A stretch of 61,215 nt of DNA, taken from a virus (taxonomy: Duplodnaviria > Caudoviricetes). The translations under genes and the position numbers were made by a program. Where the stretch lies: IMG/VR virus record IMGVR_UViG_3300022833_000412, positions 1 through 61,215 of that record; one strand, written 5' to 3'. The notes under the pieces were generated by a model. That model worked only from the letters and a program-made list of their open reading frames with translations. It searched no databases and was not told the DNA's origin. This document shows positions 1 through 61,215 of the stretch, piece by piece (position 1 is the first letter of the stretch; the number at the start of each line of letters is the position of its first letter).

Positions 1-1
1 C

Positions 2-1996
2 CCTACAGGAGTACAGCTAAACCGAAGTTTTGATGTAACTCCAACAACAGACGGTGCTGGATCCGGACTAGAATTACAGTACTATCCCCACCTCGACTTT
101 ACAGTAGGTCCTCCATACCACGGATACCAGTTAAATGTAACAAACCCAGGTACCGGATACCTAGCAGGCGATACAGTAACAATACCAGGGGTACAGTTGG
201 GATTAAAACCTCAAGGTAGGTTAATAACCGGAGAAAACAATTTAAGCCAGAGTATAACCGACGCCTCCTCCGTAGACGGAGTAAGAAACCTCAACACTAC
301 TGGAGGAAGTAGTTTAAGAGGATGGACATTTGCAACCGGGTCTTTTGGGACCGGACAAGTTAACTACGTTATAACATCAACAGGCACCTATACCGCTACA
401 GTTAGTACCTTAGAGATGGGAACACCTGCTGGAGGTAAGACAACTCACGATAATAACTTCGACATAGGAGAAAAATACGCTGTAGCATTCTACGCCGGTG
501 GAAGGTGGCGCTACATAACCTGGACCTTAACAGCAGATAACTTTGAAGCACATACTCCATTAGTAATAACATTACAGAGTAAAGATATAGCAGTACAGAC
601 CGGAGATATAGCTTTCGAACTAGCTACTCTATCTAGAGGAGAGTTAATGAACAGTAATAGTACCGGTACAGATATACTGGAGAAAGGTACTAAAGATAAC
701 GTAAGATGGGAAATCTCAGAAGTAGATACAACATCCGGAGAATTCACACTCCTAATACGTAGAGGAGATGATAAAGCATCAGATAAAGTAGTACTGGAAA
801 CATTTACTAACCTATCCTTAGACCCTAAATCACCAAACTACATAAGTAGGAAAATCGGAGACCAGGTTCAAACCATAACAACCGAAGGGACAGATACATA
901 TCTAGAAACCGTAGGACAGTATCCAAATAAATCTAAACACGTAAGAGTAAAGTCTGTAGCTTACAAAACACCAAGCTACTTAAACAACGACGGAACACCC
1001 AACACAACCTTCCAAACATACATACCAGTAGTGCAGAGCGGATCTTTTGCAGGTGCAAACGGAGCAGAAACACCAAACGGGAACGCAACATTCTATAAAG
1101 ATATAGTAGAAGATAGTGTATACACCTCTCAAGGAGTACCGGCAGCAAGCTACGCTTCTGCTATAGCTCTATTAGCTAATAAAGACGAATACAGGTACAA
1201 TGTAATATCAGTACCGGGCCTAACTTACGACAACTCCAATCACACCTCAACTCTTAACACCTTAATAGACAATACACAAAATAGAGGAGATGCAATAGCT
1301 GTAGTAGACGTAGTAAACTATGGATCCACAGTATCAAACGTAAAAGCAAAAGCAACAGCTTTAGATTCTTCCTATGCAGCTACCTACTGGCCATGGCTAA
1401 CAGTACAAGACCCAAGTACTGGACTGCAGATAGAAGTACCTCCATCAACATTAATACCCGGAGTATACACCTACACAGACAAGGTAGCAGCTCCTTGGTT
1501 CGCACCAGCTGGAACTAAGAGAGGGCTTTTAGGTAATGGCGCAGTAGGAGAAAGAAAATTAGCTCAAACTACAAGAGACGAACTCTATACAAGTAAAGTA
1601 AATCCAATCACCTCTGTTAGTAAGCTAGGAACCGTAGTGTACGGACAAAAGACATTACAAACAAAAGCAAGTGCTTTAGGTAGAGTTAATGTTAGAAGAC
1701 TTTTAATTACAATGAAGTCTTACATCTCTCAAGTATCTCAAAACCTAGTATTCGAACAGAATTCAACTTCTACTAGAAACAATTTCTTAGCACAAGTTAA
1801 CCCGTATCTAGAAAGTATCCAACAGAAGCAAGGTCTTTATGCTTACAAGATAATAATGGACGATACTAATAATACTGCAGACGTAATTGATAGAAATATA
1901 CTAATAGGTCAGATCTATGTACAACCAACAAGAACAGCAGAATACGTCTACTTAGACTTCAATATAACACCTACTGGAGTAGCTTTTCCGGATTAA
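2..1996 (+). CDS. Tail sheath protein, 5'-truncated by the window edge
   Basis: The frame is open from position 2, so TTG 197 is not the true start. The C-terminus has sheath motifs (YAATYWPW, PWFAPAG, VVYGQKTL, RVNVRRLL, FEQN). It is followed by the tail tube gene. Confidence 0.95.
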   Translation, partial: PTGVQLNRSFDVTPTTDGAGSGLELQYYPHLDFTVGPPYHGYQLNVTNPGTGYLAGDTVTIPGVQLGLKPQGRLITGENNLSQSITDASSVDGVRNLNTTGGSSLRGWTFATGSFGTGQVNYVITSTGTYTATVSTLEMGTPAGGKTTHDNNFDIGEKYAVAFYAGGRWRYITWTLTADNFEAHTPLVITLQSKDIAVQTGDIAFELATLSRGELMNSNSTGTDILEKGTKDNVRWEISEVDTTSGEFTLLIRRGDDKASDKVVLETFTNLSLDPKSPNYISRKIGDQVQTITTEGTDTYLETVGQYPNKSKHVRVKSVAYKTPSYLNNDGTPNTTFQTYIPVVQSGSFAGANGAETPNGNATFYKDIVEDSVYTSQGVPAASYASAIALLANKDEYRYNVISVPGLTYDNSNHTSTLNTLIDNTQNRGDAIAVVDVVNYGSTVSNVKAKATALDSSYAATYWPWLTVQDPSTGLQIEVPPSTLIPGVYTYTDKVAAPWFAPAGTKRGLLGNGAVGERKLAQTTRDELYTSKVNPITSVSKLGTVVYGQKTLQTKASALGRVNVRRLLITMKSYISQVSQNLVFEQNSTSTRNNFLAQVNPYLESIQQKQGLYAYKIIMDDTNNTADVIDRNILIGQIYVQPTRTAEYVYLDFNITPTGVAFPD

Positions 1997-2022
1997 GACA
2001 CTAATTAAAAGTTAAATCCGAC

Positions 2023-2030
2023 TATTTATA
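2023..2030 (+). promoter_or_regulatory. Putative late promoter TATTTATA (representative copy)
   Basis: The same octamer sits shortly upstream of start codons at 2023, 2659, 3248, 4280, 6642, 17113, 31773, 38788, 47452, 50037 and 57486, mostly before structural or virion-type genes. Confidence 0.75.
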
Positions 2031-2048
2031 ATCAAATAAGACAACAAC

Positions 2049-2537
2049 ATGGCAATATTAACCCAAGATGAGATTTTCTTCACTCAATTTGAACCTAAAA
2101 CACAGAATAGGTTTATTATGTATATGGACGGTATACCTTCCTACATGATAAAAGGATTAACTGGATTAGGATTCGAACAAGGGGAGATCGTACTTAACCA
2201 TATAAACACCTACAGAAAGGTGAAAGGTAAACTTAGATGGAACGATATTAGCATGACGTTATTTGATCCAATCACGCCGTCCGGAGCTCAAGCAGTAATG
2301 GAATGGACTAGACTACATCACGAATCCGTAACCGGAAGAGATGGTTATTCTGACTTTTATAAGAAAGAAATAGTATTAGACCTAGTAGGACCTGTAGGAG
2401 ATGTAATCTCAGAATGGGTAATAAAAGGAGCATTTATTAAGAGTGCAACATTCGGAGATCTAGATTACGATAATGACTCTGCAGTACAGACCATTGGATT
2501 AACTCTCGGATGTGATAGCTGTATCTTAAACTTCTAA
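2049..2537 (+). CDS. Tail tube protein (T4 gp19-like)
   Basis: 162 aa directly after the sheath. Motifs FEPK..NRF, KGKLRWNDISMTLFDPI, W.IKGAFIKSATFGDLDY. Confidence 0.92.
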   Translation: MAILTQDEIFFTQFEPKTQNRFIMYMDGIPSYMIKGLTGLGFEQGEIVLNHINTYRKVKGKLRWNDISMTLFDPITPSGAQAVMEWTRLHHESVTGRDGYSDFYKKEIVLDLVGPVGDVISEWVIKGAFIKSATFGDLDYDNDSAVQTIGLTLGCDSCILNF

Positions 2538-2592
2538 TAGAACATACAACACCCTAGTTATATACCTAACTAGAATAACATACAACTTAATT

Positions 2593-2621
2593 AAAACACA
2601 GTTTGATACTGTGTTTTTTTT
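2593..2621 (+). terminator. Rho-independent terminator
   Basis: AAAACACAGT-TTGAT-ACTGTGTTTT stem followed by a T run, after the tail tube gene. Confidence 0.8.
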
Positions 2622-2679
2622 ATGTATATTCACTAACTGATTAAAAGCGATAACATTATATTTATAATAAAATAAAACT

Positions 2680-3063
2680 ATGTGCGGATGCGGATGTAAT
2701 ACATGTGAGACAGGAGTAACAGTAACACTAAACAAAAGGTTAATAAATAAAGAGAATTTATCAGAAGGTATGAGGTACCACTTAGACAAAAAGCAACATC
2801 TATCTAATACCCTATATGAAAAAGGTTCGGAAGAGTACTTTAGGTTATTCTACGAAGCCCGTTACCTTTATTCTAGAAGTAAAATAAATCTTTCAGGAGA
2901 AGATTTAAAAATAATACTTGAGACAAACCTAGGACACTACGGATCATTTAAAGGAATACCAGTACCTTTAGATTACCCTAGAAACGGTAGAGTTTATATA
3001 GAAGGTTTAAAAAGTAAACATTTATACCCAAACCTAGAAGTCATCAATCTTCGAGTATTATAA
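2680..3063 (+). CDS. Hypothetical protein (late; N-terminal CxCxCxxC)
   Basis: 127-aa ORF preceded by TATTTATA at 2659. Confidence 0.7.
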   Translation: MCGCGCNTCETGVTVTLNKRLINKENLSEGMRYHLDKKQHLSNTLYEKGSEEYFRLFYEARYLYSRSKINLSGEDLKIILETNLGHYGSFKGIPVPLDYPRNGRVYIEGLKSKHLYPNLEVINLRVL

Positions 3064-3274
3064 CATATACTCAACGCATAGAAACGATAGGTATCTTAGT
3101 GCTGACCCAATATACAGAGGGATAAGGTATCAATGTAAAGCATAGAATTAAAACTTGCTGAAACACTATCAAACTACTACAAGTAAAGTAACACCTGTTA
3201 ACATTACTTTTATAACATCAAAGTTGCAATAAAGTAGAAATCATATATATTTATAATTAAATAAATACACCTAC

Positions 3275-4015
3275 ATGGCAGAATTTAAGTTTCCAACAGA
3301 AGAGATAGACCTCCCCTCAAAAGGATTACTCTATCCACTAGACAATCCCTTATCAAGCGGTAAGGTTGAGATGAAGTATATGACCGCTAAAGAAGAGGAC
3401 ATACTAACTAACCCCAACTACTTAGCTAAAGGAATAGTTATCGACAAATTACTACAGTCCCTAATTATATCAAAAGTAGATTATAATGACCTAATTCAGG
3501 GAGACCAGAATGCAATCATGATCGCAGCACGGATACTAGGGTATGGTAAAGATTACGAAATCAAGCATGATAATGTAACACAGGTAATAGACTTAACAAG
3601 TTTAGAAGATAAAGAATTTAACGAAACACTTATAACCCCTAATGTAAATGAATTCACCTTTACACTACCTCATTCAAAAGTTGAATTAACATTTAAAATA
3701 CTAACCGTAGGTGATAGTAGTAAGATTAAAAGGGAGTTAGAAGGTTTAAAGAAAATCAATAAAAACGATAACCCGGAAATGACTACCCGTCTTAAGCATA
3801 CAATAACTTCTGTTGATGGAGATAGAGAAGCTAAGACAATTAGAACCTTTGTAGATACAGCATTACTTGCAAAAGATGCAAGAGCATTAAGGGGTTATAT
3901 AAGCGATGTACAGCCAGATATAAACCTTATTGTAACAGTAGAAACAAGTAACGGCGAGGAGGACGTTATTCTTCCAATAACTGCCACCTTTTTTTGGCCT
4001 GACTCAACAGTATAG
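3275..4015 (+). CDS. Tail/baseplate-hub assembly chaperone (T4 gp26-like)
   Basis: Motifs IDLPSKG, MTAKEEDIL, GDQNAIMIAARILGYG. Located between tube and tape measure genes. Confidence 0.8.
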   Translation: MAEFKFPTEEIDLPSKGLLYPLDNPLSSGKVEMKYMTAKEEDILTNPNYLAKGIVIDKLLQSLIISKVDYNDLIQGDQNAIMIAARILGYGKDYEIKHDNVTQVIDLTSLEDKEFNETLITPNVNEFTFTLPHSKVELTFKILTVGDSSKIKRELEGLKKINKNDNPEMTTRLKHTITSVDGDREAKTIRTFVDTALLAKDARALRGYISDVQPDINLIVTVETSNGEEDVILPITATFFWPDSTV

Positions 4016-4259
4016 GAAACATATATTCGACCAAATACATCAAATAACCTTCTTCGGCAAAGGAGGGTATTCGTTCACCGAACTCTACGAACTTCCTATA
4101 CATTTAAGAAAGTATATACACAGTTCTATAAAAGAACATTACGATAAGGAGAATAATACAGAAACAAACGCAGAAACTTTAGCATCAGATATAAAATCCG
4201 GTGCAATCCAAATACCGGAGTATGCACGAGGGAGTAAGTTAAAGTATAACGGAGGGTAG
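3990..4259 (+). CDS. Start-less downstream frame of the tail chaperone (probable frameshift extension, G/GT-like)
   Basis: The +1 frame is open 3981-4259 with no ATG/GTG/TTG. It overlaps the U7 run (3989-3995) at the chaperone 3' end and reads FFGLTQQYRKHIFDQIHQITFFGKGGYSFTELYELPIHLRK. It fills the gap before the tape measure gene. Confidence 0.7.
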   Translation, partial: FFGLTQQYRKHIFDQIHQITFFGKGGYSFTELYELPIHLRKYIHSSIKEHYDKENNTETNAETLASDIKSGAIQIPEYARGSKLKYNGG

Positions 4260-4277
4260 TCTAAAACACTACCCTTT
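4253..4277 (+). terminator. Hairpin/terminator
   Basis: AGGGTAGT...ACTACCCT stem followed by TTT, at the end of the frameshift ORF. Confidence 0.5.
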
Positions 4278-4291
4278 ACTATTTATAATAT

Positions 4292-6625
4292 ATGGCTGAC
4301 GATTCAAGTAACATTTCAAAAGAAGCTTTACAGATAGAAGACCAAAGAAGACTTCTACTTAGAGACCAACTCCTTAACCAGCAAGGTATTGTAGAGTCTT
4401 TGAAGGAAGCTTTAGGTATAAAGACTAGGTTAACAGAGTTCGAAGGAGAACAGCTTAAAACCTCACGGGAAATAGCAAAAGCGTTAAGTAATCAAAATAC
4501 ATCCCTAACTTCTTTAGCAGATAAGAATAAACAAATTGAAAAAAATAAAGCTTTAATTGCAAGAACCTCTCTTTCTCAAAGTATACTTGAGAGTAAAAAT
4601 GTAAAGATAGCTATCCAACAAAGTAGTTTACTTAAAGAACAACTTAAAAGATTACAAGAGGAACAGAGTAGGAAGGCTGAAAGCGGAGAGCTAAATGAAA
4701 AAGCGATTCAAGACCAACAGGCTATAGTTCAAGCAACAGAGGATCAGTACAATCTAGGTCTACAAGCACTAACTCTTCAAGAGCAAGCAGAATACTTCCA
4801 GCATGAAGCTATTCAAAACCTTACTGAAGCAACTGCTCAACGAGAGCGAGAACGGGATACGATACTAGAGATAGGAACAGCTATGGGACTTTCGGGTCAA
4901 ATAGCAAAAGGACTGAGTAAAATACCCGGATTCAAGGGACTTGAAGGAAGTGTAGGGATAGTAGAGGAAAAACTACGGCAAATAGCCGATGCAGGTGAAG
5001 AACTTCCTAGTAGTTACAAAACCTTTAGCATGATAGTAAAGCAGACAGGTAAAGACCTAGCTAAAAAACTACTAGACCCTCTTGTATCTGCAGCTTTCGT
5101 AACAACTCAAATAGCAAGTATCTTTAAGAGAATGGATACTTTAACATCCGGGACTGCAAGAAATTTCGGTATAAGTAATGAACAAGCAGGAGAACTTAAC
5201 AAAGAACTAACAGAAACCGCAACAACACAAGAAGGACTCTTCGGAAGTACTACAAACCTAAATGAAGCATTCCAGGTATTAAACAACAGGTACGGAACAT
5301 TTGCAAAGTTCGGAGAAGAGAACCTAAAAACCTTCGTAAGACTTACAAAAGAAGCAGGTATTTCTGGAGATGTAGTAGAATCTCTACAGGATACTACCTA
5401 CTTAACAGGAAAGACGTTAAAAGAACAGACTATTGAATACAAAGGACAGGTAAAGATCTTAAAAGCCACGACAGGGTTAGCTCTAAACGAAAAACAGATC
5501 CTAGAAAGTATAAAAGATGTATCTACAGCAACGAAGATACAACTAGGAGGCTCTGCAGAAGCTATAGCAACCGCAGTCTTTAAAGCAAAAGCATTAGGAG
5601 TAGAGATGAAAGATCTTGAAAACATCAGTAGTTCACTTCTAAACTTCCAATCCTCAATTGAAGACGAATTAGCTGCGGAACTCCTAACAGGTAAGCAGTT
5701 AAACCTAGAAGGTGCAAGGTATGCAGCTCTTATAGGAGATCAAGGAATGCTAGCAGAGGAATTAGCAAGCAACTTCGGTACAGTAGCTGACTTCCAACGT
5801 ATGAACGTAATTGAACAAGGAGCTTTAGCACAAGCTGTAGGATTAACAAGAGACTCCCTCGCTGAATCTTTAATGAAAAGGGAAGCAATGCTCGCCTTAT
5901 CTCAATTCGAAGGTAATACTGAAAAAGAGAAGTATGCAACCGCAGTACAGCAGCTAGGTGTTGATGGAGCAAGACTTCAATTAGGTAACGATGCCCTAGC
6001 TACACAAATGGAATCAGTCTCCTTACAAGATAAAATGGCAGCAGCAGGCGTAAAACTTCAAGAAGCACTTGTACCATTAGCTTCTGGAGTACTACCTGTA
6101 ATAAGTACAATCTTTAAATTCATAGGGGATAATATTAACGGCATAGTAACCGCTCTAAAACTTGTAATCCCATTGATGGTAGCCTATAAAGCAGCAAGTA
6201 TAGCAGCCGCAGTAGCCAACATCGCCGGCGCCGCTGCTCTTTCGGCTGGAGCTGCTGGAATAATAGCAACAGTAGCAGGAGTAGCAGCACTTGCATTCCT
6301 TACTACAATAGGGGACGGAATATTTCCTGCAGAAGGTAAAACAACAATCTCTCCGAAAGAAGGAGGTTTATTTCAAGTTAGTCCTAACGACGACATAATA
6401 GTAGCTCCAGGAATAGCTAAGACTGTTAGAAGTAACTCTAATAACAATAATAGTAACAACTCTCAACAAATAGAGAATAAGGTAAACATCACTCCTTCAA
6501 ATACAAACATAACCTTAACCTTAGACGGACAGTCGATAGGTAATGCAAATGCACGACAATCCTACAGAGTAGGTAGTAATGTAAAAGCATTTGGAGGTAA
6601 TGTAGATATGAGTGCTTACACTTAA
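4292..6625 (+). CDS. Tail tape measure protein
   Basis: 777 aa, helical and Ala/Gln/Glu-rich, with SLLNFQSSIEDELAAELLTGKQLNLE and a hydrophobic Ala-rich C-terminal segment. Follows the chaperone. Confidence 0.85.
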   Translation: MADDSSNISKEALQIEDQRRLLLRDQLLNQQGIVESLKEALGIKTRLTEFEGEQLKTSREIAKALSNQNTSLTSLADKNKQIEKNKALIARTSLSQSILESKNVKIAIQQSSLLKEQLKRLQEEQSRKAESGELNEKAIQDQQAIVQATEDQYNLGLQALTLQEQAEYFQHEAIQNLTEATAQRERERDTILEIGTAMGLSGQIAKGLSKIPGFKGLEGSVGIVEEKLRQIADAGEELPSSYKTFSMIVKQTGKDLAKKLLDPLVSAAFVTTQIASIFKRMDTLTSGTARNFGISNEQAGELNKELTETATTQEGLFGSTTNLNEAFQVLNNRYGTFAKFGEENLKTFVRLTKEAGISGDVVESLQDTTYLTGKTLKEQTIEYKGQVKILKATTGLALNEKQILESIKDVSTATKIQLGGSAEAIATAVFKAKALGVEMKDLENISSSLLNFQSSIEDELAAELLTGKQLNLEGARYAALIGDQGMLAEELASNFGTVADFQRMNVIEQGALAQAVGLTRDSLAESLMKREAMLALSQFEGNTEKEKYATAVQQLGVDGARLQLGNDALATQMESVSLQDKMAAAGVKLQEALVPLASGVLPVISTIFKFIGDNINGIVTALKLVIPLMVAYKAASIAAAVANIAGAAALSAGAAGIIATVAGVAALAFLTTIGDGIFPAEGKTTISPKEGGLFQVSPNDDIIVAPGIAKTVRSNSNNNNSNNSQQIENKVNITPSNTNITLTLDGQSIGNANARQSYRVGSNVKAFGGNVDMSAYT

Positions 6626-6664
6626 AATTAACAAACGTTCATATTTATAATAAATTAAAAAATC

Positions 6665-6952
6665 ATGGGAATACTAGACTTACTAAGAGACAAAGGGTCA
6701 GAACTATCGAAGCATAACGGAGCAACCCCACCAACAAACCCTCTATCTTCAAAATTATCAAAACTACACTCAACAACCGACGGATTAGCGGGATACTCTT
6801 TAAATGGAGCCTTTCAAGGAGAAGTTAACCAAGCATACCACCAGTATGATGATGGGCAGATTAACGCATTACCCCAACCATCTAATTTAGACCTAAACGG
6901 AAAGCAGCCAAAAGGATACAAACACCCTGAGACCGGAGTAACTTACCCTTAA
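6665..6952 (+). CDS. Hypothetical tail-module protein
   Basis: 95-aa ORF after a TATTTATA box, coupled (TAATG) to the next gene. Confidence 0.7.
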   Translation: MGILDLLRDKGSELSKHNGATPPTNPLSSKLSKLHSTTDGLAGYSLNGAFQGEVNQAYHQYDDGQINALPQPSNLDLNGKQPKGYKHPETGVTYP

Positions 6953-8790
6953 TGGCACTAAAAGACCTCTTAACAGATTTAGGGTCGTTTTATGAAAATA
7001 ACCCATTCGCAGCTAAGTATAAAACCAAGGCCGGACCTACCTATGCTCAAAAGTACGGGTTTAACCAAAGAAGTTTAAAGTTTACTAACGATAGACCGGG
7101 TAATGCTAACAGTAGACAACCTTTTATAACCTCAAACATACCTGACGTTAACTCTAACCCTCAAGCAGGTACGGGGTTGATAGGAGGCATACAGAGACAA
7201 GTTGAAAATAGATTACAGGACCTATCAAGAATATCTCAATTCCTAACAACACCTAAGGGACTACTCTTTATAGGAAAACAAGAGATACTCTCAGCTCAAA
7301 ACCCCATAGTGCCGGGGAGACCTAATAGGACAGACCCGACAAAAGGAAGATATAACCCATTATCAACGTTAGTTCAAGTTGCAGCAAGCGGTACCGGGCT
7401 ACATTTAGAAAAACAAGGACTAGTACCTATAGCTCTACAAGATAATCAAGTTAAGTATGAAAAAGTATACTTAAAATTAGATAAGGAAGATAAAGGAAGA
7501 CTCTCCAACCTCTATAGGTATAAAATTGCAAAGGAAGAACTCAAAAAAGCAGATCAAGCTACTTTAAAACTAACTGGTATTTCATTAAACGAGAATTACT
7601 TAATAGAGTACCAAGGAGGGCCGGGTATATCTAAAACCATTATTAGAGCAACAAACCACGGCGTATATAATGGCTCAGGACTAGGTGATTCAATATACAC
7701 TTGGAACCAGAAAGACTTTAATAACGTAATACCGGCATCAAAGAATAACTCTGGACCCACAATACTACCTGATTTTAGGAGTAGTATTGCAGCAACTACT
7801 GTAAATAAGACAGCTGGAATCTTCGGCGAAAATACAGTAGACTACTCCTCTGCTAAAGTAAACAAGATAACCAGAGTAGGTTTAGGAGATCCAGGTAGAA
7901 GAGCTAGAAACAGGAGTAACCTGTATAGAGGTGACTTTGAAAGTGTAGATAAAGTAGCTGCTATGCCCTTATACAAAGGACCTATAGCAGCGGAAGACGG
8001 ATATACAAGAGATTTTATAAGATTTAGATTCGAAGTATTAGATAATGATGAAGATACTAACACTAACATACACTTTAGAGCTTTTTTAGGAGCGATAACA
8101 GATAATTTCGGGGGAGATTGGAACCCCACTAGATTCGTAGGTAGAGCAGATAACCTTTACAGCTATACAGGATTTACCCGAACCATAAGTTTGAGTTTCA
8201 CAGTACATCCTCAAACAAGAGACGAGATGAAGGCAATGTACCAAAAACTCACCTACCTTGCATCAACACTAGCACCTGACTACAGTTCAAACGGCGGTTA
8301 CATGAGAGGTAATATAGTAAGGCTAGTAGTTGGCAGCTACCTTTACAGAATACCAGGTTTTATAACAAGTCTAACCTATACCGTACCTGAAAATGCATCT
8401 TGGGAAATAGCATACAATGAACCGGAAAAAGGAACTGAATCAGACCAACTGGAAGCACCAAGACACTTTGATGTACAGTTAAGCTTCACTCCTATACACG
8501 ACTTCGCACCGCAGTTGATGGATGGGACAAGGAAATACGCTCTCTTCACACCACCGGACCAAGCAAACTCAGGCCAGCCTAACCCCTACCTGCCTACGAA
8601 AGACGGAACGAGTGTCATCTCTGCTGATGCTGACTTAGCAGAGAATGTACTAAATAAAGCACTTAATGCTCCACCTCCTACAGTGAAAAGTAAAGAAGTA
8701 GACTTCGGTTTAGATAATCAAAAAGACCCGGGACTTAATCTAAACGGTGGAAGACAGCCTACGTTTATCAAACCTCTAAATTTAACATAG
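6952..8790 (+). CDS. Baseplate / tube-initiator-like structural protein
   Basis: C-terminal tube-fold-like region (FRAFLGAITDNF..WNP..VGRADNLYSYTGFTRTISLSF; GFITSLTY), directly upstream of the LysM gene. Confidence 0.6.
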   Translation: MALKDLLTDLGSFYENNPFAAKYKTKAGPTYAQKYGFNQRSLKFTNDRPGNANSRQPFITSNIPDVNSNPQAGTGLIGGIQRQVENRLQDLSRISQFLTTPKGLLFIGKQEILSAQNPIVPGRPNRTDPTKGRYNPLSTLVQVAASGTGLHLEKQGLVPIALQDNQVKYEKVYLKLDKEDKGRLSNLYRYKIAKEELKKADQATLKLTGISLNENYLIEYQGGPGISKTIIRATNHGVYNGSGLGDSIYTWNQKDFNNVIPASKNNSGPTILPDFRSSIAATTVNKTAGIFGENTVDYSSAKVNKITRVGLGDPGRRARNRSNLYRGDFESVDKVAAMPLYKGPIAAEDGYTRDFIRFRFEVLDNDEDTNTNIHFRAFLGAITDNFGGDWNPTRFVGRADNLYSYTGFTRTISLSFTVHPQTRDEMKAMYQKLTYLASTLAPDYSSNGGYMRGNIVRLVVGSYLYRIPGFITSLTYTVPENASWEIAYNEPEKGTESDQLEAPRHFDVQLSFTPIHDFAPQLMDGTRKYALFTPPDQANSGQPNPYLPTKDGTSVISADADLAENVLNKALNAPPPTVKSKEVDFGLDNQKDPGLNLNGGRQPTFIKPLNLT

Positions 8791-9092
8791 TGAACAGATA
8801 CACAGATACAGAGACATATAAACAAAAGGAAGGACCGACTTATCAGGGAGTTACCAGGTACCCGGAAATACCGGAGACTGAGAACGATACATACGTGATT
8901 ACAACTTACGGTGATAGGTTAGACTTATTAGCAAACCAATATTATAAAGACTGGAGACTTTACTGGATAATCGCATCAGCTAACCCTAGCTTGCCTTCTA
9001 ACTCATTATACCCTACATTAGGAGTACAGATTCGGATACCAGGTAACCCCGAAGATGTTATAAACAGTTTTAACAATATAAATAATGGCTAA
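8790..9092 (+). CDS. LysM-type baseplate protein (gp53/tail X-like)
   Basis: GDRLDLLANQYYKDWRLYWIIASAN...GVQIRIP. Confidence 0.85.
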   Translation: MNRYTDTETYKQKEGPTYQGVTRYPEIPETENDTYVITTYGDRLDLLANQYYKDWRLYWIIASANPSLPSNSLYPTLGVQIRIPGNPEDVINSFNNINNG

Positions 9093-10773
9093 GTCAAAAA
9101 TACTAGGAGAACCGTTCGATGAATATGTAAGTAAACAAATCGAAGTAAGACAGAACCGTTTAGGAACATCACAAAAGACTGCAGACGATTTAAAAGTCTT
9201 TAATGCAAGTACCCCGTGGATAAGACTAAGCTCATCAGTAAGTGTAGACGCTACAAGAGCTAAGAAGTTAGCAGAGAGGTTAGGTCCAAATGTAACTACC
9301 GAACAAGTACAGGGTTACAATCTAGCTAAAAACCTAGTCTTATTTGCAGGTTCTTCAGAAGCATTAGATAGTAAGATAAGAGGGGGTTTAACTCGAGGAG
9401 GGTTCGATGGAAGTTACGGATTTTTATCAGATCCTAAGACTCAAGGTTATAAACCAATGCCTGGACTAAGTAATGTCAACGTAAACTATAAAAACAACGG
9501 ATCGCTAAAACAAGCTCAAGTAAACATTAAATGTTTTAGTAAGGGTCAATTTGAAGCACTTGAGACCCTGTATTTAAGATTAGGTTATACCTTAATTCTA
9601 GAATGGGGACACTCTATGTACTACGATAACTCTACTGAGAAGCAGAATATGAGTTCTTTAGAAATACCTAACGCTCTTTTTCAAACAGACAGTAACATAG
9701 GTAGTAAAATACTCACTAAGAGTATAGCAGATAATAAAGATAGAACAGGAGGTAACTACGATGCAATAGTTGCAAAAGTAAGTAACTTCTCCTGGACTCT
9801 AAACAACGACTTAAGTTACGATATAATATTAAATTTAGTATCAGTAGGAGACGTTATTGACTCTTTAAAAATGAACCTAGGTGGAGGTAGAGGGGTTAGC
9901 AAAGAGAATAGTAAAGTCAACGGTAAAGTTAATCAAGGGTTACAAAACATATTAAACCTACGGTTAAGTAAAGAAGTGTCACTACTAAACGCATTCCTTT
10001 ATGACCTAACAGACGAACTGCTAACAAAGACATCAAAAACCCAGTTTCAAAAAACAACCCAGAAGATAGTGGAGGACTTAAACCTAGTAGAGACGTTAGT
10101 AGAAGAGGCAGAAGATAAAAAGTTAAAAGCTAATTACATAAGTACGATTAAAGCCCAACGTTCTGCCTTTACCGAACCATACGACAAATTAATAGAATTT
10201 CTCAACGGTAAAATATTAATAAAAAATGACAGAACAGATCAAGTAACCTTTAAGTATATAAACTCAGAAGCTACAAGCAGTAAGTTACTAAAGAAGTACC
10301 TTACTCTAGCCCTCGAACTTCCCCCGTTTACGTATGTTAACCAAGTGGATTATATATATACACATAGATTTATAAAAACATTAGGTTACGAGTTAATAAA
10401 TAATAATATGAACTCAGAACTGACATTAAAGAGAGACACTACAAAAAGAATATCGGCAACCTTTGAAAACTTTAAACAAGTACTTGCTGATACGGAAAAT
10501 TACATTAAAAACCTTAACGTTACTGGAGTAACTAACACTGAAGAAAAAGACATTCAGACAAACACAGACGAAATAAACTTCCTAATCAAGTCCTTACCCT
10601 CTAGGAACTCCGTACTAATTAACCTTTATGAATACGGAGCATGGGAAGGAAACGGAAGAAATCTATTTGGCCTTTCGACAGGTACTCCTCTAAAGTATGA
10701 GCATAACAACCTAAAACTAAAAAATTCAACTAGTAGGAACCAGTTCTTAGAGTTTATAAAAAGAGATCGATAA
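9085..10773 (+). CDS. Baseplate hub-like protein, N-terminal part
   Basis: PMPGLSNV..GSLKQAQVNIKC, LYLRLGYTLILEWG and GNYDAIVAKVSNFSW motifs; position after the LysM gene. Confidence 0.65.
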   Translation: MAKSKILGEPFDEYVSKQIEVRQNRLGTSQKTADDLKVFNASTPWIRLSSSVSVDATRAKKLAERLGPNVTTEQVQGYNLAKNLVLFAGSSEALDSKIRGGLTRGGFDGSYGFLSDPKTQGYKPMPGLSNVNVNYKNNGSLKQAQVNIKCFSKGQFEALETLYLRLGYTLILEWGHSMYYDNSTEKQNMSSLEIPNALFQTDSNIGSKILTKSIADNKDRTGGNYDAIVAKVSNFSWTLNNDLSYDIILNLVSVGDVIDSLKMNLGGGRGVSKENSKVNGKVNQGLQNILNLRLSKEVSLLNAFLYDLTDELLTKTSKTQFQKTTQKIVEDLNLVETLVEEAEDKKLKANYISTIKAQRSAFTEPYDKLIEFLNGKILIKNDRTDQVTFKYINSEATSSKLLKKYLTLALELPPFTYVNQVDYIYTHRFIKTLGYELINNNMNSELTLKRDTTKRISATFENFKQVLADTENYIKNLNVTGVTNTEEKDIQTNTDEINFLIKSLPSRNSVLINLYEYGAWEGNGRNLFGLSTGTPLKYEHNNLKLKNSTSRNQFLEFIKRDR

Positions 10774-12764
10774 TGAGCACAGAAAGCAATACAGACTTTA
10801 TAAACAAAATAAAGGAGAAAACATACGGAGGTTTTAACGCCATAGAGTATGCAGATGGAGGGTTAGAAGTATACCTCTCCTTTAAAGCTCTTTTAGAATG
10901 GACAAACAGTAATGTAAACTTATTCTCAGACACTGAAGAATTAATAAAAATAGACTTCGAATCTGATAAACCTATGTTTATGTTCTCTACCTCTTTGTCC
11001 GCCAATCTACAAAAATGCTACATACGGAACACATACCTTAATACAACACAAGGTACATTATTCCGGAGTCCACGATTAGAACGAAACGCAACTCTACCAG
11101 CACCTTTTAACGATATAAGCGCATTTAACCAAAGCCGACTTAGGACTCTTAAAGAATCTCTAGATTCAGACGGACAAAAGGTATCTACCGATTCAAACCT
11201 AACTTATATTTTTCCTACTATAGGTAATATAAACAACATCTACATAAATGCTGCATTCCTTTCCGGACAACTACATAAGTTAAGCGATAATGAAAGTAAT
11301 AAAGTCTCAATACGTGAATTCTTACAAAGTATATGCGACGGGGTAACTAAAGCCTTAGGAAGTGTTAACGACCTACAAGTAGTAGGAGATGTAGACGGTA
11401 TTCAGAATATACTAACTATAGTAGATTTTCAACAAGTACGTATAAAAGGTCTTTCGAAGAGTTCAAACGTCGACCAGTACAAAGCAGTAACTATACAAGC
11501 TCAAGGATTGAAAAGCATGGTTACAAACATATCTGCACAATCCTCCATTACCCCTGACCTTGCTACTGTAATCTCTACCGGAGCTCAAGCGCAGGGAGAA
11601 GTATTAGGAGAGGAAGCTGTATCTTTCTCGAGACTAAGTAAAGGGTTAACCGATAGAGTGTATCCGAGTAAACAAATAGGAGAGCAGGTCAAAGTAGCAG
11701 CAGTAACAAAGAAAGAAGAGAGAGCTAAGAAAGCCTTAAGTAAATTCGAAGGAAACTTAGATGCCTACGCAAAACTAGCATTAAACCAACAACCCGGTAC
11801 AGACGGTATTTTTAGTCATATAAGTTTAGAGTCGAATAGTAAAGAAGGTATGGAGAATATACCAGTAGAGCTTTACAAATACCTACTAGGAGCATTCACA
11901 GAAACAAACCAAACAAGCACAGGGTTCATACCAATAAAATTAAACCTATCCATATACGGAATAAGCGGAATAAAGATATTCCAAAAGTTTAAAATTACAG
12001 ACGACGTACTTCCCTTTTCGTACGACCAGAAGTATGACTTTACAGTAACCGGCGTAAGTCATACTGTAGATAATTCAAAATGGGTAACAACCATATCTTC
12101 TATAATGGGATTAGAAGCACTACCTGCAGATAGAGCAACAAGACTTAGTAATGAAGAAGCTTTTGCCCCTCAATTAAACTTAGAAAAAACTCAAACCATA
12201 GCAAAGCCTGATAAGAATGATAAGCAAGCTATTACAATACTTACTGTAAACGCAACAAAAAAAGCTGTTATAAACGGTGAAGTTCCTGCTGAGTATATGA
12301 GAGAACTAAATAAAGAATTATTCCCTTATAATAAGTGGAAAGGTAGTACCTTAACGAGCGATAAAGGTAGGATAAGGTTATTAAGACCGGTAATGTCAAA
12401 CTTAGAGAAAATGCTCACAGCATACAGTAAAGATAATCCAAACACTCCAATGCGTATAAATTCTGCATATAGAACTTTTGAAAATCAAGTAGCTATTAAG
12501 GACTTGTGGTTAAAAGCCGGTGACGGAGCAAAAGCAGCTACTGCTGGAACATCAAAACACGGATTCGGTATGGCAATAGATTTTGCAAATAGTAGTGGAA
12601 CAAAGCTGAAAGTAGATATGTCGCAATATAAATGGCTTAAGGTAAATGCTGGGAAATACGGTTTTAAAAGGTTACCAAACTGGAAAGACAAAAAAGACCT
12701 TGAGAACTGGGAAGCCTGGCATTGGCAAAATATAAACCCAGGAGAAATAAAGACAGGTACCTAA
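10773..12764 (+). CDS. Baseplate hub-like protein, C-terminal part, fused to an M15 (VanY-like) D,D-peptidase
   Basis: GISGIKIFQKF and FTVTGVSHTVDNSKWVTTI hub-like segments. The C-terminus has INSAYRTFENQ, SKHGFGMAIDF and EAWHW (SxHxxGxAxD / ExWH). Confidence 0.8.
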   Translation: MSTESNTDFINKIKEKTYGGFNAIEYADGGLEVYLSFKALLEWTNSNVNLFSDTEELIKIDFESDKPMFMFSTSLSANLQKCYIRNTYLNTTQGTLFRSPRLERNATLPAPFNDISAFNQSRLRTLKESLDSDGQKVSTDSNLTYIFPTIGNINNIYINAAFLSGQLHKLSDNESNKVSIREFLQSICDGVTKALGSVNDLQVVGDVDGIQNILTIVDFQQVRIKGLSKSSNVDQYKAVTIQAQGLKSMVTNISAQSSITPDLATVISTGAQAQGEVLGEEAVSFSRLSKGLTDRVYPSKQIGEQVKVAAVTKKEERAKKALSKFEGNLDAYAKLALNQQPGTDGIFSHISLESNSKEGMENIPVELYKYLLGAFTETNQTSTGFIPIKLNLSIYGISGIKIFQKFKITDDVLPFSYDQKYDFTVTGVSHTVDNSKWVTTISSIMGLEALPADRATRLSNEEAFAPQLNLEKTQTIAKPDKNDKQAITILTVNATKKAVINGEVPAEYMRELNKELFPYNKWKGSTLTSDKGRIRLLRPVMSNLEKMLTAYSKDNPNTPMRINSAYRTFENQVAIKDLWLKAGDGAKAATAGTSKHGFGMAIDFANSSGTKLKVDMSQYKWLKVNAGKYGFKRLPNWKDKKDLENWEAWHWQNINPGEIKTGT

Positions 12765-12777
12765 AAATAAATGTAAA

Positions 12778-13368
12778 ATGTACTATCCGAAATCTAAAAT
12801 AATAACCGACTTATTTACAAATGGAAACGAACTTGTCTATGTAGATACGGAACAACCTTATATAGGAGAATACCATATACTTTCAAACGGCAATATTACC
12901 ACAGGTAAGACACCTAGCGATGGTCAACAACGAAGACTTAAACCTTCGAACGCTACAATCTTTGCAGACAGTACCGGAGATACCTCAACAGTACAAGCTA
13001 CAGATATAGTATCAAATACCACGTATGATTATATTAGAGAGAAGCAGCAAATTGAAAGACCGAACCTCGAACTAATAGAACCTCAATATAGTAAACCATT
13101 AGGTAACTTCCCTTCCTTTACCCGCTACTTCTTAAGAAGAACAAATAACGCAATATTTACAGAAGTAAGTAAGGAAGATTATGAGATGGTACAATCTAAA
13201 AACGCCTCATACAATTGGGGTATATACATTCCATTTCAATTAACGTGGACGACCTCTGGTGTAGATTTAGAAGGCATTAATAGAAGAATGGTAACTCTAG
13301 TAGAAGGCAGGTTTAAAGTATACGGTCTCTCACAGTACATTACAAATTATACCGAGTTCACAGTCTAA
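12778..13368 (+). CDS. Hypothetical (tail-module) protein
   Basis: 196-aa ORF (MYYPKSKI..., FTRYFLRRTN) at the end of the tail operon. Confidence 0.7.
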   Translation: MYYPKSKIITDLFTNGNELVYVDTEQPYIGEYHILSNGNITTGKTPSDGQQRRLKPSNATIFADSTGDTSTVQATDIVSNTTYDYIREKQQIERPNLELIEPQYSKPLGNFPSFTRYFLRRTNNAIFTEVSKEDYEMVQSKNASYNWGIYIPFQLTWTTSGVDLEGINRRMVTLVEGRFKVYGLSQYITNYTEFTV

Positions 13369-13369
13369 G

Positions 13370-13400
13370 TTGTATACCCGACCTACTTTTCTTATATTAA
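13370..13400 (+). promoter_or_regulatory. Bacteroidota-type sigma70 promoter TTG-N20-TATATT(T/A)A (representative copy)
   Basis: TTG copies with the same 20-nt spacing at 13370, 15113, 17078, 17488, 18550, 24448, 25987, 26978, 27981, 32231, 34638, 39031, 42312, 47427, 49264, 50486, 53221, 53517, 54243, 55008, 56483, 58460, 59861 and 60173. TAG variants at 29807, 31223, 51032 and 51752. Resembles the Bacteroidota -33 TTG / -7 TAnnTTTG consensus. Confidence 0.85.
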
Positions 13401-13410
13401 AGAAAAGGTT

Positions 13411-14682
13411 ATGTTTTGGTTAATAGAGACACAAGAGCAGTTCGATGAACTAAAAAGCGTTAAGCTAGCAAATATAATAGCTATACCTATTAATAGGCAC
13501 CCGGACGGACACCCGGCTATATACTCCCCCCTAGGTTTATATGTAAAAGATATACAGACTGAAGAAGGATACCTTTTGAACTTCTTACACAGTGAAGCTA
13601 TGAAAATAGACCCTATAAAAGTTAAAGAGTGGTTAAACGACATAGATACAGTCTATACACCGGACGGTAAAGCTTTTAGGTACTTTCACCAGAGTAAAGA
13701 AACTACCACCCTCCCTATAATAAAAGAAGAAACAGTACAAGCATTAAACTACTTCTCCAGGAGATACTATAACGACCCGGACCAAGGAAACATAGTGCCG
13801 ATAGTGAAACATTACGAATACTGTGAGAAAATATCAAAGCAATACTTAGAAGTACTTAGCTCTTTTAAACCCGACGATTTCCGTAGAAAGGTAGAAGGTA
13901 TATTCTGGGGTATAGAAAGAAACGGGTTAAAGATGAACGGTACAGTAGGAGACTATTTTAACATAGAGAGACCCTTTCTAAACCTATATGACAACTACAT
14001 CTTAACACAGTATCGCCTTAATAATACTACAGGCAGGCCATCTAACAACTTTAATAGTATTAATTTCGCAGCACTTAATAAAGAAAACGGATGTAGAAGC
14101 GTATTCATACCTAGAAATGACCTCTTAATGGAGATAGATCTAGTCGCCTACCACCCTACCTTAATATCAAAACTAGTAAACTATGAATCACCTACCGGAG
14201 ATATATACGAAGACTTTGGTAAAATTTACGGAATGGATAGGGGTGAATCTAAGAAACTAGTATTTAAGCAACTATACGGTAATGTATTTAAACAGTATCA
14301 AGATTTCCCCTTTTTTAAACTAACAACTAAATACATAGATGAGCTTTGGAGTAAATATAAAGCACAGGGTTATGTAGACGGAGTAGATAATAAGTACAGG
14401 TTTCACAGTAAAGATCTACTTAATATGAACCCTCAAAAGCTATTTAACTACATCATACAAAATTACGAAACTGTAAGTAATGTTGGCTTAATAGAGAAAA
14501 TACTCTATCTTTTAGAAGATAAACGGTCTAAGATCGTACTGTATACTTATGATGCAATACTACTAGACCTAGCAGAGGAAGATACAGGAACCCTACGTAA
14601 AATAGTAGACGTCTTTAAGAACGAGAATTTAAAAATAACAATGAATGTTGGAAAAAACTATAACTCTTTACACCCCTTCTAA
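13411..14682 (+). CDS. Short, divergent family A DNA polymerase-like protein
   Basis: TTGRPSN, motif A EIDLVAYHP, motif B ESKKLVFKQLYG, motif C YTYDAILLD. No recognisable intact exonuclease motifs. Confidence 0.8.
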   Translation: MFWLIETQEQFDELKSVKLANIIAIPINRHPDGHPAIYSPLGLYVKDIQTEEGYLLNFLHSEAMKIDPIKVKEWLNDIDTVYTPDGKAFRYFHQSKETTTLPIIKEETVQALNYFSRRYYNDPDQGNIVPIVKHYEYCEKISKQYLEVLSSFKPDDFRRKVEGIFWGIERNGLKMNGTVGDYFNIERPFLNLYDNYILTQYRLNNTTGRPSNNFNSINFAALNKENGCRSVFIPRNDLLMEIDLVAYHPTLISKLVNYESPTGDIYEDFGKIYGMDRGESKKLVFKQLYGNVFKQYQDFPFFKLTTKYIDELWSKYKAQGYVDGVDNKYRFHSKDLLNMNPQKLFNYIIQNYETVSNVGLIEKILYLLEDKRSKIVLYTYDAILLDLAEEDTGTLRKIVDVFKNENLKITMNVGKNYNSLHPF

Positions 14683-14683
14683 T

Positions 14684-15109
14684 ATGTATGATAAAGAAAT
14701 AATAAAAAATCAGGAGATGTTAAAGAATAAACTACTGTGTACTTTCGTACAAGTTGAGGACTTAAATTACTTTATCGAAGATATTACCTCAAGACACTCT
14801 ATACTCTACGGAAAGATATTCGTATTAGAGGTAAAAGATTCAGAAGAATTAGCCTGCACGTATAATCTAGAAGAACCTAATATAGATACCCTTCCAGACA
14901 ACACAATTCTAGTGCATCGGAAAAAAACCTCAAACACGTTATATACGATAAACGCTCTTAACGAACTTATAAAAGAGTTAAACGGAGGAGTAGTGGATAC
15001 AAGATTCAGAGTAAACTGGAACCATTATAAAAATACAATACTACTAACAACACAAGGAAATTTAAAACTAGTAAAAACAAAGATTTACGAAATAAGAAAC
15101 GTACAATAA
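14684..15109 (+). CDS. Hypothetical conserved phage protein
   Basis: NTILVHRKKTSNTLYTINALN. ATG 14684 preferred over the overlapping TTG 14645. Confidence 0.7.
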   Translation: MYDKEIIKNQEMLKNKLLCTFVQVEDLNYFIEDITSRHSILYGKIFVLEVKDSEELACTYNLEEPNIDTLPDNTILVHRKKTSNTLYTINALNELIKELNGGVVDTRFRVNWNHYKNTILLTTQGNLKLVKTKIYEIRNVQ

Positions 15110-15161
15110 AAGTTGCTTTCTAGTAAAATAAGCTCTATATTAAATTAAATAAGTTATACTA

Positions 15162-15989
15162 ATGAACATAAGTGAAATTAAGTCGAAGCTACAAGCTTTG
15201 CAAACTCAAAAAAACGCTAGCTCTTCAGGGAAAAGCTCTAAAGATATATTCTTTAGACCAAGCGTAGGTAAGGAAGTTATTAGAATACTACCTTCCAAGT
15301 TTAACAAGTCGAATCCATTTTCGGAATTGTATTTCCATTACGGTATACATAAGTTCCCAATGTTCTCACCTATTAATACAGGAGATAAGGATCCGATAGT
15401 TGAATTCGTTAAACAATTAAGAGAAACCAATGATAAGGAAAATTGGAGACTTGCAAGAAAGTTAGAACCTAAGATGAGAGTATTCGTTCCTGTAATCGTA
15501 AGAGGTAAGGAAGACGAAGGCGTTAGGTTGTGGGGTTTCGGAAAAGAGATCTACATGGAACTACTCTCTATGGTAGAGGACGAAGACATAGGAGACTATA
15601 CTGATATTCTTACCGGTAGAGATCTAACATTGACTACCGTAGATTCAACACAAACAGGTACAGGGTATAGTAAAACAACACTACGACCTAGGACTGCACA
15701 AACTCCTTTAGCAGAAGAGAACGAAACAGTAAAGATACTACTTGAAAATCAACCTGATCCAATAGAATCTTTTACTAAGATGGAATTTGACAGGATGAAA
15801 GAGATACTACACGAATATTTAGCGCCAGACGAAGATACTTCTGAAAGCAAGATACCTGATGTAGCTTTTGAAACACCTTCATCACCTACGAATAAGTTCT
15901 CTCTAGAAAAACAAGGTAAACCTAAAGAATCTAAAGAAGATAAGTTTGATAGTCTTTTTAACGGAAAAAACGACGACCTACCGTTTTAA
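15162..15989 (+). CDS. Single-stranded DNA-binding protein (gp32-like)
   Basis: VIRILP, ELYFHY, GVRLWGFGK, DYTDILTGRDL; acidic tail ending DDLPF. Confidence 0.85.
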   Translation: MNISEIKSKLQALQTQKNASSSGKSSKDIFFRPSVGKEVIRILPSKFNKSNPFSELYFHYGIHKFPMFSPINTGDKDPIVEFVKQLRETNDKENWRLARKLEPKMRVFVPVIVRGKEDEGVRLWGFGKEIYMELLSMVEDEDIGDYTDILTGRDLTLTTVDSTQTGTGYSKTTLRPRTAQTPLAEENETVKILLENQPDPIESFTKMEFDRMKEILHEYLAPDEDTSESKIPDVAFETPSSPTNKFSLEKQGKPKESKEDKFDSLFNGKNDDLPF

Positions 15990-15996
15990 GTAAACT

Positions 15997-17046
15997 ATGG
16001 CGAAGACACAAAGTAAATCACTAACAGCAGCCGTATCCGCCGAACTTAAAAAAGGGTTTAACCTGGAAAAGTTCAAAGATAGTAAGATGCTAAGTAAAAA
16101 CGTCAGGTTTAAAGACCAAAAGTGGATCCCTTTATCTCCAGCGTTTCAAGAAGTCACTTCTATACCGGGTATCCCTATGGGGCATATAACCATGTTAAGA
16201 GGGCACTCAGACACTGGAAAGTCCACTGCACTATTGGAAGCAGCAATATCTGCACAGAAGGTAGGAATACTCCCTGTTTTTATCATCACAGAGATGAAAT
16301 GGAACTGGGAGCATGCTATCCAGATGGGATTACAGGTAGAGGAGGTAGTAGACGAACAAACAGGAGAGGTTTTAGATTACCGAGGAACTTTTATTTACGT
16401 AGATAGAGAAACTCTAAATACAATAGAAGACGTAGCTAGCTTTATCTTAGATCTAATTGACGAGCAGAAAAAAGGAGCACTTCCTTACGACCTTTTATTC
16501 CTATGGGATTCTGTAGGATCTGTACCGTGTGAACTATCAGTACGTTCTAATAAGAACAATAACGAATGGAATGCAGGAGCAATGTCTACTCAATTTGGTA
16601 ATCAGGTAAATCAACGAATTGTAATGTCTAGGAAGGAATCTTGTCCATATACAAATTCACTAGTAGTAGTAAACAAGGTATGGACTGCAAAACCGGATAA
16701 CCCGATGGGACAACCTAAGTTAGAGAACAAAGGAGGTAAGACTCTCTGGTACGACTCTACTTTAATAATTACATTCGGAAATATATCTAATGCCGGAACT
16801 TCTAAGATAAAAGCAGTGAAGAACGGAAAACAGATAGAGTTCGCTAAGAGAGCTAATATTCAGATAGATAAGAATCATATTAACGGGCTTACAACTCGAG
16901 GTAAGATTATTATGACCCCTCACGGTTTCATACTAGACGATGATAAAGCACTTAAGGACTATAAAGCAACCAACCAAGAAAACTGGGAGAGAATACTAGG
17001 AGGAGGAGACTTTGAAATAGTAGAAGAACTAGAAGAGAGTATCTAA
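15997..17046 (+). CDS. uvsX: RecA/UvsX-like recombinase
   Basis: Walker A GHSDTGKST, Walker B LFLWDSVG, GGKTLWY; adjacent to the SSB gene. Confidence 0.88.
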   Translation: MAKTQSKSLTAAVSAELKKGFNLEKFKDSKMLSKNVRFKDQKWIPLSPAFQEVTSIPGIPMGHITMLRGHSDTGKSTALLEAAISAQKVGILPVFIITEMKWNWEHAIQMGLQVEEVVDEQTGEVLDYRGTFIYVDRETLNTIEDVASFILDLIDEQKKGALPYDLLFLWDSVGSVPCELSVRSNKNNNEWNAGAMSTQFGNQVNQRIVMSRKESCPYTNSLVVVNKVWTAKPDNPMGQPKLENKGGKTLWYDSTLIITFGNISNAGTSKIKAVKNGKQIEFAKRANIQIDKNHINGLTTRGKIIMTPHGFILDDDKALKDYKATNQENWERILGGGDFEIVEELEESI

Positions 17047-17074
17047 GTTAGTATAACACATAACTGAAAAGAAG

Positions 17075-17098
17075 CCCTTGCTTATGCAGGGGTTTTTT
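17075..17098 (+). repeat. 24-bp direct repeat copy 1 (terminator overlapping a promoter)
   Basis: CCCTTGCTTATGCAGGGGTTTTTT, identical to 17485-17508. Confidence 0.9.
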
Positions 17099-17134
17099 AT
17101 TATCTTTAAGTATATTTATAAAACATAAGAAAAT

Positions 17135-17452
17135 ATGGAAGATTTTAATTTACGAAAGTACTTAGCCGAAGGGAAGCTGCTAAAAGAAGAAAAAGAAGGT
17201 GAACACAGTGAACGTAAAATGTCTCTACGTGGTACTGAAGAACTGGAAGAAACCGATTCAACATCTCCTTATGACGATACTGATTTTGAGAATGGAAATG
17301 GAGAAATAAATACGATCTTAAAAAAGTACGGGAAGTCTGAAGACTGGTTTATTGATACTATAATAAAAGGAGAAGAGCTTAGATCTGAAGAACTAGACGA
17401 CTTAGACTATATGGAAGAGTTAATACAACTTCACTTAACAAAAGAAGAGTAG
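17135..17452 (+). CDS. Acidic hypothetical protein, probable internal head protein
   Basis: Late box at 17113. The N-terminal FNLRKYLAEG motif is shared with 57506-58354. Confidence 0.7.
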   Translation: MEDFNLRKYLAEGKLLKEEKEGEHSERKMSLRGTEELEETDSTSPYDDTDFENGNGEINTILKKYGKSEDWFIDTIIKGEELRSEELDDLDYMEELIQLHLTKEE

Positions 17453-17484
17453 TATTAAAAGATAATTAATTAAAGTTACAATTA

Positions 17485-17508
17485 CCCTTGCTTATGCAGG
17501 GGTTTTTT
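17485..17508 (+). repeat. 24-bp direct repeat copy 2 (terminator overlapping a promoter)
   Basis: Identical to 17075-17098. Confidence 0.9.
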
Positions 17509-17526
17509 GTTATATTAAAGTAATAT

Positions 17527-18567
17527 ATGTCACAGGATCTAAGAGCAATGCTCGCAACCATTACAGAGCAGGAAAGTGCACCTGTAGTAGAGAAAAAATT
17601 TCATTCAAGAGTTTTAGTAATAGACGCACTAAACCTCTTTTTTCGAAACTTTGCAACAATAAACTTCTTAAACAAGCAAGGAGTTCCAATCGGAGGGATG
17701 GCAGGGTTTATAAGATCTTTAGGATCTCTAATTCAACTAATACAACCGACCGGGGTTTATGTAATATTCGACGGAGTAGGTTCATCAACCAACAGAAAAA
17801 ACCTCCTACCAGAATACAAGTCTAATAGAGGTATAACTAGAATAACAAACTGGGATACTTACGATAACGTAGAAGAGGAAGGAGAGTCTAAAATAGACCA
17901 AGTAACAAGACTCATACACTACCTTCAATGCTTACCAGTAAAGACCGGAATGATAGATAAAGCAGAGGCGGATGATATGATTGCATACATGGCTGTAGAA
18001 CTACCTAAAAGAGAGAATTCAGACGTGGTAATAGTATCTTCAGATAAAGACTACCTTCAACTAGTAAATAACAAAGTAACAGTTTATAGACCAATAGGTA
18101 AGAAGTTCTACAAACAAAAAGAAGTAGCAGATGAATTCGGAATACATTCCGACAACTTTATAATATATAAAACTTTACTAGGGGATAAGTCAGATGCAAT
18201 AAACGGAATAAGAGGACTGGGACCTAAAACCTTACTAAAGAGATTCCCAGAACTAATAAACCATTCCCTAACGTTAGATGAGATCTTTGAAATATGTGAA
18301 GCTAAACTTACCCAACACAAAACATACGCGCAAGTATTACAAGCTGAAACTATGTTAAGGAATTCATACAAGTTAATGGATTTAAAAAATCCGATATTAG
18401 ATAAAAGGCAGATAGAGTATATAGAAACGCTACTCGCTGAAGATAACAACCCGTTTCATAAAAAAGAATTTTTACAACTCTACGAAATAGACGGAATCGA
18501 TCATTTTATTAGAGATATAGAAGGATGGGTTACAGAAAACTTTTTTAAGTTGAGTACTCTAAAATAA
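17527..18567 (+). CDS. 5'-3' exonuclease / flap endonuclease (T4 RNase H / PolI N-terminal-like)
   Basis: VIDALN, VIFDG, EYKSNR, EADDMIA, VSSDKDYLQL, LLGDKSDAINGIRGLGPKT. Confidence 0.92.
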   Translation: MSQDLRAMLATITEQESAPVVEKKFHSRVLVIDALNLFFRNFATINFLNKQGVPIGGMAGFIRSLGSLIQLIQPTGVYVIFDGVGSSTNRKNLLPEYKSNRGITRITNWDTYDNVEEEGESKIDQVTRLIHYLQCLPVKTGMIDKAEADDMIAYMAVELPKRENSDVVIVSSDKDYLQLVNNKVTVYRPIGKKFYKQKEVADEFGIHSDNFIIYKTLLGDKSDAINGIRGLGPKTLLKRFPELINHSLTLDEIFEICEAKLTQHKTYAQVLQAETMLRNSYKLMDLKNPILDKRQIEYIETLLAEDNNPFHKKEFLQLYEIDGIDHFIRDIEGWVTENFFKLSTLK

Positions 18568-18614
18568 ACACTTATATTAAAGTTAAATAATAGTAAACAA
18601 TAAGATAAAAAGTT

Positions 18615-19409
18615 ATGGCAGCATTAAAAGTATTATCCGACTACGGTCCGGTGTTCCAAGTAAAAGCGATAGGAGCACTACTCTCAAAGAAAGAGTTTAT
18701 TCAAAATATAAACGATATATTAACAGACGAACACTTTCCTAATCCAGCACACAAATGGGTAATAAATCAGATACTTAAGTACTGGCATAAATACCATACA
18801 GTAATATCTATGGAGATACTAACCATAGAGGTTAAAAAGCTAGAGAATGAAATACTTCAAACATCCATTAGGGAACAGTTAAAAGAAGCATATAGACATT
18901 CAGATGCTGAGTTAGCATACGTAGAGGAAGAGTTCACTACTTTCTGTAAGAATCAAAAACTAAAAGGAGCTCTTTTGGATTCTGTAGACTTGCTTAACAT
19001 AGGAGAGTATGATAGTATTAGATTCCTAATAGATAGCGCATTAAAAGCAGGTACTGATAAGAATATCGGACACGAGTACAATAAAGATATAGAAACACGA
19101 TACAGAGAAGATTCAAGACCTACTATACCAACACCGTGGCCAGATATTAATAATATACTTCAAGGTGGTTTCGGACCTGGAGACTTAGGTATAGTTTTCG
19201 GAAACCCAGGAGGAGGTAAATGCTTAGGGTATGACTCAACCATAGAAATAGAGTATCCTGAATACGGTTTACCTATAACTAATAATGACGGAGAAGAAAT
19301 AACTATGTGGGTAGAGCCTTGGGATGAGTTTAATATCGACGGTAACCATTTATACGGATGGCAAATGGCTAAGATCTTTGGGTACATAGAAGATAATAAA
19401 ACTAAATAA
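18615..19409 (+). CDS. DnaB/gp41-like replicative helicase N-terminal fragment fused to a split-intein N-part
   Basis: IPTPW..INNILQGG..PGDLGIVFGNPGGGK, then CLGYDSTIEI (intein block A) from aa 203, then a stop. Confidence 0.9.
   Translation: MAALKVLSDYGPVFQVKAIGALLSKKEFIQNINDILTDEHFPNPAHKWVINQILKYWHKYHTVISMEILTIEVKKLENEILQTSIREQLKEAYRHSDAELAYVEEEFTTFCKNQKLKGALLDSVDLLNIGEYDSIRFLIDSALKAGTDKNIGHEYNKDIETRYREDSRPTIPTPWPDINNILQGGFGPGDLGIVFGNPGGGKCLGYDSTIEIEYPEYGLPITNNDGEEITMWVEPWDEFNIDGNHLYGWQMAKIFGYIEDNKTK
19221..19406 (+). other. Split intein N-fragment (IntN, 62 aa)
   Basis: Begins with Cys (TGC 19221) directly after the Walker A Lys; acidic. Confidence 0.85.
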
Positions 19410-19420
19410 GTTATAAATAA

Positions 19421-19828
19421 ATGAAAGTAAGAATTAAAACACGTAAGATTAAGATTGGAGATCTATTCTTTAAACTAGGGGTAGAACCTTATCAAAATAA
19501 CCTTTACCTTCCTGAGTTCGATATAAAAGTTAAAACCCCCTACGGTTATAAACCTATAATGACTCTGTTCACAACAGAAAGACAATCCTCAGTAAGAAGC
19601 TACTTCAGTAACGGTACAGACATACAAACATCAGGTAAACACCAATTCAAGACAGAGAATAGAGACTGGGTAATGGCTGATGAGATAACCTCAGAAGATT
19701 TAGTTATAACAGAAACCGGAACAACTACCTTAACAAAACAAACTAAGGATAAAAAAGAGGAAGTACTCTACGACCTTTCTGTAGTGGATGTACATTGTTA
19801 TTATAGTAACGGAATACTATCTCATAAC
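19421..19828 (+). other. Split intein C-fragment (IntC, 136 aa, no homing endonuclease)
   Basis: KIKIGDLF, VKTPYGYKPI, block B TSGKH, block F LYDLSV, block G YYSNGILSHN followed by Ser (+1). Confidence 0.9.
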
Positions 19829-20602
19829 TCATGGCTTATGGTAGCAATGGCAGCTCATGCAGTACGGTTAGGTTACAACGTAGTATATTATACTCTAGAA
19901 CTTGGAGAAGACTACGTAGGAAAAAGGGTTGATTGTTACTTAACAGGGGTAGATATCGAACATATAGCAGACCATAGAACTAAGGTAGAAGGTATGGTAG
20001 AATCACTTCCCGGAAAGCTTATAATTAAAGAGTATCCGCCTAAGATGGCATCGGTATCTACAATAAGAGCTCACTTACAAAAATGCACAGACTCAGAACT
20101 AAAACCAGACCTTGTAATTATAGACTATATCGATTACCTAAGAGGAAATGTGAGTAGTAAGTTTGCAGAGAGGAAAGATGAAATAGATGATGTATACGTA
20201 GCATGTAAAGGTCTAGCAAAGGAACTTAAAATACCTATCATATCACCTTCACAAGTAAACAGAATGGGAGCTAAGGATGATATAATTGAAGGAGACAAAG
20301 CAGCAGGATCTTACGATAAGATAATGGTTTCCGACTTCTGCATGTCCTTATCAAGGAAGAAAGAAGATAAGTTAAATGGAACAGGTAGAGTTCATATTAT
20401 GAAAAATAGATACGGGATGGACGGTATGACGTTTGGAGCAAAGATGGACACCTCTAACGGACACATTGAGCTTACAGAAGATGTACCTACCTATGATGAC
20501 ACACCAGCTCCTGGTAATGCTAAGTCTTTTAACCTTATGGATAGTTTCGATAAAAAAGAACTCTCTAAGAAATTCTCACAACTTTCTACGTTTTCTTCGT
20601 AG
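19421..20602 (+). CDS. Split-intein C-part fused to the DnaB/gp41-like helicase C-terminal fragment
   Basis: After LSHN|S come VVYYTLEL, LIIKEYP, Walker B LVIIDYID, PIISPSQVNR and IMKNRYG. Confidence 0.92.
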   Translation: MKVRIKTRKIKIGDLFFKLGVEPYQNNLYLPEFDIKVKTPYGYKPIMTLFTTERQSSVRSYFSNGTDIQTSGKHQFKTENRDWVMADEITSEDLVITETGTTTLTKQTKDKKEEVLYDLSVVDVHCYYSNGILSHNSWLMVAMAAHAVRLGYNVVYYTLELGEDYVGKRVDCYLTGVDIEHIADHRTKVEGMVESLPGKLIIKEYPPKMASVSTIRAHLQKCTDSELKPDLVIIDYIDYLRGNVSSKFAERKDEIDDVYVACKGLAKELKIPIISPSQVNRMGAKDDIIEGDKAAGSYDKIMVSDFCMSLSRKKEDKLNGTGRVHIMKNRYGMDGMTFGAKMDTSNGHIELTEDVPTYDDTPAPGNAKSFNLMDSFDKKELSKKFSQLSTFSS

Positions 20603-20664
20603 AAAACCTAATTTTTTTTAAAAACCACATAAGTATTATATACAATTTAAAAATAAATAAAAAA

Positions 20665-22521
20665 ATGGACATCAGTCAAAAAATCCTATCAGACATTACA
20701 GTCTTCCTCAAGTACGCAAAATACACGCCAGAGCTTAATAGAAGAGAAGTATGGGAAGAACTTGTTAACAGGAACAAGAATATGCACCTAAAGAAATACC
20801 CGGACCTGTCGGAAGAAATAGAAAACGCTTATAAATTCGTATACGATAAGAAGACTCTACCTTCTATGCGGAGTATGCAATTTGCCGGCAAGCCAGTTGA
20901 AATAAGTCCAAACCGTATATACAATTGTGCATACGCTCCTATAGACGATTGGAGAACCTTCGGTGAGATTATGTTCCTACTCTTAGGAGGTACAGGTATG
21001 GGATACAGCGTACAAAGGCACCACATCGAAAAACTACCAGAAATACGTAGACCGAACCCTACTAAGTTTAGGAGGTTCCTAATTGGAGACTCTATCGAAG
21101 GGTGGGCAGACGCTGTAAAAGCATTAATGAAATCTCACTTCCACGGAGGATCTACCTTACGGTTTGATTATTTAGATATAAGACCTAAAGGAGCAGCCTT
21201 AATAACATCTGGAGGGAAAGCACCAGGACCGCAGCCACTTAAAGAATGTTTAGTTAAGATACAAGGTATATTAGACCTTAAAGAAGATGGAGATAAGTTA
21301 GAACCTATCGAAGTACATGATATTGTATGTCATATAGCTGATGCAGTTCTTGCAGGAGGTATTAGACGAGCAGCTTTAATATCCCTATTCTCCGCAGATG
21401 ATGAAGAAATGATATCCTGTAAATCAGGTAACTGGTGGGAGTTAAACCCACAACGAGGTAGAGCTAATAACTCTGCAACTCTACTACGAAGAAAAGTTAC
21501 TAAAGAATATTTCTTAGAACTTTGGAGTAGAGTAAAAGCATCCGGAGCAGGTGAACCAGGTATAATCTTTACGAACAATAAAGACTGGGGAACAAATCCA
21601 TGCGCAGAAATAGCACTTAGACCTTATTCATTTTGTAACCTATGTGAAGTTAACGTAAGTGACGTAGGTACTCAGAAAGAACTAAACGAAAGAGTAAAGG
21701 CTGCATCCTTTCTAGGAACACTTCAAGCAGGTTATACAGACTTCCACTACTTAAGAGAGGTTTGGAGACGTACTACAGAAAAGGATGCATTAATAGGAGT
21801 ATCGATGACAGGTATAGCTTCTGCAGCAGTACTGAAGCTAGATATTACCGAAGCAGCAACTGTTGCTACAGAGGAGAATGAAAGGGTTGCTGCACTTATT
21901 AATATAAACAAAGCTGCTCGTGTAACAACCGTGAAGCCTGCAGGGACAACCTCACTAACATTAGGGACATCATCAGGAATACATGCTTGGCATAACGACT
22001 ACTACTTAAGGAGAATAAGAATAGGTAAGAACGAGTCTCTATACATACACCTAGCAAAATACCATCCTGAACTAATAGAAGATGAATACTTCAGACCCCA
22101 CGATACCGCTGTTATAACGATACCGCAGAAAGCACCAGAAGGAGCAATACTAAGAACTGAAAGTGCAATAGAACTTTTAGAGAGAGTTAAGAAGGTCTAC
22201 ATAGAATGGGTTAAACCAGGGCATAGGAACGGAAGTAATGCACATAACGTATCTGCAACTATCTCAATTAAAGACGACGGTTGGGAAGAAGTAGCAGAGT
22301 GGATGTGGAAAGAACGTAAGAACTATAATGGACTATCAGTATTACCACACTCCTCGCATACATATATTCAGAGTCCCTTTGAAGATTGTACTAAGGAAGA
22401 ATATGAAAAGTTAATGAAAACTCTAGTAGGAGTAGATTTATCGAAAGTAGTTGAAATGGATGACAATACAGAACTAGCAGGCGAAGTAGCTTGTGGACCT
22501 CTTGGATGTCACGTAGAATAA
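20665..22521 (+). CDS. nrdJ: Class II (adenosylcobalamin-dependent) ribonucleotide reductase
   Basis: PSMRSMQFAG, IYNCA, GTNPCAEI, FCNLCEVN, TVKPAGT, C-terminal CGPLGC; no small-subunit gene adjacent. Confidence 0.9.
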   Translation: MDISQKILSDITVFLKYAKYTPELNRREVWEELVNRNKNMHLKKYPDLSEEIENAYKFVYDKKTLPSMRSMQFAGKPVEISPNRIYNCAYAPIDDWRTFGEIMFLLLGGTGMGYSVQRHHIEKLPEIRRPNPTKFRRFLIGDSIEGWADAVKALMKSHFHGGSTLRFDYLDIRPKGAALITSGGKAPGPQPLKECLVKIQGILDLKEDGDKLEPIEVHDIVCHIADAVLAGGIRRAALISLFSADDEEMISCKSGNWWELNPQRGRANNSATLLRRKVTKEYFLELWSRVKASGAGEPGIIFTNNKDWGTNPCAEIALRPYSFCNLCEVNVSDVGTQKELNERVKAASFLGTLQAGYTDFHYLREVWRRTTEKDALIGVSMTGIASAAVLKLDITEAATVATEENERVAALININKAARVTTVKPAGTTSLTLGTSSGIHAWHNDYYLRRIRIGKNESLYIHLAKYHPELIEDEYFRPHDTAVITIPQKAPEGAILRTESAIELLERVKKVYIEWVKPGHRNGSNAHNVSATISIKDDGWEEVAEWMWKERKNYNGLSVLPHSSHTYIQSPFEDCTKEEYEKLMKTLVGVDLSKVVEMDDNTELAGEVACGPLGCHVE

Positions 22522-22540
22522 TTAAATAAACATACAGAAG

Positions 22541-22563
22541 ATAGGGGTGTTAATAGCCCCTAT
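22541..22563 (+). terminator. Hairpin/terminator after nrdJ
   Basis: ATAGGGG...CCCCTAT stem. Confidence 0.5.
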
Positions 22564-22632
22564 CCCTATGTATACTAAAATAAGTATTACATTAAACATT
22601 TATATAGTGCTTACCTTATAAACAAGTCATTT

Positions 22633-22875
22633 ATGAAATTATTAAACTGGATAAAAGGGGTATTAGAAGATGAAAAAGGAAGTCCTTCTTCTAAAAGAAT
22701 TATGGGACTTATCGCAGGTATTTGTTTATGTGCTACAATGATTGTAAACAGTTTTACAGACGTATCCGTAGCTCCTTCAACTGCCTTAGTTAATGCAGTA
22801 GCAGCTCTAACATTCGGAGCACTTGGACTAACATCTATAGATAAAATCTGGAATAATAAAAATAATCAGAGCTAG
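22633..22875 (+). CDS. Putative holin (two TM helices)
   Basis: SSKR motif followed by two hydrophobic segments, directly upstream of the endolysin. Confidence 0.65.
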   Translation: MKLLNWIKGVLEDEKGSPSSKRIMGLIAGICLCATMIVNSFTDVSVAPSTALVNAVAALTFGALGLTSIDKIWNNKNNQS

Positions 22876-22913
22876 TAATTAATAACCAGTATTTGAACAA
22901 ATAACACCCTATT

Positions 22914-23795
22914 ATGATTTTAAGACTTAACTCAAGAAACACAGAAGTTAAACAGTTACAAAAGTTTCTAAATTCACCTGCAGACGGTATTTTCGGAAAA
23001 GGTACAGAAGAAGCCGTTAAGAACTGGCAACTTGCAAATCATCTAATACCGGACGGCATTGTAGGCCCTAATACCTGGGACGCTATGGGTATAGCAACTA
23101 CTGATGCTTTCGAAAAAACCTATACAACACAAAACGGACTAATCGTAAATAGACATTTTTTACCAAGTCACGAGTATAAGAAAGGACCGACAAACCCAGA
23201 GTGGGTATTTATACATCATACAGCAGGCTGGAATAATCCATTTAAAACTATAGACAACTGGAGCAATGACACCCGCGGTGCTATCTGTACAGAATTTACC
23301 CTCGGAGGACCTAAAGTATCAGACGGAAGTGTCGACTATGATGGTGTTACGGTTCAAGCATTCCCTGAAGGTAACTACGGGTACCATTTAGGCAGAAACG
23401 GGTCTAGAACGATGCATAAAAACTCAGTAGGAATGGAACTCTGCAATTTCGGATACATTATTAACGGAAGAACCTATGCTGGAACAGTAGCAAAGGAATC
23501 TCAGATAGTAACACTACCTAAACCTTTCAGAGGTCATTTAACCTGGCACAGGTATTCTAATACTCAAATAGAATCTTTACAGAAATGGCTTCTTTTTATA
23601 GGAGAGAGAGACAACATAGACATTAGAGCAGGATTACCTACTTTGGTTAAGAGCCTAGGAGCAGATGCTTTTGAATTTAACGAAGATGCTTTTTACGGAA
23701 GAGTTAAAGGCACCTGGACACATACAAATACCCGTAAAGATAAGTTTGATATGTTTCCACAACCGGAATTACTAGACATGCTTGTAAGTTTATAG
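22914..23795 (+). CDS. Endolysin: peptidoglycan-binding domain + N-acetylmuramoyl-L-alanine amidase
   Basis: DGIFGKGTEEAVKNWQ / DGIVGPNTW (PG-binding domain); FIHHTAG, SVGMELC, THTNTRKDKFD (amidase_2-like). Confidence 0.9.
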   Translation: MILRLNSRNTEVKQLQKFLNSPADGIFGKGTEEAVKNWQLANHLIPDGIVGPNTWDAMGIATTDAFEKTYTTQNGLIVNRHFLPSHEYKKGPTNPEWVFIHHTAGWNNPFKTIDNWSNDTRGAICTEFTLGGPKVSDGSVDYDGVTVQAFPEGNYGYHLGRNGSRTMHKNSVGMELCNFGYIINGRTYAGTVAKESQIVTLPKPFRGHLTWHRYSNTQIESLQKWLLFIGERDNIDIRAGLPTLVKSLGADAFEFNEDAFYGRVKGTWTHTNTRKDKFDMFPQPELLDMLVSL

Positions 23796-23834
23796 TAATA
23801 AAGTTAACAAAATAAACACAGTAAACAAAAATAA

Positions 23835-24440
23835 ATGGATATTATAGTAATGATTACCACTATCGTAGTTGCATTAATAACAGCAGTATTAGGACCTATA
23901 GTAGTAGCTTGGTTTAAAAAGAAAATAGACCCTGTTAAAAAAGCCTACCCTCTTGGAGAAGCAATTGCACTAAACTCAGTAGTAGACGACCAGTTAGAAA
24001 CGGTAAGAGCAGACTTAAGAGCTGATAGAGTATGGGTAACCCAATTTCATAACGGCGGCCACTTTTACCCTACCAGTAAATCAATCCAAAAGTTCTCTAT
24101 ATTCTACGAAAAAACCTCATTACACACTATACCTAGCCAAATGGTATTTCAAAATATACCATGCTCCCTTTTTCCAAAAGCAATGTCAGAGCTAAGTGAT
24201 AAAGGAGAAATATCAGTACCTTCCACCACAGCAGAAGATTACGGACTCAGTCAGTTTGCAGAGCAATATGGAACTAAGTCTTTCTACATGGTAGCACTAC
24301 AGGACTTAGAAGGACACTTTATAGGAACTCTATCTGTAGCTTATAACACAGATTATAAACTTACTAAAGAGAACTGGGCATATCTTAAACAAAAAGCAGC
24401 AGCAGTCGGCACACTCCTCAATGATTACCTAAAAGTTTAA
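23835..24440 (+). CDS. Single-TM protein with GAF-like domain (lysis module)
   Basis: N-terminal TM helix; ADRVWVTQFHNGGHFY and GTKSFYMVAL..FIGTLSV GAF-like segments. Confidence 0.65.
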   Translation: MDIIVMITTIVVALITAVLGPIVVAWFKKKIDPVKKAYPLGEAIALNSVVDDQLETVRADLRADRVWVTQFHNGGHFYPTSKSIQKFSIFYEKTSLHTIPSQMVFQNIPCSLFPKAMSELSDKGEISVPSTTAEDYGLSQFAEQYGTKSFYMVALQDLEGHFIGTLSVAYNTDYKLTKENWAYLKQKAAAVGTLLNDYLKV

Positions 24441-24512
24441 AATTAGCTTGATTACACAGGTACTTATTCGTATTATTACTATTATAAAAATAGTAAATTA
24501 AAATAAGTAAAC

Positions 24513-24716
24513 ATGAAAAAAGTATTAAGTTTTATTAAAACAACATACACCGCTGTTAAAAGTTGGATTGTATCAAACAGAATTGAAGGTATAGTAGCTG
24601 TGATAGCTGGAATTATACTCTGGAGTACTGGTTTCCCTATTTACGCAGGGTTTGCATTTGGAGTATTTGCATGTAAGAACTGGGAACTGTTTAAGAGTCA
24701 ATTCGCAAAAGGATAA
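24513..24716 (+). CDS. Small membrane protein
   Basis: 67 aa with two hydrophobic segments. Confidence 0.6.
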   Translation: MKKVLSFIKTTYTAVKSWIVSNRIEGIVAVIAGIILWSTGFPIYAGFAFGVFACKNWELFKSQFAKG

Positions 24717-24727
24717 ACACCCCTTAA

Positions 24728-25978
24728 ATGTTAGAAGAAATACAAAAAAGAGTGTTACCATTCATAATAGCTCTCTCAGCATTATCCGTATCTGCTTCCG
24801 CTGCTTTCTACTCAGTTAGCGGCCTTAGTAAACTATTTGCAGGAGCAGCATTTGCAGTTATAGTAATGGCTACCTCCTTAGAAGTAGCTAAACTAGTGAT
24901 TGCTTCCCTACTATATCAGTACCGTAAATCACTACCTGTAGTCTTAAAAGCGTATCTTTCAGCAGCTTGTTTTATATTAATATTAATAACAAGTATGGGA
25001 ATTTACGGATTTCTATCCTCAGCATACCAAGCAACAGCTTTAAAATCCGGAGCTGTTGATTCACAGATTACTTTAATAGAAACTAGAAGAGATAACACTA
25101 AAGAACAGCTTGTAGTTTATGCTAATGAAAAGAAAGGTATTGATAAAGCTGTAGCAGAGTTACGATCCGGATTAGCAAACAATACAATACAGTATACGAA
25201 TGCAAACGGTGAATTAGTAACTACTACCTCCTCATCAACCCGAAGAGCGTTAGAAAAACAACTAGACCATTCAATGAATAGGCAAACTAGCATTAACAGT
25301 AAGGTAGACGCTTTGAACATTAAACTATTCGACTATGAAACTGAAATTATAGAAGTCTCAACTAACAACGATGTATCTGAAGAACTAAACTCGTTAAAGT
25401 ACTTATCAGGACTTACCGGTATACCGATGGATAAAATTATAAACTGCCTACTGTTAATTATTATCTTCGTCTTTGATCCTCTAGCAATAGCACTTGTAAT
25501 AGCTGCCAACTTCGCATTTAGTAGGATAAAAAGTAAAAAAGCTATCCCTATAGAGGATGTAGTAGAGAATATGCGAAACGTAGTTGATTCTTACGATAGT
25601 CTTTCAAACTCCTTAGATGAATACGAAGAAACTACCTTTAGAGAAGATTTAGAAGAGGGTATCGTAGACAATAGCGCTACTGAGTTAGGAGAGGAGTTTG
25701 AAGAAGCAGACATTGCCTTTGAAGAAGATTTAGTGAAGGTGTTAACAGACAAGCCGGAAAGTAAACCAATTCAAGATAAAGCTCCTTACATAAACACCTT
25801 TGAAGACAGTAAACTTGTTGAAACCACTATTAATAAAGAAAAAGGAGTTTTAGGAACATATAAAGACCCTTCTCAACTATCTAGTTACCGTAAACGTAAG
25901 TTAGAAGAACTTGAAAGGAGTAAGAACAAGTCTACTGTGAGAAAAGCACCTCCGGATGACGATGTTAAAATTTACTAA
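24728..25978 (+). CDS. Multi-TM coiled-coil membrane protein
   Basis: Three N-terminal TM segments, a coiled coil, a TM segment with IFVFDPLAI, and an acidic tail. Confidence 0.7.
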   Translation: MLEEIQKRVLPFIIALSALSVSASAAFYSVSGLSKLFAGAAFAVIVMATSLEVAKLVIASLLYQYRKSLPVVLKAYLSAACFILILITSMGIYGFLSSAYQATALKSGAVDSQITLIETRRDNTKEQLVVYANEKKGIDKAVAELRSGLANNTIQYTNANGELVTTTSSSTRRALEKQLDHSMNRQTSINSKVDALNIKLFDYETEIIEVSTNNDVSEELNSLKYLSGLTGIPMDKIINCLLLIIIFVFDPLAIALVIAANFAFSRIKSKKAIPIEDVVENMRNVVDSYDSLSNSLDEYEETTFREDLEEGIVDNSATELGEEFEEADIAFEEDLVKVLTDKPESKPIQDKAPYINTFEDSKLVETTINKEKGVLGTYKDPSQLSSYRKRKLEELERSKNKSTVRKAPPDDDVKIY

Positions 25979-26046
25979 CAGCAAAGTTGTAAAAGACTAA
26001 AAGGAGTGTTATATTAAAGAATATTTAAAAGTTATAAGTAAAGAAA

Positions 26047-26967
26047 ATGCAAGATCAAAGTACAAACCAAGAAAAAGTAGTTAAAATCGCTGGGCATCAC
26101 CTTGGTAAAGTAGGTGGAGCTGGGTACAGCGACATATACAACCCCGCACTATTAGTAGCTATCCCTAGAAACCTTAATAGAGAAGGGTACGGTATTAAGG
26201 AAGACAGTTTACCTTTCGTAGGAAGCGACGTATGGAATGCATACGAAGTATCAGCTATCACACAGAAAGGGAGACCTGTAGCAGGTATGATGAAAATAGT
26301 ATATCCTGCTAACTCACCACTGCATGTAGAGTCTAAATCTATAAAACTGTACTTCAATTCCTTCAATATGACTCGTATGGGCAATACTGCCAACGAATGT
26401 ATTAGCGAATTTGAAGATAGAGTAGCAAATGACTTATCTCTCTGCCTTAATACTGAAGTAGAAGTAAAGTTCTTCTACAACGACTTTAAAGCAGAGGCAG
26501 ATTTCGGAACAGGTTTTACAAACCTTGACCAACTAGTAGACCTAGATACTATAAAGTTTAATGTATTCAAATCAGATGCAAATCAATTAGAAAGCTTAGA
26601 CCAAGAAGTCTCAGATAAAGTGGTAAAAGTACAGTCCGATCTTTTAAGATCTAATTGTAGAGTAACAAACCAACCCGACTGGGGAGATGTATACATCCAC
26701 ATGGAAGGAGTAAAGCAACCAGACTATGCATCAATCGCAAGATATATTGTATCACATCGACAAGTTTCTCACTTTCACGAAGAGATTGTAGAGATGGTTT
26801 TTACACACCTTAACGAAGCATATAGACCAGACAAATTAATGGTTTGCGCACTATATACAAGAAGAGGAGGGTTAGATATTAATCCTATAAGAGCAACACA
26901 TCAAGACATGATACCAGTAGAATTTGTAGGAGTAGATTTTAGAAATAAAAAAACTCTTAGGCAGTAA
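26047..26967 (+). CDS. queF: NADPH-dependent 7-cyano-7-deazaguanine (preQ0) reductase, bimodular type
   Basis: DVWNAYEVS, QueF motif VESKSIKLYFNSF, LLRSNCRVTNQPDWG, FHEE, YTRRGGLDINP. Confidence 0.95.
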   Translation: MQDQSTNQEKVVKIAGHHLGKVGGAGYSDIYNPALLVAIPRNLNREGYGIKEDSLPFVGSDVWNAYEVSAITQKGRPVAGMMKIVYPANSPLHVESKSIKLYFNSFNMTRMGNTANECISEFEDRVANDLSLCLNTEVEVKFFYNDFKAEADFGTGFTNLDQLVDLDTIKFNVFKSDANQLESLDQEVSDKVVKVQSDLLRSNCRVTNQPDWGDVYIHMEGVKQPDYASIARYIVSHRQVSHFHEEIVEMVFTHLNEAYRPDKLMVCALYTRRGGLDINPIRATHQDMIPVEFVGVDFRNKKTLRQ

Positions 26968-27011
26968 AATCTTATAGTTGTAGAGTCTTAAAAGTATTCG
27001 TATATTTAGGC

Positions 27012-27287
27012 ATGGAAGGAAAAAAGAAAAACACTTATGTGCCGAAAGTATACGAAAGAGCAACTACTTACCAGTTAGAGATGGAAAATGAAGACGGTTC
27101 AATATGTGTATGGAAGTACGACAAGAAAAAAAACGCATATGGACCGTACTCTACAACTACAAAGTACCCGCCGGGTTATAAATTTTACCGAAACGTAAAA
27201 ATAGCAAAATCACAACGAACGTATTTAAACCCTAAAACCGGAAGAGAGGTCTCCTACGCACGTGCTAGGAACTTAGGACTGGTTTAA
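27012..27287 (+). CDS. Hypothetical protein (probably leaderless)
   Basis: 91 aa; ATG 11 nt after the start of the -7 box. Confidence 0.65.
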   Translation: MEGKKKNTYVPKVYERATTYQLEMENEDGSICVWKYDKKKNAYGPYSTTTKYPPGYKFYRNVKIAKSQRTYLNPKTGREVSYARARNLGLV

Positions 27288-27302
27288 TTTAAAAAAAAAT
27301 AA

Positions 27303-27743
27303 ATGACAACAGTAACAGTATTAGTAATAGTAATAGGAATCCTCTTCATAGCAATGTCTTACCTAAGGGTCACCCTATTAGCAGCACAAGCCCACATAAC
27401 AACACAAGCTGCGAAGTTTGACAGTGAGAGAGAAGGTATTATAAGAAAAGCAAAGTTTAGATCATCCTCAGTAAACTGGGGTCTTGCTATAGAAAACTTC
27501 GCTCCTTTTATAGATAAGTTTCCACTTCCACCAGAAGACGTCACTTTCTTAGGCAAGCCGATAGACTTCGTAGGTTACAAAGACACAGGATCTCCTACAA
27601 AATGCTCAGTCCATTTTATAGAAGTTAAGAGTGGTAAAGCTTTTCTATCAACAAAGCAGAAAAATATTAAAAAAGCTATAGCTGCCGGAAGAGTCCACTG
27701 GCATGAAGTCAGAGTAGCAGCAAACACTAAACAAGAAGATTAA
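27303..27743 (+). CDS. Membrane-anchored Holliday-junction-resolvase-like PD-(D/E)XK endonuclease
   Basis: N-terminal TM helix; FLGKPIDFVG...FIEVKSG..LSTKQK. Confidence 0.8.
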   Translation: MTTVTVLVIVIGILFIAMSYLRVTLLAAQAHITTQAAKFDSEREGIIRKAKFRSSSVNWGLAIENFAPFIDKFPLPPEDVTFLGKPIDFVGYKDTGSPTKCSVHFIEVKSGKAFLSTKQKNIKKAIAAGRVHWHEVRVAANTKQED

Positions 27744-27746
27744 ATA

Positions 27747-27971
27747 ATGGTACTGAGAAAACAAAGTATTCGTAGAATTGAAGAAGTAACGTTAAACGGA
27801 AAACTTACAACAAAGGAAGAGTTGGTAGGATTAAGTTATAACTGGGCTGAGAAGGAAATAATTCTCTTTAAGAAAGTACTTTCCCAAGGAGGTGCCTGTA
27901 GAATAAGAGAAGACACCCTTAGAGTGAATAAAGAAGAAACACAGAGACCAGTCAGTGACAAAACAGCTTAG
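27747..27971 (+). CDS. Hypothetical protein
   Basis: 74-aa ORF in operon context. Confidence 0.6.
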   Translation: MVLRKQSIRRIEEVTLNGKLTTKEELVGLSYNWAEKEIILFKKVLSQGGACRIREDTLRVNKEETQRPVSDKTA

Positions 27972-28015
27972 TCTTAATAGTTGCTTAAAAGAGATATTAA
28001 ACTTATATTAATGTT

Positions 28016-28240
28016 ATGAATATACAAGAACTATACAACACCTTAACCTACGCCGATATGGAAGAGTTACTAACTATCTTAGAAAGGGAAGGGCATATTT
28101 TAGAAGCAGTACACTTAAAAAACCGCCCTAACATATACGATGAAGAGTGGGACAACGTACTAAGTAAACTAGCTCAAGTAAGACTACAGCTTTTAAAGGA
28201 AGATGAAGAATGGGTTAAAACTTTAGCGTTAAAATATTAA
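28016..28240 (+). CDS. Hypothetical protein (probably leaderless)
   Basis: 74 aa; promoter at 27981-28011. Confidence 0.6.
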   Translation: MNIQELYNTLTYADMEELLTILEREGHILEAVHLKNRPNIYDEEWDNVLSKLAQVRLQLLKEDEEWVKTLALKY

Positions 28241-28273
28241 AAAAGTAAAAGTAAAAGTTATAAGTTAAGAAGT

Positions 28274-29095
28274 ATGAATAAAGAAAAGAAAAACGCAGTA
28301 GTATCCCTCTCAGGAGGAATGGATTCAAGCACTCTATTACTAAAGTGCTTAAAAGAGTACAACACTGTCACCGGTATTTCATTTGATTACGGTCAGAAAC
28401 ATAGAGTAGAGTTAGAAAGAGCTCAACAACTAGTAGACTATTTAAGTTCCAAAGGACATAAAGTAACATATAGGCAGATACAACTAAACGGACTAGCAGA
28501 CTTATTAGAATCAGCTCTAGTAGAAGGAGGAGAAGATGTACCAGAAGGTTATTATGCTGAGGAGAATCAAAAAGCAACGGTTGTACCTAATAGAAATAAA
28601 ATATTCGCTTCAATTACTCAAGCAGTAGCTTTATCAATCGCTAACCGAACCCAAGAGAGTACAGATATAGCTTTAGGAATACATTCAGGAGATCATGAAA
28701 TATACCCAGACTGTAGACAGGAGTTTAGAGATGCAGACGATGCTGCTTTTAGAGAAGGTAACTGGGATGCAGAAAAAGTAAATTACTTTACACCATACTT
28801 AGAGGGAGATAAATTTACTATACTTCAAGACGGAGAAAAACTATGTAAAAGCTTAGGTCTTGACTTTGACGAGGTTTATAAAAGAACAAATACGTCTTAT
28901 AAGCCATACCCATCAGGAAATAGTGATATATACTCTGCTAGCTCTATTGAACGTATCGAAGCATTTATAAAACTAGGAAGACCTGATCCAATCCAGTATG
29001 AAGACGGAACCGGACTTGTAACCTGGGAATACGCTAAATACCAAGCACAGAAGACAATTGTTGCTTACTTTAAAACAGAAAAACAAAAACTATAA
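28274..29095 (+). CDS. queC: 7-cyano-7-deazaguanine synthase
   Basis: AVVSLSGGMDSST, FDYGQKH, TVVPNRN, YPDCR. Confidence 0.95.
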   Translation: MNKEKKNAVVSLSGGMDSSTLLLKCLKEYNTVTGISFDYGQKHRVELERAQQLVDYLSSKGHKVTYRQIQLNGLADLLESALVEGGEDVPEGYYAEENQKATVVPNRNKIFASITQAVALSIANRTQESTDIALGIHSGDHEIYPDCRQEFRDADDAAFREGNWDAEKVNYFTPYLEGDKFTILQDGEKLCKSLGLDFDEVYKRTNTSYKPYPSGNSDIYSASSIERIEAFIKLGRPDPIQYEDGTGLVTWEYAKYQAQKTIVAYFKTEKQKL

Positions 29096-29096
29096 T

Positions 29097-29366
29097 ATGA
29101 GCGAAAGAGAAATAATGAGTAGTAAAGAGTATAGTAGAACATCCAGAAAGTCAGATCTTGGAGTTAACACATACAAATACCATAGTACAGGACGTACAAG
29201 ACCTATTGCTACATTAACCCCCCATCCTAAAAAACACCAAATCATATCCTTTATTAAATCAGGGATTCGAATAATAGGGTACGGTTTTTTAGTAGTAGAT
29301 CCAGTAACAGCAATAGTTATACTAGTAGCAAGTGAAGTAGTAGGTATAATAGAGGAAATGGTTTAA
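29097..29366 (+). CDS. Hypothetical membrane-associated protein
   Basis: HQIISFIKSGIRIIG...EVVGIIEE. ATG 29097 preferred. Confidence 0.6.
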   Translation: MSEREIMSSKEYSRTSRKSDLGVNTYKYHSTGRTRPIATLTPHPKKHQIISFIKSGIRIIGYGFLVVDPVTAIVILVASEVVGIIEEMV

Positions 29367-29369
29367 GTT

Positions 29370-29621
29370 ATGAGTGAATTAATTTATATAAGCGCAGAAT
29401 GGTGTCAACCTTGTAAATCCTTTAGTCCAATTATAAGCAAAGTACAAGGTGTTGGAATACCCGTAACTAAGTTAGATGCAGATAGGGATAAGCAGGAATT
29501 AGTAAAGTACGGAGTTAAAACAGTACCTACACTACTAAAAATGAACTCTTCTGGTACAATCGTAGGAAAACTTACTGGGTTGAAGACATTTCAAGAAGTT
29601 GTTAACTTCTACAACCAGTAA
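29370..29621 (+). CDS. trxA: Thioredoxin
   Basis: AEWCQPCK active site; GVKTVPT. Confidence 0.9.
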   Translation: MSELIYISAEWCQPCKSFSPIISKVQGVGIPVTKLDADRDKQELVKYGVKTVPTLLKMNSSGTIVGKLTGLKTFQEVVNFYNQ

Positions 29622-29628
29622 GTAAACG

Positions 29629-29793
29629 GTGGGAGATTGTAAAACAACAGAACAGGAAGACGACCTTGCCAAGGATAGTAAATGGAAAATGTCAGAACCT
29701 AAACAAGGCTTTACAGAAGAAGACGAAAAAATCCTATCTAAGATGATGCAAAACATGTCACTCGAGAGTTTAAAGAAAAGTAAAACAAAATAA
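29629..29793 (+). CDS. Small hypothetical protein (not in ORF track)
   Basis: 54-aa GTG-start ORF filling the gap between thioredoxin and queE. Confidence 0.4.
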   Translation: MGDCKTTEQEDDLAKDSKWKMSEPKQGFTEEDEKILSKMMQNMSLESLKKSKTK

Positions 29794-29850
29794 AATACTT
29801 TAAAAGTAGTATAGTAAGTAAGAAGGTTGTATATTAAAGAAAAATAAAAA

Positions 29851-30687
29851 ATGAAGATAAATTTAGTAGAAAACGGGATCTTCCCGATTAAAGGTCAACT
29901 TGCAAAGGACTCTACTGGTTACTCTGTACCGGGAACTTTTCAAGGCGAAGGAAAACTTACAGGAACTCCTTGCTTGTTTGTAAGAACCTCAGGATGTAAC
30001 TTAAGATGTTCATGGGTTGGGGTAGATGGAAACGGATCCCCTTGTGATACCCCGTACTCTTCCCACAATCCAGAAAAAAATAAGATAGAAGTCGATGAAA
30101 TAGTTAGAATCGTATCTGAGAATACTTTAGATCAAGGTATTAAGTATGTTGTAGTTAGTGGAGGAGAGCCGACAATACAGCATAAAGGATTAGCAGAACT
30201 CTTACAGAAGTTTAAAGAGATAGGGTTACATACAACTATAGAAACCAACGCTACCATATACACAGACGAAGTAGCTAAATACACTGACTTAGTCTCAATG
30301 TCCCCTAAACTTTCAACCTCTACTCCGTGGATAAAGAACTTAAAGAATACTGGTATTGAGTATAGTTTAAAATGGGCAGACAAACATGAGCTAACTAGAA
30401 TTAATATAGAAGCAATGCAAAGCTTTATTAACGGCAGGAAACTATTTAATAATGACTTTCAGTTAAAATTCGTAGTATTAGAAGACGATGATATTGTAGA
30501 GATTGAAGAAATACTTGAACAATTAACAGGATGGGAACCTTCAGACGTATGTTTAATGCCAGAAGGAGTTGACGTAGATGCATTAAACAGTAGAACTAGA
30601 TGGGCTAGTGAAGAAGCACTTAAGAGAGGTTGGAGATTCACTCCAAGATTACATATTATGATGTTCGGTAAAAACAGAATGGTATAA
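29851..30687 (+). CDS. queE: 7-carboxy-7-deazaguanine synthase (radical SAM)
   Basis: TFQGEG, FVRTSGCNLRC...CDT, VVSGGEPT, IETN, SMSPKL, FTPRLH. Confidence 0.95.
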   Translation: MKINLVENGIFPIKGQLAKDSTGYSVPGTFQGEGKLTGTPCLFVRTSGCNLRCSWVGVDGNGSPCDTPYSSHNPEKNKIEVDEIVRIVSENTLDQGIKYVVVSGGEPTIQHKGLAELLQKFKEIGLHTTIETNATIYTDEVAKYTDLVSMSPKLSTSTPWIKNLKNTGIEYSLKWADKHELTRINIEAMQSFINGRKLFNNDFQLKFVVLEDDDIVEIEEILEQLTGWEPSDVCLMPEGVDVDALNSRTRWASEEALKRGWRFTPRLHIMMFGKNRMV

Positions 30688-30690
30688 CAG

Positions 30691-31221
30691 ATGCAAGAAC
30701 TAATTAATCGCAAAGCTATAGAAATTAAGACCAAGATACTAGCTAAGCAGATAGCAGACGAACATAGAGGAGATAAAACACCAGTCGTAATGGTAGGTTT
30801 ACTTAACGGCTGCTTTATGTTCTACTCAGAACTTGTACGCGCATTAGACGTTGATATTGAATGCGACTTTATGAGAGTTAAATCTTATATAAGTAAACGG
30901 AAACAAGGAGATATCCAAATTACGAAAGACTTGGAAACTGCAGTAAAAGGTAAACATATCTACCTTGTAGATGATATATACGATACAGGGAATACTATGA
31001 AAGCAGTATCAGAATACCTACAAGTTAAGAAGCCAGCATCTATAAACATTGTGACTTTAGTTAAGAGGCTAGAAAATGAATGGGACCCCTACGATGACGA
31101 AGTACCTACTATTAGACACTTCACTTGGGGATTTACTATTAAAGATGAGTGGATTGTAGGAATGGGATGCGACGACGAACACGGACATAATAGAAACCTA
31201 CCTTCTATATTTTCACTCTAA
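30691..31221 (+). CDS. hpt: Hypoxanthine/guanine phosphoribosyltransferase-like protein
   Basis: VGLLNGCFMF, PRPP-binding YLVDDIYDTGNT, WIVGMG.D....RNLP. Confidence 0.88.
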   Translation: MQELINRKAIEIKTKILAKQIADEHRGDKTPVVMVGLLNGCFMFYSELVRALDVDIECDFMRVKSYISKRKQGDIQITKDLETAVKGKHIYLVDDIYDTGNTMKAVSEYLQVKKPASINIVTLVKRLENEWDPYDDEVPTIRHFTWGFTIKDEWIVGMGCDDEHGHNRNLPSIFSL

Positions 31222-31257
31222 GTAGGAGAACATATAACTTTATACTATATTATACGT

Positions 31258-31767
31258 ATGATACTAAACAGCAGAGATATTCTAGAGAGAGGAATAATTA
31301 TTCCTTCAGAACACTCGAAGGAAGCACAGGTAGGAATCGACCTTAGCCTAGGAAAGGTTGAAAAGATTACAGGAGGTTCAGTAGTCTACAAAGAGACGAC
31401 AATAATAAATCCCGACTTTTTCGTAGACGTAGAAACTTCACGAGTAGATGGAAGAGACTGCTGGATACTAGAACCAGGAACGTATGCTTTATCCTTTAAC
31501 GAAGGTTGCTCTATACCGAGTAATTGCACCGGACTTATGCTACATAGAAGTTCTCTATATAGAACAGGTACACAGATAGTATCACCTGTATGGGATCCTG
31601 GTTACCGAACAGAGAAAATGGGTACAGTTATGATAGTGACAGTAAAGCTTATTGTAGAGCGAAACGCTAGAGTTTGTCAGATAATCTTCCACGAGAATAA
31701 CGAAGTAGATAAACTATACGACGGACAGTTTCAAGGAGGTACAACAGGGTTTGAAAAAGCGTCTTAA
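31258..31767 (+). CDS. dCTP deaminase / dUTPase family protein
   Basis: GIDLSL, RSSLYR, VWDPGY, RVCQI, YDGQFQG. Confidence 0.85.
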   Translation: MILNSRDILERGIIIPSEHSKEAQVGIDLSLGKVEKITGGSVVYKETTIINPDFFVDVETSRVDGRDCWILEPGTYALSFNEGCSIPSNCTGLMLHRSSLYRTGTQIVSPVWDPGYRTEKMGTVMIVTVKLIVERNARVCQIIFHENNEVDKLYDGQFQGGTTGFEKAS

Positions 31768-31799
31768 CTGCCTATTTATAACATATATACTAAACTAAA

Positions 31800-32204
31800 A
31801 TGAAAAGAACAGAACTTAGAGAACTGATAAAACAGAACCTACTTGAGATGAAAAACTCAGAAAGTAAGCGAACTCTTAATGAATCAACAGCAGGAGACCT
31901 AGACGATTTATTTAGTGCTCTAGGTTATAGCGGAGGATTTGATGAGTTTATAGAAGATAATCCAGGCTGTACAGAAGTAATGGTACAATGGATAGCAGAA
32001 GTACCAAACTTCCGAGAGAAACTATCTGACGAATTTAGTCGTGAGGAACTAGGAGATATGGGATTAGAAGGGTTAGGTATACGTGGATACGACGAAGAAG
32101 ATGACTTAGAAGAAGCTACCCATAAAAAAACAATGAAGGAAGATACTATGACAGAAGCAGTTAAAAAAGCTGATGCAATAGTAGCACGTTACATTCAAAA
32201 ATAG
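31800..32204 (+). CDS. Acidic hypothetical protein, probable internal head protein
   Basis: Late box at 31773; MKRTELRELIK N-terminus and several (L/M)xE sites. Confidence 0.65.
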   Translation: MKRTELRELIKQNLLEMKNSESKRTLNESTAGDLDDLFSALGYSGGFDEFIEDNPGCTEVMVQWIAEVPNFREKLSDEFSREELGDMGLEGLGIRGYDEEDDLEEATHKKTMKEDTMTEAVKKADAIVARYIQK

Positions 32205-32226
32205 AACACTACTAATACCCTAAATT

Positions 32227-32251
32227 AAGCTTGCTTTGGCAGGCTTTTTTT
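32227..32251 (+). terminator. Terminator overlapping the polA promoter
   Basis: AAGCTTGC-TTTG-GCAGGCTT stem plus T run. The TTG at 32231 is the -33 element, with TATATTTA at 32254. Confidence 0.7.
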
Positions 32252-32266
32252 ATTATATTTAAGTTA

Positions 32267-34606
32267 ATGGAAAAGGTTATACAAAAAGAATACGTTAATG
32301 TCAGGACAAGAGAGGAACTACTAGTACTCTGGAAGGAACTAGAAAGTCATGATAAGATTGCAATAGATACTGAGACTACCTCACTAAACACTCGGAAGGG
32401 TAAGATAATAGGTGTTTCCTTCTCTACAGAAGAAGGTAACGGTTGGTATATACCTTCTAGGATATGGAATAAAGAGACGGAGACGTTAGATGAGGTATTT
32501 ATAGATGGAGTAGGTGTAGACAGTATAATGGTTAAGTTATTAAAGACTTTAATAGGTAAGAAGTTAATCGGACACAATCTTGCATTCGATTGTAAATTTA
32601 TCATGTATTTCTACGGTGTCAACTTGATCCCGGACATATGGGTAGATACAGCACTGCTAGTACATACGGTAAAGGAAGAAGGTGCTTTCGGATACGGAAA
32701 TCCTTTCGGACTAAAGTCAATAGCAATTATGATTCAAGACGAAATCGGATTAGATGTAAAAGAATCAGCAAACCAAGAGCAATTAGAACTTAAAGCTTCC
32801 ATTAAGGAGAACGGAGGAGTAACTACAAGAGTATTATACGAAATCTACAAAGCCGACATAGATATACTATCAAAGTATGCAGCTGCGGATACAGATCTAA
32901 CTTTAAGGATATGTAATCACTTCTTAAAAGTATTAGAAAAGGAAGGACTCGAGAAACTATTCTTTGAAGATGAGGTAATGCCCCTGTATAGAGAAGTTAC
33001 TATACCTATGGAGATAGAAGGTATTGCTCTAGATATACCACTTATAGAAGAAACCAGAGAAGCCATTGTAAAAGACCAAGCTAATTTTAAAGACTCAGTA
33101 ATGACAGAGTTATTAAAGTTAAGCGAAGTAAAGAGTTGGATAATGGACTCGGCCTTAAAAGCATTCCCACCCTCTCCAAAAGGTAAATGGGCATCTACCC
33201 TAGTAGATTTATATGGACTCCCGATGCCTAAAACAGCAAGAGGTTATTCACTTAAGCAATCTAACGTCGAAGCGCTTGATGACCATCCAGTAAGAGAGTA
33301 CCTACTTAGTGGAGAACTTAACCACCTCAAAGAAGAAGTAGTACTTAGAGTTTCAATGAAGCTTTGGAAAGATGCTAACGACGGAGTATTAATCAATATA
33401 CAGTCTAAGAAGCAGTTAGCAGAGATAACATTTAATTACCTAAAAGAGAAACCTCTATCAAAAACTGCAAAGGGTCAACCTCAATTTGACGACGATACTA
33501 TTCAAGCACTTTCCGGAAAGTACGAATGGTTGCAGAACCTACGTCTATACAACAAACTACTTAAGATAAAATCAACCTACATAGACAGGTTTTATACCGC
33601 AGCAGAAGATGGAAGATTTTACCCCTACTTTAAACAGAACGGAACTGTATCCGGGAGATACGGATCAGACCTTCAACAACTACCAAAACCTAAAGAAGAA
33701 GGAGAAGCAGATCCAATAATTGTAAAGTATACAAATACGATTAGAGCCTTCTTTATATCAGATCCTGAACATGTATTTATCGATAGCGATTATACTTCTT
33801 TAGAGCCTCACTTATTCGCTTCAGTATCAGATGACAAAGCGTTACAAGAGATCTTTAACAAGGAACATGATTTCTACTCTACCGTAGCAATACGAACCGA
33901 GAAGTTAAACGATCAGACAACTAAATACCCTAACGGAGTATCTGCTGATACTAAAGCACCTAACTACCTTAAGAAAATAGACGCACCTAAGAGAAATACA
34001 GCTAAAGGGTATTCCTTAGGTATAGCGTACGGAATGTCTGCTTTTGCTTTATCAATGTCTCTAGGAGTATCTAAAGAAGAAGGTAAACGTTTACACCAAG
34101 GTTATCTAGACGGTTTCCCCGGAGTGGCTCAATGGATAATTAATTCGAGAGAATCTTTCAAGAGAGATGGTTTTATCAAAAACGAAGTAGGACGTATTAG
34201 ACACCTGGATAAAGGTAAAGCAGTCTACGATATATTTGGAGATTCTATTATGGACTGGAAAGTTCGAGGAGAGTTAGGGAGAGAGTACGGTAAAGACCAA
34301 GTACTTCAATGGTATAGAGATTATAAGAACGCATTAAACAGTTCGTTAAATTACCAACTACAAAGTATGGCTGCATCCGTAGTAAATAGAGCAGCTTTAG
34401 CTATAAATAGAAAATTTAAAGAGTTAGGAATAGGTGGAGTTGTAATAGCACAAATACATGACCAATTAGTAATAAAATGTCCAGCAGATAAAGCAGAAGA
34501 ATGTCTACCGTGGGTTCAAGACTTAATGGAAAATACTACGAAAATGAAAGGTGTAACATTAAAAGCACCTCCAGAAATAGGAAAGAACATGGCTGAAGCT
34601 CACTAG
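32267..34606 (+). CDS. polA: DNA polymerase family A with 3'-5' exonuclease
   Basis: ExoI IAIDTETT, GHNLAFD, YAAADTD; TVSGRY; motif A DSDYTSLE; motif B AKGYSLGIAYG; motif C QIHDQL. True start is probably ATG 32267 (TTG 32231 lies in the promoter). Confidence 0.95.
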   Translation: MEKVIQKEYVNVRTREELLVLWKELESHDKIAIDTETTSLNTRKGKIIGVSFSTEEGNGWYIPSRIWNKETETLDEVFIDGVGVDSIMVKLLKTLIGKKLIGHNLAFDCKFIMYFYGVNLIPDIWVDTALLVHTVKEEGAFGYGNPFGLKSIAIMIQDEIGLDVKESANQEQLELKASIKENGGVTTRVLYEIYKADIDILSKYAAADTDLTLRICNHFLKVLEKEGLEKLFFEDEVMPLYREVTIPMEIEGIALDIPLIEETREAIVKDQANFKDSVMTELLKLSEVKSWIMDSALKAFPPSPKGKWASTLVDLYGLPMPKTARGYSLKQSNVEALDDHPVREYLLSGELNHLKEEVVLRVSMKLWKDANDGVLINIQSKKQLAEITFNYLKEKPLSKTAKGQPQFDDDTIQALSGKYEWLQNLRLYNKLLKIKSTYIDRFYTAAEDGRFYPYFKQNGTVSGRYGSDLQQLPKPKEEGEADPIIVKYTNTIRAFFISDPEHVFIDSDYTSLEPHLFASVSDDKALQEIFNKEHDFYSTVAIRTEKLNDQTTKYPNGVSADTKAPNYLKKIDAPKRNTAKGYSLGIAYGMSAFALSMSLGVSKEEGKRLHQGYLDGFPGVAQWIINSRESFKRDGFIKNEVGRIRHLDKGKAVYDIFGDSIMDWKVRGELGREYGKDQVLQWYRDYKNALNSSLNYQLQSMAASVVNRAALAINRKFKELGIGGVVIAQIHDQLVIKCPADKAEECLPWVQDLMENTTKMKGVTLKAPPEIGKNMAEAH

Positions 34607-34674
34607 TAAATAAGTAGTTATACATTAAAGATTAAAGTTGTAAACCATTAAAAAAGAAACTATATTAAAGTTAT

Positions 34675-34959
34675 ATGAATAAGGAACAAACCACTAACAT
34701 GAAATTCTTAACTGATCCTAAGCTACATCCTTACAGCTTTCAAATGGATCAATACTGCTATGCAGTATATAAAGAAGTAAAAGCTAAAAAGTCAGGTAAT
34801 AGACGTATAATAACTCTAGGTTACACCACAGGGATAGAGAAAGGATTTCAGATGATTAAACACGACGCACTTAAAGATGAAGATTATAAAAGTCTACACG
34901 AGTATATAGATAAAATGTCAACAATTATAGATAACTTAAATTCAATACAATTAACATGA
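34675..34959 (+). CDS. Hypothetical protein
   Basis: 94 aa; promoter at 34638. Confidence 0.65.
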   Translation: MNKEQTTNMKFLTDPKLHPYSFQMDQYCYAVYKEVKAKKSGNRRIITLGYTTGIEKGFQMIKHDALKDEDYKSLHEYIDKMSTIIDNLNSIQLT

Positions 34960-35255
34960 AACTAAAAGCAGTTTACAATGCAGTTATCGTCAAACCTATA
35001 GAGCTAGGAGACGAGTATCACGGAAACATCATAGTACCGGACCTCGGCAGCGAGAAGAACAAGATGGGAGAAGTAACAAGTATAGGTCCAGGGCATAATA
35101 TGCCAGGCGTAGGTTTTATACCCACCCTGTTAAAAGAAGGGGATCAGGTAGTACTACCAGCAATGGGATTCACTAGGTTTGAATTCAAAGGAGAAGAGTA
35201 CTTCATAGGACCTGAGAACCAAATATTAGCACTATTAGAAAAAGAAGAAGAGTAA
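34956..35255 (+). CDS. groES: Co-chaperonin GroES
   Basis: LKAVYNAVIVKP, GNIIVPD, GEVTSIGPG, LKEGDQV. Confidence 0.92.
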   Translation: MKLKAVYNAVIVKPIELGDEYHGNIIVPDLGSEKNKMGEVTSIGPGHNMPGVGFIPTLLKEGDQVVLPAMGFTRFEFKGEEYFIGPENQILALLEKEEE

Positions 35256-35258
35256 AAC

Positions 35259-36872
35259 ATGAGCAAACACATAAAATATTCAAACGAAGCTAGGAAGCAA
35301 CTACTTGACGGTATTGACTTACTAGCAAATGCAGTAACCGCTACCTTAGGTCCGAATGGTCGAAACGTAGTGTATAGAGACGAGACTGGAGAAGTTAGAT
35401 CTACTAAAGACGGTGTAACAGTAGCAAAGGTAATAGAGTTTAGCGACCCTGTTAGATCTATAGCGATAGATATGATAAAGCAGGTTGCAATTAACACTGC
35501 TAATACAGCAGGAGACGGAACAACTACAGCAACATTACTAGCTCAGATAATAACTACTAAAGGGTTGAACGCTTTAGATCAGAGAGAGAATGCAGTACAA
35601 GTAAAAAGAGAGCTAGATGAAACAGTGAAGAAGGTTATGGAGTACCTTAAAGAGAATGTAGTTACAGAGATAACATCAGAAGAGCAGTTAAAGCAGGTTG
35701 CCACGGTGTCTGCCAACAATGACGAAGAGGTAGGTAATCTTATTACATCAGCCTTAGAAGCAGTGGGGAGAGACGGTATTGTAACTATCGAAGAATCAAG
35801 GACAGGAGAAACTTATCTTGAAACTGTAGAAGGTATTCAATTCGATAGGGGTTATAAATCTCCATACTTTGTTAGTGATAATGCATCGATGTCTGCAATC
35901 TTAGACTCACCTTACATCTTAATATACGATGGGAAACTATCACAAGCTAAAGACCTCCTACCAGTATTAGAATATGTATCATCAGAGAACAAATCTCTGT
36001 TAATAGTATGTGAGGATATTGATAACGAAGCATTAGCGACTTTGATTGTAAATAAGATGAGAGGTACTTTAAAAGTAGTAGCAGTAAAAGCACCAGACTT
36101 TGGGGACCGTAGAAAGCTTATTATGGAAGACATAGCTATATTAACCGGAGGACAGGTAATTAGTCCGGAAAAAGGTATGAAGCTAAGTAGGTTAGATAAA
36201 TCCTGGTTCGGTCAAGCAAGAAAAGCAAATATAATGAAAGAGAATACTATCATTATAGACGGTAAAGGAGAAGCTGATAATATAGCTAAAAGACTAGATG
36301 AATTAAAATTACAAATAGATCATTCTAAGTCTCCTTTTGAAACTGAAAAACTACAAGAACGCTTAGGTAAGTTTACTGGCGGAGTTTCTATCATACATGT
36401 AGGAGGTAACTCTGAATTAGAAATGAAAGAGACTAAAGATAGAGTTGAAGACTCTTTACATGCTACCAGAGCAGCAATTGAACAAGGAATAGTACCTGGA
36501 GGTGGAGCAGCATTACTACATGCAAGTCGAAGTATACTTAAAACTTCTACAGGAGCAAGTATAGTTAAGCAAGCATGTCAAGCACCTTTTATTAAAATAC
36601 TCTCTAACGCAGGATACGAACAAAGCGAGATTGAGACGATAATAGAAGATGTAGTAGCTAAGGGACCTTGGTACGGTTACCATGTATACGATAAAGAAGT
36701 TGTTAATATGAAGGAAGCAGGTATAATTGATCCTTTTAAAGTAACTAGGACTGCTTTAGAGAATGCATCTTCCGTAGCAGGTACAATTATGCTAACCGAA
36801 GCAGTAGTAGCAGACGAACCTACTATTACACCAACAAAGGAAGGTTCGCCAGAAGAACTAATGCTAGGTTAA
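35259..36872 (+). CDS. groEL: Chaperonin GroEL
   Basis: TLGPNGRNV, TKDGVTVAK, AGDGTTTAT, EGIQFDRGY, GIVPGGG, GIIDP. Confidence 0.97.
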   Translation: MSKHIKYSNEARKQLLDGIDLLANAVTATLGPNGRNVVYRDETGEVRSTKDGVTVAKVIEFSDPVRSIAIDMIKQVAINTANTAGDGTTTATLLAQIITTKGLNALDQRENAVQVKRELDETVKKVMEYLKENVVTEITSEEQLKQVATVSANNDEEVGNLITSALEAVGRDGIVTIEESRTGETYLETVEGIQFDRGYKSPYFVSDNASMSAILDSPYILIYDGKLSQAKDLLPVLEYVSSENKSLLIVCEDIDNEALATLIVNKMRGTLKVVAVKAPDFGDRRKLIMEDIAILTGGQVISPEKGMKLSRLDKSWFGQARKANIMKENTIIIDGKGEADNIAKRLDELKLQIDHSKSPFETEKLQERLGKFTGGVSIIHVGGNSELEMKETKDRVEDSLHATRAAIEQGIVPGGGAALLHASRSILKTSTGASIVKQACQAPFIKILSNAGYEQSEIETIIEDVVAKGPWYGYHVYDKEVVNMKEAGIIDPFKVTRTALENASSVAGTIMLTEAVVADEPTITPTKEGSPEELMLG

Positions 36873-36878
36873 ACTAAA

Positions 36879-37133
36879 ATGACTGAGGATAAACAACAAC
36901 TCACTCTCATAGCAAAAAGAAACCCGCCTGGTGACAGGTGGGTACTTGAGGGAGAAAGCGATACTCACGAAGGTATAACACAAACCTTGCAAGCCTGGTT
37001 TGATAAGACCGGACTAAAGTCAGACTTTCAACTCGAACCTCTAAAAGGAAAGCTCTATGCTATTTCAACTATTGCAGTAGAAGTGAAAGAGGAGATAAAG
37101 AGCTTCTCCATATACGGTGATTACTCTCTATAA
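36879..37133 (+). CDS. Hypothetical protein
   Basis: 84 aa, IAKRNPPGDRW. Confidence 0.6.
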   Translation: MTEDKQQLTLIAKRNPPGDRWVLEGESDTHEGITQTLQAWFDKTGLKSDFQLEPLKGKLYAISTIAVEVKEEIKSFSIYGDYSL

Positions 37134-37167
37134 AATTAAATTAAAACATACTAAAGAAAAAAAACAT

Positions 37168-37416
37168 ATGGAACAACCAAGCCAACCAAACATTGATTTA
37201 AAAAACACAACCGCTATCAAAAGCTCAACCGGTAACCAACTTTTTGCAGAAGGAGTAATTCTTCGCAAAGTTTCTAAATTTGTATCTGGAACTGCGGAAG
37301 ACGGAATGCTACCAATACCAGTATTCTACGACGTAAAAACAGGAGAGATACTATCTGAAACCTTACCAAAAGCATTAAGAAGTGAATTCTTAAACGAAAC
37401 CGAAGAAGGTGAATAG
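37168..37416 (+). CDS. Hypothetical protein
   Basis: GVILRKVSKFVSGT..D..LPIPVFYD. ATG 37168 preferred. Confidence 0.65.
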   Translation: MEQPSQPNIDLKNTTAIKSSTGNQLFAEGVILRKVSKFVSGTAEDGMLPIPVFYDVKTGEILSETLPKALRSEFLNETEEGE

Positions 37417-37633
37417 CATTAAGTATTCAGGATTTCAACCTGACTCTATAGTAAAGAGTATAAACGAGGATCTAGTTAAACGAGCCGAAGTAGGTTTCCT
37501 TAAATACGGAGCAACTATGGACAGGGATGACCTTACTCCGGTAGATTGGATCACGCACGCTATCGAGGAAGTAATGGACCAGTTACTATACCTACAAAAG
37601 CTAAAAGTAGAACTCTTAAAGAACAGTAAATAA
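37409..37633 (+). CDS. Small conserved phage protein (possible all-alpha nucleotide pyrophosphatase-like)
   Basis: RAEVGFLKYGATMDRDDL..W..HAIEEVMDQLLY (EExxD motif). Confidence 0.55.
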   Translation: MNSIKYSGFQPDSIVKSINEDLVKRAEVGFLKYGATMDRDDLTPVDWITHAIEEVMDQLLYLQKLKVELLKNSK

Positions 37634-37635
37634 GT

Positions 37636-38592
37636 ATGGCAAAGAAGCAGCTCCCAAAGATATTAAAAGAGATAAAAGATTATAGTCCAGTCATACCAGA
37701 CAAGGAGAAAGGACAGAATCATATATCATACTCACAAATATCTATGTACACCCAGTGTCCTAAACAATGGGAGCTGTCTTATAAAGAAAACTTACGAGAG
37801 TATACCGAATCGATCCATACACTTTTTGGGAGCAGTTTCCATTTCGTAATACAAGAGTACTATGAAACGTTCTACAACAACTCTGTAAAAGCAGCAGACG
37901 AAATGAACCTAGAAGAAAATCTAGAGAGTCAAATGAGAACTAACTACGCAGAAAGTGTAAAGAAGAGCGGAGGTCACTTCTCAACAGCGAAAGATTTATC
38001 CGAATTTTATGAAGACGGGGTAGAGATCCTTCGAGAGTTTAAAAGGAGGAGAGCTAGCTACTTAACTAAAACCGGATGGCACCTTGCCGGAATTGAAATA
38101 CCTATAATGGTAACGCCAGAAAAAGACTATGAAAACATTCTATTTAAAGGCTTTATAGATGCAGTACTATACCACGAACCAACAGAATCTTTCATTTTGG
38201 TTGACTTCAAAACCTCGACCAGAGGTTGGAATGCAAAGAAGAAGAAAGACGTAATGACACAAAACCAACTCATCTTATACAAAGAATTCTTTGCACGACA
38301 ATTTAACGTGCCTAAAGAAAAGATAGATGTGAAGTTTATGATACTAAAGCGTAAGGTATTCGCAAACAGTGATTACCCTCAACCAAGGATATCCGAATCC
38401 AGACTTTTATCCGGACCAATAAAGACAAAGAAAGCAGTCAACCTAGTTAAAGACTTCATCGAAAGAAGCTTTAACAAAGACGGTTCGTATGCAGACACTA
38501 CGTACGCTAAGGAACCATCACAGACTAACTGTAAATACTGCAACTTTAAAGACAGGCCAGATCTCTGCGATAGGAAGAGGGGGGCTGCATAA
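37636..38592 (+). CDS. Cas4/RecB-like PD-(D/E)XK exonuclease
   Basis: ISYSQI...QCP, GSSFH, FKGFIDAV, LVDFKTS, QLILY, C-terminal CKYCNF...C. Confidence 0.88.
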   Translation: MAKKQLPKILKEIKDYSPVIPDKEKGQNHISYSQISMYTQCPKQWELSYKENLREYTESIHTLFGSSFHFVIQEYYETFYNNSVKAADEMNLEENLESQMRTNYAESVKKSGGHFSTAKDLSEFYEDGVEILREFKRRRASYLTKTGWHLAGIEIPIMVTPEKDYENILFKGFIDAVLYHEPTESFILVDFKTSTRGWNAKKKKDVMTQNQLILYKEFFARQFNVPKEKIDVKFMILKRKVFANSDYPQPRISESRLLSGPIKTKKAVNLVKDFIERSFNKDGSYADTTYAKEPSQTNCKYCNFKDRPDLCDRKRGAA

Positions 38593-38636
38593 CAAACAAA
38601 GTCCCGCAAATTATATACCATATATATCCTTACTAG

Positions 38637-38756
38637 GAGTCTAAAAGAATCCAACAGAATCTAAAAGAATCCAACAGAGTCTAAAGGAGTCTAAAGGAGT
38701 CTAAAGGAATCCAACAGAATCCAACAGAATCTAAAAGAGTCTAAGAGAATCTAAAA
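38637..38756. repeat. Tandem array of 12 x 10-bp units, consensus GA(A/G)TC(T/C)AA(A/C/G)(A/G)
   Basis: Units: GAGTCTAAAA, GAATCCAACA, GAATCTAAAA, GAATCCAACA, GAGTCTAAAG x3, GAATCCAACA x2, GAATCTAAAA, GAGTCTAAGA, GAATCTAAAA. Intergenic. Confidence 0.95.
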
Positions 38757-38806
38757 TGACATAGGCACCAAAAAGGAAAGTAACGTATATTTATATATAA
38801 ACAAGT

Positions 38807-38986
38807 ATGAATAAGATTGAAAGAGTGCTAACGTCGGTCAAGGTAGATCGAGTTAAATTTGAGGATTTCAAAGTAGAATGTATACGTGACAAGTTCACTT
38901 TAACGCATCTAGTGGATCTGTGTATGACCGAGTATTTAACAAACGAGGACTTTAGGAAAGAGGTACTCTCGCGTAGAAACACTTAA
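38807..38986 (+). CDS. Ribbon-helix-helix DNA-binding protein (59 aa, not in ORF track)
   Basis: MNKIERVLTSVKVDRVKFEDFKVECIRDKFTLTHLVDLCMTEYLTNEDFRKEVLSRRNT: an alternating beta strand (LTSVKV) then two helices. Promoter box at 38786-38795. Confidence 0.7.
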   Translation: MNKIERVLTSVKVDRVKFEDFKVECIRDKFTLTHLVDLCMTEYLTNEDFRKEVLSRRNT

Positions 38987-39073
38987 TAAAAAGAGTCTCA
39001 AAGAATACTTAACAAAGTATCTTAAAGACCTTGCCTGCCTGGGGTAAGGTGTTTATATTAAAGTTATAAAGAA

Positions 39074-40516
39074 ATGATAGAAGGAAGTTATATTAAAAAA
39101 GAGAACAGGAAGAAGATACTTCTATTCTGTGATGACATACGAGCTCATTCGGGCATAGGACATATGGGCAGGGAGATGGTAACAAAGACCTGTCACCATT
39201 ACAATTGGGTCAACATCGGGGGTTCGGTGAACCATCCTGAAGCAGGTCAAAAGTTAGACGTATCCGGTGATACCAATAAAAAAGCGGGTATAGAAGATTC
39301 GTCTGTCATAATCTATCCAACATCGGGGTATGGTACGCCGGAACTTTTGCGTGTCATGCTTAAGACCGAGAAACCGGATGCAATTTTTATTATTACCGAT
39401 CCTAGGTATTGGTTATGGTTATTTGACATGGAGGCAGAGATTAGGAAACATATTCCAATCATCTACTTAAACATATGGGATAACTACCCGGCACCTATGT
39501 ACAACAAGACCTTCTATGAAAGTTGTGACGCACTTCTAGGCATTTCCAAACAGACAGTTAACATTAACAGGTTAGTCTTGGGAGACAAAGGGGATAGCAA
39601 GGTCATTGAGTATGTTCCCCATGGTGTTGATGAGAAGGATTTTAGACCTTTAACCTCTCTTGAGAAGACGGGAGATAAATATACTTCTTTTATCAATAGG
39701 TGTAAGCAAGGAAAGGACATAGACTTCACCATTCTTTTCAATTCGCGTAACATTAGACGTAAGCAGATACCGGATACTATATTAGCCTTCAAACATTTCG
39801 TGGACGGTCTTCCTGTAGGTCAAAAAGAGAAGGCTATGTTACTATTACATACTCAAGCCGTAGATCCTAATGGAACGGATTTACCTGCCGTTATTGAGTT
39901 GCTAACACCTGAAGATCAGGGTTACAACGTACATCTTACCGATAGACCTTTAGAGGTAGAGGAAATGAACTTTCTTTATAACCTAGCTGATTCTGTTGTA
40001 CTACTATCATCTAATGAAGGGTGGGGATTGGCATTAACTGAATCTTTGCTATCCGGTACGCCTTTTGTTGCTAACGTAACCGGGGGTATGCAAGATCAGA
40101 TGAGATTCGTTAAGGACGGTAAGTGGGCGGAGTTAGATGCAGATTTTCCTTCTAACCATAATAAAACTCTTACCGAGTGTGGGGAATGGGTATTCCCAGT
40201 ATACCCTACTTCAATATCAATGGTAGGATCTCCTGCTACTCCTTATATATGGGATGATCGATGTGATCCAGTTCATGTAGCTGATAGGTTTAGAGAGATA
40301 TATGAATTAACACCTGATCAAAGAGTATCCAGAGGTTTAAAAGGTAGAGAATGGGCTACTGGAACGGAAGCAGGGTTCACCTCAGAGTTAATGGGTCAGA
40401 GAATAATCAAGAGTGTAGATAGGCTGTTTGATGAATGGAAACCTAGAGAGGGTTTTGAATTAATCCTTGCCGGAGAATTAGAAAAGAAAGTTGTACCACA
40501 TAAACTAGTATACTAA
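39074..40516 (+). CDS. Glycosyltransferase (GT-B, GT4-like)
   Basis: HSGIGHMGRE, VPHGVD, NSRNIRRKQ, SSNEGWGLALTESL. Confidence 0.9.
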   Translation: MIEGSYIKKENRKKILLFCDDIRAHSGIGHMGREMVTKTCHHYNWVNIGGSVNHPEAGQKLDVSGDTNKKAGIEDSSVIIYPTSGYGTPELLRVMLKTEKPDAIFIITDPRYWLWLFDMEAEIRKHIPIIYLNIWDNYPAPMYNKTFYESCDALLGISKQTVNINRLVLGDKGDSKVIEYVPHGVDEKDFRPLTSLEKTGDKYTSFINRCKQGKDIDFTILFNSRNIRRKQIPDTILAFKHFVDGLPVGQKEKAMLLLHTQAVDPNGTDLPAVIELLTPEDQGYNVHLTDRPLEVEEMNFLYNLADSVVLLSSNEGWGLALTESLLSGTPFVANVTGGMQDQMRFVKDGKWAELDADFPSNHNKTLTECGEWVFPVYPTSISMVGSPATPYIWDDRCDPVHVADRFREIYELTPDQRVSRGLKGREWATGTEAGFTSELMGQRIIKSVDRLFDEWKPREGFELILAGELEKKVVPHKLVY

Positions 40517-40521
40517 GCATA

Positions 40522-41811
40522 ATGAAAAAATCAAGAAACACCTTTGTAATCTCCTGCCCGATCCTGACTTTCTCAGGATATGGAGCTAGATCGAGAGATT
40601 TAGTTAAGGCAATTATAAAGATGGATAAATATGACGTTAAGGTATTACCTCAGGCTTGGGGTAATACTCCTACCGGTTTTATAGACGCTCATCCGGAATG
40701 GCAATTCCTTAACGCTCACATAGTCCAAACCCTTACAGAGAAACCGGACATATGGGCTCAAGTCACAATTCCTTCAGAATTTAACCCTGTCGGTAAATAT
40801 AATATCGGGTTTACTGCCGGAATAGAAGCTACTGTATGTGCTCCTGACTGGATAGAAGGTTTAAACAGGATGGATATGAACTTTGTATCTTCCAAGCATT
40901 CAAAAGACATATTTGAAAGTCTAAGGTTCGAACAGAAGAATAACCAAACTCAAGAAGTAGTAGGGACGGTAGAAGTTAAAAAGCCTGTTGAAGTACTTTT
41001 CGAAGGGGTAGACACCGATACTTACAAGTTAGAGAGTAATGTGCCTGACAACTGTCTAAACCTAGGAGACATAAAGGAAAGCTTTGTTTTCTTACATTGC
41101 GGTATGTGGCTTGAAGGAATAATAGGAGAAGATAGAAAAAATATAGGTCTTACTGTAAAAGCCTTCTATGAGACCTTTAAAAATAAAGCTAAGAAACCAG
41201 CATTACTTTTGAAAGTAACTGCAGGTAGTAGTTCCTATATGAATAGGGATAAGGTCTTAGCTAAAATAGCAGCTATTAAGAAAACAGTTAAGTCAAACAA
41301 CTTACCGAACATCTACCTACTAAATGGAGATCTTACAGATGAGGAGATGAATAACCTCTACAACCACCCTAAAATTAAAGCTATGGTTAGCTTAACTAAA
41401 GGAGAAGGTTTTGGAAGACCTTTACTAGAGTTTACTACCTCACAGAAGCCTCTAATAACAACTAACTGGTCTGGACATTTAGATTTTTTAAACCCAGAAC
41501 ATACTACACTACTAAAAGGAGAGTTAACTAATATTCACCCTTCAGCTGCTAATAAATGGTTATTAAAAGAAGCACAGTGGTTTACTGTTGATTTTATGCA
41601 AGCAGGAGGTTACTTTAGAGATGTATATGAAAATTACAAGAAATACAGGGGCAAGGCTAAGCGACAGGCTTACATATCAAATAATCAATTCAGTTGGAAT
41701 AAGATGAAAGAGTTATTAGAGCAGAAGTTAGATAGTATACTTCCTGAATTCTCTAGCAAGGTTGAATTAAAAATACCAGAATTAAAATTACCAAAATTAA
41801 ACAAAATATGA
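40522..41811 (+). CDS. Glycosyltransferase (GT-B, GT4-like)
   Basis: SGYGARSRD, DRKNIG, KGEGFGRPLLEF, TNWSGHLDFL. Confidence 0.9.
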   Translation: MKKSRNTFVISCPILTFSGYGARSRDLVKAIIKMDKYDVKVLPQAWGNTPTGFIDAHPEWQFLNAHIVQTLTEKPDIWAQVTIPSEFNPVGKYNIGFTAGIEATVCAPDWIEGLNRMDMNFVSSKHSKDIFESLRFEQKNNQTQEVVGTVEVKKPVEVLFEGVDTDTYKLESNVPDNCLNLGDIKESFVFLHCGMWLEGIIGEDRKNIGLTVKAFYETFKNKAKKPALLLKVTAGSSSYMNRDKVLAKIAAIKKTVKSNNLPNIYLLNGDLTDEEMNNLYNHPKIKAMVSLTKGEGFGRPLLEFTTSQKPLITTNWSGHLDFLNPEHTTLLKGELTNIHPSAANKWLLKEAQWFTVDFMQAGGYFRDVYENYKKYRGKAKRQAYISNNQFSWNKMKELLEQKLDSILPEFSSKVELKIPELKLPKLNKI

Positions 41812-42278
41812 TTAAAAAAGATAAAGACTCACTTATAATATGTAGACGATGTGCTGGAGATGCTTGCTATACTCAACAGGTTACAGTAGACATTAATATT
41901 AAGCACTGTTTGGGATGCGGTTTTCAATGTACTTCCTTAATGGTAGAAGGTAGTGAGTTCTACGAAGCACAGTTAGAATCCCTCCCTGAACTATATAAAG
42001 ACCTTATGTGGACTGATCCTGAAACAAAAGAGATATGGATGCCACAGGCGGTAAATTTAGTTGAGAAAGGAATGGTCTTTGCAAATGGACCTAGCGGAGA
42101 TGAATGGAAATGGTCAGCAGTTAAAGCTGTACTGGTCACAGAGGGTGATAAAAAAATACCAATACCCGGGAAGGAAGGGGAGTTCCTTGCTTTTAGAATG
42201 GACATGTCAACACGTAAGGACTTTGAAGAAAGAGACTATATGGATGCCCTACAGTATATTGGCATATTTGAAAATTAG
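41808..42278 (+). CDS. Hypothetical protein with Cys motifs
   Basis: CRRC...C and CLGCG. Confidence 0.65.
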   Translation: MIKKDKDSLIICRRCAGDACYTQQVTVDINIKHCLGCGFQCTSLMVEGSEFYEAQLESLPELYKDLMWTDPETKEIWMPQAVNLVEKGMVFANGPSGDEWKWSAVKAVLVTEGDKKIPIPGKEGEFLAFRMDMSTRKDFEERDYMDALQYIGIFEN

Positions 42279-42305
42279 CATAATAAACTTTATAAGAATA
42301 GTAGA

Positions 42306-42332
42306 AAGCCTTTGCATTGCAAGGGTTTTTTT
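42306..42332 (+). terminator. Terminator overlapping a promoter
   Basis: AAGCCTTTGC-ATT-GCAAGGGTTT stem plus T run; TTG at 42312 and TATATTAC at 42335. Confidence 0.7.
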
Positions 42333-42346
42333 CGTATATTACAGTA

Positions 42347-42970
42347 ATGAAATTATCATATGCAATCACAGTAAAAGACGAGTTACCGGAAATAGAGAAG
42401 TTAGTTTCTTTTTTAACTAAACACAAACGGTCTGAGGATGAAATAGTCGTTCTTTACGATAATTTAAACGGTTCTTCTGAGGTAGAATGGTACTTAAGAA
42501 CATCTACAGTTAATGTAAATACTTACCGATGGCATAACTACCCGTTTGACGGGCATTTTGATAGGTTTAAAAACCACCTAACTGCTCTCTGCACAGGAGA
42601 CTTCATAATAAACATCGATGCAGATGAAATGCCTACAGAGACTTTTATGAAAAAGATACCTCAGATACTAGAAAATAACGATGTAGACATGATACTAGTA
42701 CCTAGGGTTAATACTGTTAAAGGAATCACAAAAGAACATATACTAAAGTGGAGATGGAATGTTAACGATAAAGGATGGATTAATTTCCCAGACTTACAAA
42801 GCCGTATCTACGCTAATAACGGGAAAATTAAGTGGAAGAATAAAGTGCATGAGGTTCTAGAGGGTTACTTACTTGAAAGTGCATTACCACTTAGGGAGGA
42901 ATATGCCTTTAAACATGAGAAAAGTATCGAGAAGCAAGAAAAACAAAATAAATTTTACGAAACATTATGA
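42347..42970 (+). CDS. Glycosyltransferase family 2
   Basis: MKLSYAITVKDE, DEIVVLYD, INIDADE (DxD), FPDLQSRI, KVHE. True start ATG 42347. Confidence 0.88.
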   Translation: MKLSYAITVKDELPEIEKLVSFLTKHKRSEDEIVVLYDNLNGSSEVEWYLRTSTVNVNTYRWHNYPFDGHFDRFKNHLTALCTGDFIINIDADEMPTETFMKKIPQILENNDVDMILVPRVNTVKGITKEHILKWRWNVNDKGWINFPDLQSRIYANNGKIKWKNKVHEVLEGYLLESALPLREEYAFKHEKSIEKQEKQNKFYETL

Positions 42971-44160
42971 AAAATAAGAAACCGGCTATACCTTTATTTA
43001 AGGTATTTATGGCTCCTTCGGCAGCAGTTGAAGTTGGAAAGGTATTAAATAGCGGCTTTATAGGACAGGGACCTAAAGTAGATGAGTTTGAAGAGAATTT
43101 AAAAGACTTACTCGGTAATGATAAACTAATAACAGTTAATTCCGGAACCTCTGCCTTACATCTAGCATTACACCTACTTAGATCACCACAGACTAATGTT
43201 GCACAGTACGAGGGAATAGCTTCTTGGGATGAGAACTGGCCTGGATTAGAAGAAGGAGATGAAGTTTTAGCTACTCCGTTAACCTGTACTGCTTCTAACT
43301 TCCCTATACTAGGTAACGGTTTAAAAATAAAGTGGGTAGATATAGACCCTGAAACTCTTAATATGGACTTAGATGACTTAGAGAGAAAGATTACTTCAAA
43401 AACTAAAGCTATTATGTTAGTACATTGGGGAGGTTACCCAAACGACCTAGATAAAATTAAAGAAATTCAGAAAAAAGCGAAACACCTCTACGGATTCGCT
43501 CCTGCCGTTATTGAAGACGGAGCTCATTCTTTCGGGTCTAAGTACAAAGGAAAGTATATAGGTAACCACGGTAATATAGTAATGCATTCATTTCAAGCTA
43601 CCAAACATATTACTTCTATTGATGGAGGTTTATTATCACTCCCTCATGAACGATTATACAAAAGAGCTAAGCTTCAAAGATGGTATGGTATAGATAGAGA
43701 ATCAGATAGAAAAGATTTTAGATGCGAACAAGACATACCGGAATGGGGTTTTAAGTTCCATATGAACGATGTAAGCGCTACAGTAGGTATTGAGAACTTA
43801 AACTATTTTAAAGAGATAGTAGGTAGGCATAAAAGTAATGCGAAGTACTACGACAAACATCTACAGAATGTAAAGAACATTACATTACTAAAACGACATA
43901 GTAACATGGAATCTGCTTTCTGGATATATAGTTTACTAGTAGAAGATAGAGATGCTTTTACAAAACATATGAAAAACAATGGTATAACTGTATCACAAGT
44001 TCATGAAAGGAACGATCAGCATAGCTGCTTACAGGAGTTTAGGTCGAGTTTACCTACGTTAGAGAAAACGATTGGGAAAGTAGTATCTATACCTGTAGGG
44101 TGGTGGGTAACTGATAAAGAGAGAGAATATATAGTTAAGACAATAAAGAAAGGATATTAA
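42967..44160 (+). CDS. DegT/DnrJ/EryC1/StrS PLP-dependent sugar aminotransferase
   Basis: GPKVDEFE, VNSGTSALHLAL, VHWGG, IEDGAHSFG, SFQATKHITSIDGG. Confidence 0.93.
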   Translation: MKNKKPAIPLFKVFMAPSAAVEVGKVLNSGFIGQGPKVDEFEENLKDLLGNDKLITVNSGTSALHLALHLLRSPQTNVAQYEGIASWDENWPGLEEGDEVLATPLTCTASNFPILGNGLKIKWVDIDPETLNMDLDDLERKITSKTKAIMLVHWGGYPNDLDKIKEIQKKAKHLYGFAPAVIEDGAHSFGSKYKGKYIGNHGNIVMHSFQATKHITSIDGGLLSLPHERLYKRAKLQRWYGIDRESDRKDFRCEQDIPEWGFKFHMNDVSATVGIENLNYFKEIVGRHKSNAKYYDKHLQNVKNITLLKRHSNMESAFWIYSLLVEDRDAFTKHMKNNGITVSQVHERNDQHSCLQEFRSSLPTLEKTIGKVVSIPVGWWVTDKEREYIVKTIKKGY

Positions 44161-44161
44161 T

Positions 44162-44764
44162 ATGATTAAATTAAATTTAGGATGTGCTTCTAACCTATTA
44201 GAGGGTTATGTTAACATCGATCAAGACAGTATGGAAGTTATTAGGAAAAGGTACCCATACTTAGAATTTCCTTATGATGCTAAGATATTTAACTATGATG
44301 TGTTCAACCTACCTTACAGAGATGGGGAAGTAGATGAAATTATAGCAGATGGATTTATAGAACATTTATCCTTTATCGAAGAGAAGAAAATATTCGAAGA
44401 AATTAAAAGAGTATTAAAACCAGGAGGTAAAATAGAATTCTCTGTACCTAATTTTGAAAAGGTAGTCATAGCATGGTTAGCAGCGAAAGACGACTGGAAA
44501 GACTTCTACAGTCTTGAAGAGAAAGATATTAATAAACAACACTGGTTCGGCACATATTCATATAATCAAGATAATAGATGGGGATACATTACAGCAATGT
44601 TATTTGGAAGTCAACACGGTGAAGGTCAATATCATCAGAACTGCTATACTTCTCCTAAAATACATGCTATGATGACAAAGTTAGGTTTCTCAGATACTAT
44701 AGTTACTGAGTGGAATTGGAAAGGAGATAGAGACCCTATGTTAAAAACAGTTGCAACTAAGTAA
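44162..44764 (+). CDS. Class I SAM-dependent methyltransferase
   Basis: KLNLGC...GYVNID, FIEHL, RVLKPGG...SVP. Confidence 0.88.
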   Translation: MIKLNLGCASNLLEGYVNIDQDSMEVIRKRYPYLEFPYDAKIFNYDVFNLPYRDGEVDEIIADGFIEHLSFIEEKKIFEEIKRVLKPGGKIEFSVPNFEKVVIAWLAAKDDWKDFYSLEEKDINKQHWFGTYSYNQDNRWGYITAMLFGSQHGEGQYHQNCYTSPKIHAMMTKLGFSDTIVTEWNWKGDRDPMLKTVATK

Positions 44765-44766
44765 AA

Positions 44767-45312
44767 ATGTACTCGCCTATACAAATTACATCATCTTACT
44801 CTAAAAATAACCTAGGTAAGACTCTGTATGAAACTATTTTAGAATTAAAACCCCTTAAAGTAATTGAATTTGGATGTCTATACGGTTATTCAACAGTATC
44901 AATAGCTTTAGCTTTAAAACAATTAGGGAGAGGTAAAATATACTGTTATGACTTATGGGAGAGTTACGAATATAAACATACAACTCTAGAGGAAACAAAA
45001 AGAAACTTAGAGAACCATGACCTAAGTGAGTACGTAGAATTTAAGCATCAAGACTATTACGAGTGGCTTAGAGAACCAGAACCTTTCGACCTCCTGCATT
45101 TAGATATCTCTAACACCGGAGATACTATAGCTAAAACATACGAAGCTGTTCCTAACGGAAGTACCGTTATTTTCGAAGGCGGTAGTAAACAAAGAGATGA
45201 CGTAGAATGGATGAAGACTTACAAATATACACCTATAAATTCAGTAAAGGAGAAGGTAGGTTATAAAGTACTAAACTCAAACTGGCCCTCTATATCAATA
45301 TTTACAAAATGA
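44767..45312 (+). CDS. Class I SAM-dependent (O-)methyltransferase
   Basis: VIEFGCLYGYST, YCYDLW, FDLLHLD. Confidence 0.85.
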   Translation: MYSPIQITSSYSKNNLGKTLYETILELKPLKVIEFGCLYGYSTVSIALALKQLGRGKIYCYDLWESYEYKHTTLEETKRNLENHDLSEYVEFKHQDYYEWLREPEPFDLLHLDISNTGDTIAKTYEAVPNGSTVIFEGGSKQRDDVEWMKTYKYTPINSVKEKVGYKVLNSNWPSISIFTK

Positions 45313-46202
45313 AAGAGCAAGATATAACAATAGGAATTGTAAGTTATTACCGGGGAAAAGCTCTTAAGAGATGTATCGAGTCCCTGTCGCCGTTATTTAA
45401 CATTATCGTATTCGATAATAATACAACAGGAGAAGACTTAGAAGACATTAAAGAGATTGATAAGAACTTTTCAAACGTAAGGGTTATTTATAATCCTGAA
45501 AATGAGGGTTTAACTAAGGCCTGGAACCGTGTCACAGTGGAAAGTAAAACAGACTGGGTAATACTAACCTGTGACGATATGATTTTCGATGAGGACTGGT
45601 TTCAAGTACTAAATAACATACTTAGTTCAAAACCTCAACTAGAACAGATACACTTAAACTCGTTCAACTGTATTGCTTTACATAAAAAAACTATTGTTCG
45701 GATGGGATGGTGGGATGAAAGGTATAGGTACTATCCGAGTATGGAAGATGACGACTGGTACTTAAGAACAGTTGAACTGTTAGAATATTCCCCGTACACT
45801 AAAATGCCTAAACACTTAATATTTCCAGACTACCACATTAAACTTATTAAGCCGTTCCTAAACAAAGTAGCATCCTTACACGATAGGAGCGATAACTTTA
45901 CATACTTCTGTAACTCTCCATATTCAAAACATAAGATAATAGGGAAGTCTACAATAACAGGTAATGAAGATGATGCTGGAAGTAGAAATAATATTAACTC
46001 TAACCCCCATCTTGAAATGAACGGAATACAATTTCACCATAAAAAATGGGAACCTGTAGACCTGAGAAAAGAGCCTTTAGAGAATAGCGACATAATACTA
46101 GGTAAAGACGGTAGGTGCTGGAAACGTGTTGGTAGAGACATAGACTTCTACCCAGAAGTTAGGAAACTCTACGCTAAGAAATACTTTAACATAGAACTAT
46201 AA
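45309..46202 (+). CDS. Glycosyltransferase family 2
   Basis: ITIGIVSY, IIVFDN, NEGLTKAWN, LTCDD, WDERY..EDDDW. Confidence 0.88.
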   Translation: MKEQDITIGIVSYYRGKALKRCIESLSPLFNIIVFDNNTTGEDLEDIKEIDKNFSNVRVIYNPENEGLTKAWNRVTVESKTDWVILTCDDMIFDEDWFQVLNNILSSKPQLEQIHLNSFNCIALHKKTIVRMGWWDERYRYYPSMEDDDWYLRTVELLEYSPYTKMPKHLIFPDYHIKLIKPFLNKVASLHDRSDNFTYFCNSPYSKHKIIGKSTITGNEDDAGSRNNINSNPHLEMNGIQFHHKKWEPVDLRKEPLENSDIILGKDGRCWKRVGRDIDFYPEVRKLYAKKYFNIEL

Positions 46203-46218
46203 GACAATATAAAAACCA

Positions 46219-47409
46219 ATGAAAATAAGTCTAATTCAACCCGGAAGGAACAATCTAAAATATCTCAAATGGTCTTACGATTCTATCCGTAAACACCAAG
46301 GAAGACATGAAGTAGAAATATGTGTTGCAGATGATGCCTCCTCAGACGGTACTTGGGACTGGTGTCTAGAAATGATGGATAAAGACCCGTTATTCAAAGC
46401 ACATAGAAACCCAGGCCCTGATAGATTAGGACATACTATACTCTACGATACTCTAATCAACGAAGTAGCTACTAATAAAATAGCAATGATATACCATGCT
46501 GACATGTATTTATGTCCTGGTGCGTTAGATGCTATTGAAATGGAACTAAAACCTCGTACAATCGTATCACTAACTCGTATCGAACCTCCACTGCATCCTG
46601 ACGGACCTGAGAAGATTTTAAAAGACTTCGGAGTAGAGCCTGAAGAATTTAAAGAAGAAGAATTACTAAAGTACTTATCAAATGCTTTCCCTGAGCAAGA
46701 TACAACTGAAGGTATATTTGCTCCCTGGGCTTTTTACGTAGAAGATTTTCAATCTATTGGAGGACATGATCCTTTATATGCACCGCAGTCAAAAGAAGAC
46801 TCGGATATTTTTAATAGGTTTTTGCTAGACGGTATAACCTTTGTACAGACCTGGCATGGTACAGTTTATCATATGACCTGTAGAGGGAGTAGGAGAAATA
46901 CAGTAGACAAAGCAAAGTCCATATATGAGGATAGTCCAGAATGGTTAGCACAGAATAAAAGATCAACCCGTAACTTTATACGGAAGTGGGGGCATTTCGT
47001 AATGCACGATTCGTTAATGAAACCTATCGTACCTCCTAAATACAATATCGGAATAGTAGTTTTAAAAGGGTACCCTGGTCTTTTAGAAGTATTAGAACCT
47101 TGGTGTGATACGATTTATGTCGATGAAGGAAACATGCCAACTCTAATTAAAAATTATATTAAAGAGGAACAGCCTAATACTATCATAGACTTGAATGAAA
47201 GGGTAAAACCTTTAGAAGCTGAGAAGACTAATGAGATTTTAGTAAAGGTAGACGGTAATACGTTTGTTCAAGAAGATCTAAATACTCTACAAATACTATC
47301 CCGTATTATTAAAGATAGTGGTGAGGTAGGTAGCTTTACAATAGGAAGTTTAACAATCACTATATCAAAAATGAATGAATACCAGAATAGTTTAATTAAT
47401 CTAAGTTAA
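46219..47409 (+). CDS. Glycosyltransferase family 2
   Basis: EICVADDASSDGT, IYHADM, IGGHD...SKEDSDIFNR, VYHMTCRG. Confidence 0.88.
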   Translation: MKISLIQPGRNNLKYLKWSYDSIRKHQGRHEVEICVADDASSDGTWDWCLEMMDKDPLFKAHRNPGPDRLGHTILYDTLINEVATNKIAMIYHADMYLCPGALDAIEMELKPRTIVSLTRIEPPLHPDGPEKILKDFGVEPEEFKEEELLKYLSNAFPEQDTTEGIFAPWAFYVEDFQSIGGHDPLYAPQSKEDSDIFNRFLLDGITFVQTWHGTVYHMTCRGSRRNTVDKAKSIYEDSPEWLAQNKRSTRNFIRKWGHFVMHDSLMKPIVPPKYNIGIVVLKGYPGLLEVLEPWCDTIYVDEGNMPTLIKNYIKEEQPNTIIDLNERVKPLEAEKTNEILVKVDGNTFVQEDLNTLQILSRIIKDSGEVGSFTIGSLTITISKMNEYQNSLINLS

Positions 47410-47462
47410 TAAAAATAACTTAATAGTTGTATGAGACCTAATAAGTAACTATATTTATAGCC

Positions 47463-47789
47463 ATGAAAGAAGATACACCTATTATATACCTAGATATAGA
47501 ATTACTAGGAGGGGAAGAGGATCAAGAACTGAGAGATGCAGTTATAGAGTCTCTCAACGGTGATTCTTTTAGAGAAGTGCTGACTAGTACTTTATACGTA
47601 AACTTGTTAACTGCTATTGAGAAAGGTAAAGATAGGTTTATAGCGTTTAGAATCCCTTACCATAACCAAGACTATGTAATAAAGAAGAATCAGTACAGAG
47701 ACCTGTTATACACTATGCTACGGTACGCAGAAGAGGATGAAGACTATACTAAGTGTGGTGAAATTAAAAAATTAATAGAAAATATATGA
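47463..47789 (+). CDS. Hypothetical protein with a C-terminal UVR-like motif
   Basis: AEEDEDYTKCGEIKKL. Confidence 0.6.
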   Translation: MKEDTPIIYLDIELLGGEEDQELRDAVIESLNGDSFREVLTSTLYVNLLTAIEKGKDRFIAFRIPYHNQDYVIKKNQYRDLLYTMLRYAEEDEDYTKCGEIKKLIENI

Positions 47790-47947
47790 ATATTGGATTT
47801 TACATTAAAGGAGAAGCTATAGAAGAGATGATATCAGTTAAAGAGTTTCCTAACATGACAACTGCTATTGAAACTTTTGCTCAAACAAAGAATCTAACAG
47901 TAACAAACTTCCTAGAATTATTTAGCTTACGAGTAGTAAAGACATGA
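47786..47947 (+). CDS. Small hypothetical protein (53 aa, not in ORF track)
   Basis: ATGA-coupled to both neighbouring genes. Confidence 0.6.
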   Translation: MNIGFYIKGEAIEEMISVKEFPNMTTAIETFAQTKNLTVTNFLELFSLRVVKT

Positions 47948-48336
47948 CAGACGATAACTTTATAAAAAGTAATTTAGAAAAGCTACTCGGTGTAAAATTA
48001 GTTACAGAGAAGTTAGAAGGAAATAGCGAAGGTGAGCAGAAAGGATTCTGCAATCTTATAGACTGTTTAGAGAAGCTAATAGATAGTGAAAGAGCTATGC
48101 TTCGAGAGCATGGAGTCGACACAAGTACGTTAGTAAATCCATACTGGGATGCTATTGAAGACCTAATAGACTTTACAAGTGAACCAGAAATAGCAGATGT
48201 AGTTTGGTGGTATCTTCACAGCAGGAAAGGTAGTAAAGGGGAAATTTTGAAGTGGGTAGATGAAGACGGGGACGGTGAATCATATACCTTTAAAGACTCA
48301 TCTGAACTTTACGCCTATATATATACAAGTGAATAA
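47944..48336 (+). CDS. Hypothetical protein
   Basis: 130 aa, acidic. Confidence 0.6.
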   Translation: MTDDNFIKSNLEKLLGVKLVTEKLEGNSEGEQKGFCNLIDCLEKLIDSERAMLREHGVDTSTLVNPYWDAIEDLIDFTSEPEIADVVWWYLHSRKGSKGEILKWVDEDGDGESYTFKDSSELYAYIYTSE

Positions 48337-48352
48337 TAAAATAAAAATACTT

Positions 48353-48568
48353 ATGCAAAGTTGTAATGGATGCGGTGAAGAGATAGCACCGGGGAGACTC
48401 AAAGCCCTCCCGAACACTAAGGTGTGTGTAGAATGTTCTACAGTAAAACCTAAAAGACCGGTAACTATAACTAAAGGTAAGGGAGATAATACATACCAGG
48501 AGACAGTAATACTAGATCATAACGAGTATAAACATATCTTTAAGGATGAAGTAAAAAACGAAGATTAA
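48353..48568 (+). CDS. TraR/DksA-type C4 zinc-finger protein
   Basis: CNGCGEEIAPGRLKALPNTKVCVEC. ATG 48353 preferred. Confidence 0.8.
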   Translation: MQSCNGCGEEIAPGRLKALPNTKVCVECSTVKPKRPVTITKGKGDNTYQETVILDHNEYKHIFKDEVKNED

Positions 48569-48575
48569 ATTAAGG

Positions 48576-49232
48576 ATGCCATCAGAAGGAAGACCACGTA
48601 AGGACCTAAGCAAAGAGCAGATGCTAACTGCTATGAGTAAAACTCAGTCCAACAGAGCTGGAGCTAGGTATTTATCTGTCTCATACCCTCACTATAAAAA
48701 GTGGGCAAAGTTTTATGACGCTACAGAGGAAGGTTACAATAACCTATTTGAGCAACATTTAAACCAACACGGAAAAGGTATTCCTAAGTACTTGAATGCT
48801 AAGAGGAAGAATGATGTTATAAGCTTAATGGACATTATAGAAGGGAGAGCTACCCCGCACTCTTTTAAACCTGAAAAGATAAAGCATAGACTTATCGCAG
48901 AGGGATTTATAGCAGAAGAGTGTATTACGTGTAAGATGGCAGAGAGAAGAGTTACGGATTATAAAATGCCTCTACTTCTAAACTTCTTAGACGGTAATAA
49001 ATCAAACTACCTGTTAGCTAATATTCAACTTATATGTTATAACTGCTACTTCCTTACAGTTGGTAATATGTTTACACCAAAAGAAATCATACACATAGAG
49101 GACTATGCCGCAAAAGATACACACGGCACTGAACCGACATGGGAACTTGACGAATACCAGCAGGAAATGTATGAAAAGTTAGGGTTATCACAGAAAGAAG
49201 AACCAGAGGATTATATAAGTAAGCCCGGATAA
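48576..49232 (+). CDS. HTH + degenerate HNH-like domain protein
   Basis: SNRAGARYLSVSY HTH-like segment; CITC...LNFLDGNKSN..LANIQLICYNC (the HNH His positions are substituted). Confidence 0.7.
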   Translation: MPSEGRPRKDLSKEQMLTAMSKTQSNRAGARYLSVSYPHYKKWAKFYDATEEGYNNLFEQHLNQHGKGIPKYLNAKRKNDVISLMDIIEGRATPHSFKPEKIKHRLIAEGFIAEECITCKMAERRVTDYKMPLLLNFLDGNKSNYLLANIQLICYNCYFLTVGNMFTPKEIIHIEDYAAKDTHGTEPTWELDEYQQEMYEKLGLSQKEEPEDYISKPG

Positions 49233-49320
49233 GCAGATTATATTACAATAGTTTGTATAATAGTTGTTTTCAAGATGTATTTTGCTTATATTAAGTAATA
49301 GATAAAAGAAAAATAAAGTT

Positions 49321-49848
49321 ATGTTATTTAAAAGTAAAACCACAACACTATTAATTTTAGGGATTATTTGTATTATAGTAGGAGCATCCAGAGTGACTCA
49401 ACAAGTAAATGCTTTTAGTGAAGCACATGTTAAAACTCAATATGACACTGTATACGTAAACACTGATACTTTTAGTCAAGCTAATCTAATAAAACTTCTC
49501 AAGGACCTACATGTACGGTTCCCATCAATAGTATTAGCACAGTCGATACTAGAAACTGGTCACTGGGAAAGTAAGATATATAAGGTTAACAATAACCTTT
49601 TTGGAATGCGTGAAGCAGCAGCTAGAATAAGAACTGCTCAAGGTACAAGGTATAATCATGCATTTTATAAGAACTGGAAGGAGTCTGTATATGATTACGC
49701 ATTCTACCAAGCCCGTTATATGAATAAAGCAAAAACGAAGAAGCAGTACTATAAAGCCTTAGGAAAGTCTTACGCAGAAAGTCCAACCTACGTAAAAAAC
49801 CTAAAGAGAGTAGTACTAAGAGAAAATCTAACTGAGTACTTTAACTAA
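49321..49848 (+). CDS. Membrane-anchored/secreted glucosaminidase (GH73, FlgJ-like)
   Basis: Signal/TM segment; LAQSILETG, NNLFGM, SVYDY, YAESPTY. Confidence 0.85.
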   Translation: MLFKSKTTTLLILGIICIIVGASRVTQQVNAFSEAHVKTQYDTVYVNTDTFSQANLIKLLKDLHVRFPSIVLAQSILETGHWESKIYKVNNNLFGMREAAARIRTAQGTRYNHAFYKNWKESVYDYAFYQARYMNKAKTKKQYYKALGKSYAESPTYVKNLKRVVLRENLTEYFN

Positions 49849-49851
49849 TCT

Positions 49852-50007
49852 ATGGAACTAAAAGAAATGTTTAAACACGTAGCAGATGAAGACTTAGTAC
49901 AGTTATGTTTAAGAACACCAGAAGTATTCTGTAACCTATGTACGTTATTATCTCTTGACCTACAGTTAGAGGGAGAAAGAGTCTTAGAAAACACAGTATT
50001 AAACTAA
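49852..50007 (+). CDS. Small hypothetical protein (51 aa, not in ORF track)
   Basis: ATG 3 nt after the previous stop codon. Confidence 0.5.
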   Translation: MELKEMFKHVADEDLVQLCLRTPEVFCNLCTLLSLDLQLEGERVLENTVLN

Positions 50008-50069
50008 ACAAAGTAACGTACTTGATGAATACTCCATATTTATAATACATAAACATACTAACGTAGTAC

Positions 50070-50159
50070 ATGTACAGATTATATAAAGATAAAGAAGAAT
50101 GCTTTGAATGTAATATTTCAATTGAAGGAGCAGGTATTGGATATATAGATATGAGTTAA
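50070..50159 (+). pseudogene. 29-aa ORF after a late promoter, possibly a truncated gene remnant
   Basis: TATTTATA at 50037, then MYRLYKDKEECFECNISIEGAGIGYIDMS*. Confidence 0.35.
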
Positions 50160-50169
50160 TATAAAAAAC

Positions 50170-50472
50170 ATGAAAATACCTCACACCTGGGACGATGCAA
50201 ACTTCACATGGGATGATAATAAGTTCAAATGGGAAGATGCTTACAGGCTCTTAGAACAGATAGACAACCAGGGAGGTGGTGTTTTAGGATGGTCTAAACT
50301 TAAGGAAGAAGATAAGAAGAAGTTCATAAAGGTTGTAGTCGCTGTTAAAGGTGAGAAGTTTAAAGAATCAAAAGGTAAATTTAAAGACTACAAAGTAACT
50401 GCTGCGGATATAGAAATGATTAGAAGCGAGGTAAAGTTAAAGATTGACTCTGTTAAAGTAACTAAGTTATAA
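50170..50472 (+). CDS. Hypothetical protein
   Basis: N-terminal W-repeat (TWDDANFTWDDNKFKWED). Confidence 0.65.
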   Translation: MKIPHTWDDANFTWDDNKFKWEDAYRLLEQIDNQGGGVLGWSKLKEEDKKKFIKVVVAVKGEKFKESKGKFKDYKVTAADIEMIRSEVKLKIDSVKVTKL

Positions 50473-50542
50473 GAAATAGTTACAGTTGCATAACACTCTA
50501 AAAGTTCGTATATTATCTTAAAGTAATAAGGTATAATATACA

Positions 50543-51013
50543 ATGGTAAAATTTCAATCAAGTAAAGTATTCGACGGGTTTAGCACAGTATTCCGTCAGT
50601 GGAGAGCAGTAAATACGCATTGCTCAAAACTTCACGGTTATGCTGTTTCATTTAAAATTTACTTCGAAGGAGACTTAGACGAACGTAACTGGGTCTTTGA
50701 TTTCGGAGGTATGAAAAGAGCTAAATGTTTAATAGACGGGATGTCACCTAAAGTATGGATGGACTATATGTTCGATCACACCCATATCGTAGCAGAAGAT
50801 GATCCCTACCTAGAGGAGTTTCTTAAGTTAAACTCTGCAGGAGTATCTCAAGTCAGAGTAGTGCCTAGAACAGGAGCTGAAAGCTTTGCAGAGTTTATTT
50901 TTAATAAGATGGATCCCTTCGTAAAAGAAGAAACTGGCGGTAGAGTCAGAGTATCTAAGGTTACGTTCACAGAGAACGGTAAGAATGAAGCTTCATATCA
51001 AAAAATAGTTTAG
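50543..51013 (+). CDS. queD: 6-carboxy-5,6,7,8-tetrahydropterin synthase
   Basis: HCSKLHGY, WVFDFGG, FDHTHIV, TGAESFA, ENGKNEA. Confidence 0.92.
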   Translation: MVKFQSSKVFDGFSTVFRQWRAVNTHCSKLHGYAVSFKIYFEGDLDERNWVFDFGGMKRAKCLIDGMSPKVWMDYMFDHTHIVAEDDPYLEEFLKLNSAGVSQVRVVPRTGAESFAEFIFNKMDPFVKEETGGRVRVSKVTFTENGKNEASYQKIV

Positions 51014-51050
51014 TTAAAGCCTAAAGAGTGGTAGGTTTGTAAGTTAAGAA

Positions 51051-51082
51051 TTCGTATATTTAGGTATAATAAGAAAGATAGA
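51051..51082 (+). promoter_or_regulatory. Strong early-promoter cassette TTCGTATATTTAGGTATAATAAGAAAGATAG
   Basis: Near-identical copy at 53536-53566; related copies at 51771, 58479 and 59880. Confidence 0.8.
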
Positions 51083-51083
51083 T

Positions 51084-51308
51084 ATGACAGATTCAGAAAT
51101 TTACGAAGCGACACAGGAGTATAACAAGTTTGTAGTTATAGTTAATACGAAAGAGTACATTACTAAGGAAGAGTATGACTTTTGTATAGCTTACGATAAG
51201 GATAGTAAGTCCCATTTTACATATATCGGAGACTATTCTAGTTACGGGGAATACCTTAACTTAAATGTTTATAGCGAACATGATCATGAAAAGCGTGAAT
51301 GGAGCTAA
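51084..51308 (+). CDS. Hypothetical early protein
   Basis: 74 aa, after an early promoter. Confidence 0.65.
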   Translation: MTDSEIYEATQEYNKFVVIVNTKEYITKEEYDFCIAYDKDSKSHFTYIGDYSSYGEYLNLNVYSEHDHEKREWS

Positions 51309-51372
51309 GGTGTTAACTTGAGTACTAAAAGTAAAATTAAAAGATCAAATAAAACAAATAAAAAAATAATTA

Positions 51373-51585
51373 ATGGTAAGCACAATACAAAAAACGTTTG
51401 AAGAAGGTAGAGAATTCGTAAAGTTAGGAAACTTAGAGCAGGCAGATGTAAGCTTTGATACGTGTATAGCGCAGCTTGCAGAATGCACTATAAGGGGTAT
51501 TACAGAGGTGGAAGGAGCTAGTACGGATTTATGGAAGTCCAGAATTTGGACAAAAATTGAACACTCGGGGCTTTTACCAGAATAA
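51373..51585 (+). CDS. Hypothetical protein
   Basis: 70 aa. Confidence 0.6.
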   Translation: MVSTIQKTFEEGREFVKLGNLEQADVSFDTCIAQLAECTIRGITEVEGASTDLWKSRIWTKIEHSGLLPE

Positions 51586-51603
51586 AAAGGATACAGAAAA
51601 GTT

Positions 51604-51738
51604 ATGAATAAGGAAAAAGCACTCGAACTTCTTTTAGAGATAGAAAGAAAGGTAAATACATGTTGTGCTATAACTATGGAGCCTGACGAAGTTTTTGAAC
51701 TTATAGACGAACTTAAAGAAGTATTAAAAAATTTATAA
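51604..51738 (+). CDS. Small hypothetical protein (44 aa, not in ORF track)
   Basis: AAGTTATG start context typical of this genome. Confidence 0.55.
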   Translation: MNKEKALELLLEIERKVNTCCAITMEPDEVFELIDELKEVLKNL

Positions 51739-51806
51739 GTTCACTTTTTAGTAGTTACTATGGAATATAGTTCGTATATTTAGGTTATAATAAAGAAATA
51801 AGAGTT

Positions 51807-52076
51807 ATGAATAAGAAAGAATTTCAATTACAGTTAGATCAGTTAAGTTACGATGGGGTTATTTACGTCTCACATAAGGAAGTTAGGTACGAAGTAAGAT
51901 GTTATTATGAAAACGGTGATTCAAAAAGTTTTTCTTTACAAAAAGCAGTAATGTGTGGTGATAGTATGAATATTGAAAAATTAACTTCTACTTGTATTGC
52001 TTTATATAGTTTTGATATGATGAACCAAAGAACAACCTACAAAATGAAATTTAACGAAATTGAATTAGTAGTATGA
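51807..52076 (+). CDS. Hypothetical early protein
   Basis: 89 aa, after an early promoter. Confidence 0.65.
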   Translation: MNKKEFQLQLDQLSYDGVIYVSHKEVRYEVRCYYENGDSKSFSLQKAVMCGDSMNIEKLTSTCIALYSFDMMNQRTTYKMKFNEIELVV

Positions 52077-52747
52077 AATTGAATTTAAAAAAAGATCAAG
52101 ATCTATATTTCTCTTCTGACCCTCACTACGGTCATAAAAACATCTGTGAGGGGTCTAGCGAATGGAAAAAGGGAGGGGGTAATTCTAAAACAAGACCGTT
52201 TATCACATTATCTAAAATGAACGATTCTATTGTAAATAACATTAATGCTAGAGTTGGGGAAGATGATGTATTTGTATGTTTAGGCGACTGGTCGTTTGGT
52301 GGCTTCGATAACATTAAAGAATTTAGAGATAGAATACATTGTAAGAACATACACCTGTTTTACGGAAACCACGACCACCATATTAAGAATAACAGAGAGA
52401 ACATCCAAGATCTATTTACTTCAACCCAGTGGTATGATGAATTAGAGATTAGACGTCCTTCTAGAACACTTAAAGGAAGAGTTGATAAGCATTCATTTAT
52501 CTGTATGCACTTCCCTATTGCTAGCTGGGATAAGATGGGTAAAGGTAAAATACACCTACACGGACATACTCACCTACCTGCGCATTGTAAACTCGGAGCT
52601 GGGAAGAGTCTCGATGTAGGGGTTGACGGTAACAATTATAAACCTTACAGCATGAAAGAGATTCTCACTATGATGACAGAGCAGCCTAATAAATGCCTGT
52701 CAATAAAGGATGATCATCATATAGAATTAGGTAAAGTAAATATATAA
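52073..52747 (+). CDS. Calcineurin-like metallophosphoesterase
   Basis: SDPHYGH, LGDWSF, GNHDH, HFP, LHGHTH, DVGVD. Confidence 0.92.
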   Translation: MKLNLKKDQDLYFSSDPHYGHKNICEGSSEWKKGGGNSKTRPFITLSKMNDSIVNNINARVGEDDVFVCLGDWSFGGFDNIKEFRDRIHCKNIHLFYGNHDHHIKNNRENIQDLFTSTQWYDELEIRRPSRTLKGRVDKHSFICMHFPIASWDKMGKGKIHLHGHTHLPAHCKLGAGKSLDVGVDGNNYKPYSMKEILTMMTEQPNKCLSIKDDHHIELGKVNI

Positions 52748-53205
52748 TGAAAGAAAATACACCAAGTTTTGAGTTAGGGTTTTGGGTAGGGTGTTGGGTA
52801 GTTAATACCCACCTCCCTTACCTATCTATGGATAAAGGTACTACTACTACATCTACAGGTAAAATGGTAGAGATTCTAGAATGGGAACAGGAACATGTTA
52901 ATTATCTTGATGGTACAATGGATGCTTTATTAAAACCAGGAGTAGAAGCAAATGATAATCCTGAATGGATGAAGGTTTTTTATGAGTTTACTACATTTAG
53001 AAAAATGTTAAAAGTTAAATACCTACCTGATCATTTAATTATCCCCATCCCTATTTCCTCCCTTCCTGATAAAGAAGAATTTAAGAAGGGAGTAAAGGAT
53101 GCCTTATGGGATAGTGATTGTAGTAATTATGATGTTGAATCTGAAGCAATAACTGATTCTCCTATAAAGGGATTTATAAAACTACATTTAAAATTAGACC
53201 TCTAA
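52747..53205 (+). CDS. Hypothetical protein
   Basis: 152 aa, coupled (TAATG) to the upstream gene. Confidence 0.65.
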   Translation: MKENTPSFELGFWVGCWVVNTHLPYLSMDKGTTTTSTGKMVEILEWEQEHVNYLDGTMDALLKPGVEANDNPEWMKVFYEFTTFRKMLKVKYLPDHLIIPIPISSLPDKEEFKKGVKDALWDSDCSNYDVESEAITDSPIKGFIKLHLKLDL

Positions 53206-53254
53206 TATTCTACTAAATGCTTGTGTAACCGGGTAGAATTAACTATCTTTAGGT

Positions 53255-53497
53255 ATGTTAAAAAAGATAGAAGAATTAAAATTCATACAGACTCTAAAAG
53301 GAGGTGTTCAATTCGAACTAACCCCTGAAGATGGAGGAGATGTACTTATAGTATCATTCTCTAAGATACGAAACAAGTTCGTAATAAGACAAGACTCAGA
53401 AATTAAATGGATGGGACAATCTCAGACTAAGATGATAATGAAACTACCGCCTCTGAGTACTTTAATAGTTTCAGACCTACTACTACCTACCGGGTAA
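53255..53497 (+). CDS. Hypothetical protein (probably leaderless)
   Basis: 80 aa; promoter at 53221-53251. Confidence 0.6.
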   Translation: MLKKIEELKFIQTLKGGVQFELTPEDGGDVLIVSFSKIRNKFVIRQDSEIKWMGQSQTKMIMKLPPLSTLIVSDLLLPTG

Positions 53498-53568
53498 ATA
53501 ATTACTAAGTAAGTAGTTGGAGAGTTAAATAAAGATTCGTATATTTAGGTATAATAAGAAAGATAGTT

Positions 53569-53757
53569 ATGAGAAAAGAAGAAAATAGAGTATGGTGGAC
53601 GGACGGTTGTTCTACGACAGGAGCAGAAATACTTAAGTACTATACCCGTTTATACGGTCCTGAAAAACTTAGTAATAAGATCGAAGAAGACGAAGAGGGG
53701 GATATTGTAGGGGTTAGCTTTGATGGAAATACTTTAGAGTTAATTGTTAAGAAATAA
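53569..53757 (+). CDS. Hypothetical early protein
   Basis: 62 aa, after an early promoter. Confidence 0.6.
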   Translation: MRKEENRVWWTDGCSTTGAEILKYYTRLYGPEKLSNKIEEDEEGDIVGVSFDGNTLELIVKK

Positions 53758-53762
53758 GTACT

Positions 53763-53945
53763 ATGGTAAAGAAAATTAATTTCACAATGTTAATTGTAAC
53801 TGTAACGTTTTTCGGGTTAAGTATAGGTGTATTGACCGGTACTATTCAAAAATACGTGCATTTTACAGGTATAGAAAACGAAATAGGATTCGCATTACTT
53901 TCCACTTTCGGGGCTTTAATCTTTTGTTTTGGAGTAAAAAAATAG
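53763..53945 (+). CDS. Small two-TM membrane protein
   Basis: Two hydrophobic segments. Confidence 0.6.
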   Translation: MVKKINFTMLIVTVTFFGLSIGVLTGTIQKYVHFTGIENEIGFALLSTFGALIFCFGVKK

Positions 53946-54257
53946 ATGAAAAAAGGTAATACAGGAAAGCTAGAAGTTATAGGTTATAGAACCTCAGATC
54001 TATTAGAGGTAGAACTTAAAAGCGGTAACTGGGCTAGAGTTACTTATAGAGATTTTAGGTCGTATAACGGTAACCGTAGGACTACGGGCCCGGACAGCGT
54101 CGTACATGGTGATCCGTTCCGGAATCTAGTAACAGTTCCCTATGAAGGAGCTTATTACTTCTTCGATACGAATAGTATGTATACTCCGGAGAACTACGAG
54201 AAGCATACTATAGTTTCATCTATTAAGGATTGCAAAAAGAGCTTGCACACTAAGTAA
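53946..54257 (+). CDS. Hypothetical protein
   Basis: 103 aa; WARVTYRDFRSYNGNRR. Confidence 0.6.
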   Translation: MKKGNTGKLEVIGYRTSDLLEVELKSGNWARVTYRDFRSYNGNRRTTGPDSVVHGDPFRNLVTVPYEGAYYFFDTNSMYTPENYEKHTIVSSIKDCKKSLHTK

Positions 54258-54278
54258 AAAAATATTATATTAAGTTAG

Positions 54279-54986
54279 ATGAAAAAGTTTATAAAAGGAA
54301 CTGAGTTAGTTCAAGCAGGTTTTGCTAACGGTATCTCTACACAGCTAGCTGCAAAGCAGTTAATAGATGGACCAGAAGCAAAGTTAACACTAGAAGAGAA
54401 GAACGATATTATAGTCGAAGCCTCTGAGCATTTTGGAAAGTTTCTTACCTCCTTAGGGGTAGATTGGGAGAACGACCCTAACTCTTCAGAAACTCCAATG
54501 AGAGTAGCTAAGGCATACGTAAATGATCTATTCTCAGGAAGGTATAACCCTCTTGATAGAATTACAGCATTCCCTAGTGATGGTTATTCAGGGGTTGTAT
54601 TTGAAGGGGGTATACCTCTTACGTCTATGTGCTCTCACCACCACGGTTTGATTAAAGGCGTAGTTCACGTAGCATATGTACCCTCTGCCTCAGGTAAAGT
54701 GGTTGGGTTATCTAAGATTAACCGTATTGTAGAACACTTCGGTAGACGAGGTGCTATACAGGAACAGCTAACAGTAGCTATCCATAACGCAGTCGATACT
54801 ATATGCGAAAGTAACGAAGGTGTAGCAGTAATGGTTGAAGCAACTCATGCATGCGTATCCTGTAGAGGAGTTAAGCATCACGGAGCAAGTATGAAAACTG
54901 CAAAGCTATCAGGCTGCTTCCTAGAAGAAGACTCAGCTAGAGCAGAATTCTACCACTTTACAAAAGGTTATACAAACCCAGCATAG
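54279..54986 (+). CDS. folE: GTP cyclohydrolase I
   Basis: ETPMRVAK, SMCSHH, VVGLSKINR, IQEQLT, ATHACVSCRG. Confidence 0.95.
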   Translation: MKKFIKGTELVQAGFANGISTQLAAKQLIDGPEAKLTLEEKNDIIVEASEHFGKFLTSLGVDWENDPNSSETPMRVAKAYVNDLFSGRYNPLDRITAFPSDGYSGVVFEGGIPLTSMCSHHHGLIKGVVHVAYVPSASGKVVGLSKINRIVEHFGRRGAIQEQLTVAIHNAVDTICESNEGVAVMVEATHACVSCRGVKHHGASMKTAKLSGCFLEEDSARAEFYHFTKGYTNPA

Positions 54987-55051
54987 TATAATATGTTATC
55001 ATTAAAGTTGTTTTTAAGTAAAACGGATGTTAAATTAGAGTATAGAATCTT

Positions 55052-55870
55052 ATGAAAGAAAAAAATCAAGTTAAAATCGCCCACGAGGCACCGCTCTCTA
55101 TCTTTGATGAGGTAAAAGGAATGACGAGTTATAATTACTGTCTCGTGCATTTGATGGACGAACTGCCGGAATATAAAAAGAAGTTTTTTGATATAAAGAA
55201 CGAAGGTGGTGAGATTATACTGGATAATAGTATCTTCGAACTAGGGGAAGCGTTTAAGGGTGATGATTTTTTCAAGTGGGTAAATGAACTAGCTCCAGAA
55301 TGGTATGTAATACCAGATGTACTAGAAGACTGTAACAAAACTGTTAAACAAGCTCAAGAATGGTTATCCAAGTATGGAGACCAAATCCCAGAAGGAACTA
55401 AGTCGATAGGAGTTGTTCAAGGTAAAACCTTAGACGAGATAATTACATGTTATAAGTCATTAGATAGGTTAGGTGTAGATATGATAGCAATATCGTTTGA
55501 CTACTCCCTATATGAGAAAATGTTCCCTCATCCGAATCAAAAAATGTCTTGGATGTTAGGAAGAGTGCAGCTCTTAGGTATACTTTATGATGGAGGAATC
55601 TTAAACTTAGATAAGCCACACCATTTGCTCGGAAATTCCTTGCCCGTTGAGGGGAAATTTTATAGAGATTATAACTTCATCTACTCTATAGATACATCAA
55701 ATCCGGTTGTACACGGTATTAAAGGTATTAGATATGAACCAAACTTCGGATTGTATAGTAAAGAATCTCAGAAACTTTACGAGTTAATTTCACAACCTAA
55801 GGAAAGTATCGATATGAAGTTAGTAAGTTATAACGTAGGAGAGTTTAAAAAATACTGGAATGTTAATTAA
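55052..55870 (+). CDS. dpdA: TGT-fold guanine transglycosylase, DpdA-like (7-deazaguanine insertion)
   Basis: IILDNSIFELG, VIPDVL, IGVVQG, HHLLG and YSIDTS match the TGT-family motif order (D-S, D, VQG, HxLG, SxDS/T). Adjacent to folE. Confidence 0.75.
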   Translation: MKEKNQVKIAHEAPLSIFDEVKGMTSYNYCLVHLMDELPEYKKKFFDIKNEGGEIILDNSIFELGEAFKGDDFFKWVNELAPEWYVIPDVLEDCNKTVKQAQEWLSKYGDQIPEGTKSIGVVQGKTLDEIITCYKSLDRLGVDMIAISFDYSLYEKMFPHPNQKMSWMLGRVQLLGILYDGGILNLDKPHHLLGNSLPVEGKFYRDYNFIYSIDTSNPVVHGIKGIRYEPNFGLYSKESQKLYELISQPKESIDMKLVSYNVGEFKKYWNVN

Positions 55871-55887
55871 AAAAGTAAATAAGTAAA

Positions 55888-55992
55888 ATGAAGCAGTTAA
55901 GAGAAATGTGGGAATGGTTTTGTAGCAATACAAAGATTGACGAGAAGTTAAAAAAAAGGCAAGAAAAAGCACAAGTTAAATTAGATAAATAA
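55888..55992 (+). CDS. Small hypothetical protein (34 aa, not in ORF track)
   Basis: A-rich start context; MKQLREMWEWFCSNTKIDEK... Confidence 0.4.
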   Translation: MKQLREMWEWFCSNTKIDEKLKKRQEKAQVKLDK

Positions 55993-56009
55993 AATAGAAA
56001 AGTAAAATT

Positions 56010-56189
56010 ATGAGTGAAACATCAACTACAGCAGAATTATTTGAAGAGATTAAGGATTTATTCTCAACATTCGAAGAAGGGCATAACGCCACTACTAAGA
56101 CTGGGAAAGCTAGAGCTAGAAAATCAATTGGAGAGATTAAGAAACTAGTTACGGATTACCGTAAAGCTAGTGTTAACGAATCGAAGTAA
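56010..56189 (+). CDS. Histone H1-like / Hc1-family nucleoid protein (59 aa, not in ORF track)
   Basis: MSETSTTAELFEEIKDLFSTFEEGHNATTKTGKARARKSIGEIKKLVTDYRKASV resembles the Bacteroidota K..G.RARK....L.KL...FRK.S pattern. Confidence 0.7.
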   Translation: MSETSTTAELFEEIKDLFSTFEEGHNATTKTGKARARKSIGEIKKLVTDYRKASVNESK

Positions 56190-56398
56190 TGAAGTACTGG
56201 TCAGTGAACGTACTGTTTATAGTAGACAGCGATTCAGGAAGAGTTCAAAAAATTAAAGAACAGTACCTAGTAGAGGCAATAAGCGCTACAGATGCTGAAG
56301 CTAAGATCTATAAGAACTTTGAAGGAGAAAGTGATTTCTCTGTAATTAAAGCCGAACAGTCTCGGATAATGGACGTCATAACAGACGGTAAGAAGTAG
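56189..56398 (+). CDS. DUF4494-like protein
   Basis: GRVQKIKEQYLVEAISATDAEAKI...SRIMDVI. Confidence 0.7.
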   Translation: MKYWSVNVLFIVDSDSGRVQKIKEQYLVEAISATDAEAKIYKNFEGESDFSVIKAEQSRIMDVITDGKK

Positions 56399-56449
56399 AA
56401 AACTCGGAGGATTAGTAAGTGTCTTACTATAAAAACTCCACTACTGTTA

Positions 56450-56480
56450 AAGAGCTACTTGAAAAGGTAGCTCTTTTTTT
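56450..56480 (+). terminator. Rho-independent terminator
   Basis: AAGAGCTAC-loop-GTAGCTCTT stem followed by a T run. Confidence 0.85.
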
Positions 56481-56518
56481 AGTTGTATAGTTAAAATATT
56501 AATCGTATATTTAAGGTA

Positions 56519-57271
56519 ATGAAACAAAAAGAGAGAATAATATTATGTGGTACTAGTAGTACCGGTAAGAGTACAATATTGGAAGTATTAAAAGGAGATT
56601 TACTAAGTTATAAATTTATCTCAGAATCTACAAGGACTGTAAAATCTTATGGATTAGGTATAAATGAAGAAGGTAGTGAATCAACTCAATTAGCAATAGC
56701 AGCTTTTCATCTAGAAGCTTTACTAAGTGAAGAGGATCTAATACTTGATAGAGGTTTCTTAGACCTAGTAGTGTATTCCAGAATGTTACCTAACCTTAAT
56801 ACACAAGTACTAGCTTATATAGAGGATATGTGGAGACGTATTGCACCGCAGTATACTAAAATATGTTACTTCCCTATAGAGTTTAGTATAGTTGATGACG
56901 GTGTTAGAACTCTATCAAGCAGTTGGAGAGAGTCTGTAGATAAGGAATTTCGAAAGGAACTAGAAAGGTTAGGTGCAGATTATATTATAGTAAGGGGTAC
57001 AAGAGAAGAGAGGTTAATAACAGTTAAGGATTACATACTACATAATAAATACCCTTCAGAAGTAAAGAAGGCAACAGAAGGACCTTTCTATAGTCTCTAT
57101 GACTTCTTAGGTTATCCAGCAGGAAGTGAAAGAGGTAAGCAAGTAGCTTTAGCAGCGAAAATGCAAGACATAGGAGTAAGAACCAGACAAGTTACTACTA
57201 AAAGCTATAATGGACCTGTTACACTCTACCCTAAGAGTTTTCTAAACCAATACTTTAATACAACTAAATAA
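56519..57271 (+). CDS. P-loop nucleotide kinase (AAA_28/NadR-like) with an extra C-terminal domain
   Basis: ILCGTSSTGKST, LILDRGFLD, DDGVR, IVRGTREERL. Confidence 0.8.
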   Translation: MKQKERIILCGTSSTGKSTILEVLKGDLLSYKFISESTRTVKSYGLGINEEGSESTQLAIAAFHLEALLSEEDLILDRGFLDLVVYSRMLPNLNTQVLAYIEDMWRRIAPQYTKICYFPIEFSIVDDGVRTLSSSWRESVDKEFRKELERLGADYIIVRGTREERLITVKDYILHNKYPSEVKKATEGPFYSLYDFLGYPAGSERGKQVALAAKMQDIGVRTRQVTTKSYNGPVTLYPKSFLNQYFNTTK

Positions 57272-57276
57272 GTACT

Positions 57277-57465
57277 ATGATAAAAACAAATAAAGACTTA
57301 GAGAAAACTTACCTACTTGATCGTGGGGTACTGGTAAATGTTAGACCTTTACATTCAAACAGAGGTTCTTACTGGCATGTTGAAGAGATAGATATTAACA
57401 CCGGTAAAATAACTAAGAGTTTAACTCGAAGCCTACCTGGAGAAGCTTACGTAGTAAGAGATTAA
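57277..57465 (+). CDS. Hypothetical protein
   Basis: 62 aa. Confidence 0.55.
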   Translation: MIKTNKDLEKTYLLDRGVLVNVRPLHSNRGSYWHVEEIDINTGKITKSLTRSLPGEAYVVRD

Positions 57466-57505
57466 TTATATTTAAAATAGCCGCATATTTATAACATATA
57501 ATAAC

Positions 57506-58354
57506 ATGAAAGCATTTAACTTAAGAAAGTACTTAACAGAGGGTATATTAAGTACCCAAGCACTTAATACTGAAGCAACCATAGAAACATCACCGGAAGA
57601 TTTAGCAAAAGTCAAAGCTGTAGCTAAAGACGACGATGTTATAAAGGTAACTGAAGACCACGGGTGGGGTTCTTCCGACCAATCCTCTATGAACAAAAGC
57701 ATACATTTAACTATGGGAAAGCCTAGGGAAATGCCATCACCGTTTGATAACACCCTTCGAGAGGTAGTGGCAGATGCTGTAGATCAATATTGGGATGAAT
57801 GGGTAGAGTATGCTGAAGGTAGGAGAGAGGATTTAATAGTTAAAGCGACTAAGTTATACCTAAGAGCCTACTTCCCTGAATACTTTGAAAAAATGCAATC
57901 AATGTTCTCTGAATCTATCGACCGGGAATTTCACTCTACGAAAAATACATCAGGTCACCCTAACCCGCAAGAGTTAAACATTCCGGAAATAGAGAAATAT
58001 ATTCAAGATAACCCTAATACATTATGGGGAAGGTCTCTATCCATCTGGAAAAGAGTGCTAGCTCAGAAAATTAAGGATGCAGACGAGAGCAGTAATTCGC
58101 TAAAAGAGAATGAAGTTCCTAACTCTGAGATTTTAGATGTTATTGATTCTATACAGACCCTAATTGAAAAGCTTAAAAGTAGTGATCCAGAAAGAAGTAG
58201 TAAGTTATTTACCTCAGCTGGTCCATTAGTAAAAGCACTCCACCAACTAGTAATTGTAGCAGAGGATGAAAATACAGATGAGATAGGAGCTGTTTACGAA
58301 ACTATTAAAGAATCTAAAAGATTACGACATTCTATGAAGCGTCAACGGCATTAG
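57506..58354 (+). CDS. Hypothetical protein, probable internal head protein
   Basis: Late box at 57486; N-terminal FNLRKYLTEG; several LxE sites. Confidence 0.7.
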   Translation: MKAFNLRKYLTEGILSTQALNTEATIETSPEDLAKVKAVAKDDDVIKVTEDHGWGSSDQSSMNKSIHLTMGKPREMPSPFDNTLREVVADAVDQYWDEWVEYAEGRREDLIVKATKLYLRAYFPEYFEKMQSMFSESIDREFHSTKNTSGHPNPQELNIPEIEKYIQDNPNTLWGRSLSIWKRVLAQKIKDADESSNSLKENEVPNSEILDVIDSIQTLIEKLKSSDPERSSKLFTSAGPLVKALHQLVIVAEDENTDEIGAVYETIKESKRLRHSMKRQRH

Positions 58355-58384
58355 AATGTAGTTCACATAAACTACCAAAAACTT

Positions 58385-58443
58385 AAAAAAGGATTGTAGA
58401 CTACAGTCGGATAATATTCGACCTATTCTAGGATCCTTTTTTT
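58385..58443. terminator. Large (possibly bidirectional) hairpin/terminator
   Basis: AAAAAAGGAT...ATCCTTTTTT closing stem with internal small hairpins. Confidence 0.55.
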
Positions 58444-58518
58444 ATGTACTAACTTACAGTTGCCTACGACTTAGCAAGTTCGTATATTTATAGTATAATA
58501 AGAAATAAATAAAAGTTT

Positions 58519-59316
58519 ATGATTAATTTTTCAAACCAAACACCGCTTACCTTAGAAGAGATAAGTGAGAAAGCACCAGCAGTTGTAGAGCAACATGCTT
58601 CACCTTTAGTTTCTAAACATTACATTCACATACCGACAACAAGGATACTTGACGATATGGCTAAATTAGGATGGAAAGTGATAGGGGCTGATCAACAGAC
58701 TTCAGGTAACCTTGATACGGATCGATATGCAAAGCATTTAGTTGCTTTTAGAAATGATAATATAGTACTCCGGACAGAGGATGGAGAGACTGTATTCCCT
58801 CAAGTATTAATTCAAAACTCTCATAACGCTTTAGGAGCCTTCTCGTTTAGTGCAGGGTTATACCGTGTAGCTTGTGCAAATGGTCTAGTAGTAGCTACTA
58901 AGAGTTTCGGATCACTTCGAATTAGACATAGGGGTTACTCTTTTGAAGAGTTGCAGGTTACAATAGTAAAGATGATAGAAGAACTTCCAGGTACAATAGA
59001 GGTATTGAATAAGTTTAGAGATGTCCAACTAAGCGAAGAGCAAAAGACAGAGTTTGCTTTAAGTGCTATGGGTATACGTTTCGCTGGTGATAAGGCAGTT
59101 GTAGAACCTAAGCTACTACTCACTCCTCTAAGAGAAGCTGATAAGGGCGATAGTCTCTGGACAGTATATAATATTCTACAAGAGAAAGTAATTAAAGGTC
59201 GTTTTGAGTATACTACTTCGACTGGTAAGGTAAGAACTGCTAAACCAATAAAAGCATTTCAGAGAGATATAAAAATGAATAAAGAACTATTCGCTTTAGC
59301 AGAGCAATTCGCATAG
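58519..59316 (+). CDS. DUF932/DUF945 family protein
   Basis: APAV, HIPT, KHLVAFR, PQVLIQNSH, AGLYRVACANGLV, IRHRG, LWTVYNILQE. Confidence 0.88.
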   Translation: MINFSNQTPLTLEEISEKAPAVVEQHASPLVSKHYIHIPTTRILDDMAKLGWKVIGADQQTSGNLDTDRYAKHLVAFRNDNIVLRTEDGETVFPQVLIQNSHNALGAFSFSAGLYRVACANGLVVATKSFGSLRIRHRGYSFEELQVTIVKMIEELPGTIEVLNKFRDVQLSEEQKTEFALSAMGIRFAGDKAVVEPKLLLTPLREADKGDSLWTVYNILQEKVIKGRFEYTTSTGKVRTAKPIKAFQRDIKMNKELFALAEQFA

Positions 59317-59319
59317 TCT

Positions 59320-59868
59320 ATGGAAACTTCTAAATATAATACCTGGGTAGCTTTCTTCTCTCAAACCGGATCCGAAATAGCTTCTATAGCAGAGGCTCTC
59401 GGCCGGTGGCCGGATAAGATTATAACAAACAAGAGACCCTCGGAAGTGAGAACTATAAGCTCAAAGTTAGCCGGAAAAGAGATTACTTATATTAGTAATA
59501 AACCAACACCAGACGAATACATTACTGCGCTAGGGGAAGGGGTTAAAGTTATAACACTACACGGATGGTTAAGGATAGTACCGCATGAAGTCATAGACAA
59601 GTATCCTAACATTTTAAACGGTCATCCGGGTATACTCCCTCTACTAGCAGGAAAGGATCCTCAAGAGAAAGCATTTCACCTGAATCTAGACGTCTCAGCT
59701 TGTGTTATACATAAGGTCTCGGTAGGAGTAGATGAAGGACCTATCTTAGAGGAGAGACTGGTGCATATAAAGGATTTGAACTTAGAGGAGGTGTACAGTG
59801 TACTTCATAAAAACTCTATAGAACTATGGATAAGTTATCTTCAAAGGTTAGACCTTTTAGTTGTCTAG
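59320..59868 (+). CDS. PurN-like formyltransferase, probably the preQ1 formyltransferase (DpdN-like)
   Basis: VAFFSQTGS, TLHGWLRIVP, ILNGHPGILP..GKDPQ, CVIHKV...VDEGPIL. No other de novo purine genes in the window, but a full preQ1 pathway is present. Confidence 0.8.
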   Translation: METSKYNTWVAFFSQTGSEIASIAEALGRWPDKIITNKRPSEVRTISSKLAGKEITYISNKPTPDEYITALGEGVKVITLHGWLRIVPHEVIDKYPNILNGHPGILPLLAGKDPQEKAFHLNLDVSACVIHKVSVGVDEGPILEERLVHIKDLNLEEVYSVLHKNSIELWISYLQRLDLLVV

Positions 59869-59919
59869 TAAATATATTCTTCGTATATTTAAGTATAATA
59901 AGATATCGAAATAGGAGTT

Positions 59920-60180
59920 ATGACAAATACAAAAACACAATACCAAAAAGACCTGCAGGTTAACTTAAACCTAAACGGCAAGGATTTCCCGAAAGGACAG
60001 TGGAACTTAGTACATTCGATAAGGGAAGTAACTCTGTTTAGTAAAGGAATAAAGCCACATAGGATGTGGAGACTGCAAGATGTAAAAAACTATTACGGAC
60101 TAAAGGGAAATACTCTCTCTATTTTGAAGCAATTAAAAATGTTGAGAAGTGAAGAGTTAAATACTACTTTAGTTGCTTAA
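59920..60180 (+). CDS. Hypothetical early protein
   Basis: 86 aa, after an early promoter. Confidence 0.65.
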   Translation: MTNTKTQYQKDLQVNLNLNGKDFPKGQWNLVHSIREVTLFSKGIKPHRMWRLQDVKNYYGLKGNTLSILKQLKMLRSEELNTTLVA

Positions 60181-60207
60181 TACAAATACTATTCGTATAT
60201 TACGTAA

Positions 60208-60657
60208 GTAATAAGTTCATTGACACAATAACAGAATATAAAAAATTATATAACAATAAACAATAGGGCATAGCGTAACTGGAGTAGCTTGGAACTACGT
60301 CAACAGCTCCTAAGACGTTAAGTAGAGATATTCTCACGAGCCCTATTGTTTATTGTTATATAAAAATATTATTAGCAGTAAAGCTGATTAAATTGAGATT
60401 AAGGTAAAGGTTAGCCTCTCATTCATGCAGTAACCTTGTAAGACCCGAAAAGCTAATTTTAAACTCTTTGATTGAAGATAAACGATAATTTTATATCTAT
60501 AACCACCATAAGAACGTTTGGTAGATAATAATTATAGACTGTATCAGCAGTTGTGTTTATTGTAGAGATGTTAGATATCTTCACGGATATATAGATTAAC
60601 CATATCGACCTAGTGTAAAGGGTAACATTCCATAACTGAAATTTGGACAAAGAGTTT
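60208..60657 (+). ncRNA. Candidate structured non-coding RNA(s)
   Basis: Promoter at 60173-60203; no credible + strand ORF. Perfect 24-bp inverted repeat (60246-60269/60340-60363), two further closed modules, and pseudoknot potential. Confidence 0.5.
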
Positions 60658-60662
60658 TATAA

Positions 60663-60773
60663 GATAAAAAGAGTGATATTGATGCTGGAGGGGAACCTTT
60701 GAAGGCTATTACAATATTAACAGCTAAAGTATTGCAGCCTTGGCAGGAGTTTATTATTCTGTATGGTTGCTAA
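60663..60773 (+). pseudogene. Start-less ORF remnant ending in the first attC-like arm
   Basis: Reads DKKSDIDAGGEPLKAITILTAKVLQPWQEFIILYGC*. The stop TAA lies inside GGTTGCTAAC. Confidence 0.35.
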
Positions 60774-60980
60774 CGGTTTGGGTATGGTTAGATTTTTAAC
60801 GGATAAATAGATAAATTATGGATAATATAGAGAAAAGTGAATTATTAGAACTTAAAACAAATCTGATAAAAGATATTAGAAAATGGAAGCCAAGCGGAGG
60901 AGATGTTCCTGATTGCTTTACAATGTTGTACGATTACGATGAGGCTGTTAAAAAATTAACTATACCCGTTGTTAGCAACC
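60765..60980. repeat. attC-like imperfect inverted repeat 1
   Basis: Left arm GGTTGCTAAC-GGTTT-GGGTAT-GGTTA-GATTTTTAAC (60765-60800); reverse complement of the right arm GGTTGCTAAC-AAC-GGGTAT-AGTTA-ATTTTTTAAC (60947-60980). Confidence 0.8.
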
Positions 60981-61084
60981 GAAGGGAACTGTTAACGGCG
61001 TATGAGTTTTATAAACGTGGGGAAATTCCTGACGATAATTGGGATATTGATTTATTCCTTGGGATTGCAAAAAGCAGTTTATAG
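60818..61084 (+). CDS. Hypothetical cassette-like protein reading through the hairpin arm
   Basis: 88 aa. Starts in the loop of hairpin 1, the right arm encodes KKLTIPVVSN, and the stop abuts hairpin 2. Confidence 0.7.
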   Translation: MDNIEKSELLELKTNLIKDIRKWKPSGGDVPDCFTMLYDYDEAVKKLTIPVVSNRRELLTAYEFYKRGEIPDDNWDIDLFLGIAKSSL

Positions 61085-61185
61085 TTGGTAACGACCTTAA
61101 TAAAATGAGTAGTGCATCTTCACTACACTTGGATAGAAGCAAAACGGCTGCAATGCACTATTCAATTTATTTATTGTTAGCAGCT
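61083..61185. repeat. attC-like imperfect inverted repeat 2
   Basis: Left arm AGTTGGTAAC-GACC-TTAATAAAATGAGTAGTGCAT; reverse complement of the right arm AGCTGCTAAC-AA-TAAATAAATTGAATAGTGCAT. Confidence 0.75.
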
Positions 61186-61215
61186 TTTAAATTTAATATT
61201 ATGAGATTTTACAAA

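Follow-up and report, generated by a model that had tools for sequence, protein, structure and literature searches.

Analysis of the window, that is the whole 61,215-nt stretch of phage DNA, revealed a replicative helicase encoded by two genes and very probably interrupted by a naturally split class-1 intein between the Walker A Lys and Ser (GNPGGGK-S). The host protein was assigned with high confidence as a T4 gp41/DnaB-type replicative helicase of a metagenomic relative of Flavobacterium phage immuto. Gene 1 (18615..19409, + strand, 264 aa) ended in ...VFGNPGGGK followed by CLGYDSTIEIEY...NKTK, and gene 2 (19421..20602, + strand, 393 aa) started with MKVRIKTRKIKIGDLF and later read ...YYSNGILSHN and then SWLMVAMAAH (Table 1). 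The open reading frames confirmed a sequence-only reading of this DNA that had described a DnaB-like helicase as two genes in different frames separated by 11 nt (19410-19420), and an in-frame TAA immediately 5' of the ATG at 19421 made an earlier start of gene 2 impossible. The same reading had counted 62 residues after the catalytic Cys, of which the length was correct but the count included the Cys itself (C203-K264), while its 136 residues of intein opening gene 2 (M1-N136) were exact, with S137 as the +1 residue. A group-I-intron-type interruption was ruled out, the spacer being 11 nt.

Table 1. Coordinates of the split helicase and intein features in the window.
Feature	Position	Strand	Basis
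N-extein: helicase N-terminal domain, linker and RecA-like start to Walker A Lys202 (GNPGGGK)	18615..19220	+	Pfam, immuto match
IntN core: Cys1 and first Hint strands (CLGYDSTIEIEYPE, block A)	19221..19262	+	C203 conservation, complex model, P0055
IntN insert: ~45-aa accessory module (strands and one helix, GWQ motif) and short C-terminal tail	19263..19406	+	
Stop codon TAA and 11-nt A/T-rich spacer, without endonuclease gene	19407..19420	+	
IntC, 136 aa: basic first strand (MKVRIKTRKIKI), alpha1, blocks B, F and G	19421..19828	+	
C-extein from Ser137 (Walker A Ser, +1 nucleophile): remaining RecA-like helicase domain and stop	19829..20602	+	

The extein junction was set by comparison with the helicases of related phages, among which that of Flavobacterium phage vB_FspM_immuto is of the same type and uninterrupted, while the metagenomic relatives were split or contiguous. 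Gene 1 residues 1-202 matched the immuto helicase at 5380-5985 (58% identity, E 5e-77) and gene 2 residues 137-351 matched it at 5986-6630 (71% identity, E 5e-100). As the matches abut without a gap at 5985/5986, the junction is fixed at K202/S137 and splicing would rebuild the P-loop GNPGGGKS, as had been proposed from the sequence. The insertion was therefore precise and in-frame relative to the intein-less immuto allele. Pfam identified the DnaB N-terminal domain in gene 1 (E 1.4e-4, slightly below the cut-off) and DnaB_C in gene 2 (E 5.3e-15).

The start of gene 2 had been suggested to carry the rest of the Hint fold, with which Pfam, PDB matches and block residues all agreed. The Pfam Hint-domain profiles Intein_splicing (E 7.2e-8, with profile positions 10-102 of 155 aligned to residues 10-112) and PT-HINT (E 5.6e-6) were both found on the gene 2 protein slightly under their curated cut-offs (32.8 bits versus 35.8 and 27.1 versus 27.7, respectively), and a six-frame search with both pieces summed gave an intein match above the cut-off (36.7 bits). 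Single-sequence searching of the PDB retrieved VidaL (6vgv, E 4.6e-5) and gp41-1 (E 1.4e-4), and the family profile retrieved gp41-1 (E 7.8e-11), VidaL (E 5e-10), and CatC (E 7.4e-10). An AF2 model of the contiguous relative L013 (pLDDT 92.6, pTM 0.86) gave VidaL as the best Foldseek match (E 8.4e-9, TM by target 0.84) and 76 chains with Z of at least 8 in VIA-align, where inteins and related Hint domains were tied at Z ~20. C203 lies directly after K202 and was invariant in 18 of 18 N-halves; H74, H135, and N136 were invariant in all 46 aligned IntC sequences, and S71, D118, and S137 were kept in at least 90% of them. The block B motif of inteins is T-x-x-H, and here it is S71-G-K-H74, Ser replacing Thr in at least 90% of the sequences. 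Blocks F and G comprised Y117-D118 with H125 and H135-N136, respectively, with His125 outside the invariant or near-invariant columns and replaced by Q, F, or N in some relatives. Cys1, block B, blocks F/G, the Hint fold, and an in-frame insertion, features of class-1 inteins, were present, and the helicase halves would probably be joined by protein splicing.

The break separates block A from block B and occupies the N-proximal "S1" position, in line with the earlier suggestion of a split after the first beta strands. In the profile alignment IntC residue 10 falls on position 10 of Intein_splicing, and in the L013 model the break corresponds to loop 58-62, past the insert helix and ahead of the strand leading into alpha1; since alpha1 (GDLFFKL) is within IntC, the break precedes it. 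The IntN measures 62 aa in this locus and ranges from 47 to 74 aa among split relatives, exceeding the 15-37 aa of the S1-type class because of a conserved insert of ~45 aa in the first beta-hairpin that was also found in contiguous relatives. The L013 model placed strands at 12-25, 31-36, 41-44, and 47-50 and a helix at 51-57, and none of the best 50 solved matches aligned over more than 149 of its 203 residues. Invariant IntN residues were G24, P33, G46, W47, and Q48 (IntN numbering), with P33 and G46-W47-Q48 identical in 15 of 15 aligned IntN sequences. The "tail" of the IntN had been thought dispensable or accessory; judging from its conservation and its modeled contacts with IntC, it is an accessory subdomain and not a loose tail. 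The suggestion that only ~12-15 IntN residues may be needed fits with the contiguous relative P0055, which lacks exactly the insert and keeps the core IntN part, a share of ~14 residues.

Structure prediction of IntN with IntC as a complex gave an ipSAE of 0.81 (0.79-0.82 in three runs) compared to 0.00 for the best control. The same mark was attained by 58 solved complexes out of 80 and by two mismatched pairs out of 110, although split-intein complexes are already solved and the score may reflect likeness to them or model memory. At least 90% of the contacts agreed between runs and the partner pLDDT was at least 80, with gene 1 residues 200-220 forming a continuous contact set with IntC and the insert also touching IntC. 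The acidic IntN and basic IntC start had been put forward as an electrostatic means of association, and the charges are real: the IntN has 13 D/E and 3 K/R (net -10, pI 4.05) and IntC residues 1-12 carry a net charge of +6. They are a family trait shared by unsplit forms, as the 12 residues before the I-K-I-x-D-L-F strand averaged +3.4 across 49 distinct split forms and +2.4 across eight contiguous ones. In the proposed mechanism, the two genes would be translated separately and the first ~14-18 residues of the acidic IntN would lie as a strand between two IntC strands, namely the basic one at the N-terminus and the I-K-V-K one at residues 35-38, with the conserved ~45-aa insert packing beside them. 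The reassembled Hint fold could then splice via Cys1, His74 (block B), Asp118 (block F), His135-Asn136, and Ser+1, yielding a 459-aa helicase with an intact P-loop and releasing the intein in two pieces.

The metagenomic family contained 65 protein matches, of which 57 were split at a common point (starts differing by a few residues at most) and eight were contiguous. Among 29 viral loci, 21 were split and carried an intact gene for a Vsr-like homing endonuclease between the two parts, four were split without an endonuclease, and four were contiguous. The endonuclease genes of the relatives encoded a DUF559/MTES_1575 nuclease, a zinc finger, and NUMOD3, and those of L004-L009 and L035 were intact with 0 stops according to tblastn and translation. 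Spacers between the halves ranged from -4 to 1196 nt across split relatives, and as a whole endonuclease gene can separate the halves, trans-splicing would be the family norm. The window locus represents the endonuclease-free split state: the endonucleases of six relatives gave no tblastn match to the window at E <= 0.01. As most relatives hold the gene at the same break, it was most likely lost here rather than never present, a view based on the family distribution, a remnant in locus L027, and a 9-nt stretch of weak likeness in the spacer. One split and one contiguous form had a near-identical intein and ~33 flanking extein residues in common, although their helicases have otherwise diverged. 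Six relatives carried a second, canonically split intein in the same helicase, and two inteins in one helicase would mean a natural three-piece ligation. A contiguous intein with 34% identity to the IntC of the window was identified in L032-34 in what was read as a putative large terminase.

Positions 18000-21000 of the window had no megablast match to deposited phages, and none of the 2395 records matching gene 2 by tblastn among 50,697 phage records reached a query coverage of 80%; matches in the 30 best of these began at residues 128-140, in the extein, and the intein was not seen at that sensitivity. IntN halves were taken from the loci because IntN alone was too short a query for word-based searching (five matches). 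A profile search with IntN and insert found 26 representatives, 18 of which resembled helicase N-halves, contiguous forms, or fragments as judged by length and match position, with P0035 alone independently known. The remaining eight were long repeat proteins (398-2581 aa) with multiple weak insert matches and were rejected as repeat-inflated noise instead of homology; of seven scanned, three had InlB-B-repeat-like domains and the others were heterogeneous. The intein tree, built by a quick method from 129 columns and unrooted with many unsettled forks, was used for clustering and minimum change counts only.

An alternative to trans-splicing is that the intein is a dead remnant whose flanking halves assemble non-covalently, in the manner of phage enzymes split by homing endonuclease genes but free of inteins, or that the gene is non-functional and another helicase replicates the phage. 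Splicing is deduced here from the sequence, and the record is an estimated ~37% complete so that a second, whole helicase may be encoded elsewhere in the phage. Precedents for assembly without splicing that count for this explanation are an intein-less fractured SbcD-like locus (Dassa 2009, PMC2677866) and a fragmented NrdA as a further intein-less fractured gene (PMC3045599). Against it, all catalytic positions are kept, and purifying selection on both intein halves is strong in the closest split clade (L004 versus L008), where dN/dS was 0.05 for IntN as for IntC, 0.13 for the endonuclease, and between 0.01 and 0.02 for the exteins. In addition, the P-loop is cut between Lys and Ser where non-covalent repair is unlikely, and the 61-kb record contains a single DnaB_C match and a single intein. 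A dead remnant was consequently considered improbable.

Still less probable was an assembly or sequencing error concealing one continuous open reading frame with a contiguous intein. The contiguous relatives (8/65 proteins and 4/29 loci) and the low contig depth of 3-5 would allow for such an error, but Logan contigs from four further runs (X7-X10) spanned 19400-19425 without a single differing letter or gap, leaving the junction unchanged at the place where the sequence-only reading had asked for spanning reads. The sequencing runs containing the locus were salt-lake metagenomes, with no RNA run among those listed. An identical gene 2 product occurred on seven contigs, the same split point with widely varying spacers recurred in the 57 split relatives, and a clean stop, spacer, and start are unlike the product of a single indel. 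Translational recoding by read-through and frameshift to fuse the frames into a cis-splicing precursor, for which the mere 11 nt between them might speak, was the least credible explanation and was rejected, as the gene 1 frame meets two further stops within seven codons past the TAA, a shift would appear to lack slippery-site support, and a whole endonuclease gene separates the halves in relatives.

Trans-splicing thus remained the preferred explanation, and the intein could be placed among known ones. The best solved match by single-sequence search and Foldseek was VidaL (PDB 6vgv/6vgw), also naturally split at S1 past the first hairpin between blocks A and B, with Cys1/Ser+1 and a similar IntC size; it differs in its ~16-20% identity, its 16-aa IntN, and the absence of the ~45-aa insert that brings the window IntN to 62 aa. 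Its host protein presumably goes under names such as "T4Lh" or "UvsX." In the S1-type members VidaL and PolB16 the break site is as in the window and not the canonical endonuclease site, the S1/S2 split sites being defined in PMC13014065. The same text has AceL-TerL, GOS-TerL, and Cat split after alpha1 (S2); these atypical inteins (IntN 25-37 aa) are phage-borne with an N-proximal natural split as here, but the window break precedes alpha1 and the host protein differs. The two-strand insertion of the Aes123 PolB1/CL intein is likewise near the N-terminus and early in the Hint fold, and its structure 9hth, aligned over 146 residues, was one of the tied matches (Z 19.6), whereas the insertion is described as lying at S2, smaller, and in cysteine-less inteins with a canonical natural split (PMC13014065).

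The locus also resembled the gp41-1 to gp41-9 fractured genes, in which a gp41-type phage helicase is encoded by two open reading frames with intein halves as here (Dassa 2009, PMC2677866). That source describes free-standing Vsr-like/GIY-YIG endonuclease genes in fractured genes, and the free-standing homing endonuclease gene at the same break in the relatives means that the present locus fits its "fractured gene" scheme, with the gp41-7 locus endonuclease-free like the window. In contrast, gp41-1 to gp41-7 occupy position 356 of P-SSM2 gp41 and have a canonical break, compared to the P-loop insertion and N-proximal break in the window, and the terminase locus alone had another break point according to PMC2677866. 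[quoted passage not shown] Few N-proximal natural splits are known, with VidaL, PolB16, AceL-TerL, and GOS-TerL named in PMC13014065. Atypical split inteins and "fractured genes" were already known, and the difference here is the 62-aa IntN versus the reported 15-37 aa; in the main texts searched, no P-loop helicase intein with this break was described, although an earlier listing is possible.

A joint reading, offered tentatively as somewhat less than an even prospect, is that the family displays, as a living series, every stage of fracturing at a non-canonical site, enabled by the ~45-aa insert and still homing. The insert would have made a tolerant loop behind the first hairpin that could receive a Vsr-like endonuclease gene, and would add interface that holds a very short core IntN (~14 residues) in place; continued homing would follow from the near-identical intein and flanking residues shared by split and contiguous forms. 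Such natural near-identical pairs make the contiguous-to-split intein route (Dassa 2009) directly testable.

N-proximally split inteins are rare and valued in protein engineering, and the family offers many diverged natural pairs and a natural deletion variant marking a possible IntN shortening. If the core 14-18 residues suffice for trans-splicing, it would provide dozens of natural Cys1/Ser+1 short-IntN tools. At one non-canonical site the relatives present contiguous inteins, splits with an endonuclease gene, an endonuclease remnant, and an endonuclease-free split. The uncultured phage of the window would, for its part, obtain an apparently essential replication enzyme solely by protein trans-splicing.

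The replicative helicase, of the DnaB/gp41 type, was encoded by two genes in different reading frames separated by 11 nt, as the sequence-only reading had described, and both lay on the plus strand. The N-terminal intein fragment (IntN) was 62 aa including its Cys, because Cys and 61 residues follow GNPGGGK; the length given earlier was right but had been counted from after the Cys. Downstream of SHN, gene 2 continued with SWLMV and the remainder of a DnaB_C-type domain (Pfam), the only DnaB_C match in the window, whose 61,215-nt virus record has an estimated completeness of 37%. The gene 2 ATG was directly preceded by an in-frame stop and, like those of neighboring genes, its leader was A/T-rich. 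Simple read-through fusing both genes was rejected, as two further stops lay within seven codons past the stop of gene 1 in its frame.

Features of the split helicase locus and of related loci and proteins (window positions unless a locus is named)
Feature	Position	Strand	Description
Gene 1	18615-19409	+	264 aa; ends ...VFGNPGGGK, then Cys and 61 residues
Spacer region	19404-19423		carries 9-mer ATAAGTTAT
Gene 2	19421-20602	+	393 aa; 136 residues ending SHN, then SWLMV...
IntC Cys126	19796-19798		directly after block F His (D-V-H-C-Y-Y)
Gene after helicase	20665-22521		class II (B12-dependent) ribonucleotide reductase-like, uninterrupted
L004-L009, L014-L026, L031, L035			21 of 29 helicase loci; split, intact ~240-340-aa ORF between halves
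L010, L011			split, without intervening ORF; 41-nt spacer
L027			split, without intact ORF; 134-nt spacer, 38-aa remnant of ORF C-terminus, stops before remnant
L027 endonuclease remnant	L027:2864-3003		directly upstream of IntC start
L030			split, without intervening ORF; halves overlap by 4 nt
L012, L013, L028, L029			contiguous
L032-L034	about 2443-4431		contiguous intein, 34% identical to window's IntC, without insert
L036			truncated
Spacer holding ~24-nt motif	L004:1601-1653; L007:2065-2114; L008:2062-2114		between IntN stop and endonuclease start
P0021, P0031, P0032, P0038, P0045, P0048			second intein N-fragment; P-loop intein split
P0039, P0049, P0055			second intein N-fragment; P-loop intein contiguous

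Comparison with the nearest deposited phages, Flavobacterium phages vB_FspM_immuto, in which the helicase is one uninterrupted gene (450-aa product), gave the exact junction. Gene 1 residues 1-202 aligned with immuto 5380-5985 (58% identity) and gene 2 residues 137-351 with 5986-6630 (71% identity), leaving zero bases between the two stretches, so the inserted element comprises C203-K264 plus M1-N136. Without it, GNPGGGKS would be restored within a predicted 459-aa helicase. The gene order (gp32-like SSB, 349-aa ORF, 5'-3' exonuclease, helicase, and ribonucleotide reductase) resembled that of immuto, which carries NrdF and NrdA at the place of the reductase gene. That the two genes reflect an assembly error at the junction is very improbable, because the break is conserved family-wide and contigs from four further runs, all without a flag as potential source, bridged 19400-19425, the interval singled out earlier for reads, without difference or gap; these contigs were low-depth assemblies rather than raw reads, and the salt-lake metagenomes behind them date from a single year and may represent one campaign.

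Profile searches agreed with the Hint fold proposed from sequence, with gene 2 residues 1-136 (the C-terminal fragment, IntC) matching the Pfam families Intein_splicing (E 7.2e-8) and PT-HINT (E 5.6e-6), both slightly below the curated cut-off, which the summed intein pieces exceeded in a six-frame search. Against solved structures, the IntC sequence matched VidaL (E 4.6e-5) and gp41-1 (1.4e-4) as well as NrdJ-1 and CatC, while the family profile matched gp41-1 (7.8e-11), VidaL (5e-10), and CatC (7.4e-10). The catalytic set was complete and conserved, including Cys1 in 18/18 N-halves, block B His74 and His135-Asn136 in 46/46 C-halves, and Ser71, Asp118, and Ser+1 each in at least 90% of those C-halves; given Cys1, the motifs suggest ordinary class-1 chemistry. 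IntC Cys126 was also invariant (46/46 C-halves), though the expected nucleophile is Cys1.

The break lies close to the N-terminus of the fold. In the Pfam profile of 155 positions, IntC residue 10 aligned to position 10, and therefore IntN holds just the first strands. The natural contiguous relative L013 (193-aa intein plus five flanking residues on each side) was folded with an alignment of other contiguous forms and of split halves entered as separate rows (pLDDT 92.6, pTM 0.86). Foldseek placed VidaL top (E 8.4e-9, TM by target 0.84), and many inteins were tied in VIA-align at Z about 20. In the model, the long strand opened by Cys1 spans 12-25; three more strands (31-36, 41-44, and 47-50), helix 51-57, and loop 58-62 then precede the strand leading into helix alpha1. 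The window's break mapped to loop 58-62, which is the S1 position by the nomenclature in PMC13014065, between the first hairpin and alpha1 as in VidaL and PolB16, with AceL-TerL and GOS-TerL broken after alpha1 (S2). The natural atypical IntN fragments given there measure 15-37 aa, a range outside which the 62-aa IntN falls.

The extra IntN residues, earlier described as a tail that may be dispensable or an accessory domain, are not a loose tail but a conserved insert, aligned and conserved in both split and contiguous relatives, with Gly24, Pro33, and Gly46-Trp47-Gln48 (IntN numbering) invariant in 15/15 sequences. Because none of the 50 solved Hint structures listed aligned with more than 149 of the 203 L013 model residues, the insert was taken to have no counterpart among them, on the basis of first and last aligned residues only. 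The natural contiguous relative P0055, represented by just one cluster on a contig of 2.8 kb, lacked exactly this stretch, differing from P0047 (66% identical) by a 50-residue gap and running from EIEIEYE directly into QRLKQEKIKISDLF; it fits a core share of ~14 residues, which would support the 12-15 suggested previously. Any role of the insert is presumptive.

The complex between IntN (gene 1 residues 198-264) and IntC (residues 1-141) was modeled with an alignment for both partners and gave an ipSAE of 0.81 (0.79-0.82 in three runs; best control 0.00), a mark reached by 58/80 solved complexes and 2/110 mismatched pairs; since split-intein complexes are among solved structures, this prediction of association may mirror likeness to them rather than binding of its own. 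At least 90% of contacts agreed between runs, with partner pLDDT of at least 80. Confident contacts were predicted for IntN 209-214 (TIEIEY, gene 1 numbering) between IntC 5-12 and 35-38, and for eleven further residues in the insert (230, 232, 234-236, 249, 252, 255, 256, and 259). In the control with IntN kept and IntC replaced, IntN pLDDT fell to 42, a purely model-based hint that IntN may fold upon binding. The acidic IntN (net charge -10) and basic IntC start (+6 over residues 1-12) were as previously noted, but represent a family trait shared by contiguous forms, with a mean charge before the I-K-I-x-D-L-F strand of +3.4 in 49 distinct split and +2.4 in eight contiguous forms.

The IntC-region search recovered 65 proteins, 57 of which (260-408 aa) start a few residues before that strand and eight (598-669 aa) are contiguous helicase-intein fusions, while a viral contig scan yielded 33 loci classed by script, 29 of them helicase loci. 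The L032-L034 intein was placed after G-K-S in a putative host protein reading like a large terminase, which would link the family to terminase inteins. The intervening ORF carried a zinc-finger-like motif near its N-terminus and matched the DUF559/MTES_1575 nuclease in its C-terminal part, with NUMOD3 matched in one of four scanned. This make-up matches the Vsr-like free-standing homing endonucleases that accompany "fractured genes" (Dassa et al., 2009; PMC2677866), where the split inteins except the terminase one are broken at the canonical endonuclease site, gp41-1 to gp41-7 lie at position 356 of P-SSM2 gp41, and gp41-7 lacks an endonuclease. As no homologue of the relatives' endonuclease occurred anywhere in the window, the locus represents an endonuclease-free split state, probably through loss rather than original absence. 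In L027, the endonuclease gene is in decay. The 9-mer ATAAGTTAT of the window's spacer also occurred in L004, L007, and L008 where the endonuclease stop meets the IntC start, which weakly suggests an earlier deletion but could be chance in A/T-rich DNA. The ~24-nt spacer motif, shared by duplicates L005, L006, and L009, reads in one frame N-P-G-G-G-K-(S/P) and then TATTTATAA. It thus copies the helicase P-loop or intein-less junction with variant codons, and was absent from the window and the other clades examined (L010, L014, L016, and L027); the endonuclease may use it as an operator or as a mimic of its homing site, or it may be a scar left by recombination.

Between L004 and L008, of the closest split clade, dN/dS reached 0.13 for the endonuclease, compared with 0.05 for both IntN and IntC and 0.01-0.02 for the exteins. 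A quick tree on the shared Hint core (94 rows, 70 distinct; P0060, P0061, and P0063 left out as missed by the end-motif pattern) placed the window in a well-supported clade of 19 rows (SH-aLRT 99), all split, with the endonuclease known in six. Contiguous forms were scattered across the tree, at least eight contiguous/split changes were needed, and at least four were forced by starred branches, the tree giving no direction. Split P0028 and contiguous P0033 (L012) had one difference from IGDLFF through all of IntC and ~33 C-extein residues, strong divergence beyond, and differences right at the break, a mosaic that is expected of homing with co-conversion and typical of recent homing, and that shows a recent change of state at the break site. 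A second intein N-fragment (about 88-91 aa, inserted after S-Q-x-N-R) ended nine of the 65 relatives and was absent from the window's gene 2 (SQVNRMGAKDD).

Each ingredient is already known, namely inteins in the P-loop of DnaB-family helicases (point b; Novikova, 2016; PMC4760082), natural N-proximal splits in VidaL, PolB16, AceL-TerL, and GOS-TerL (PMC13014065 and PMC10189870), and endonuclease-fractured phage genes (Dassa et al., 2009; PMC2677866). In the literature searched, beside which an earlier listing may exist, no description was found of the combination of a P-loop intein that is split at S1 in a gp41/DnaB-type helicase, an IntN of 47-74 aa with a conserved accessory insert, and a Vsr-like endonuclease gene in this non-canonical break, as in most relatives. 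In the six doubly split relatives, two distinct split inteins would have to join three pieces into the helicase; in the window, we infer that the two helicase halves are spliced and that the phage probably depends on this splicing.

Follow-up and report, generated by a model that had tools for sequence, protein, structure and literature searches.

Two consecutive imperfect inverted repeats at the right end of the phage DNA analysed here (61,215 nt, hereafter the window) are probably recombination sites of an integron-like cassette system of Bacteroidota and their phages. An attC-like architecture had been proposed for them from the letters alone; it was borne out, and the sites were found to belong to a cassette-bounding family. 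This family of integron-like sites, separating small swappable genes in Bacteroidota phages and chromosomes, is very large, and the two hairpins of the window are outliers of it in sequence.

According to the mechanism proposed, a site would fold on one DNA strand, reading 5'-(C)TAAC|G ... GTTA(G)-3', and a cassette would consist of one site and the small ORF behind it. A tyrosine recombinase of Xer/IntI type would exchange strands inside TAA|CG (G|TTA on the other strand); for the window phage the enzyme would be supplied by the host or by another element. In this way cassettes could be cut out, put in and copied, moving from one position to another and also among unrelated phages that share their hosts. 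The original prediction of a cassette-shuffling hairpin array is supported in part: the attC-like family, the turnover of cassettes, the continuation of the row and the lack of an integrase stand, while the place of the crossover and the supposed sign of gene fusion do not.

The hairpins and the reading frames around them

Arm pairing and folding confirmed that both hairpins possess the outer TAAC/GTTA core, the asymmetric unpaired spacer and the second stem ascribed to them. Hairpin 1 (60765-60980, + strand) was defined by arm pairing, folding and comparison with homologues. Its left core box (60765-60774), with TAACG at 60771-60775 and a putative crossover at TAA|CG, shows 100% complementarity over 10 nt to the right core box GTTAGCAACC (60971-60980). 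Unpaired spacers of 5 nt (60775-60779) and 3 nt (60968-60970) lead to a second stem of 21 nt (60780-60800 / 60947-60967, complementarity 86%), which encloses the loop (60801-60946). The RNA fold gave z = -6.4 and the DNA fold of the + strand -25.6 kcal/mol (z = -4.3), 0/200 shuffles being equally good in either case; for the - strand the DNA values were -19.0 kcal/mol and z = -3.2. By fold strength this is the top TAAC...GTTA pair of the 61-kb window, both strands considered. In comparison with the homologue in loci L004 and L003 the stem has changed on both sides with pairing preserved; the L004 homologue has lost the TAACG core.

Hairpin 2 (61085-61184, + strand) begins with the left core GTTGGTAAC (61085-61093, TAACG at 61089-61093), which pairs with the right core region TTGTTAGCAGC (61174-61184). 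Its unpaired spacers measure 4 nt and 2 nt, and its second stem (61099-61117 / 61153-61171) 19 nt with 89% complementarity. The RNA fold gave z = -3.8 and the DNA fold z = -2.2 (4/200 shuffles equally good; - strand z = -1.4), and the energy lies within the background of the window, where about seven other TAAC...GTTA pairs are equally strong. Hairpin 2 is credible not for its energy but because a conserved variant exists in another phage and because cassette borders fall at it. The variant, in locus L014, carries compensatory changes in the inner stem. In L004 a 127-nt stretch with 100% identity starts exactly at T 61089 behind a different gene; the right end of this shared segment (61215) is not at a core. 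The hairpin was found behind three different genes, identity beginning each time at TAACG. Assemblies of independent runs break at the T of this TAACG, and a Logan contig begins at the same base (position 2632 of locus L002).

In attC sites the core boxes are RYYYAAC (R'') and GTTRRRY (R'), and extrahelical bases mark the recombined bottom strand. The boxes of hairpin 1 (TGCTAAC / GTTAGCA) and of hairpin 2 (TGGTAAC / GTTAGCA) agree with this consensus at 5/7 positions each; the CTAAC/GTTAG centre is present in both hairpins and the outer positions deviate. The intervening segment had also been described as bounded by inverted sequence; the words concerned (GTTAGCAAC-N7-AACTGTT / AGCAGTT-N4-GTTGGTAAC) are there, each with a single mismatch, and for the most part coincide with the core boxes of hairpins 1 and 2.

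Upstream of hairpin 1, an open frame of 36 codons without ATG (60663-60773, + strand) runs into the left core, whose TAA is its stop (...YGC*). It showed no relatives among the compared loci beyond copies of the same sequence, and could represent the 3' end of a cassette gene that has since disappeared. The cassette ORF proper (60818-61084, + strand, 88 aa, no known family) runs as had been described: it starts inside the hairpin 1 loop, it crosses the right arm (KLTIPVVSNRRELL), which encodes ...KLTIPVVSN..., and its stop lies one base before hairpin 2. Pfam and PHROGs contained 0 families matching it. The passage of an ORF through a core arm had been taken as a hint of fusion. The read-through is real; it is a regular trait of phage cassettes, because their ORF lies on the folding strand, and is no sign of fusion per se. 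The homologue in L003 and L004 shares 59% over residues 19-88, and against L004 the similarity is about 33% aa over residues 19-45 and jumps to about 84% aa over residues 46-88, the DNA being 91% identical from the right core TGTTAGC onward. The recombination of N- and C-terminal halves that had been proposed is suggested by this jump, the single observation that points to it. Beyond hairpin 2 the next cassette ORF (MRFYK..., 61201-61215, + strand) is cut by the window end; it comprises 41 aa in L002 (2744-2869), where a single Logan contig covers positions 2632-2869 as one piece.

A family of sites in phages and chromosomes of Bacteroidota

Locus L002 shows 100% identity to window positions 58458-61215 and extends 5866 bases beyond. 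In it a unit comes after the stop codon of a small ORF at 2314, 3112, 3577, 3851, 4209 and 4631, and in the extension nearly every small ORF has a unit behind it. The row was expected to continue past the right edge, and it does so with at least six more units within 2.5 kb and no recombinase detected; the two window sites are 100 nt apart. One unit downstream carries GTTAGGT, a full match to GTTRRRY. Provided that the sites count as attC-like, the locus contains at least two close attC sites with no intI nearby, which is the definition of a CALIN.

Within the window the sites occur only in the final 500 bases; the others lie in the extension. Over the whole window neither TAACGN6TAT (5 found, 3.1 expected) nor CTAACG (24 found, 24.7 expected) was enriched, and a right-core-like GTTAGC inside the next ORF (L002 2850-2975) gave no fold (z = 0.09). 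Rfam had 0 matches in the whole window at gathering level; at E <= 1 it matched one tRNA only and no unit in L002, L014 and L015, and in seven bacterial loci its matches were limited to weak ones to leader peptides, at a distance from the units. With ARAGORN, neither the window nor five loci yielded a tRNA.

Four related phage records contained 49 matches to the motif, 18 of which have a folding energy under -19.7 kcal/mol, the 1st percentile for 210 control sites. These 18 strong units likewise have an unpaired spacer and a variable loop, and whole-site lengths of 48-227 nt. Identical units are common to a phage of about 165 kb and to phages of about 32-38 kb. The closest cultured relative is Flavobacterium phage immuto (DNA polymerase 59% aa), whose 160 kb hold 0 copies of TAACGNNNNGTATA, and from such relatedness the host of the window phage is likely Flavobacterium-like. 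When 50,697 phage records were searched by blastn with the window end, no match was obtained.

A strict pattern for short units, searched in viral contigs and genome contigs, was present in at least 120 stretches of each. The sources were mostly Bacteroidota (about 70/80 titles among the genome matches listed). Each unit folds with a short stem at the core, then an unpaired spacer that is asymmetric and a second stem, usually starting GTATA, which carries a loop of 3 to >200 nt; the loops have neither sequence nor length in common, and gene starts often lie inside them. A linear conserved stretch (..aATT..GC) was also seen upstream of the paired part. Profiles made from 227 strict short units reached only E = 0.96 at the left core of hairpin 1 and gave nothing at hairpin 2, nor at the right arm of either hairpin.

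The inner stems have a marked strand asymmetry, carried by G.T wobbles. On the strand reading TAACG, G.T mismatches outnumber A.C mismatches by 116:6 in 87 distinct viral units and by 139:13 in 113 distinct bacterial units, and a separate count gave 22:1; the counts are drawn from related sequences, so that the events are not independent. In phages the flanking genes lie on the TAACG strand ('+unit+' in 91/130 cases), whereas in bacteria they lie on the strand opposite to it ('-unit-' in 76/124 cases). Since the G.T bias is the same while gene orientation differs, the units are better understood as a fold of single-stranded DNA than as an mRNA feature, and single-stranded DNA would be the substrate of recombination. 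As in attC, it is one strand that folds, as seen from the G.T bias of the units and from the two DNA energies of hairpin 1. A regular bulged G or T was not seen among the units as an extrahelical base; in one subfamily a bulged T near the loop was noticed by eye. Because the folding strand is independent of gene direction, three early explanations were dropped: RNase III sites, retron RNA and a plain palindrome bound by a protein.

Cassette borders and the recombinase of the bacterial arrays

Three gains, losses or duplications of cassettes were found with borders inside TAA|CG = G|TTA, the crossover point of integrons; one of the mapped borders is resolved to a single bond and the others lie within (T/C)AACG. 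In G001 a 277-nt cassette is duplicated 13 kb apart with 99.3% identity. The duplicate spans from the T of TAACG to the ...GGTAA of the next core, after which the two copies differ (C or T as the next base), and the same cassette also exists as a separate Logan contig. A segment consisting of a unit and a methyltransferase ORF is present in L015 and absent from L017, with the junction in (T/C)AACG. Hairpin 2 together with two ORFs is present in L002 and absent from L004; the joint 2630>3114 was found in 2/4 runs. All these relatives are metagenome assemblies or Logan contigs. The borders correspond to the G|TT border of attC (AA|C on the bottom strand).

It had been supposed that recombination at the GTT cores excises or reorders modules. 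Gains, losses and duplications with borders in the core agree with this; the crossover, however, maps to the left core (TAA|CG on the + strand), outside the ORFs, and the cassette is therefore one hairpin and the ORF behind it. Two joints going back, 4214>2297 (31 letters on the short side) and 4812>3577 (94 letters), each from one Logan contig, would fit a circle or a tandem copy. They are not counted as evidence because they are single Logan contigs at 90% likeness, one of them not ending at a core.

The window was said to hold no integrase, and a search of it together with the four related phage records, of which one is complete, detected no tyrosine recombinase (0/5). Among viral loci a weak recombinase-like match occurred in 1/128. 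The search for such an enzyme in phage or host, which the original prediction had called for, thus gave nothing in the phage records and a Xer-like enzyme beside bacterial arrays. In G006 and G009 rows of alternating genes and units adjoin a tyrosine recombinase, and in G005 the array of units covers at least 40 kb. Rufibacter hautae and Aquimarina latercula are among the bacteria with an array-linked recombinase. Homologues of the array recombinase occur in 12/120 unit-holding bacterial loci (each at most 8 kb long, among the matches listed), on the same side of the unit in 12/12 and on the same strand as the cassette genes in 10/12; in these 10/12 loci the gene is transcribed towards the array, in the cassette direction. 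According to the proposed mechanism, this enzyme would act on the sites.

With TIGR02249, whose curated threshold for integrases of integrons is 265 bits, the array recombinases reach 216.5 (G006) and 203.1 bits (G009), and the match is in two pieces. Where IntI4 (2a3v) has 62 residues the G006 protein has 25, the IntI-specific domain being absent. The array recombinase is closest to Xer proteins (PDB 4a8e, XerC-like, E = 1.6e-43; NF040815, XerA, 214 bits). An IntI with the additional domain around patch III, as a complete integron would possess, was not found in these arrays.

Comparison with known systems and alternative explanations

The sites resemble integron attC sites in the imperfect hairpin, the ..YAAC / GTT.. 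cores, the unpaired spacer, the second box and the variable loop, in that one strand folds better, in the occurrence of one site per gene in rows, and in a crossover consistent with G|TT. As in integrons, a tyrosine recombinase stands at one row end in bacteria. That recombinase differs in lacking the IntI-specific domain, in falling below the family cut-off and in reading towards the array (10/12). The hairpins differ in showing their strand asymmetry as G.T wobbles, no regular extrahelical bases having been seen, and in a second box with its own word, GTATA, and in these phages the ORF is on the folding strand, so that the site precedes the gene and can overlap its N-terminus. Xer/dif modules are alike in that the array recombinase is most similar to Xer proteins. 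However, dif-type sites are short and double-stranded, with two arms around a spacer, whereas the present sites are long strand-specific hairpins with gene-holding loops.

In the portions of Qi 2023 considered here, 17 CALINs are reported from 10,705 genomes and treated as parts of classical integrons (PMC9892861). They occur in virulent phages lacking an integrase, where the attC-like sites stand on either side of accessory genes, especially those for DNA methyltransferases (PMC9892861); the present rows are alike in having attC-like sites around accessory genes and no integrase. Polaribacter phage P12002L, a phage of Flavobacteriaceae, has two CALIN sites, and IntI1 recombined one predicted attC of this phage, using the bottom strand alone (PMC9892861). 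The same phage (NC_028924) holds units of the present family next to methyltransferase genes; its units stand at about 38936, 38090, 32281 and 30955, and the published attC sites may be among them. The account of CALINs in those portions of Qi 2023 differs in coming without this family, its size, the Xer-like recombinase and the reversed gene orientation (PMC9892861). No printed description of the Bacteroidota system beyond Qi 2023 was found in the literature searched, subscription journals and supplements being outside it.

The alternative that survives best, although it is unlikely, regards the units as regulatory cassettes resembling the PeSLs of T4-type phages. They would be transcription or RNA signals between small early genes (a terminator, an attenuator, processing or stabilising stem-loops, perhaps a promoter in the left arm), and shuffling would be a by-product of ordinary or microhomology recombination, with no dedicated recombinase. 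PeSLs are repeated stem-loops which begin from the upstream stop codon, precede small ORFan genes in hyperplastic regions and mark insertions, deletions and replacements between related phages (PMC2839356, PMC4122927). They contain sigma-70 promoters and terminators, shown to act so (Arbiol et al. 2010, PMC2839356), and recombine by homology over about 100 bp, mini-circles having been proposed as transfer vehicles (PMC2839356; Comeau et al. 2014, PMC4122927). The present units likewise start at or near the upstream stop codon, with the next start codon 20-130 nt later, and have the same layout and association with indels; in phages they lie on the sense strand with G.U-compatible pairs, and the conserved stretch upstream of the paired part would suit a signal.

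Several observations argue against this reading. The genes of bacterial arrays, which stand beside a recombinase, are encoded opposite to the folding strand, and yet the G.T bias is unchanged. No T run follows the stems, and a terminator scan of L002 found no + strand site at the units (4 terminator-like sites against 3.3 expected, one of them, on the - strand at 2669-2652, inside hairpin 2). A sigma-70 scan of L002 gave 42 sites against 41.7 expected, although that consensus may not suit a Flavobacterium-like host; two weak promoter-like sites (9/12) overlap units, one ending in the left core of hairpin 1 and one overlapping the left arm of hairpin 2. By these scans the units have neither the sigma-70 promoter in the motif nor the intrinsic terminator that characterize PeSLs. 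Promoters of Flavobacterium are of the type TTG...TAnnTTTG, and this type was seen elsewhere in these loci, not in the units. The borders lie within a 5-base core, too short for homologous exchange, and in bacteria the family is linked to one recombinase family. The phage hairpins are also present in mRNA and could have an additional regulatory role.

It is still less probable that the family is real downstream only and that the hairpins of the window are decayed relics or chance look-alikes. The poor detection by profiles (barely for hairpin 1, none for hairpin 2), the background energy of hairpin 2, the L004 homologue of hairpin 1 without its TAACG core and the upstream frame without a start codon would agree with decay. 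Against it, no other such fold in the 61 kb is as strong as hairpin 1, and compensatory changes keep its stem across a coding region; hairpin 2 recurs with 100% identity next to another gene of a different phage, from the very T of TAACG at which assemblies of independent runs break. In the reading preferred here, both window sites would still be active as recombination sites. Miniature elements moved single-stranded by an HUH (IS200/IS605-type) transposase, cutting beside a short target word next to the hairpin, are very improbable: the strand-specific fold, the fixed short word (TAAC) at the border and the wide, patchy distribution would agree with them, but the loops resemble each other neither in sequence nor in length and frequently include gene starts, the units stand in regular rows, one per gene, rather than scattered, and the enzyme adjoining the rows is a tyrosine recombinase.

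Returning to the integron-like cassette system, it is tempting to speculate, the chance being put at somewhat below even, that Bacteroidota and their phages possess a second, IntI-independent kind of integron, with a short Xer-like recombinase, G.T-marked hairpins, phage cassettes that mirror the bacterial ones by carrying the ORF on the folding strand, and a rare exchange at the right core that swaps N- and C-terminal halves. If so, the chemistry of recombination would be common to both pools, but any cassette passing from one to the other would be read backwards; and, because the phage hairpin overlaps the gene start, exchange at the right core could swap protein halves.

The handle TAACG-N4-GTATA...TATAC-N2-TGTT could find thousands of cassettes together with their cargo. 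If the interpretation is correct, the accessory genes of many Bacteroidota phages would be exchanged as ready-made cassettes by site-specific recombination, the cargo including DNA methyltransferases and many small unknown genes, maybe early or anti-host ones. The exchange would reach across unrelated phages and provide a defined mechanism for part of the mosaicism of "hyperplastic" regions, and the integron principle would extend to a recombinase without the IntI domain.

The hairpins and the row of units

The window is an entire IMG/VR phage record, linear, of 61,215 bases and with an estimated completeness of 37%; its large ORFs all lie on the + strand and include ribonucleotide reductase, family A DNA polymerase, GroEL, GTP cyclohydrolase I and formyltransferase. 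The DNA polymerase shares 59% identity with its counterpart in vB_FspM_immuto, a 160-kb Flavobacterium phage, so that the host is probably Flavobacterium-like. The presence of GTP cyclohydrolase I (54279-54986; Pfam E = 4e-44), together with QueF adjoining the polymerase in the cultured relative, suggests that the phage DNA carries a 7-deazaguanine modification.

Both inverted repeats near the right end of the window were found at the positions and with the architecture originally described. In hairpin 1 (+ strand) ten base pairs without mismatch form the outer stem (60765-60774 / 60971-60980); spacers of 5 nt and 3 nt separate it from a second stem of 21 bp at 86% pairing (60780-60800 / 60947-60967), which encloses a loop of 146 nt. 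It is the best TAAC...GTTA pair of the whole window and folds much better than shuffled sequence (RNA z = -6.4; DNA z = -4.3 for the + strand, -3.2 for the - strand). Hairpin 2 (61085-61184), whose outer boxes GTTGGTAAC / TTGTTAGCAGC are set off by 4-nt and 2-nt spacers from a second stem of 19 bp at 89%, is weaker (RNA z = -3.8, DNA z = -2.2), and its energy alone is not outside the background of the window's TAAC...GTTA pairs. An ORF of 88 aa (60818-61084) does start in the loop of hairpin 1, cross the right arm and stop one base before hairpin 2, as had been claimed, and the stop codon of an open frame lacking ATG (60663-60773) is the TAA in hairpin 1's left core. In the phage loci L003 and L004, which carry a homologue of the 88-aa ORF, the pairing of the second stem of hairpin 1 is kept through two-sided changes (GGG/CCC to ATC/GAT, T-A to G-C) despite the coding right arm, and the TAACG core is degenerate.

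The original prediction that the row runs past the right edge of the window was borne out by L002, a viral contig of record G001, which is 100% identical to window 58458-61215 and extends 5.9 kb further. Nearly every small ORF of L002 is followed, at or a few bases past its stop codon, by a unit built of xTAACG, 3-5 free bases, a stem usually starting with GTATA, a loop, the complementary TATAC, 2-3 free bases and GTTA. Units of the same build are present in the complete 38.5-kb phage G002, which has terminal repeats, and in G003 and G004, fragments of ~32-kb phages. Across these four records, folding energies under the 1st percentile of 210 control sites were obtained for 18 of 49 motif matches; the rest of the window shows no enrichment of the short motif words. 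A start codon in the loop and a right arm within the coding region recur in the units at L002 4209-4332 and G002rc 27871-27983 (L014), so that read-through of the arm by an ORF recurs regularly and is not peculiar to hairpin 1.

With the short-unit pattern TAACG-N4-GTATA-N8-38-TATAC-N2-TGTT, at least 120 stretches were retrieved from IMG/VR and at least 120 from GTDB contigs (one genome per species); the family is thus very large, and Rfam holds no family for these sites. The matches listed (88 from 80 viral loci, together with those from bacteria) are clearly related to each other rather than due to chance, and fall into subfamilies whose stem tops are conserved. Among the bacterial titles listed about 70 of 80 are Bacteroidota (Flavobacteriaceae, Saprospiraceae, Cytophagales and others), the remainder being mostly MAG contigs and one evident chance match. 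Hairpins 1 and 2 are peripheral members and sequence outliers of the family: with sequence profiles from 227 strict short units, the left core of hairpin 1 scored E = 0.96 and nothing else matched at either hairpin.

The longest inverted repeat of the window (60246-60363), a perfect 24-bp repeat (TTATATAACAATAAACAATAGGGC / its complement) around a 70-nt structured loop (RNA z = -7.6), contains TAAC/GTTA without spacer or mismatch and is no typical unit. A second repeated intergenic motif (..GATATTGTTCGTATATTCACGGTATAATAG..), placed just upstream of larger genes in the phage and its relatives (window 58478-58512 and 59871-59923; L002 4775-4808 and 7208-7258; also L006 and L007), may be a phage-specific promoter and has no relation to the hairpin units. 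About 450 bases past the window end, L002 3209-3336 matches the Rfam tRNA model at 33.9 bits (gathering score 29) over 128 nt with a ~55-nt insert; ARAGORN reported no tRNA there, and a 111-nt piece of this stretch (L002 3211>3323) is absent from L004 and from the contigs of two of four sequencing runs. At L002 ~6275-6760, long overlapping ORFs on both strands with repetitive products (..NSVSNSV.. / ..LNYLLNY..) point to a tandem repeat region.

The folding strand

Transition mismatches were counted in the inner stems, whose variable sequence the search pattern leaves free, with the TAACG strand as reference. G.T outnumbered A.C by 116 to 6 in 87 distinct viral units and by 139 to 13 in 113 distinct bacterial units, counts which represent related sequences and not independent events, the direction being nonetheless unambiguous; a first count, with arms picked by Watson-Crick matches only, had given 22 to 1. 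The orientation of flanking genes, called with a crude ORF caller, was '+unit+' for 91 of 130 phage units (11 '-unit+', 3 '+unit-', 7 inside a gene, 18 at locus edges) and '-unit-' for 76 of 124 bacterial units (15 '+unit-', 5 '+unit+', 10 inside genes, 18 at edges), i.e., the genes lie mostly on the TAACG strand in phages and mostly on the opposite strand in bacteria. Since the G.T bias is constant while the gene strand differs, the folding strand is a property of the element and not of the transcript. Such a pattern favours folding as single-stranded DNA, in the manner of attC sites, and disfavours a purely RNA-level role.

Cassette borders and a possible exchange at the right core

Three independent comparisons placed the cassette borders in the left core. 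The first is a duplication in G001: two copies of a 277-nt segment (unit and 66-aa ORF), 99.3% identical and separated by 13 kb, both reach from the T of TAACG to the ...GGTAA of the following core, where C comes next in one copy and T in the other. In L015 a unit with an NPPY methyltransferase ORF stands between ...ctgcTAACG and ...cctaCAACG; in L017 it is missing and ...ctgcTAACG is directly fused to the sequence behind the second core. Finally, the 88-aa ORF's stop and the unit at 3112 are separated in L002 by hairpin 2 and two ORFs, of 41 and 69 aa, and in L004 are joined to each other at ..gttgCTACGtgag... Single-bond resolution was obtained for the G001 border only, the others being ambiguous within four or five bases. 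TAA|CG reads CG|TTA on the opposite strand, the position at which integron R' boxes undergo crossover (G|TT; PMC9892861).

Hairpin 2 itself recurs in L004 behind an unrelated gene, with 127 nt at 100% identity from the T of TAACG on, and a diverged copy lies in G002 behind a third gene, its outer parts kept and GTGCAT/ATGCAC replaced by TGCAAG/CTTGCA. Logan contigs from four independently assembled runs agree with these borders: one contig begins with the T of hairpin 2's TAACG (L002 2632), where the other upstream context is a loose end; the duplicated cassette forms its own contig (L002 3577-3853); and the joint 2630>3114 occurs in two of the four runs. The window (at 61215) and the contig behind L004 (at L004 11065) have an identical last base, which is also the last of their common 127-nt segment and lies inside the fifth codon of the next ORF and not at a core; this common end is probably an assembly-graph branch. 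The 4.7 kb of L004 between the 88-aa ORF homologue and the hairpin 2 copy (6240-10938) include (e.g., at 6684-7230) an NPPY-motif DNA methyltransferase cassette and an HNH-plus-AP2 homing-endonuclease-like gene, both named by eye from translation.

The further proposal that recombination fuses different N- and C-terminal halves has one fitting case. The 88-aa protein and its L004 homologue share ~33% identity in residues 19-45, which are encoded in the loop, and ~84% in residues 46-88; at the DNA level, the stretch that starts with the right core TGTTAGC and runs to the stop matches at ~91%, upstream of it blastn gave no alignment, and an L004-type Logan contig joins L002 sequence at 2513, one base ahead of the right core. 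An exchange at the right core would explain this single identity jump, and unequal rates of change would explain it too.

Recombinases and known systems

The bacterial multi-unit loci are gene-unit-gene rows with ORFs of ~130-270 aa; in Aquimarina latercula (G005) 22 or more strict left motifs, which all share one strand, extend over 40 kb at a contig edge. Many array sites of L274 (G005:C3 1-20000) and L272 have only the left end, (T/C)AACGTTTA(A/G)TATA, in common with the short units; beyond it they extend into longer repeats particular to the array, ~100 nt or more in length, which recall the homogeneous repeats of large chromosomal integrons.

In the bacterial genomes G006 and G009 the genome-wide best match to an integron-integrase model lies 1.5 and 4.4 kb from the row, respectively. 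The two proteins score 216.5 and 203.1 bits on TIGR02249, in two pieces (cut-off 265), and 214.1 and 204.1 on the XerA/integron-integrase model NF040815 (cut-off 220), and their closest solved relative is a XerC-like protein. As the G006 protein has 25 residues opposite 62 of IntI4 (2a3v), the IntI-specific domain is missing; according to one survey, this insertion is not fully conserved in an 'integron-like' subgroup of tyrosine recombinases (PMC8138268). Homologues of the G006 and G009 proteins were found at 12 of 120 unit-holding bacterial loci (≤8 kb) and, as a weak match, at 1 of 128 viral loci; the gene is on the same side of the unit in all 12, and on the cassette-gene strand, pointing into the row, in 10. 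Neither the window nor any of the records G001, G002 (complete), G003 and G004 yielded a tyrosine recombinase.

The main rival reading takes the units as regulatory motifs like the promoter-early stem-loops (PeSLs) of T4-type phages, the closest regulatory analogue (PMC2839356, PMC4122927). Against it stand a folding strand independent of gene direction, the lack of a promoter or terminator consensus at the units, cassette borders confined to a 5-base core and the link to a recombinase. With integrons the system shares the attC architecture, the one-strand fold, rows with one site per gene, the crossover point and a terminal tyrosine recombinase. It differs in that the recombinase of the bacterial arrays lacks the IntI domain and scores below cut-off, the units have a conserved second box and apparently no regular extrahelical bases, and gene orientation is reversed in the phage cassettes.

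Clusters of attC sites lacking an integrase (CALINs) have been published for phages, including Polaribacter phage P12002L, whose predicted attC2 was recombined by IntI1 (PMC9892861); its genome contains units of the present family beside methyltransferase genes, of which the predicted attC2 is not necessarily one. No description of the Bacteroidota system as such was found in the literature searched, and a review names Bacteroidota among the phyla with integrons (PMC8618304).

The attC-like cassette shuffling originally proposed was largely right in kind, and its crossover site, cassette extent and enzyme need correction. In its corrected form we consider this reading likely on the basis of the sequence comparisons: the crossover would fall in the left core (TAA|CG), one cassette would comprise a hairpin and the ORF downstream of it, and the enzyme would probably be a Xer-like recombinase supplied in trans, not IntI.
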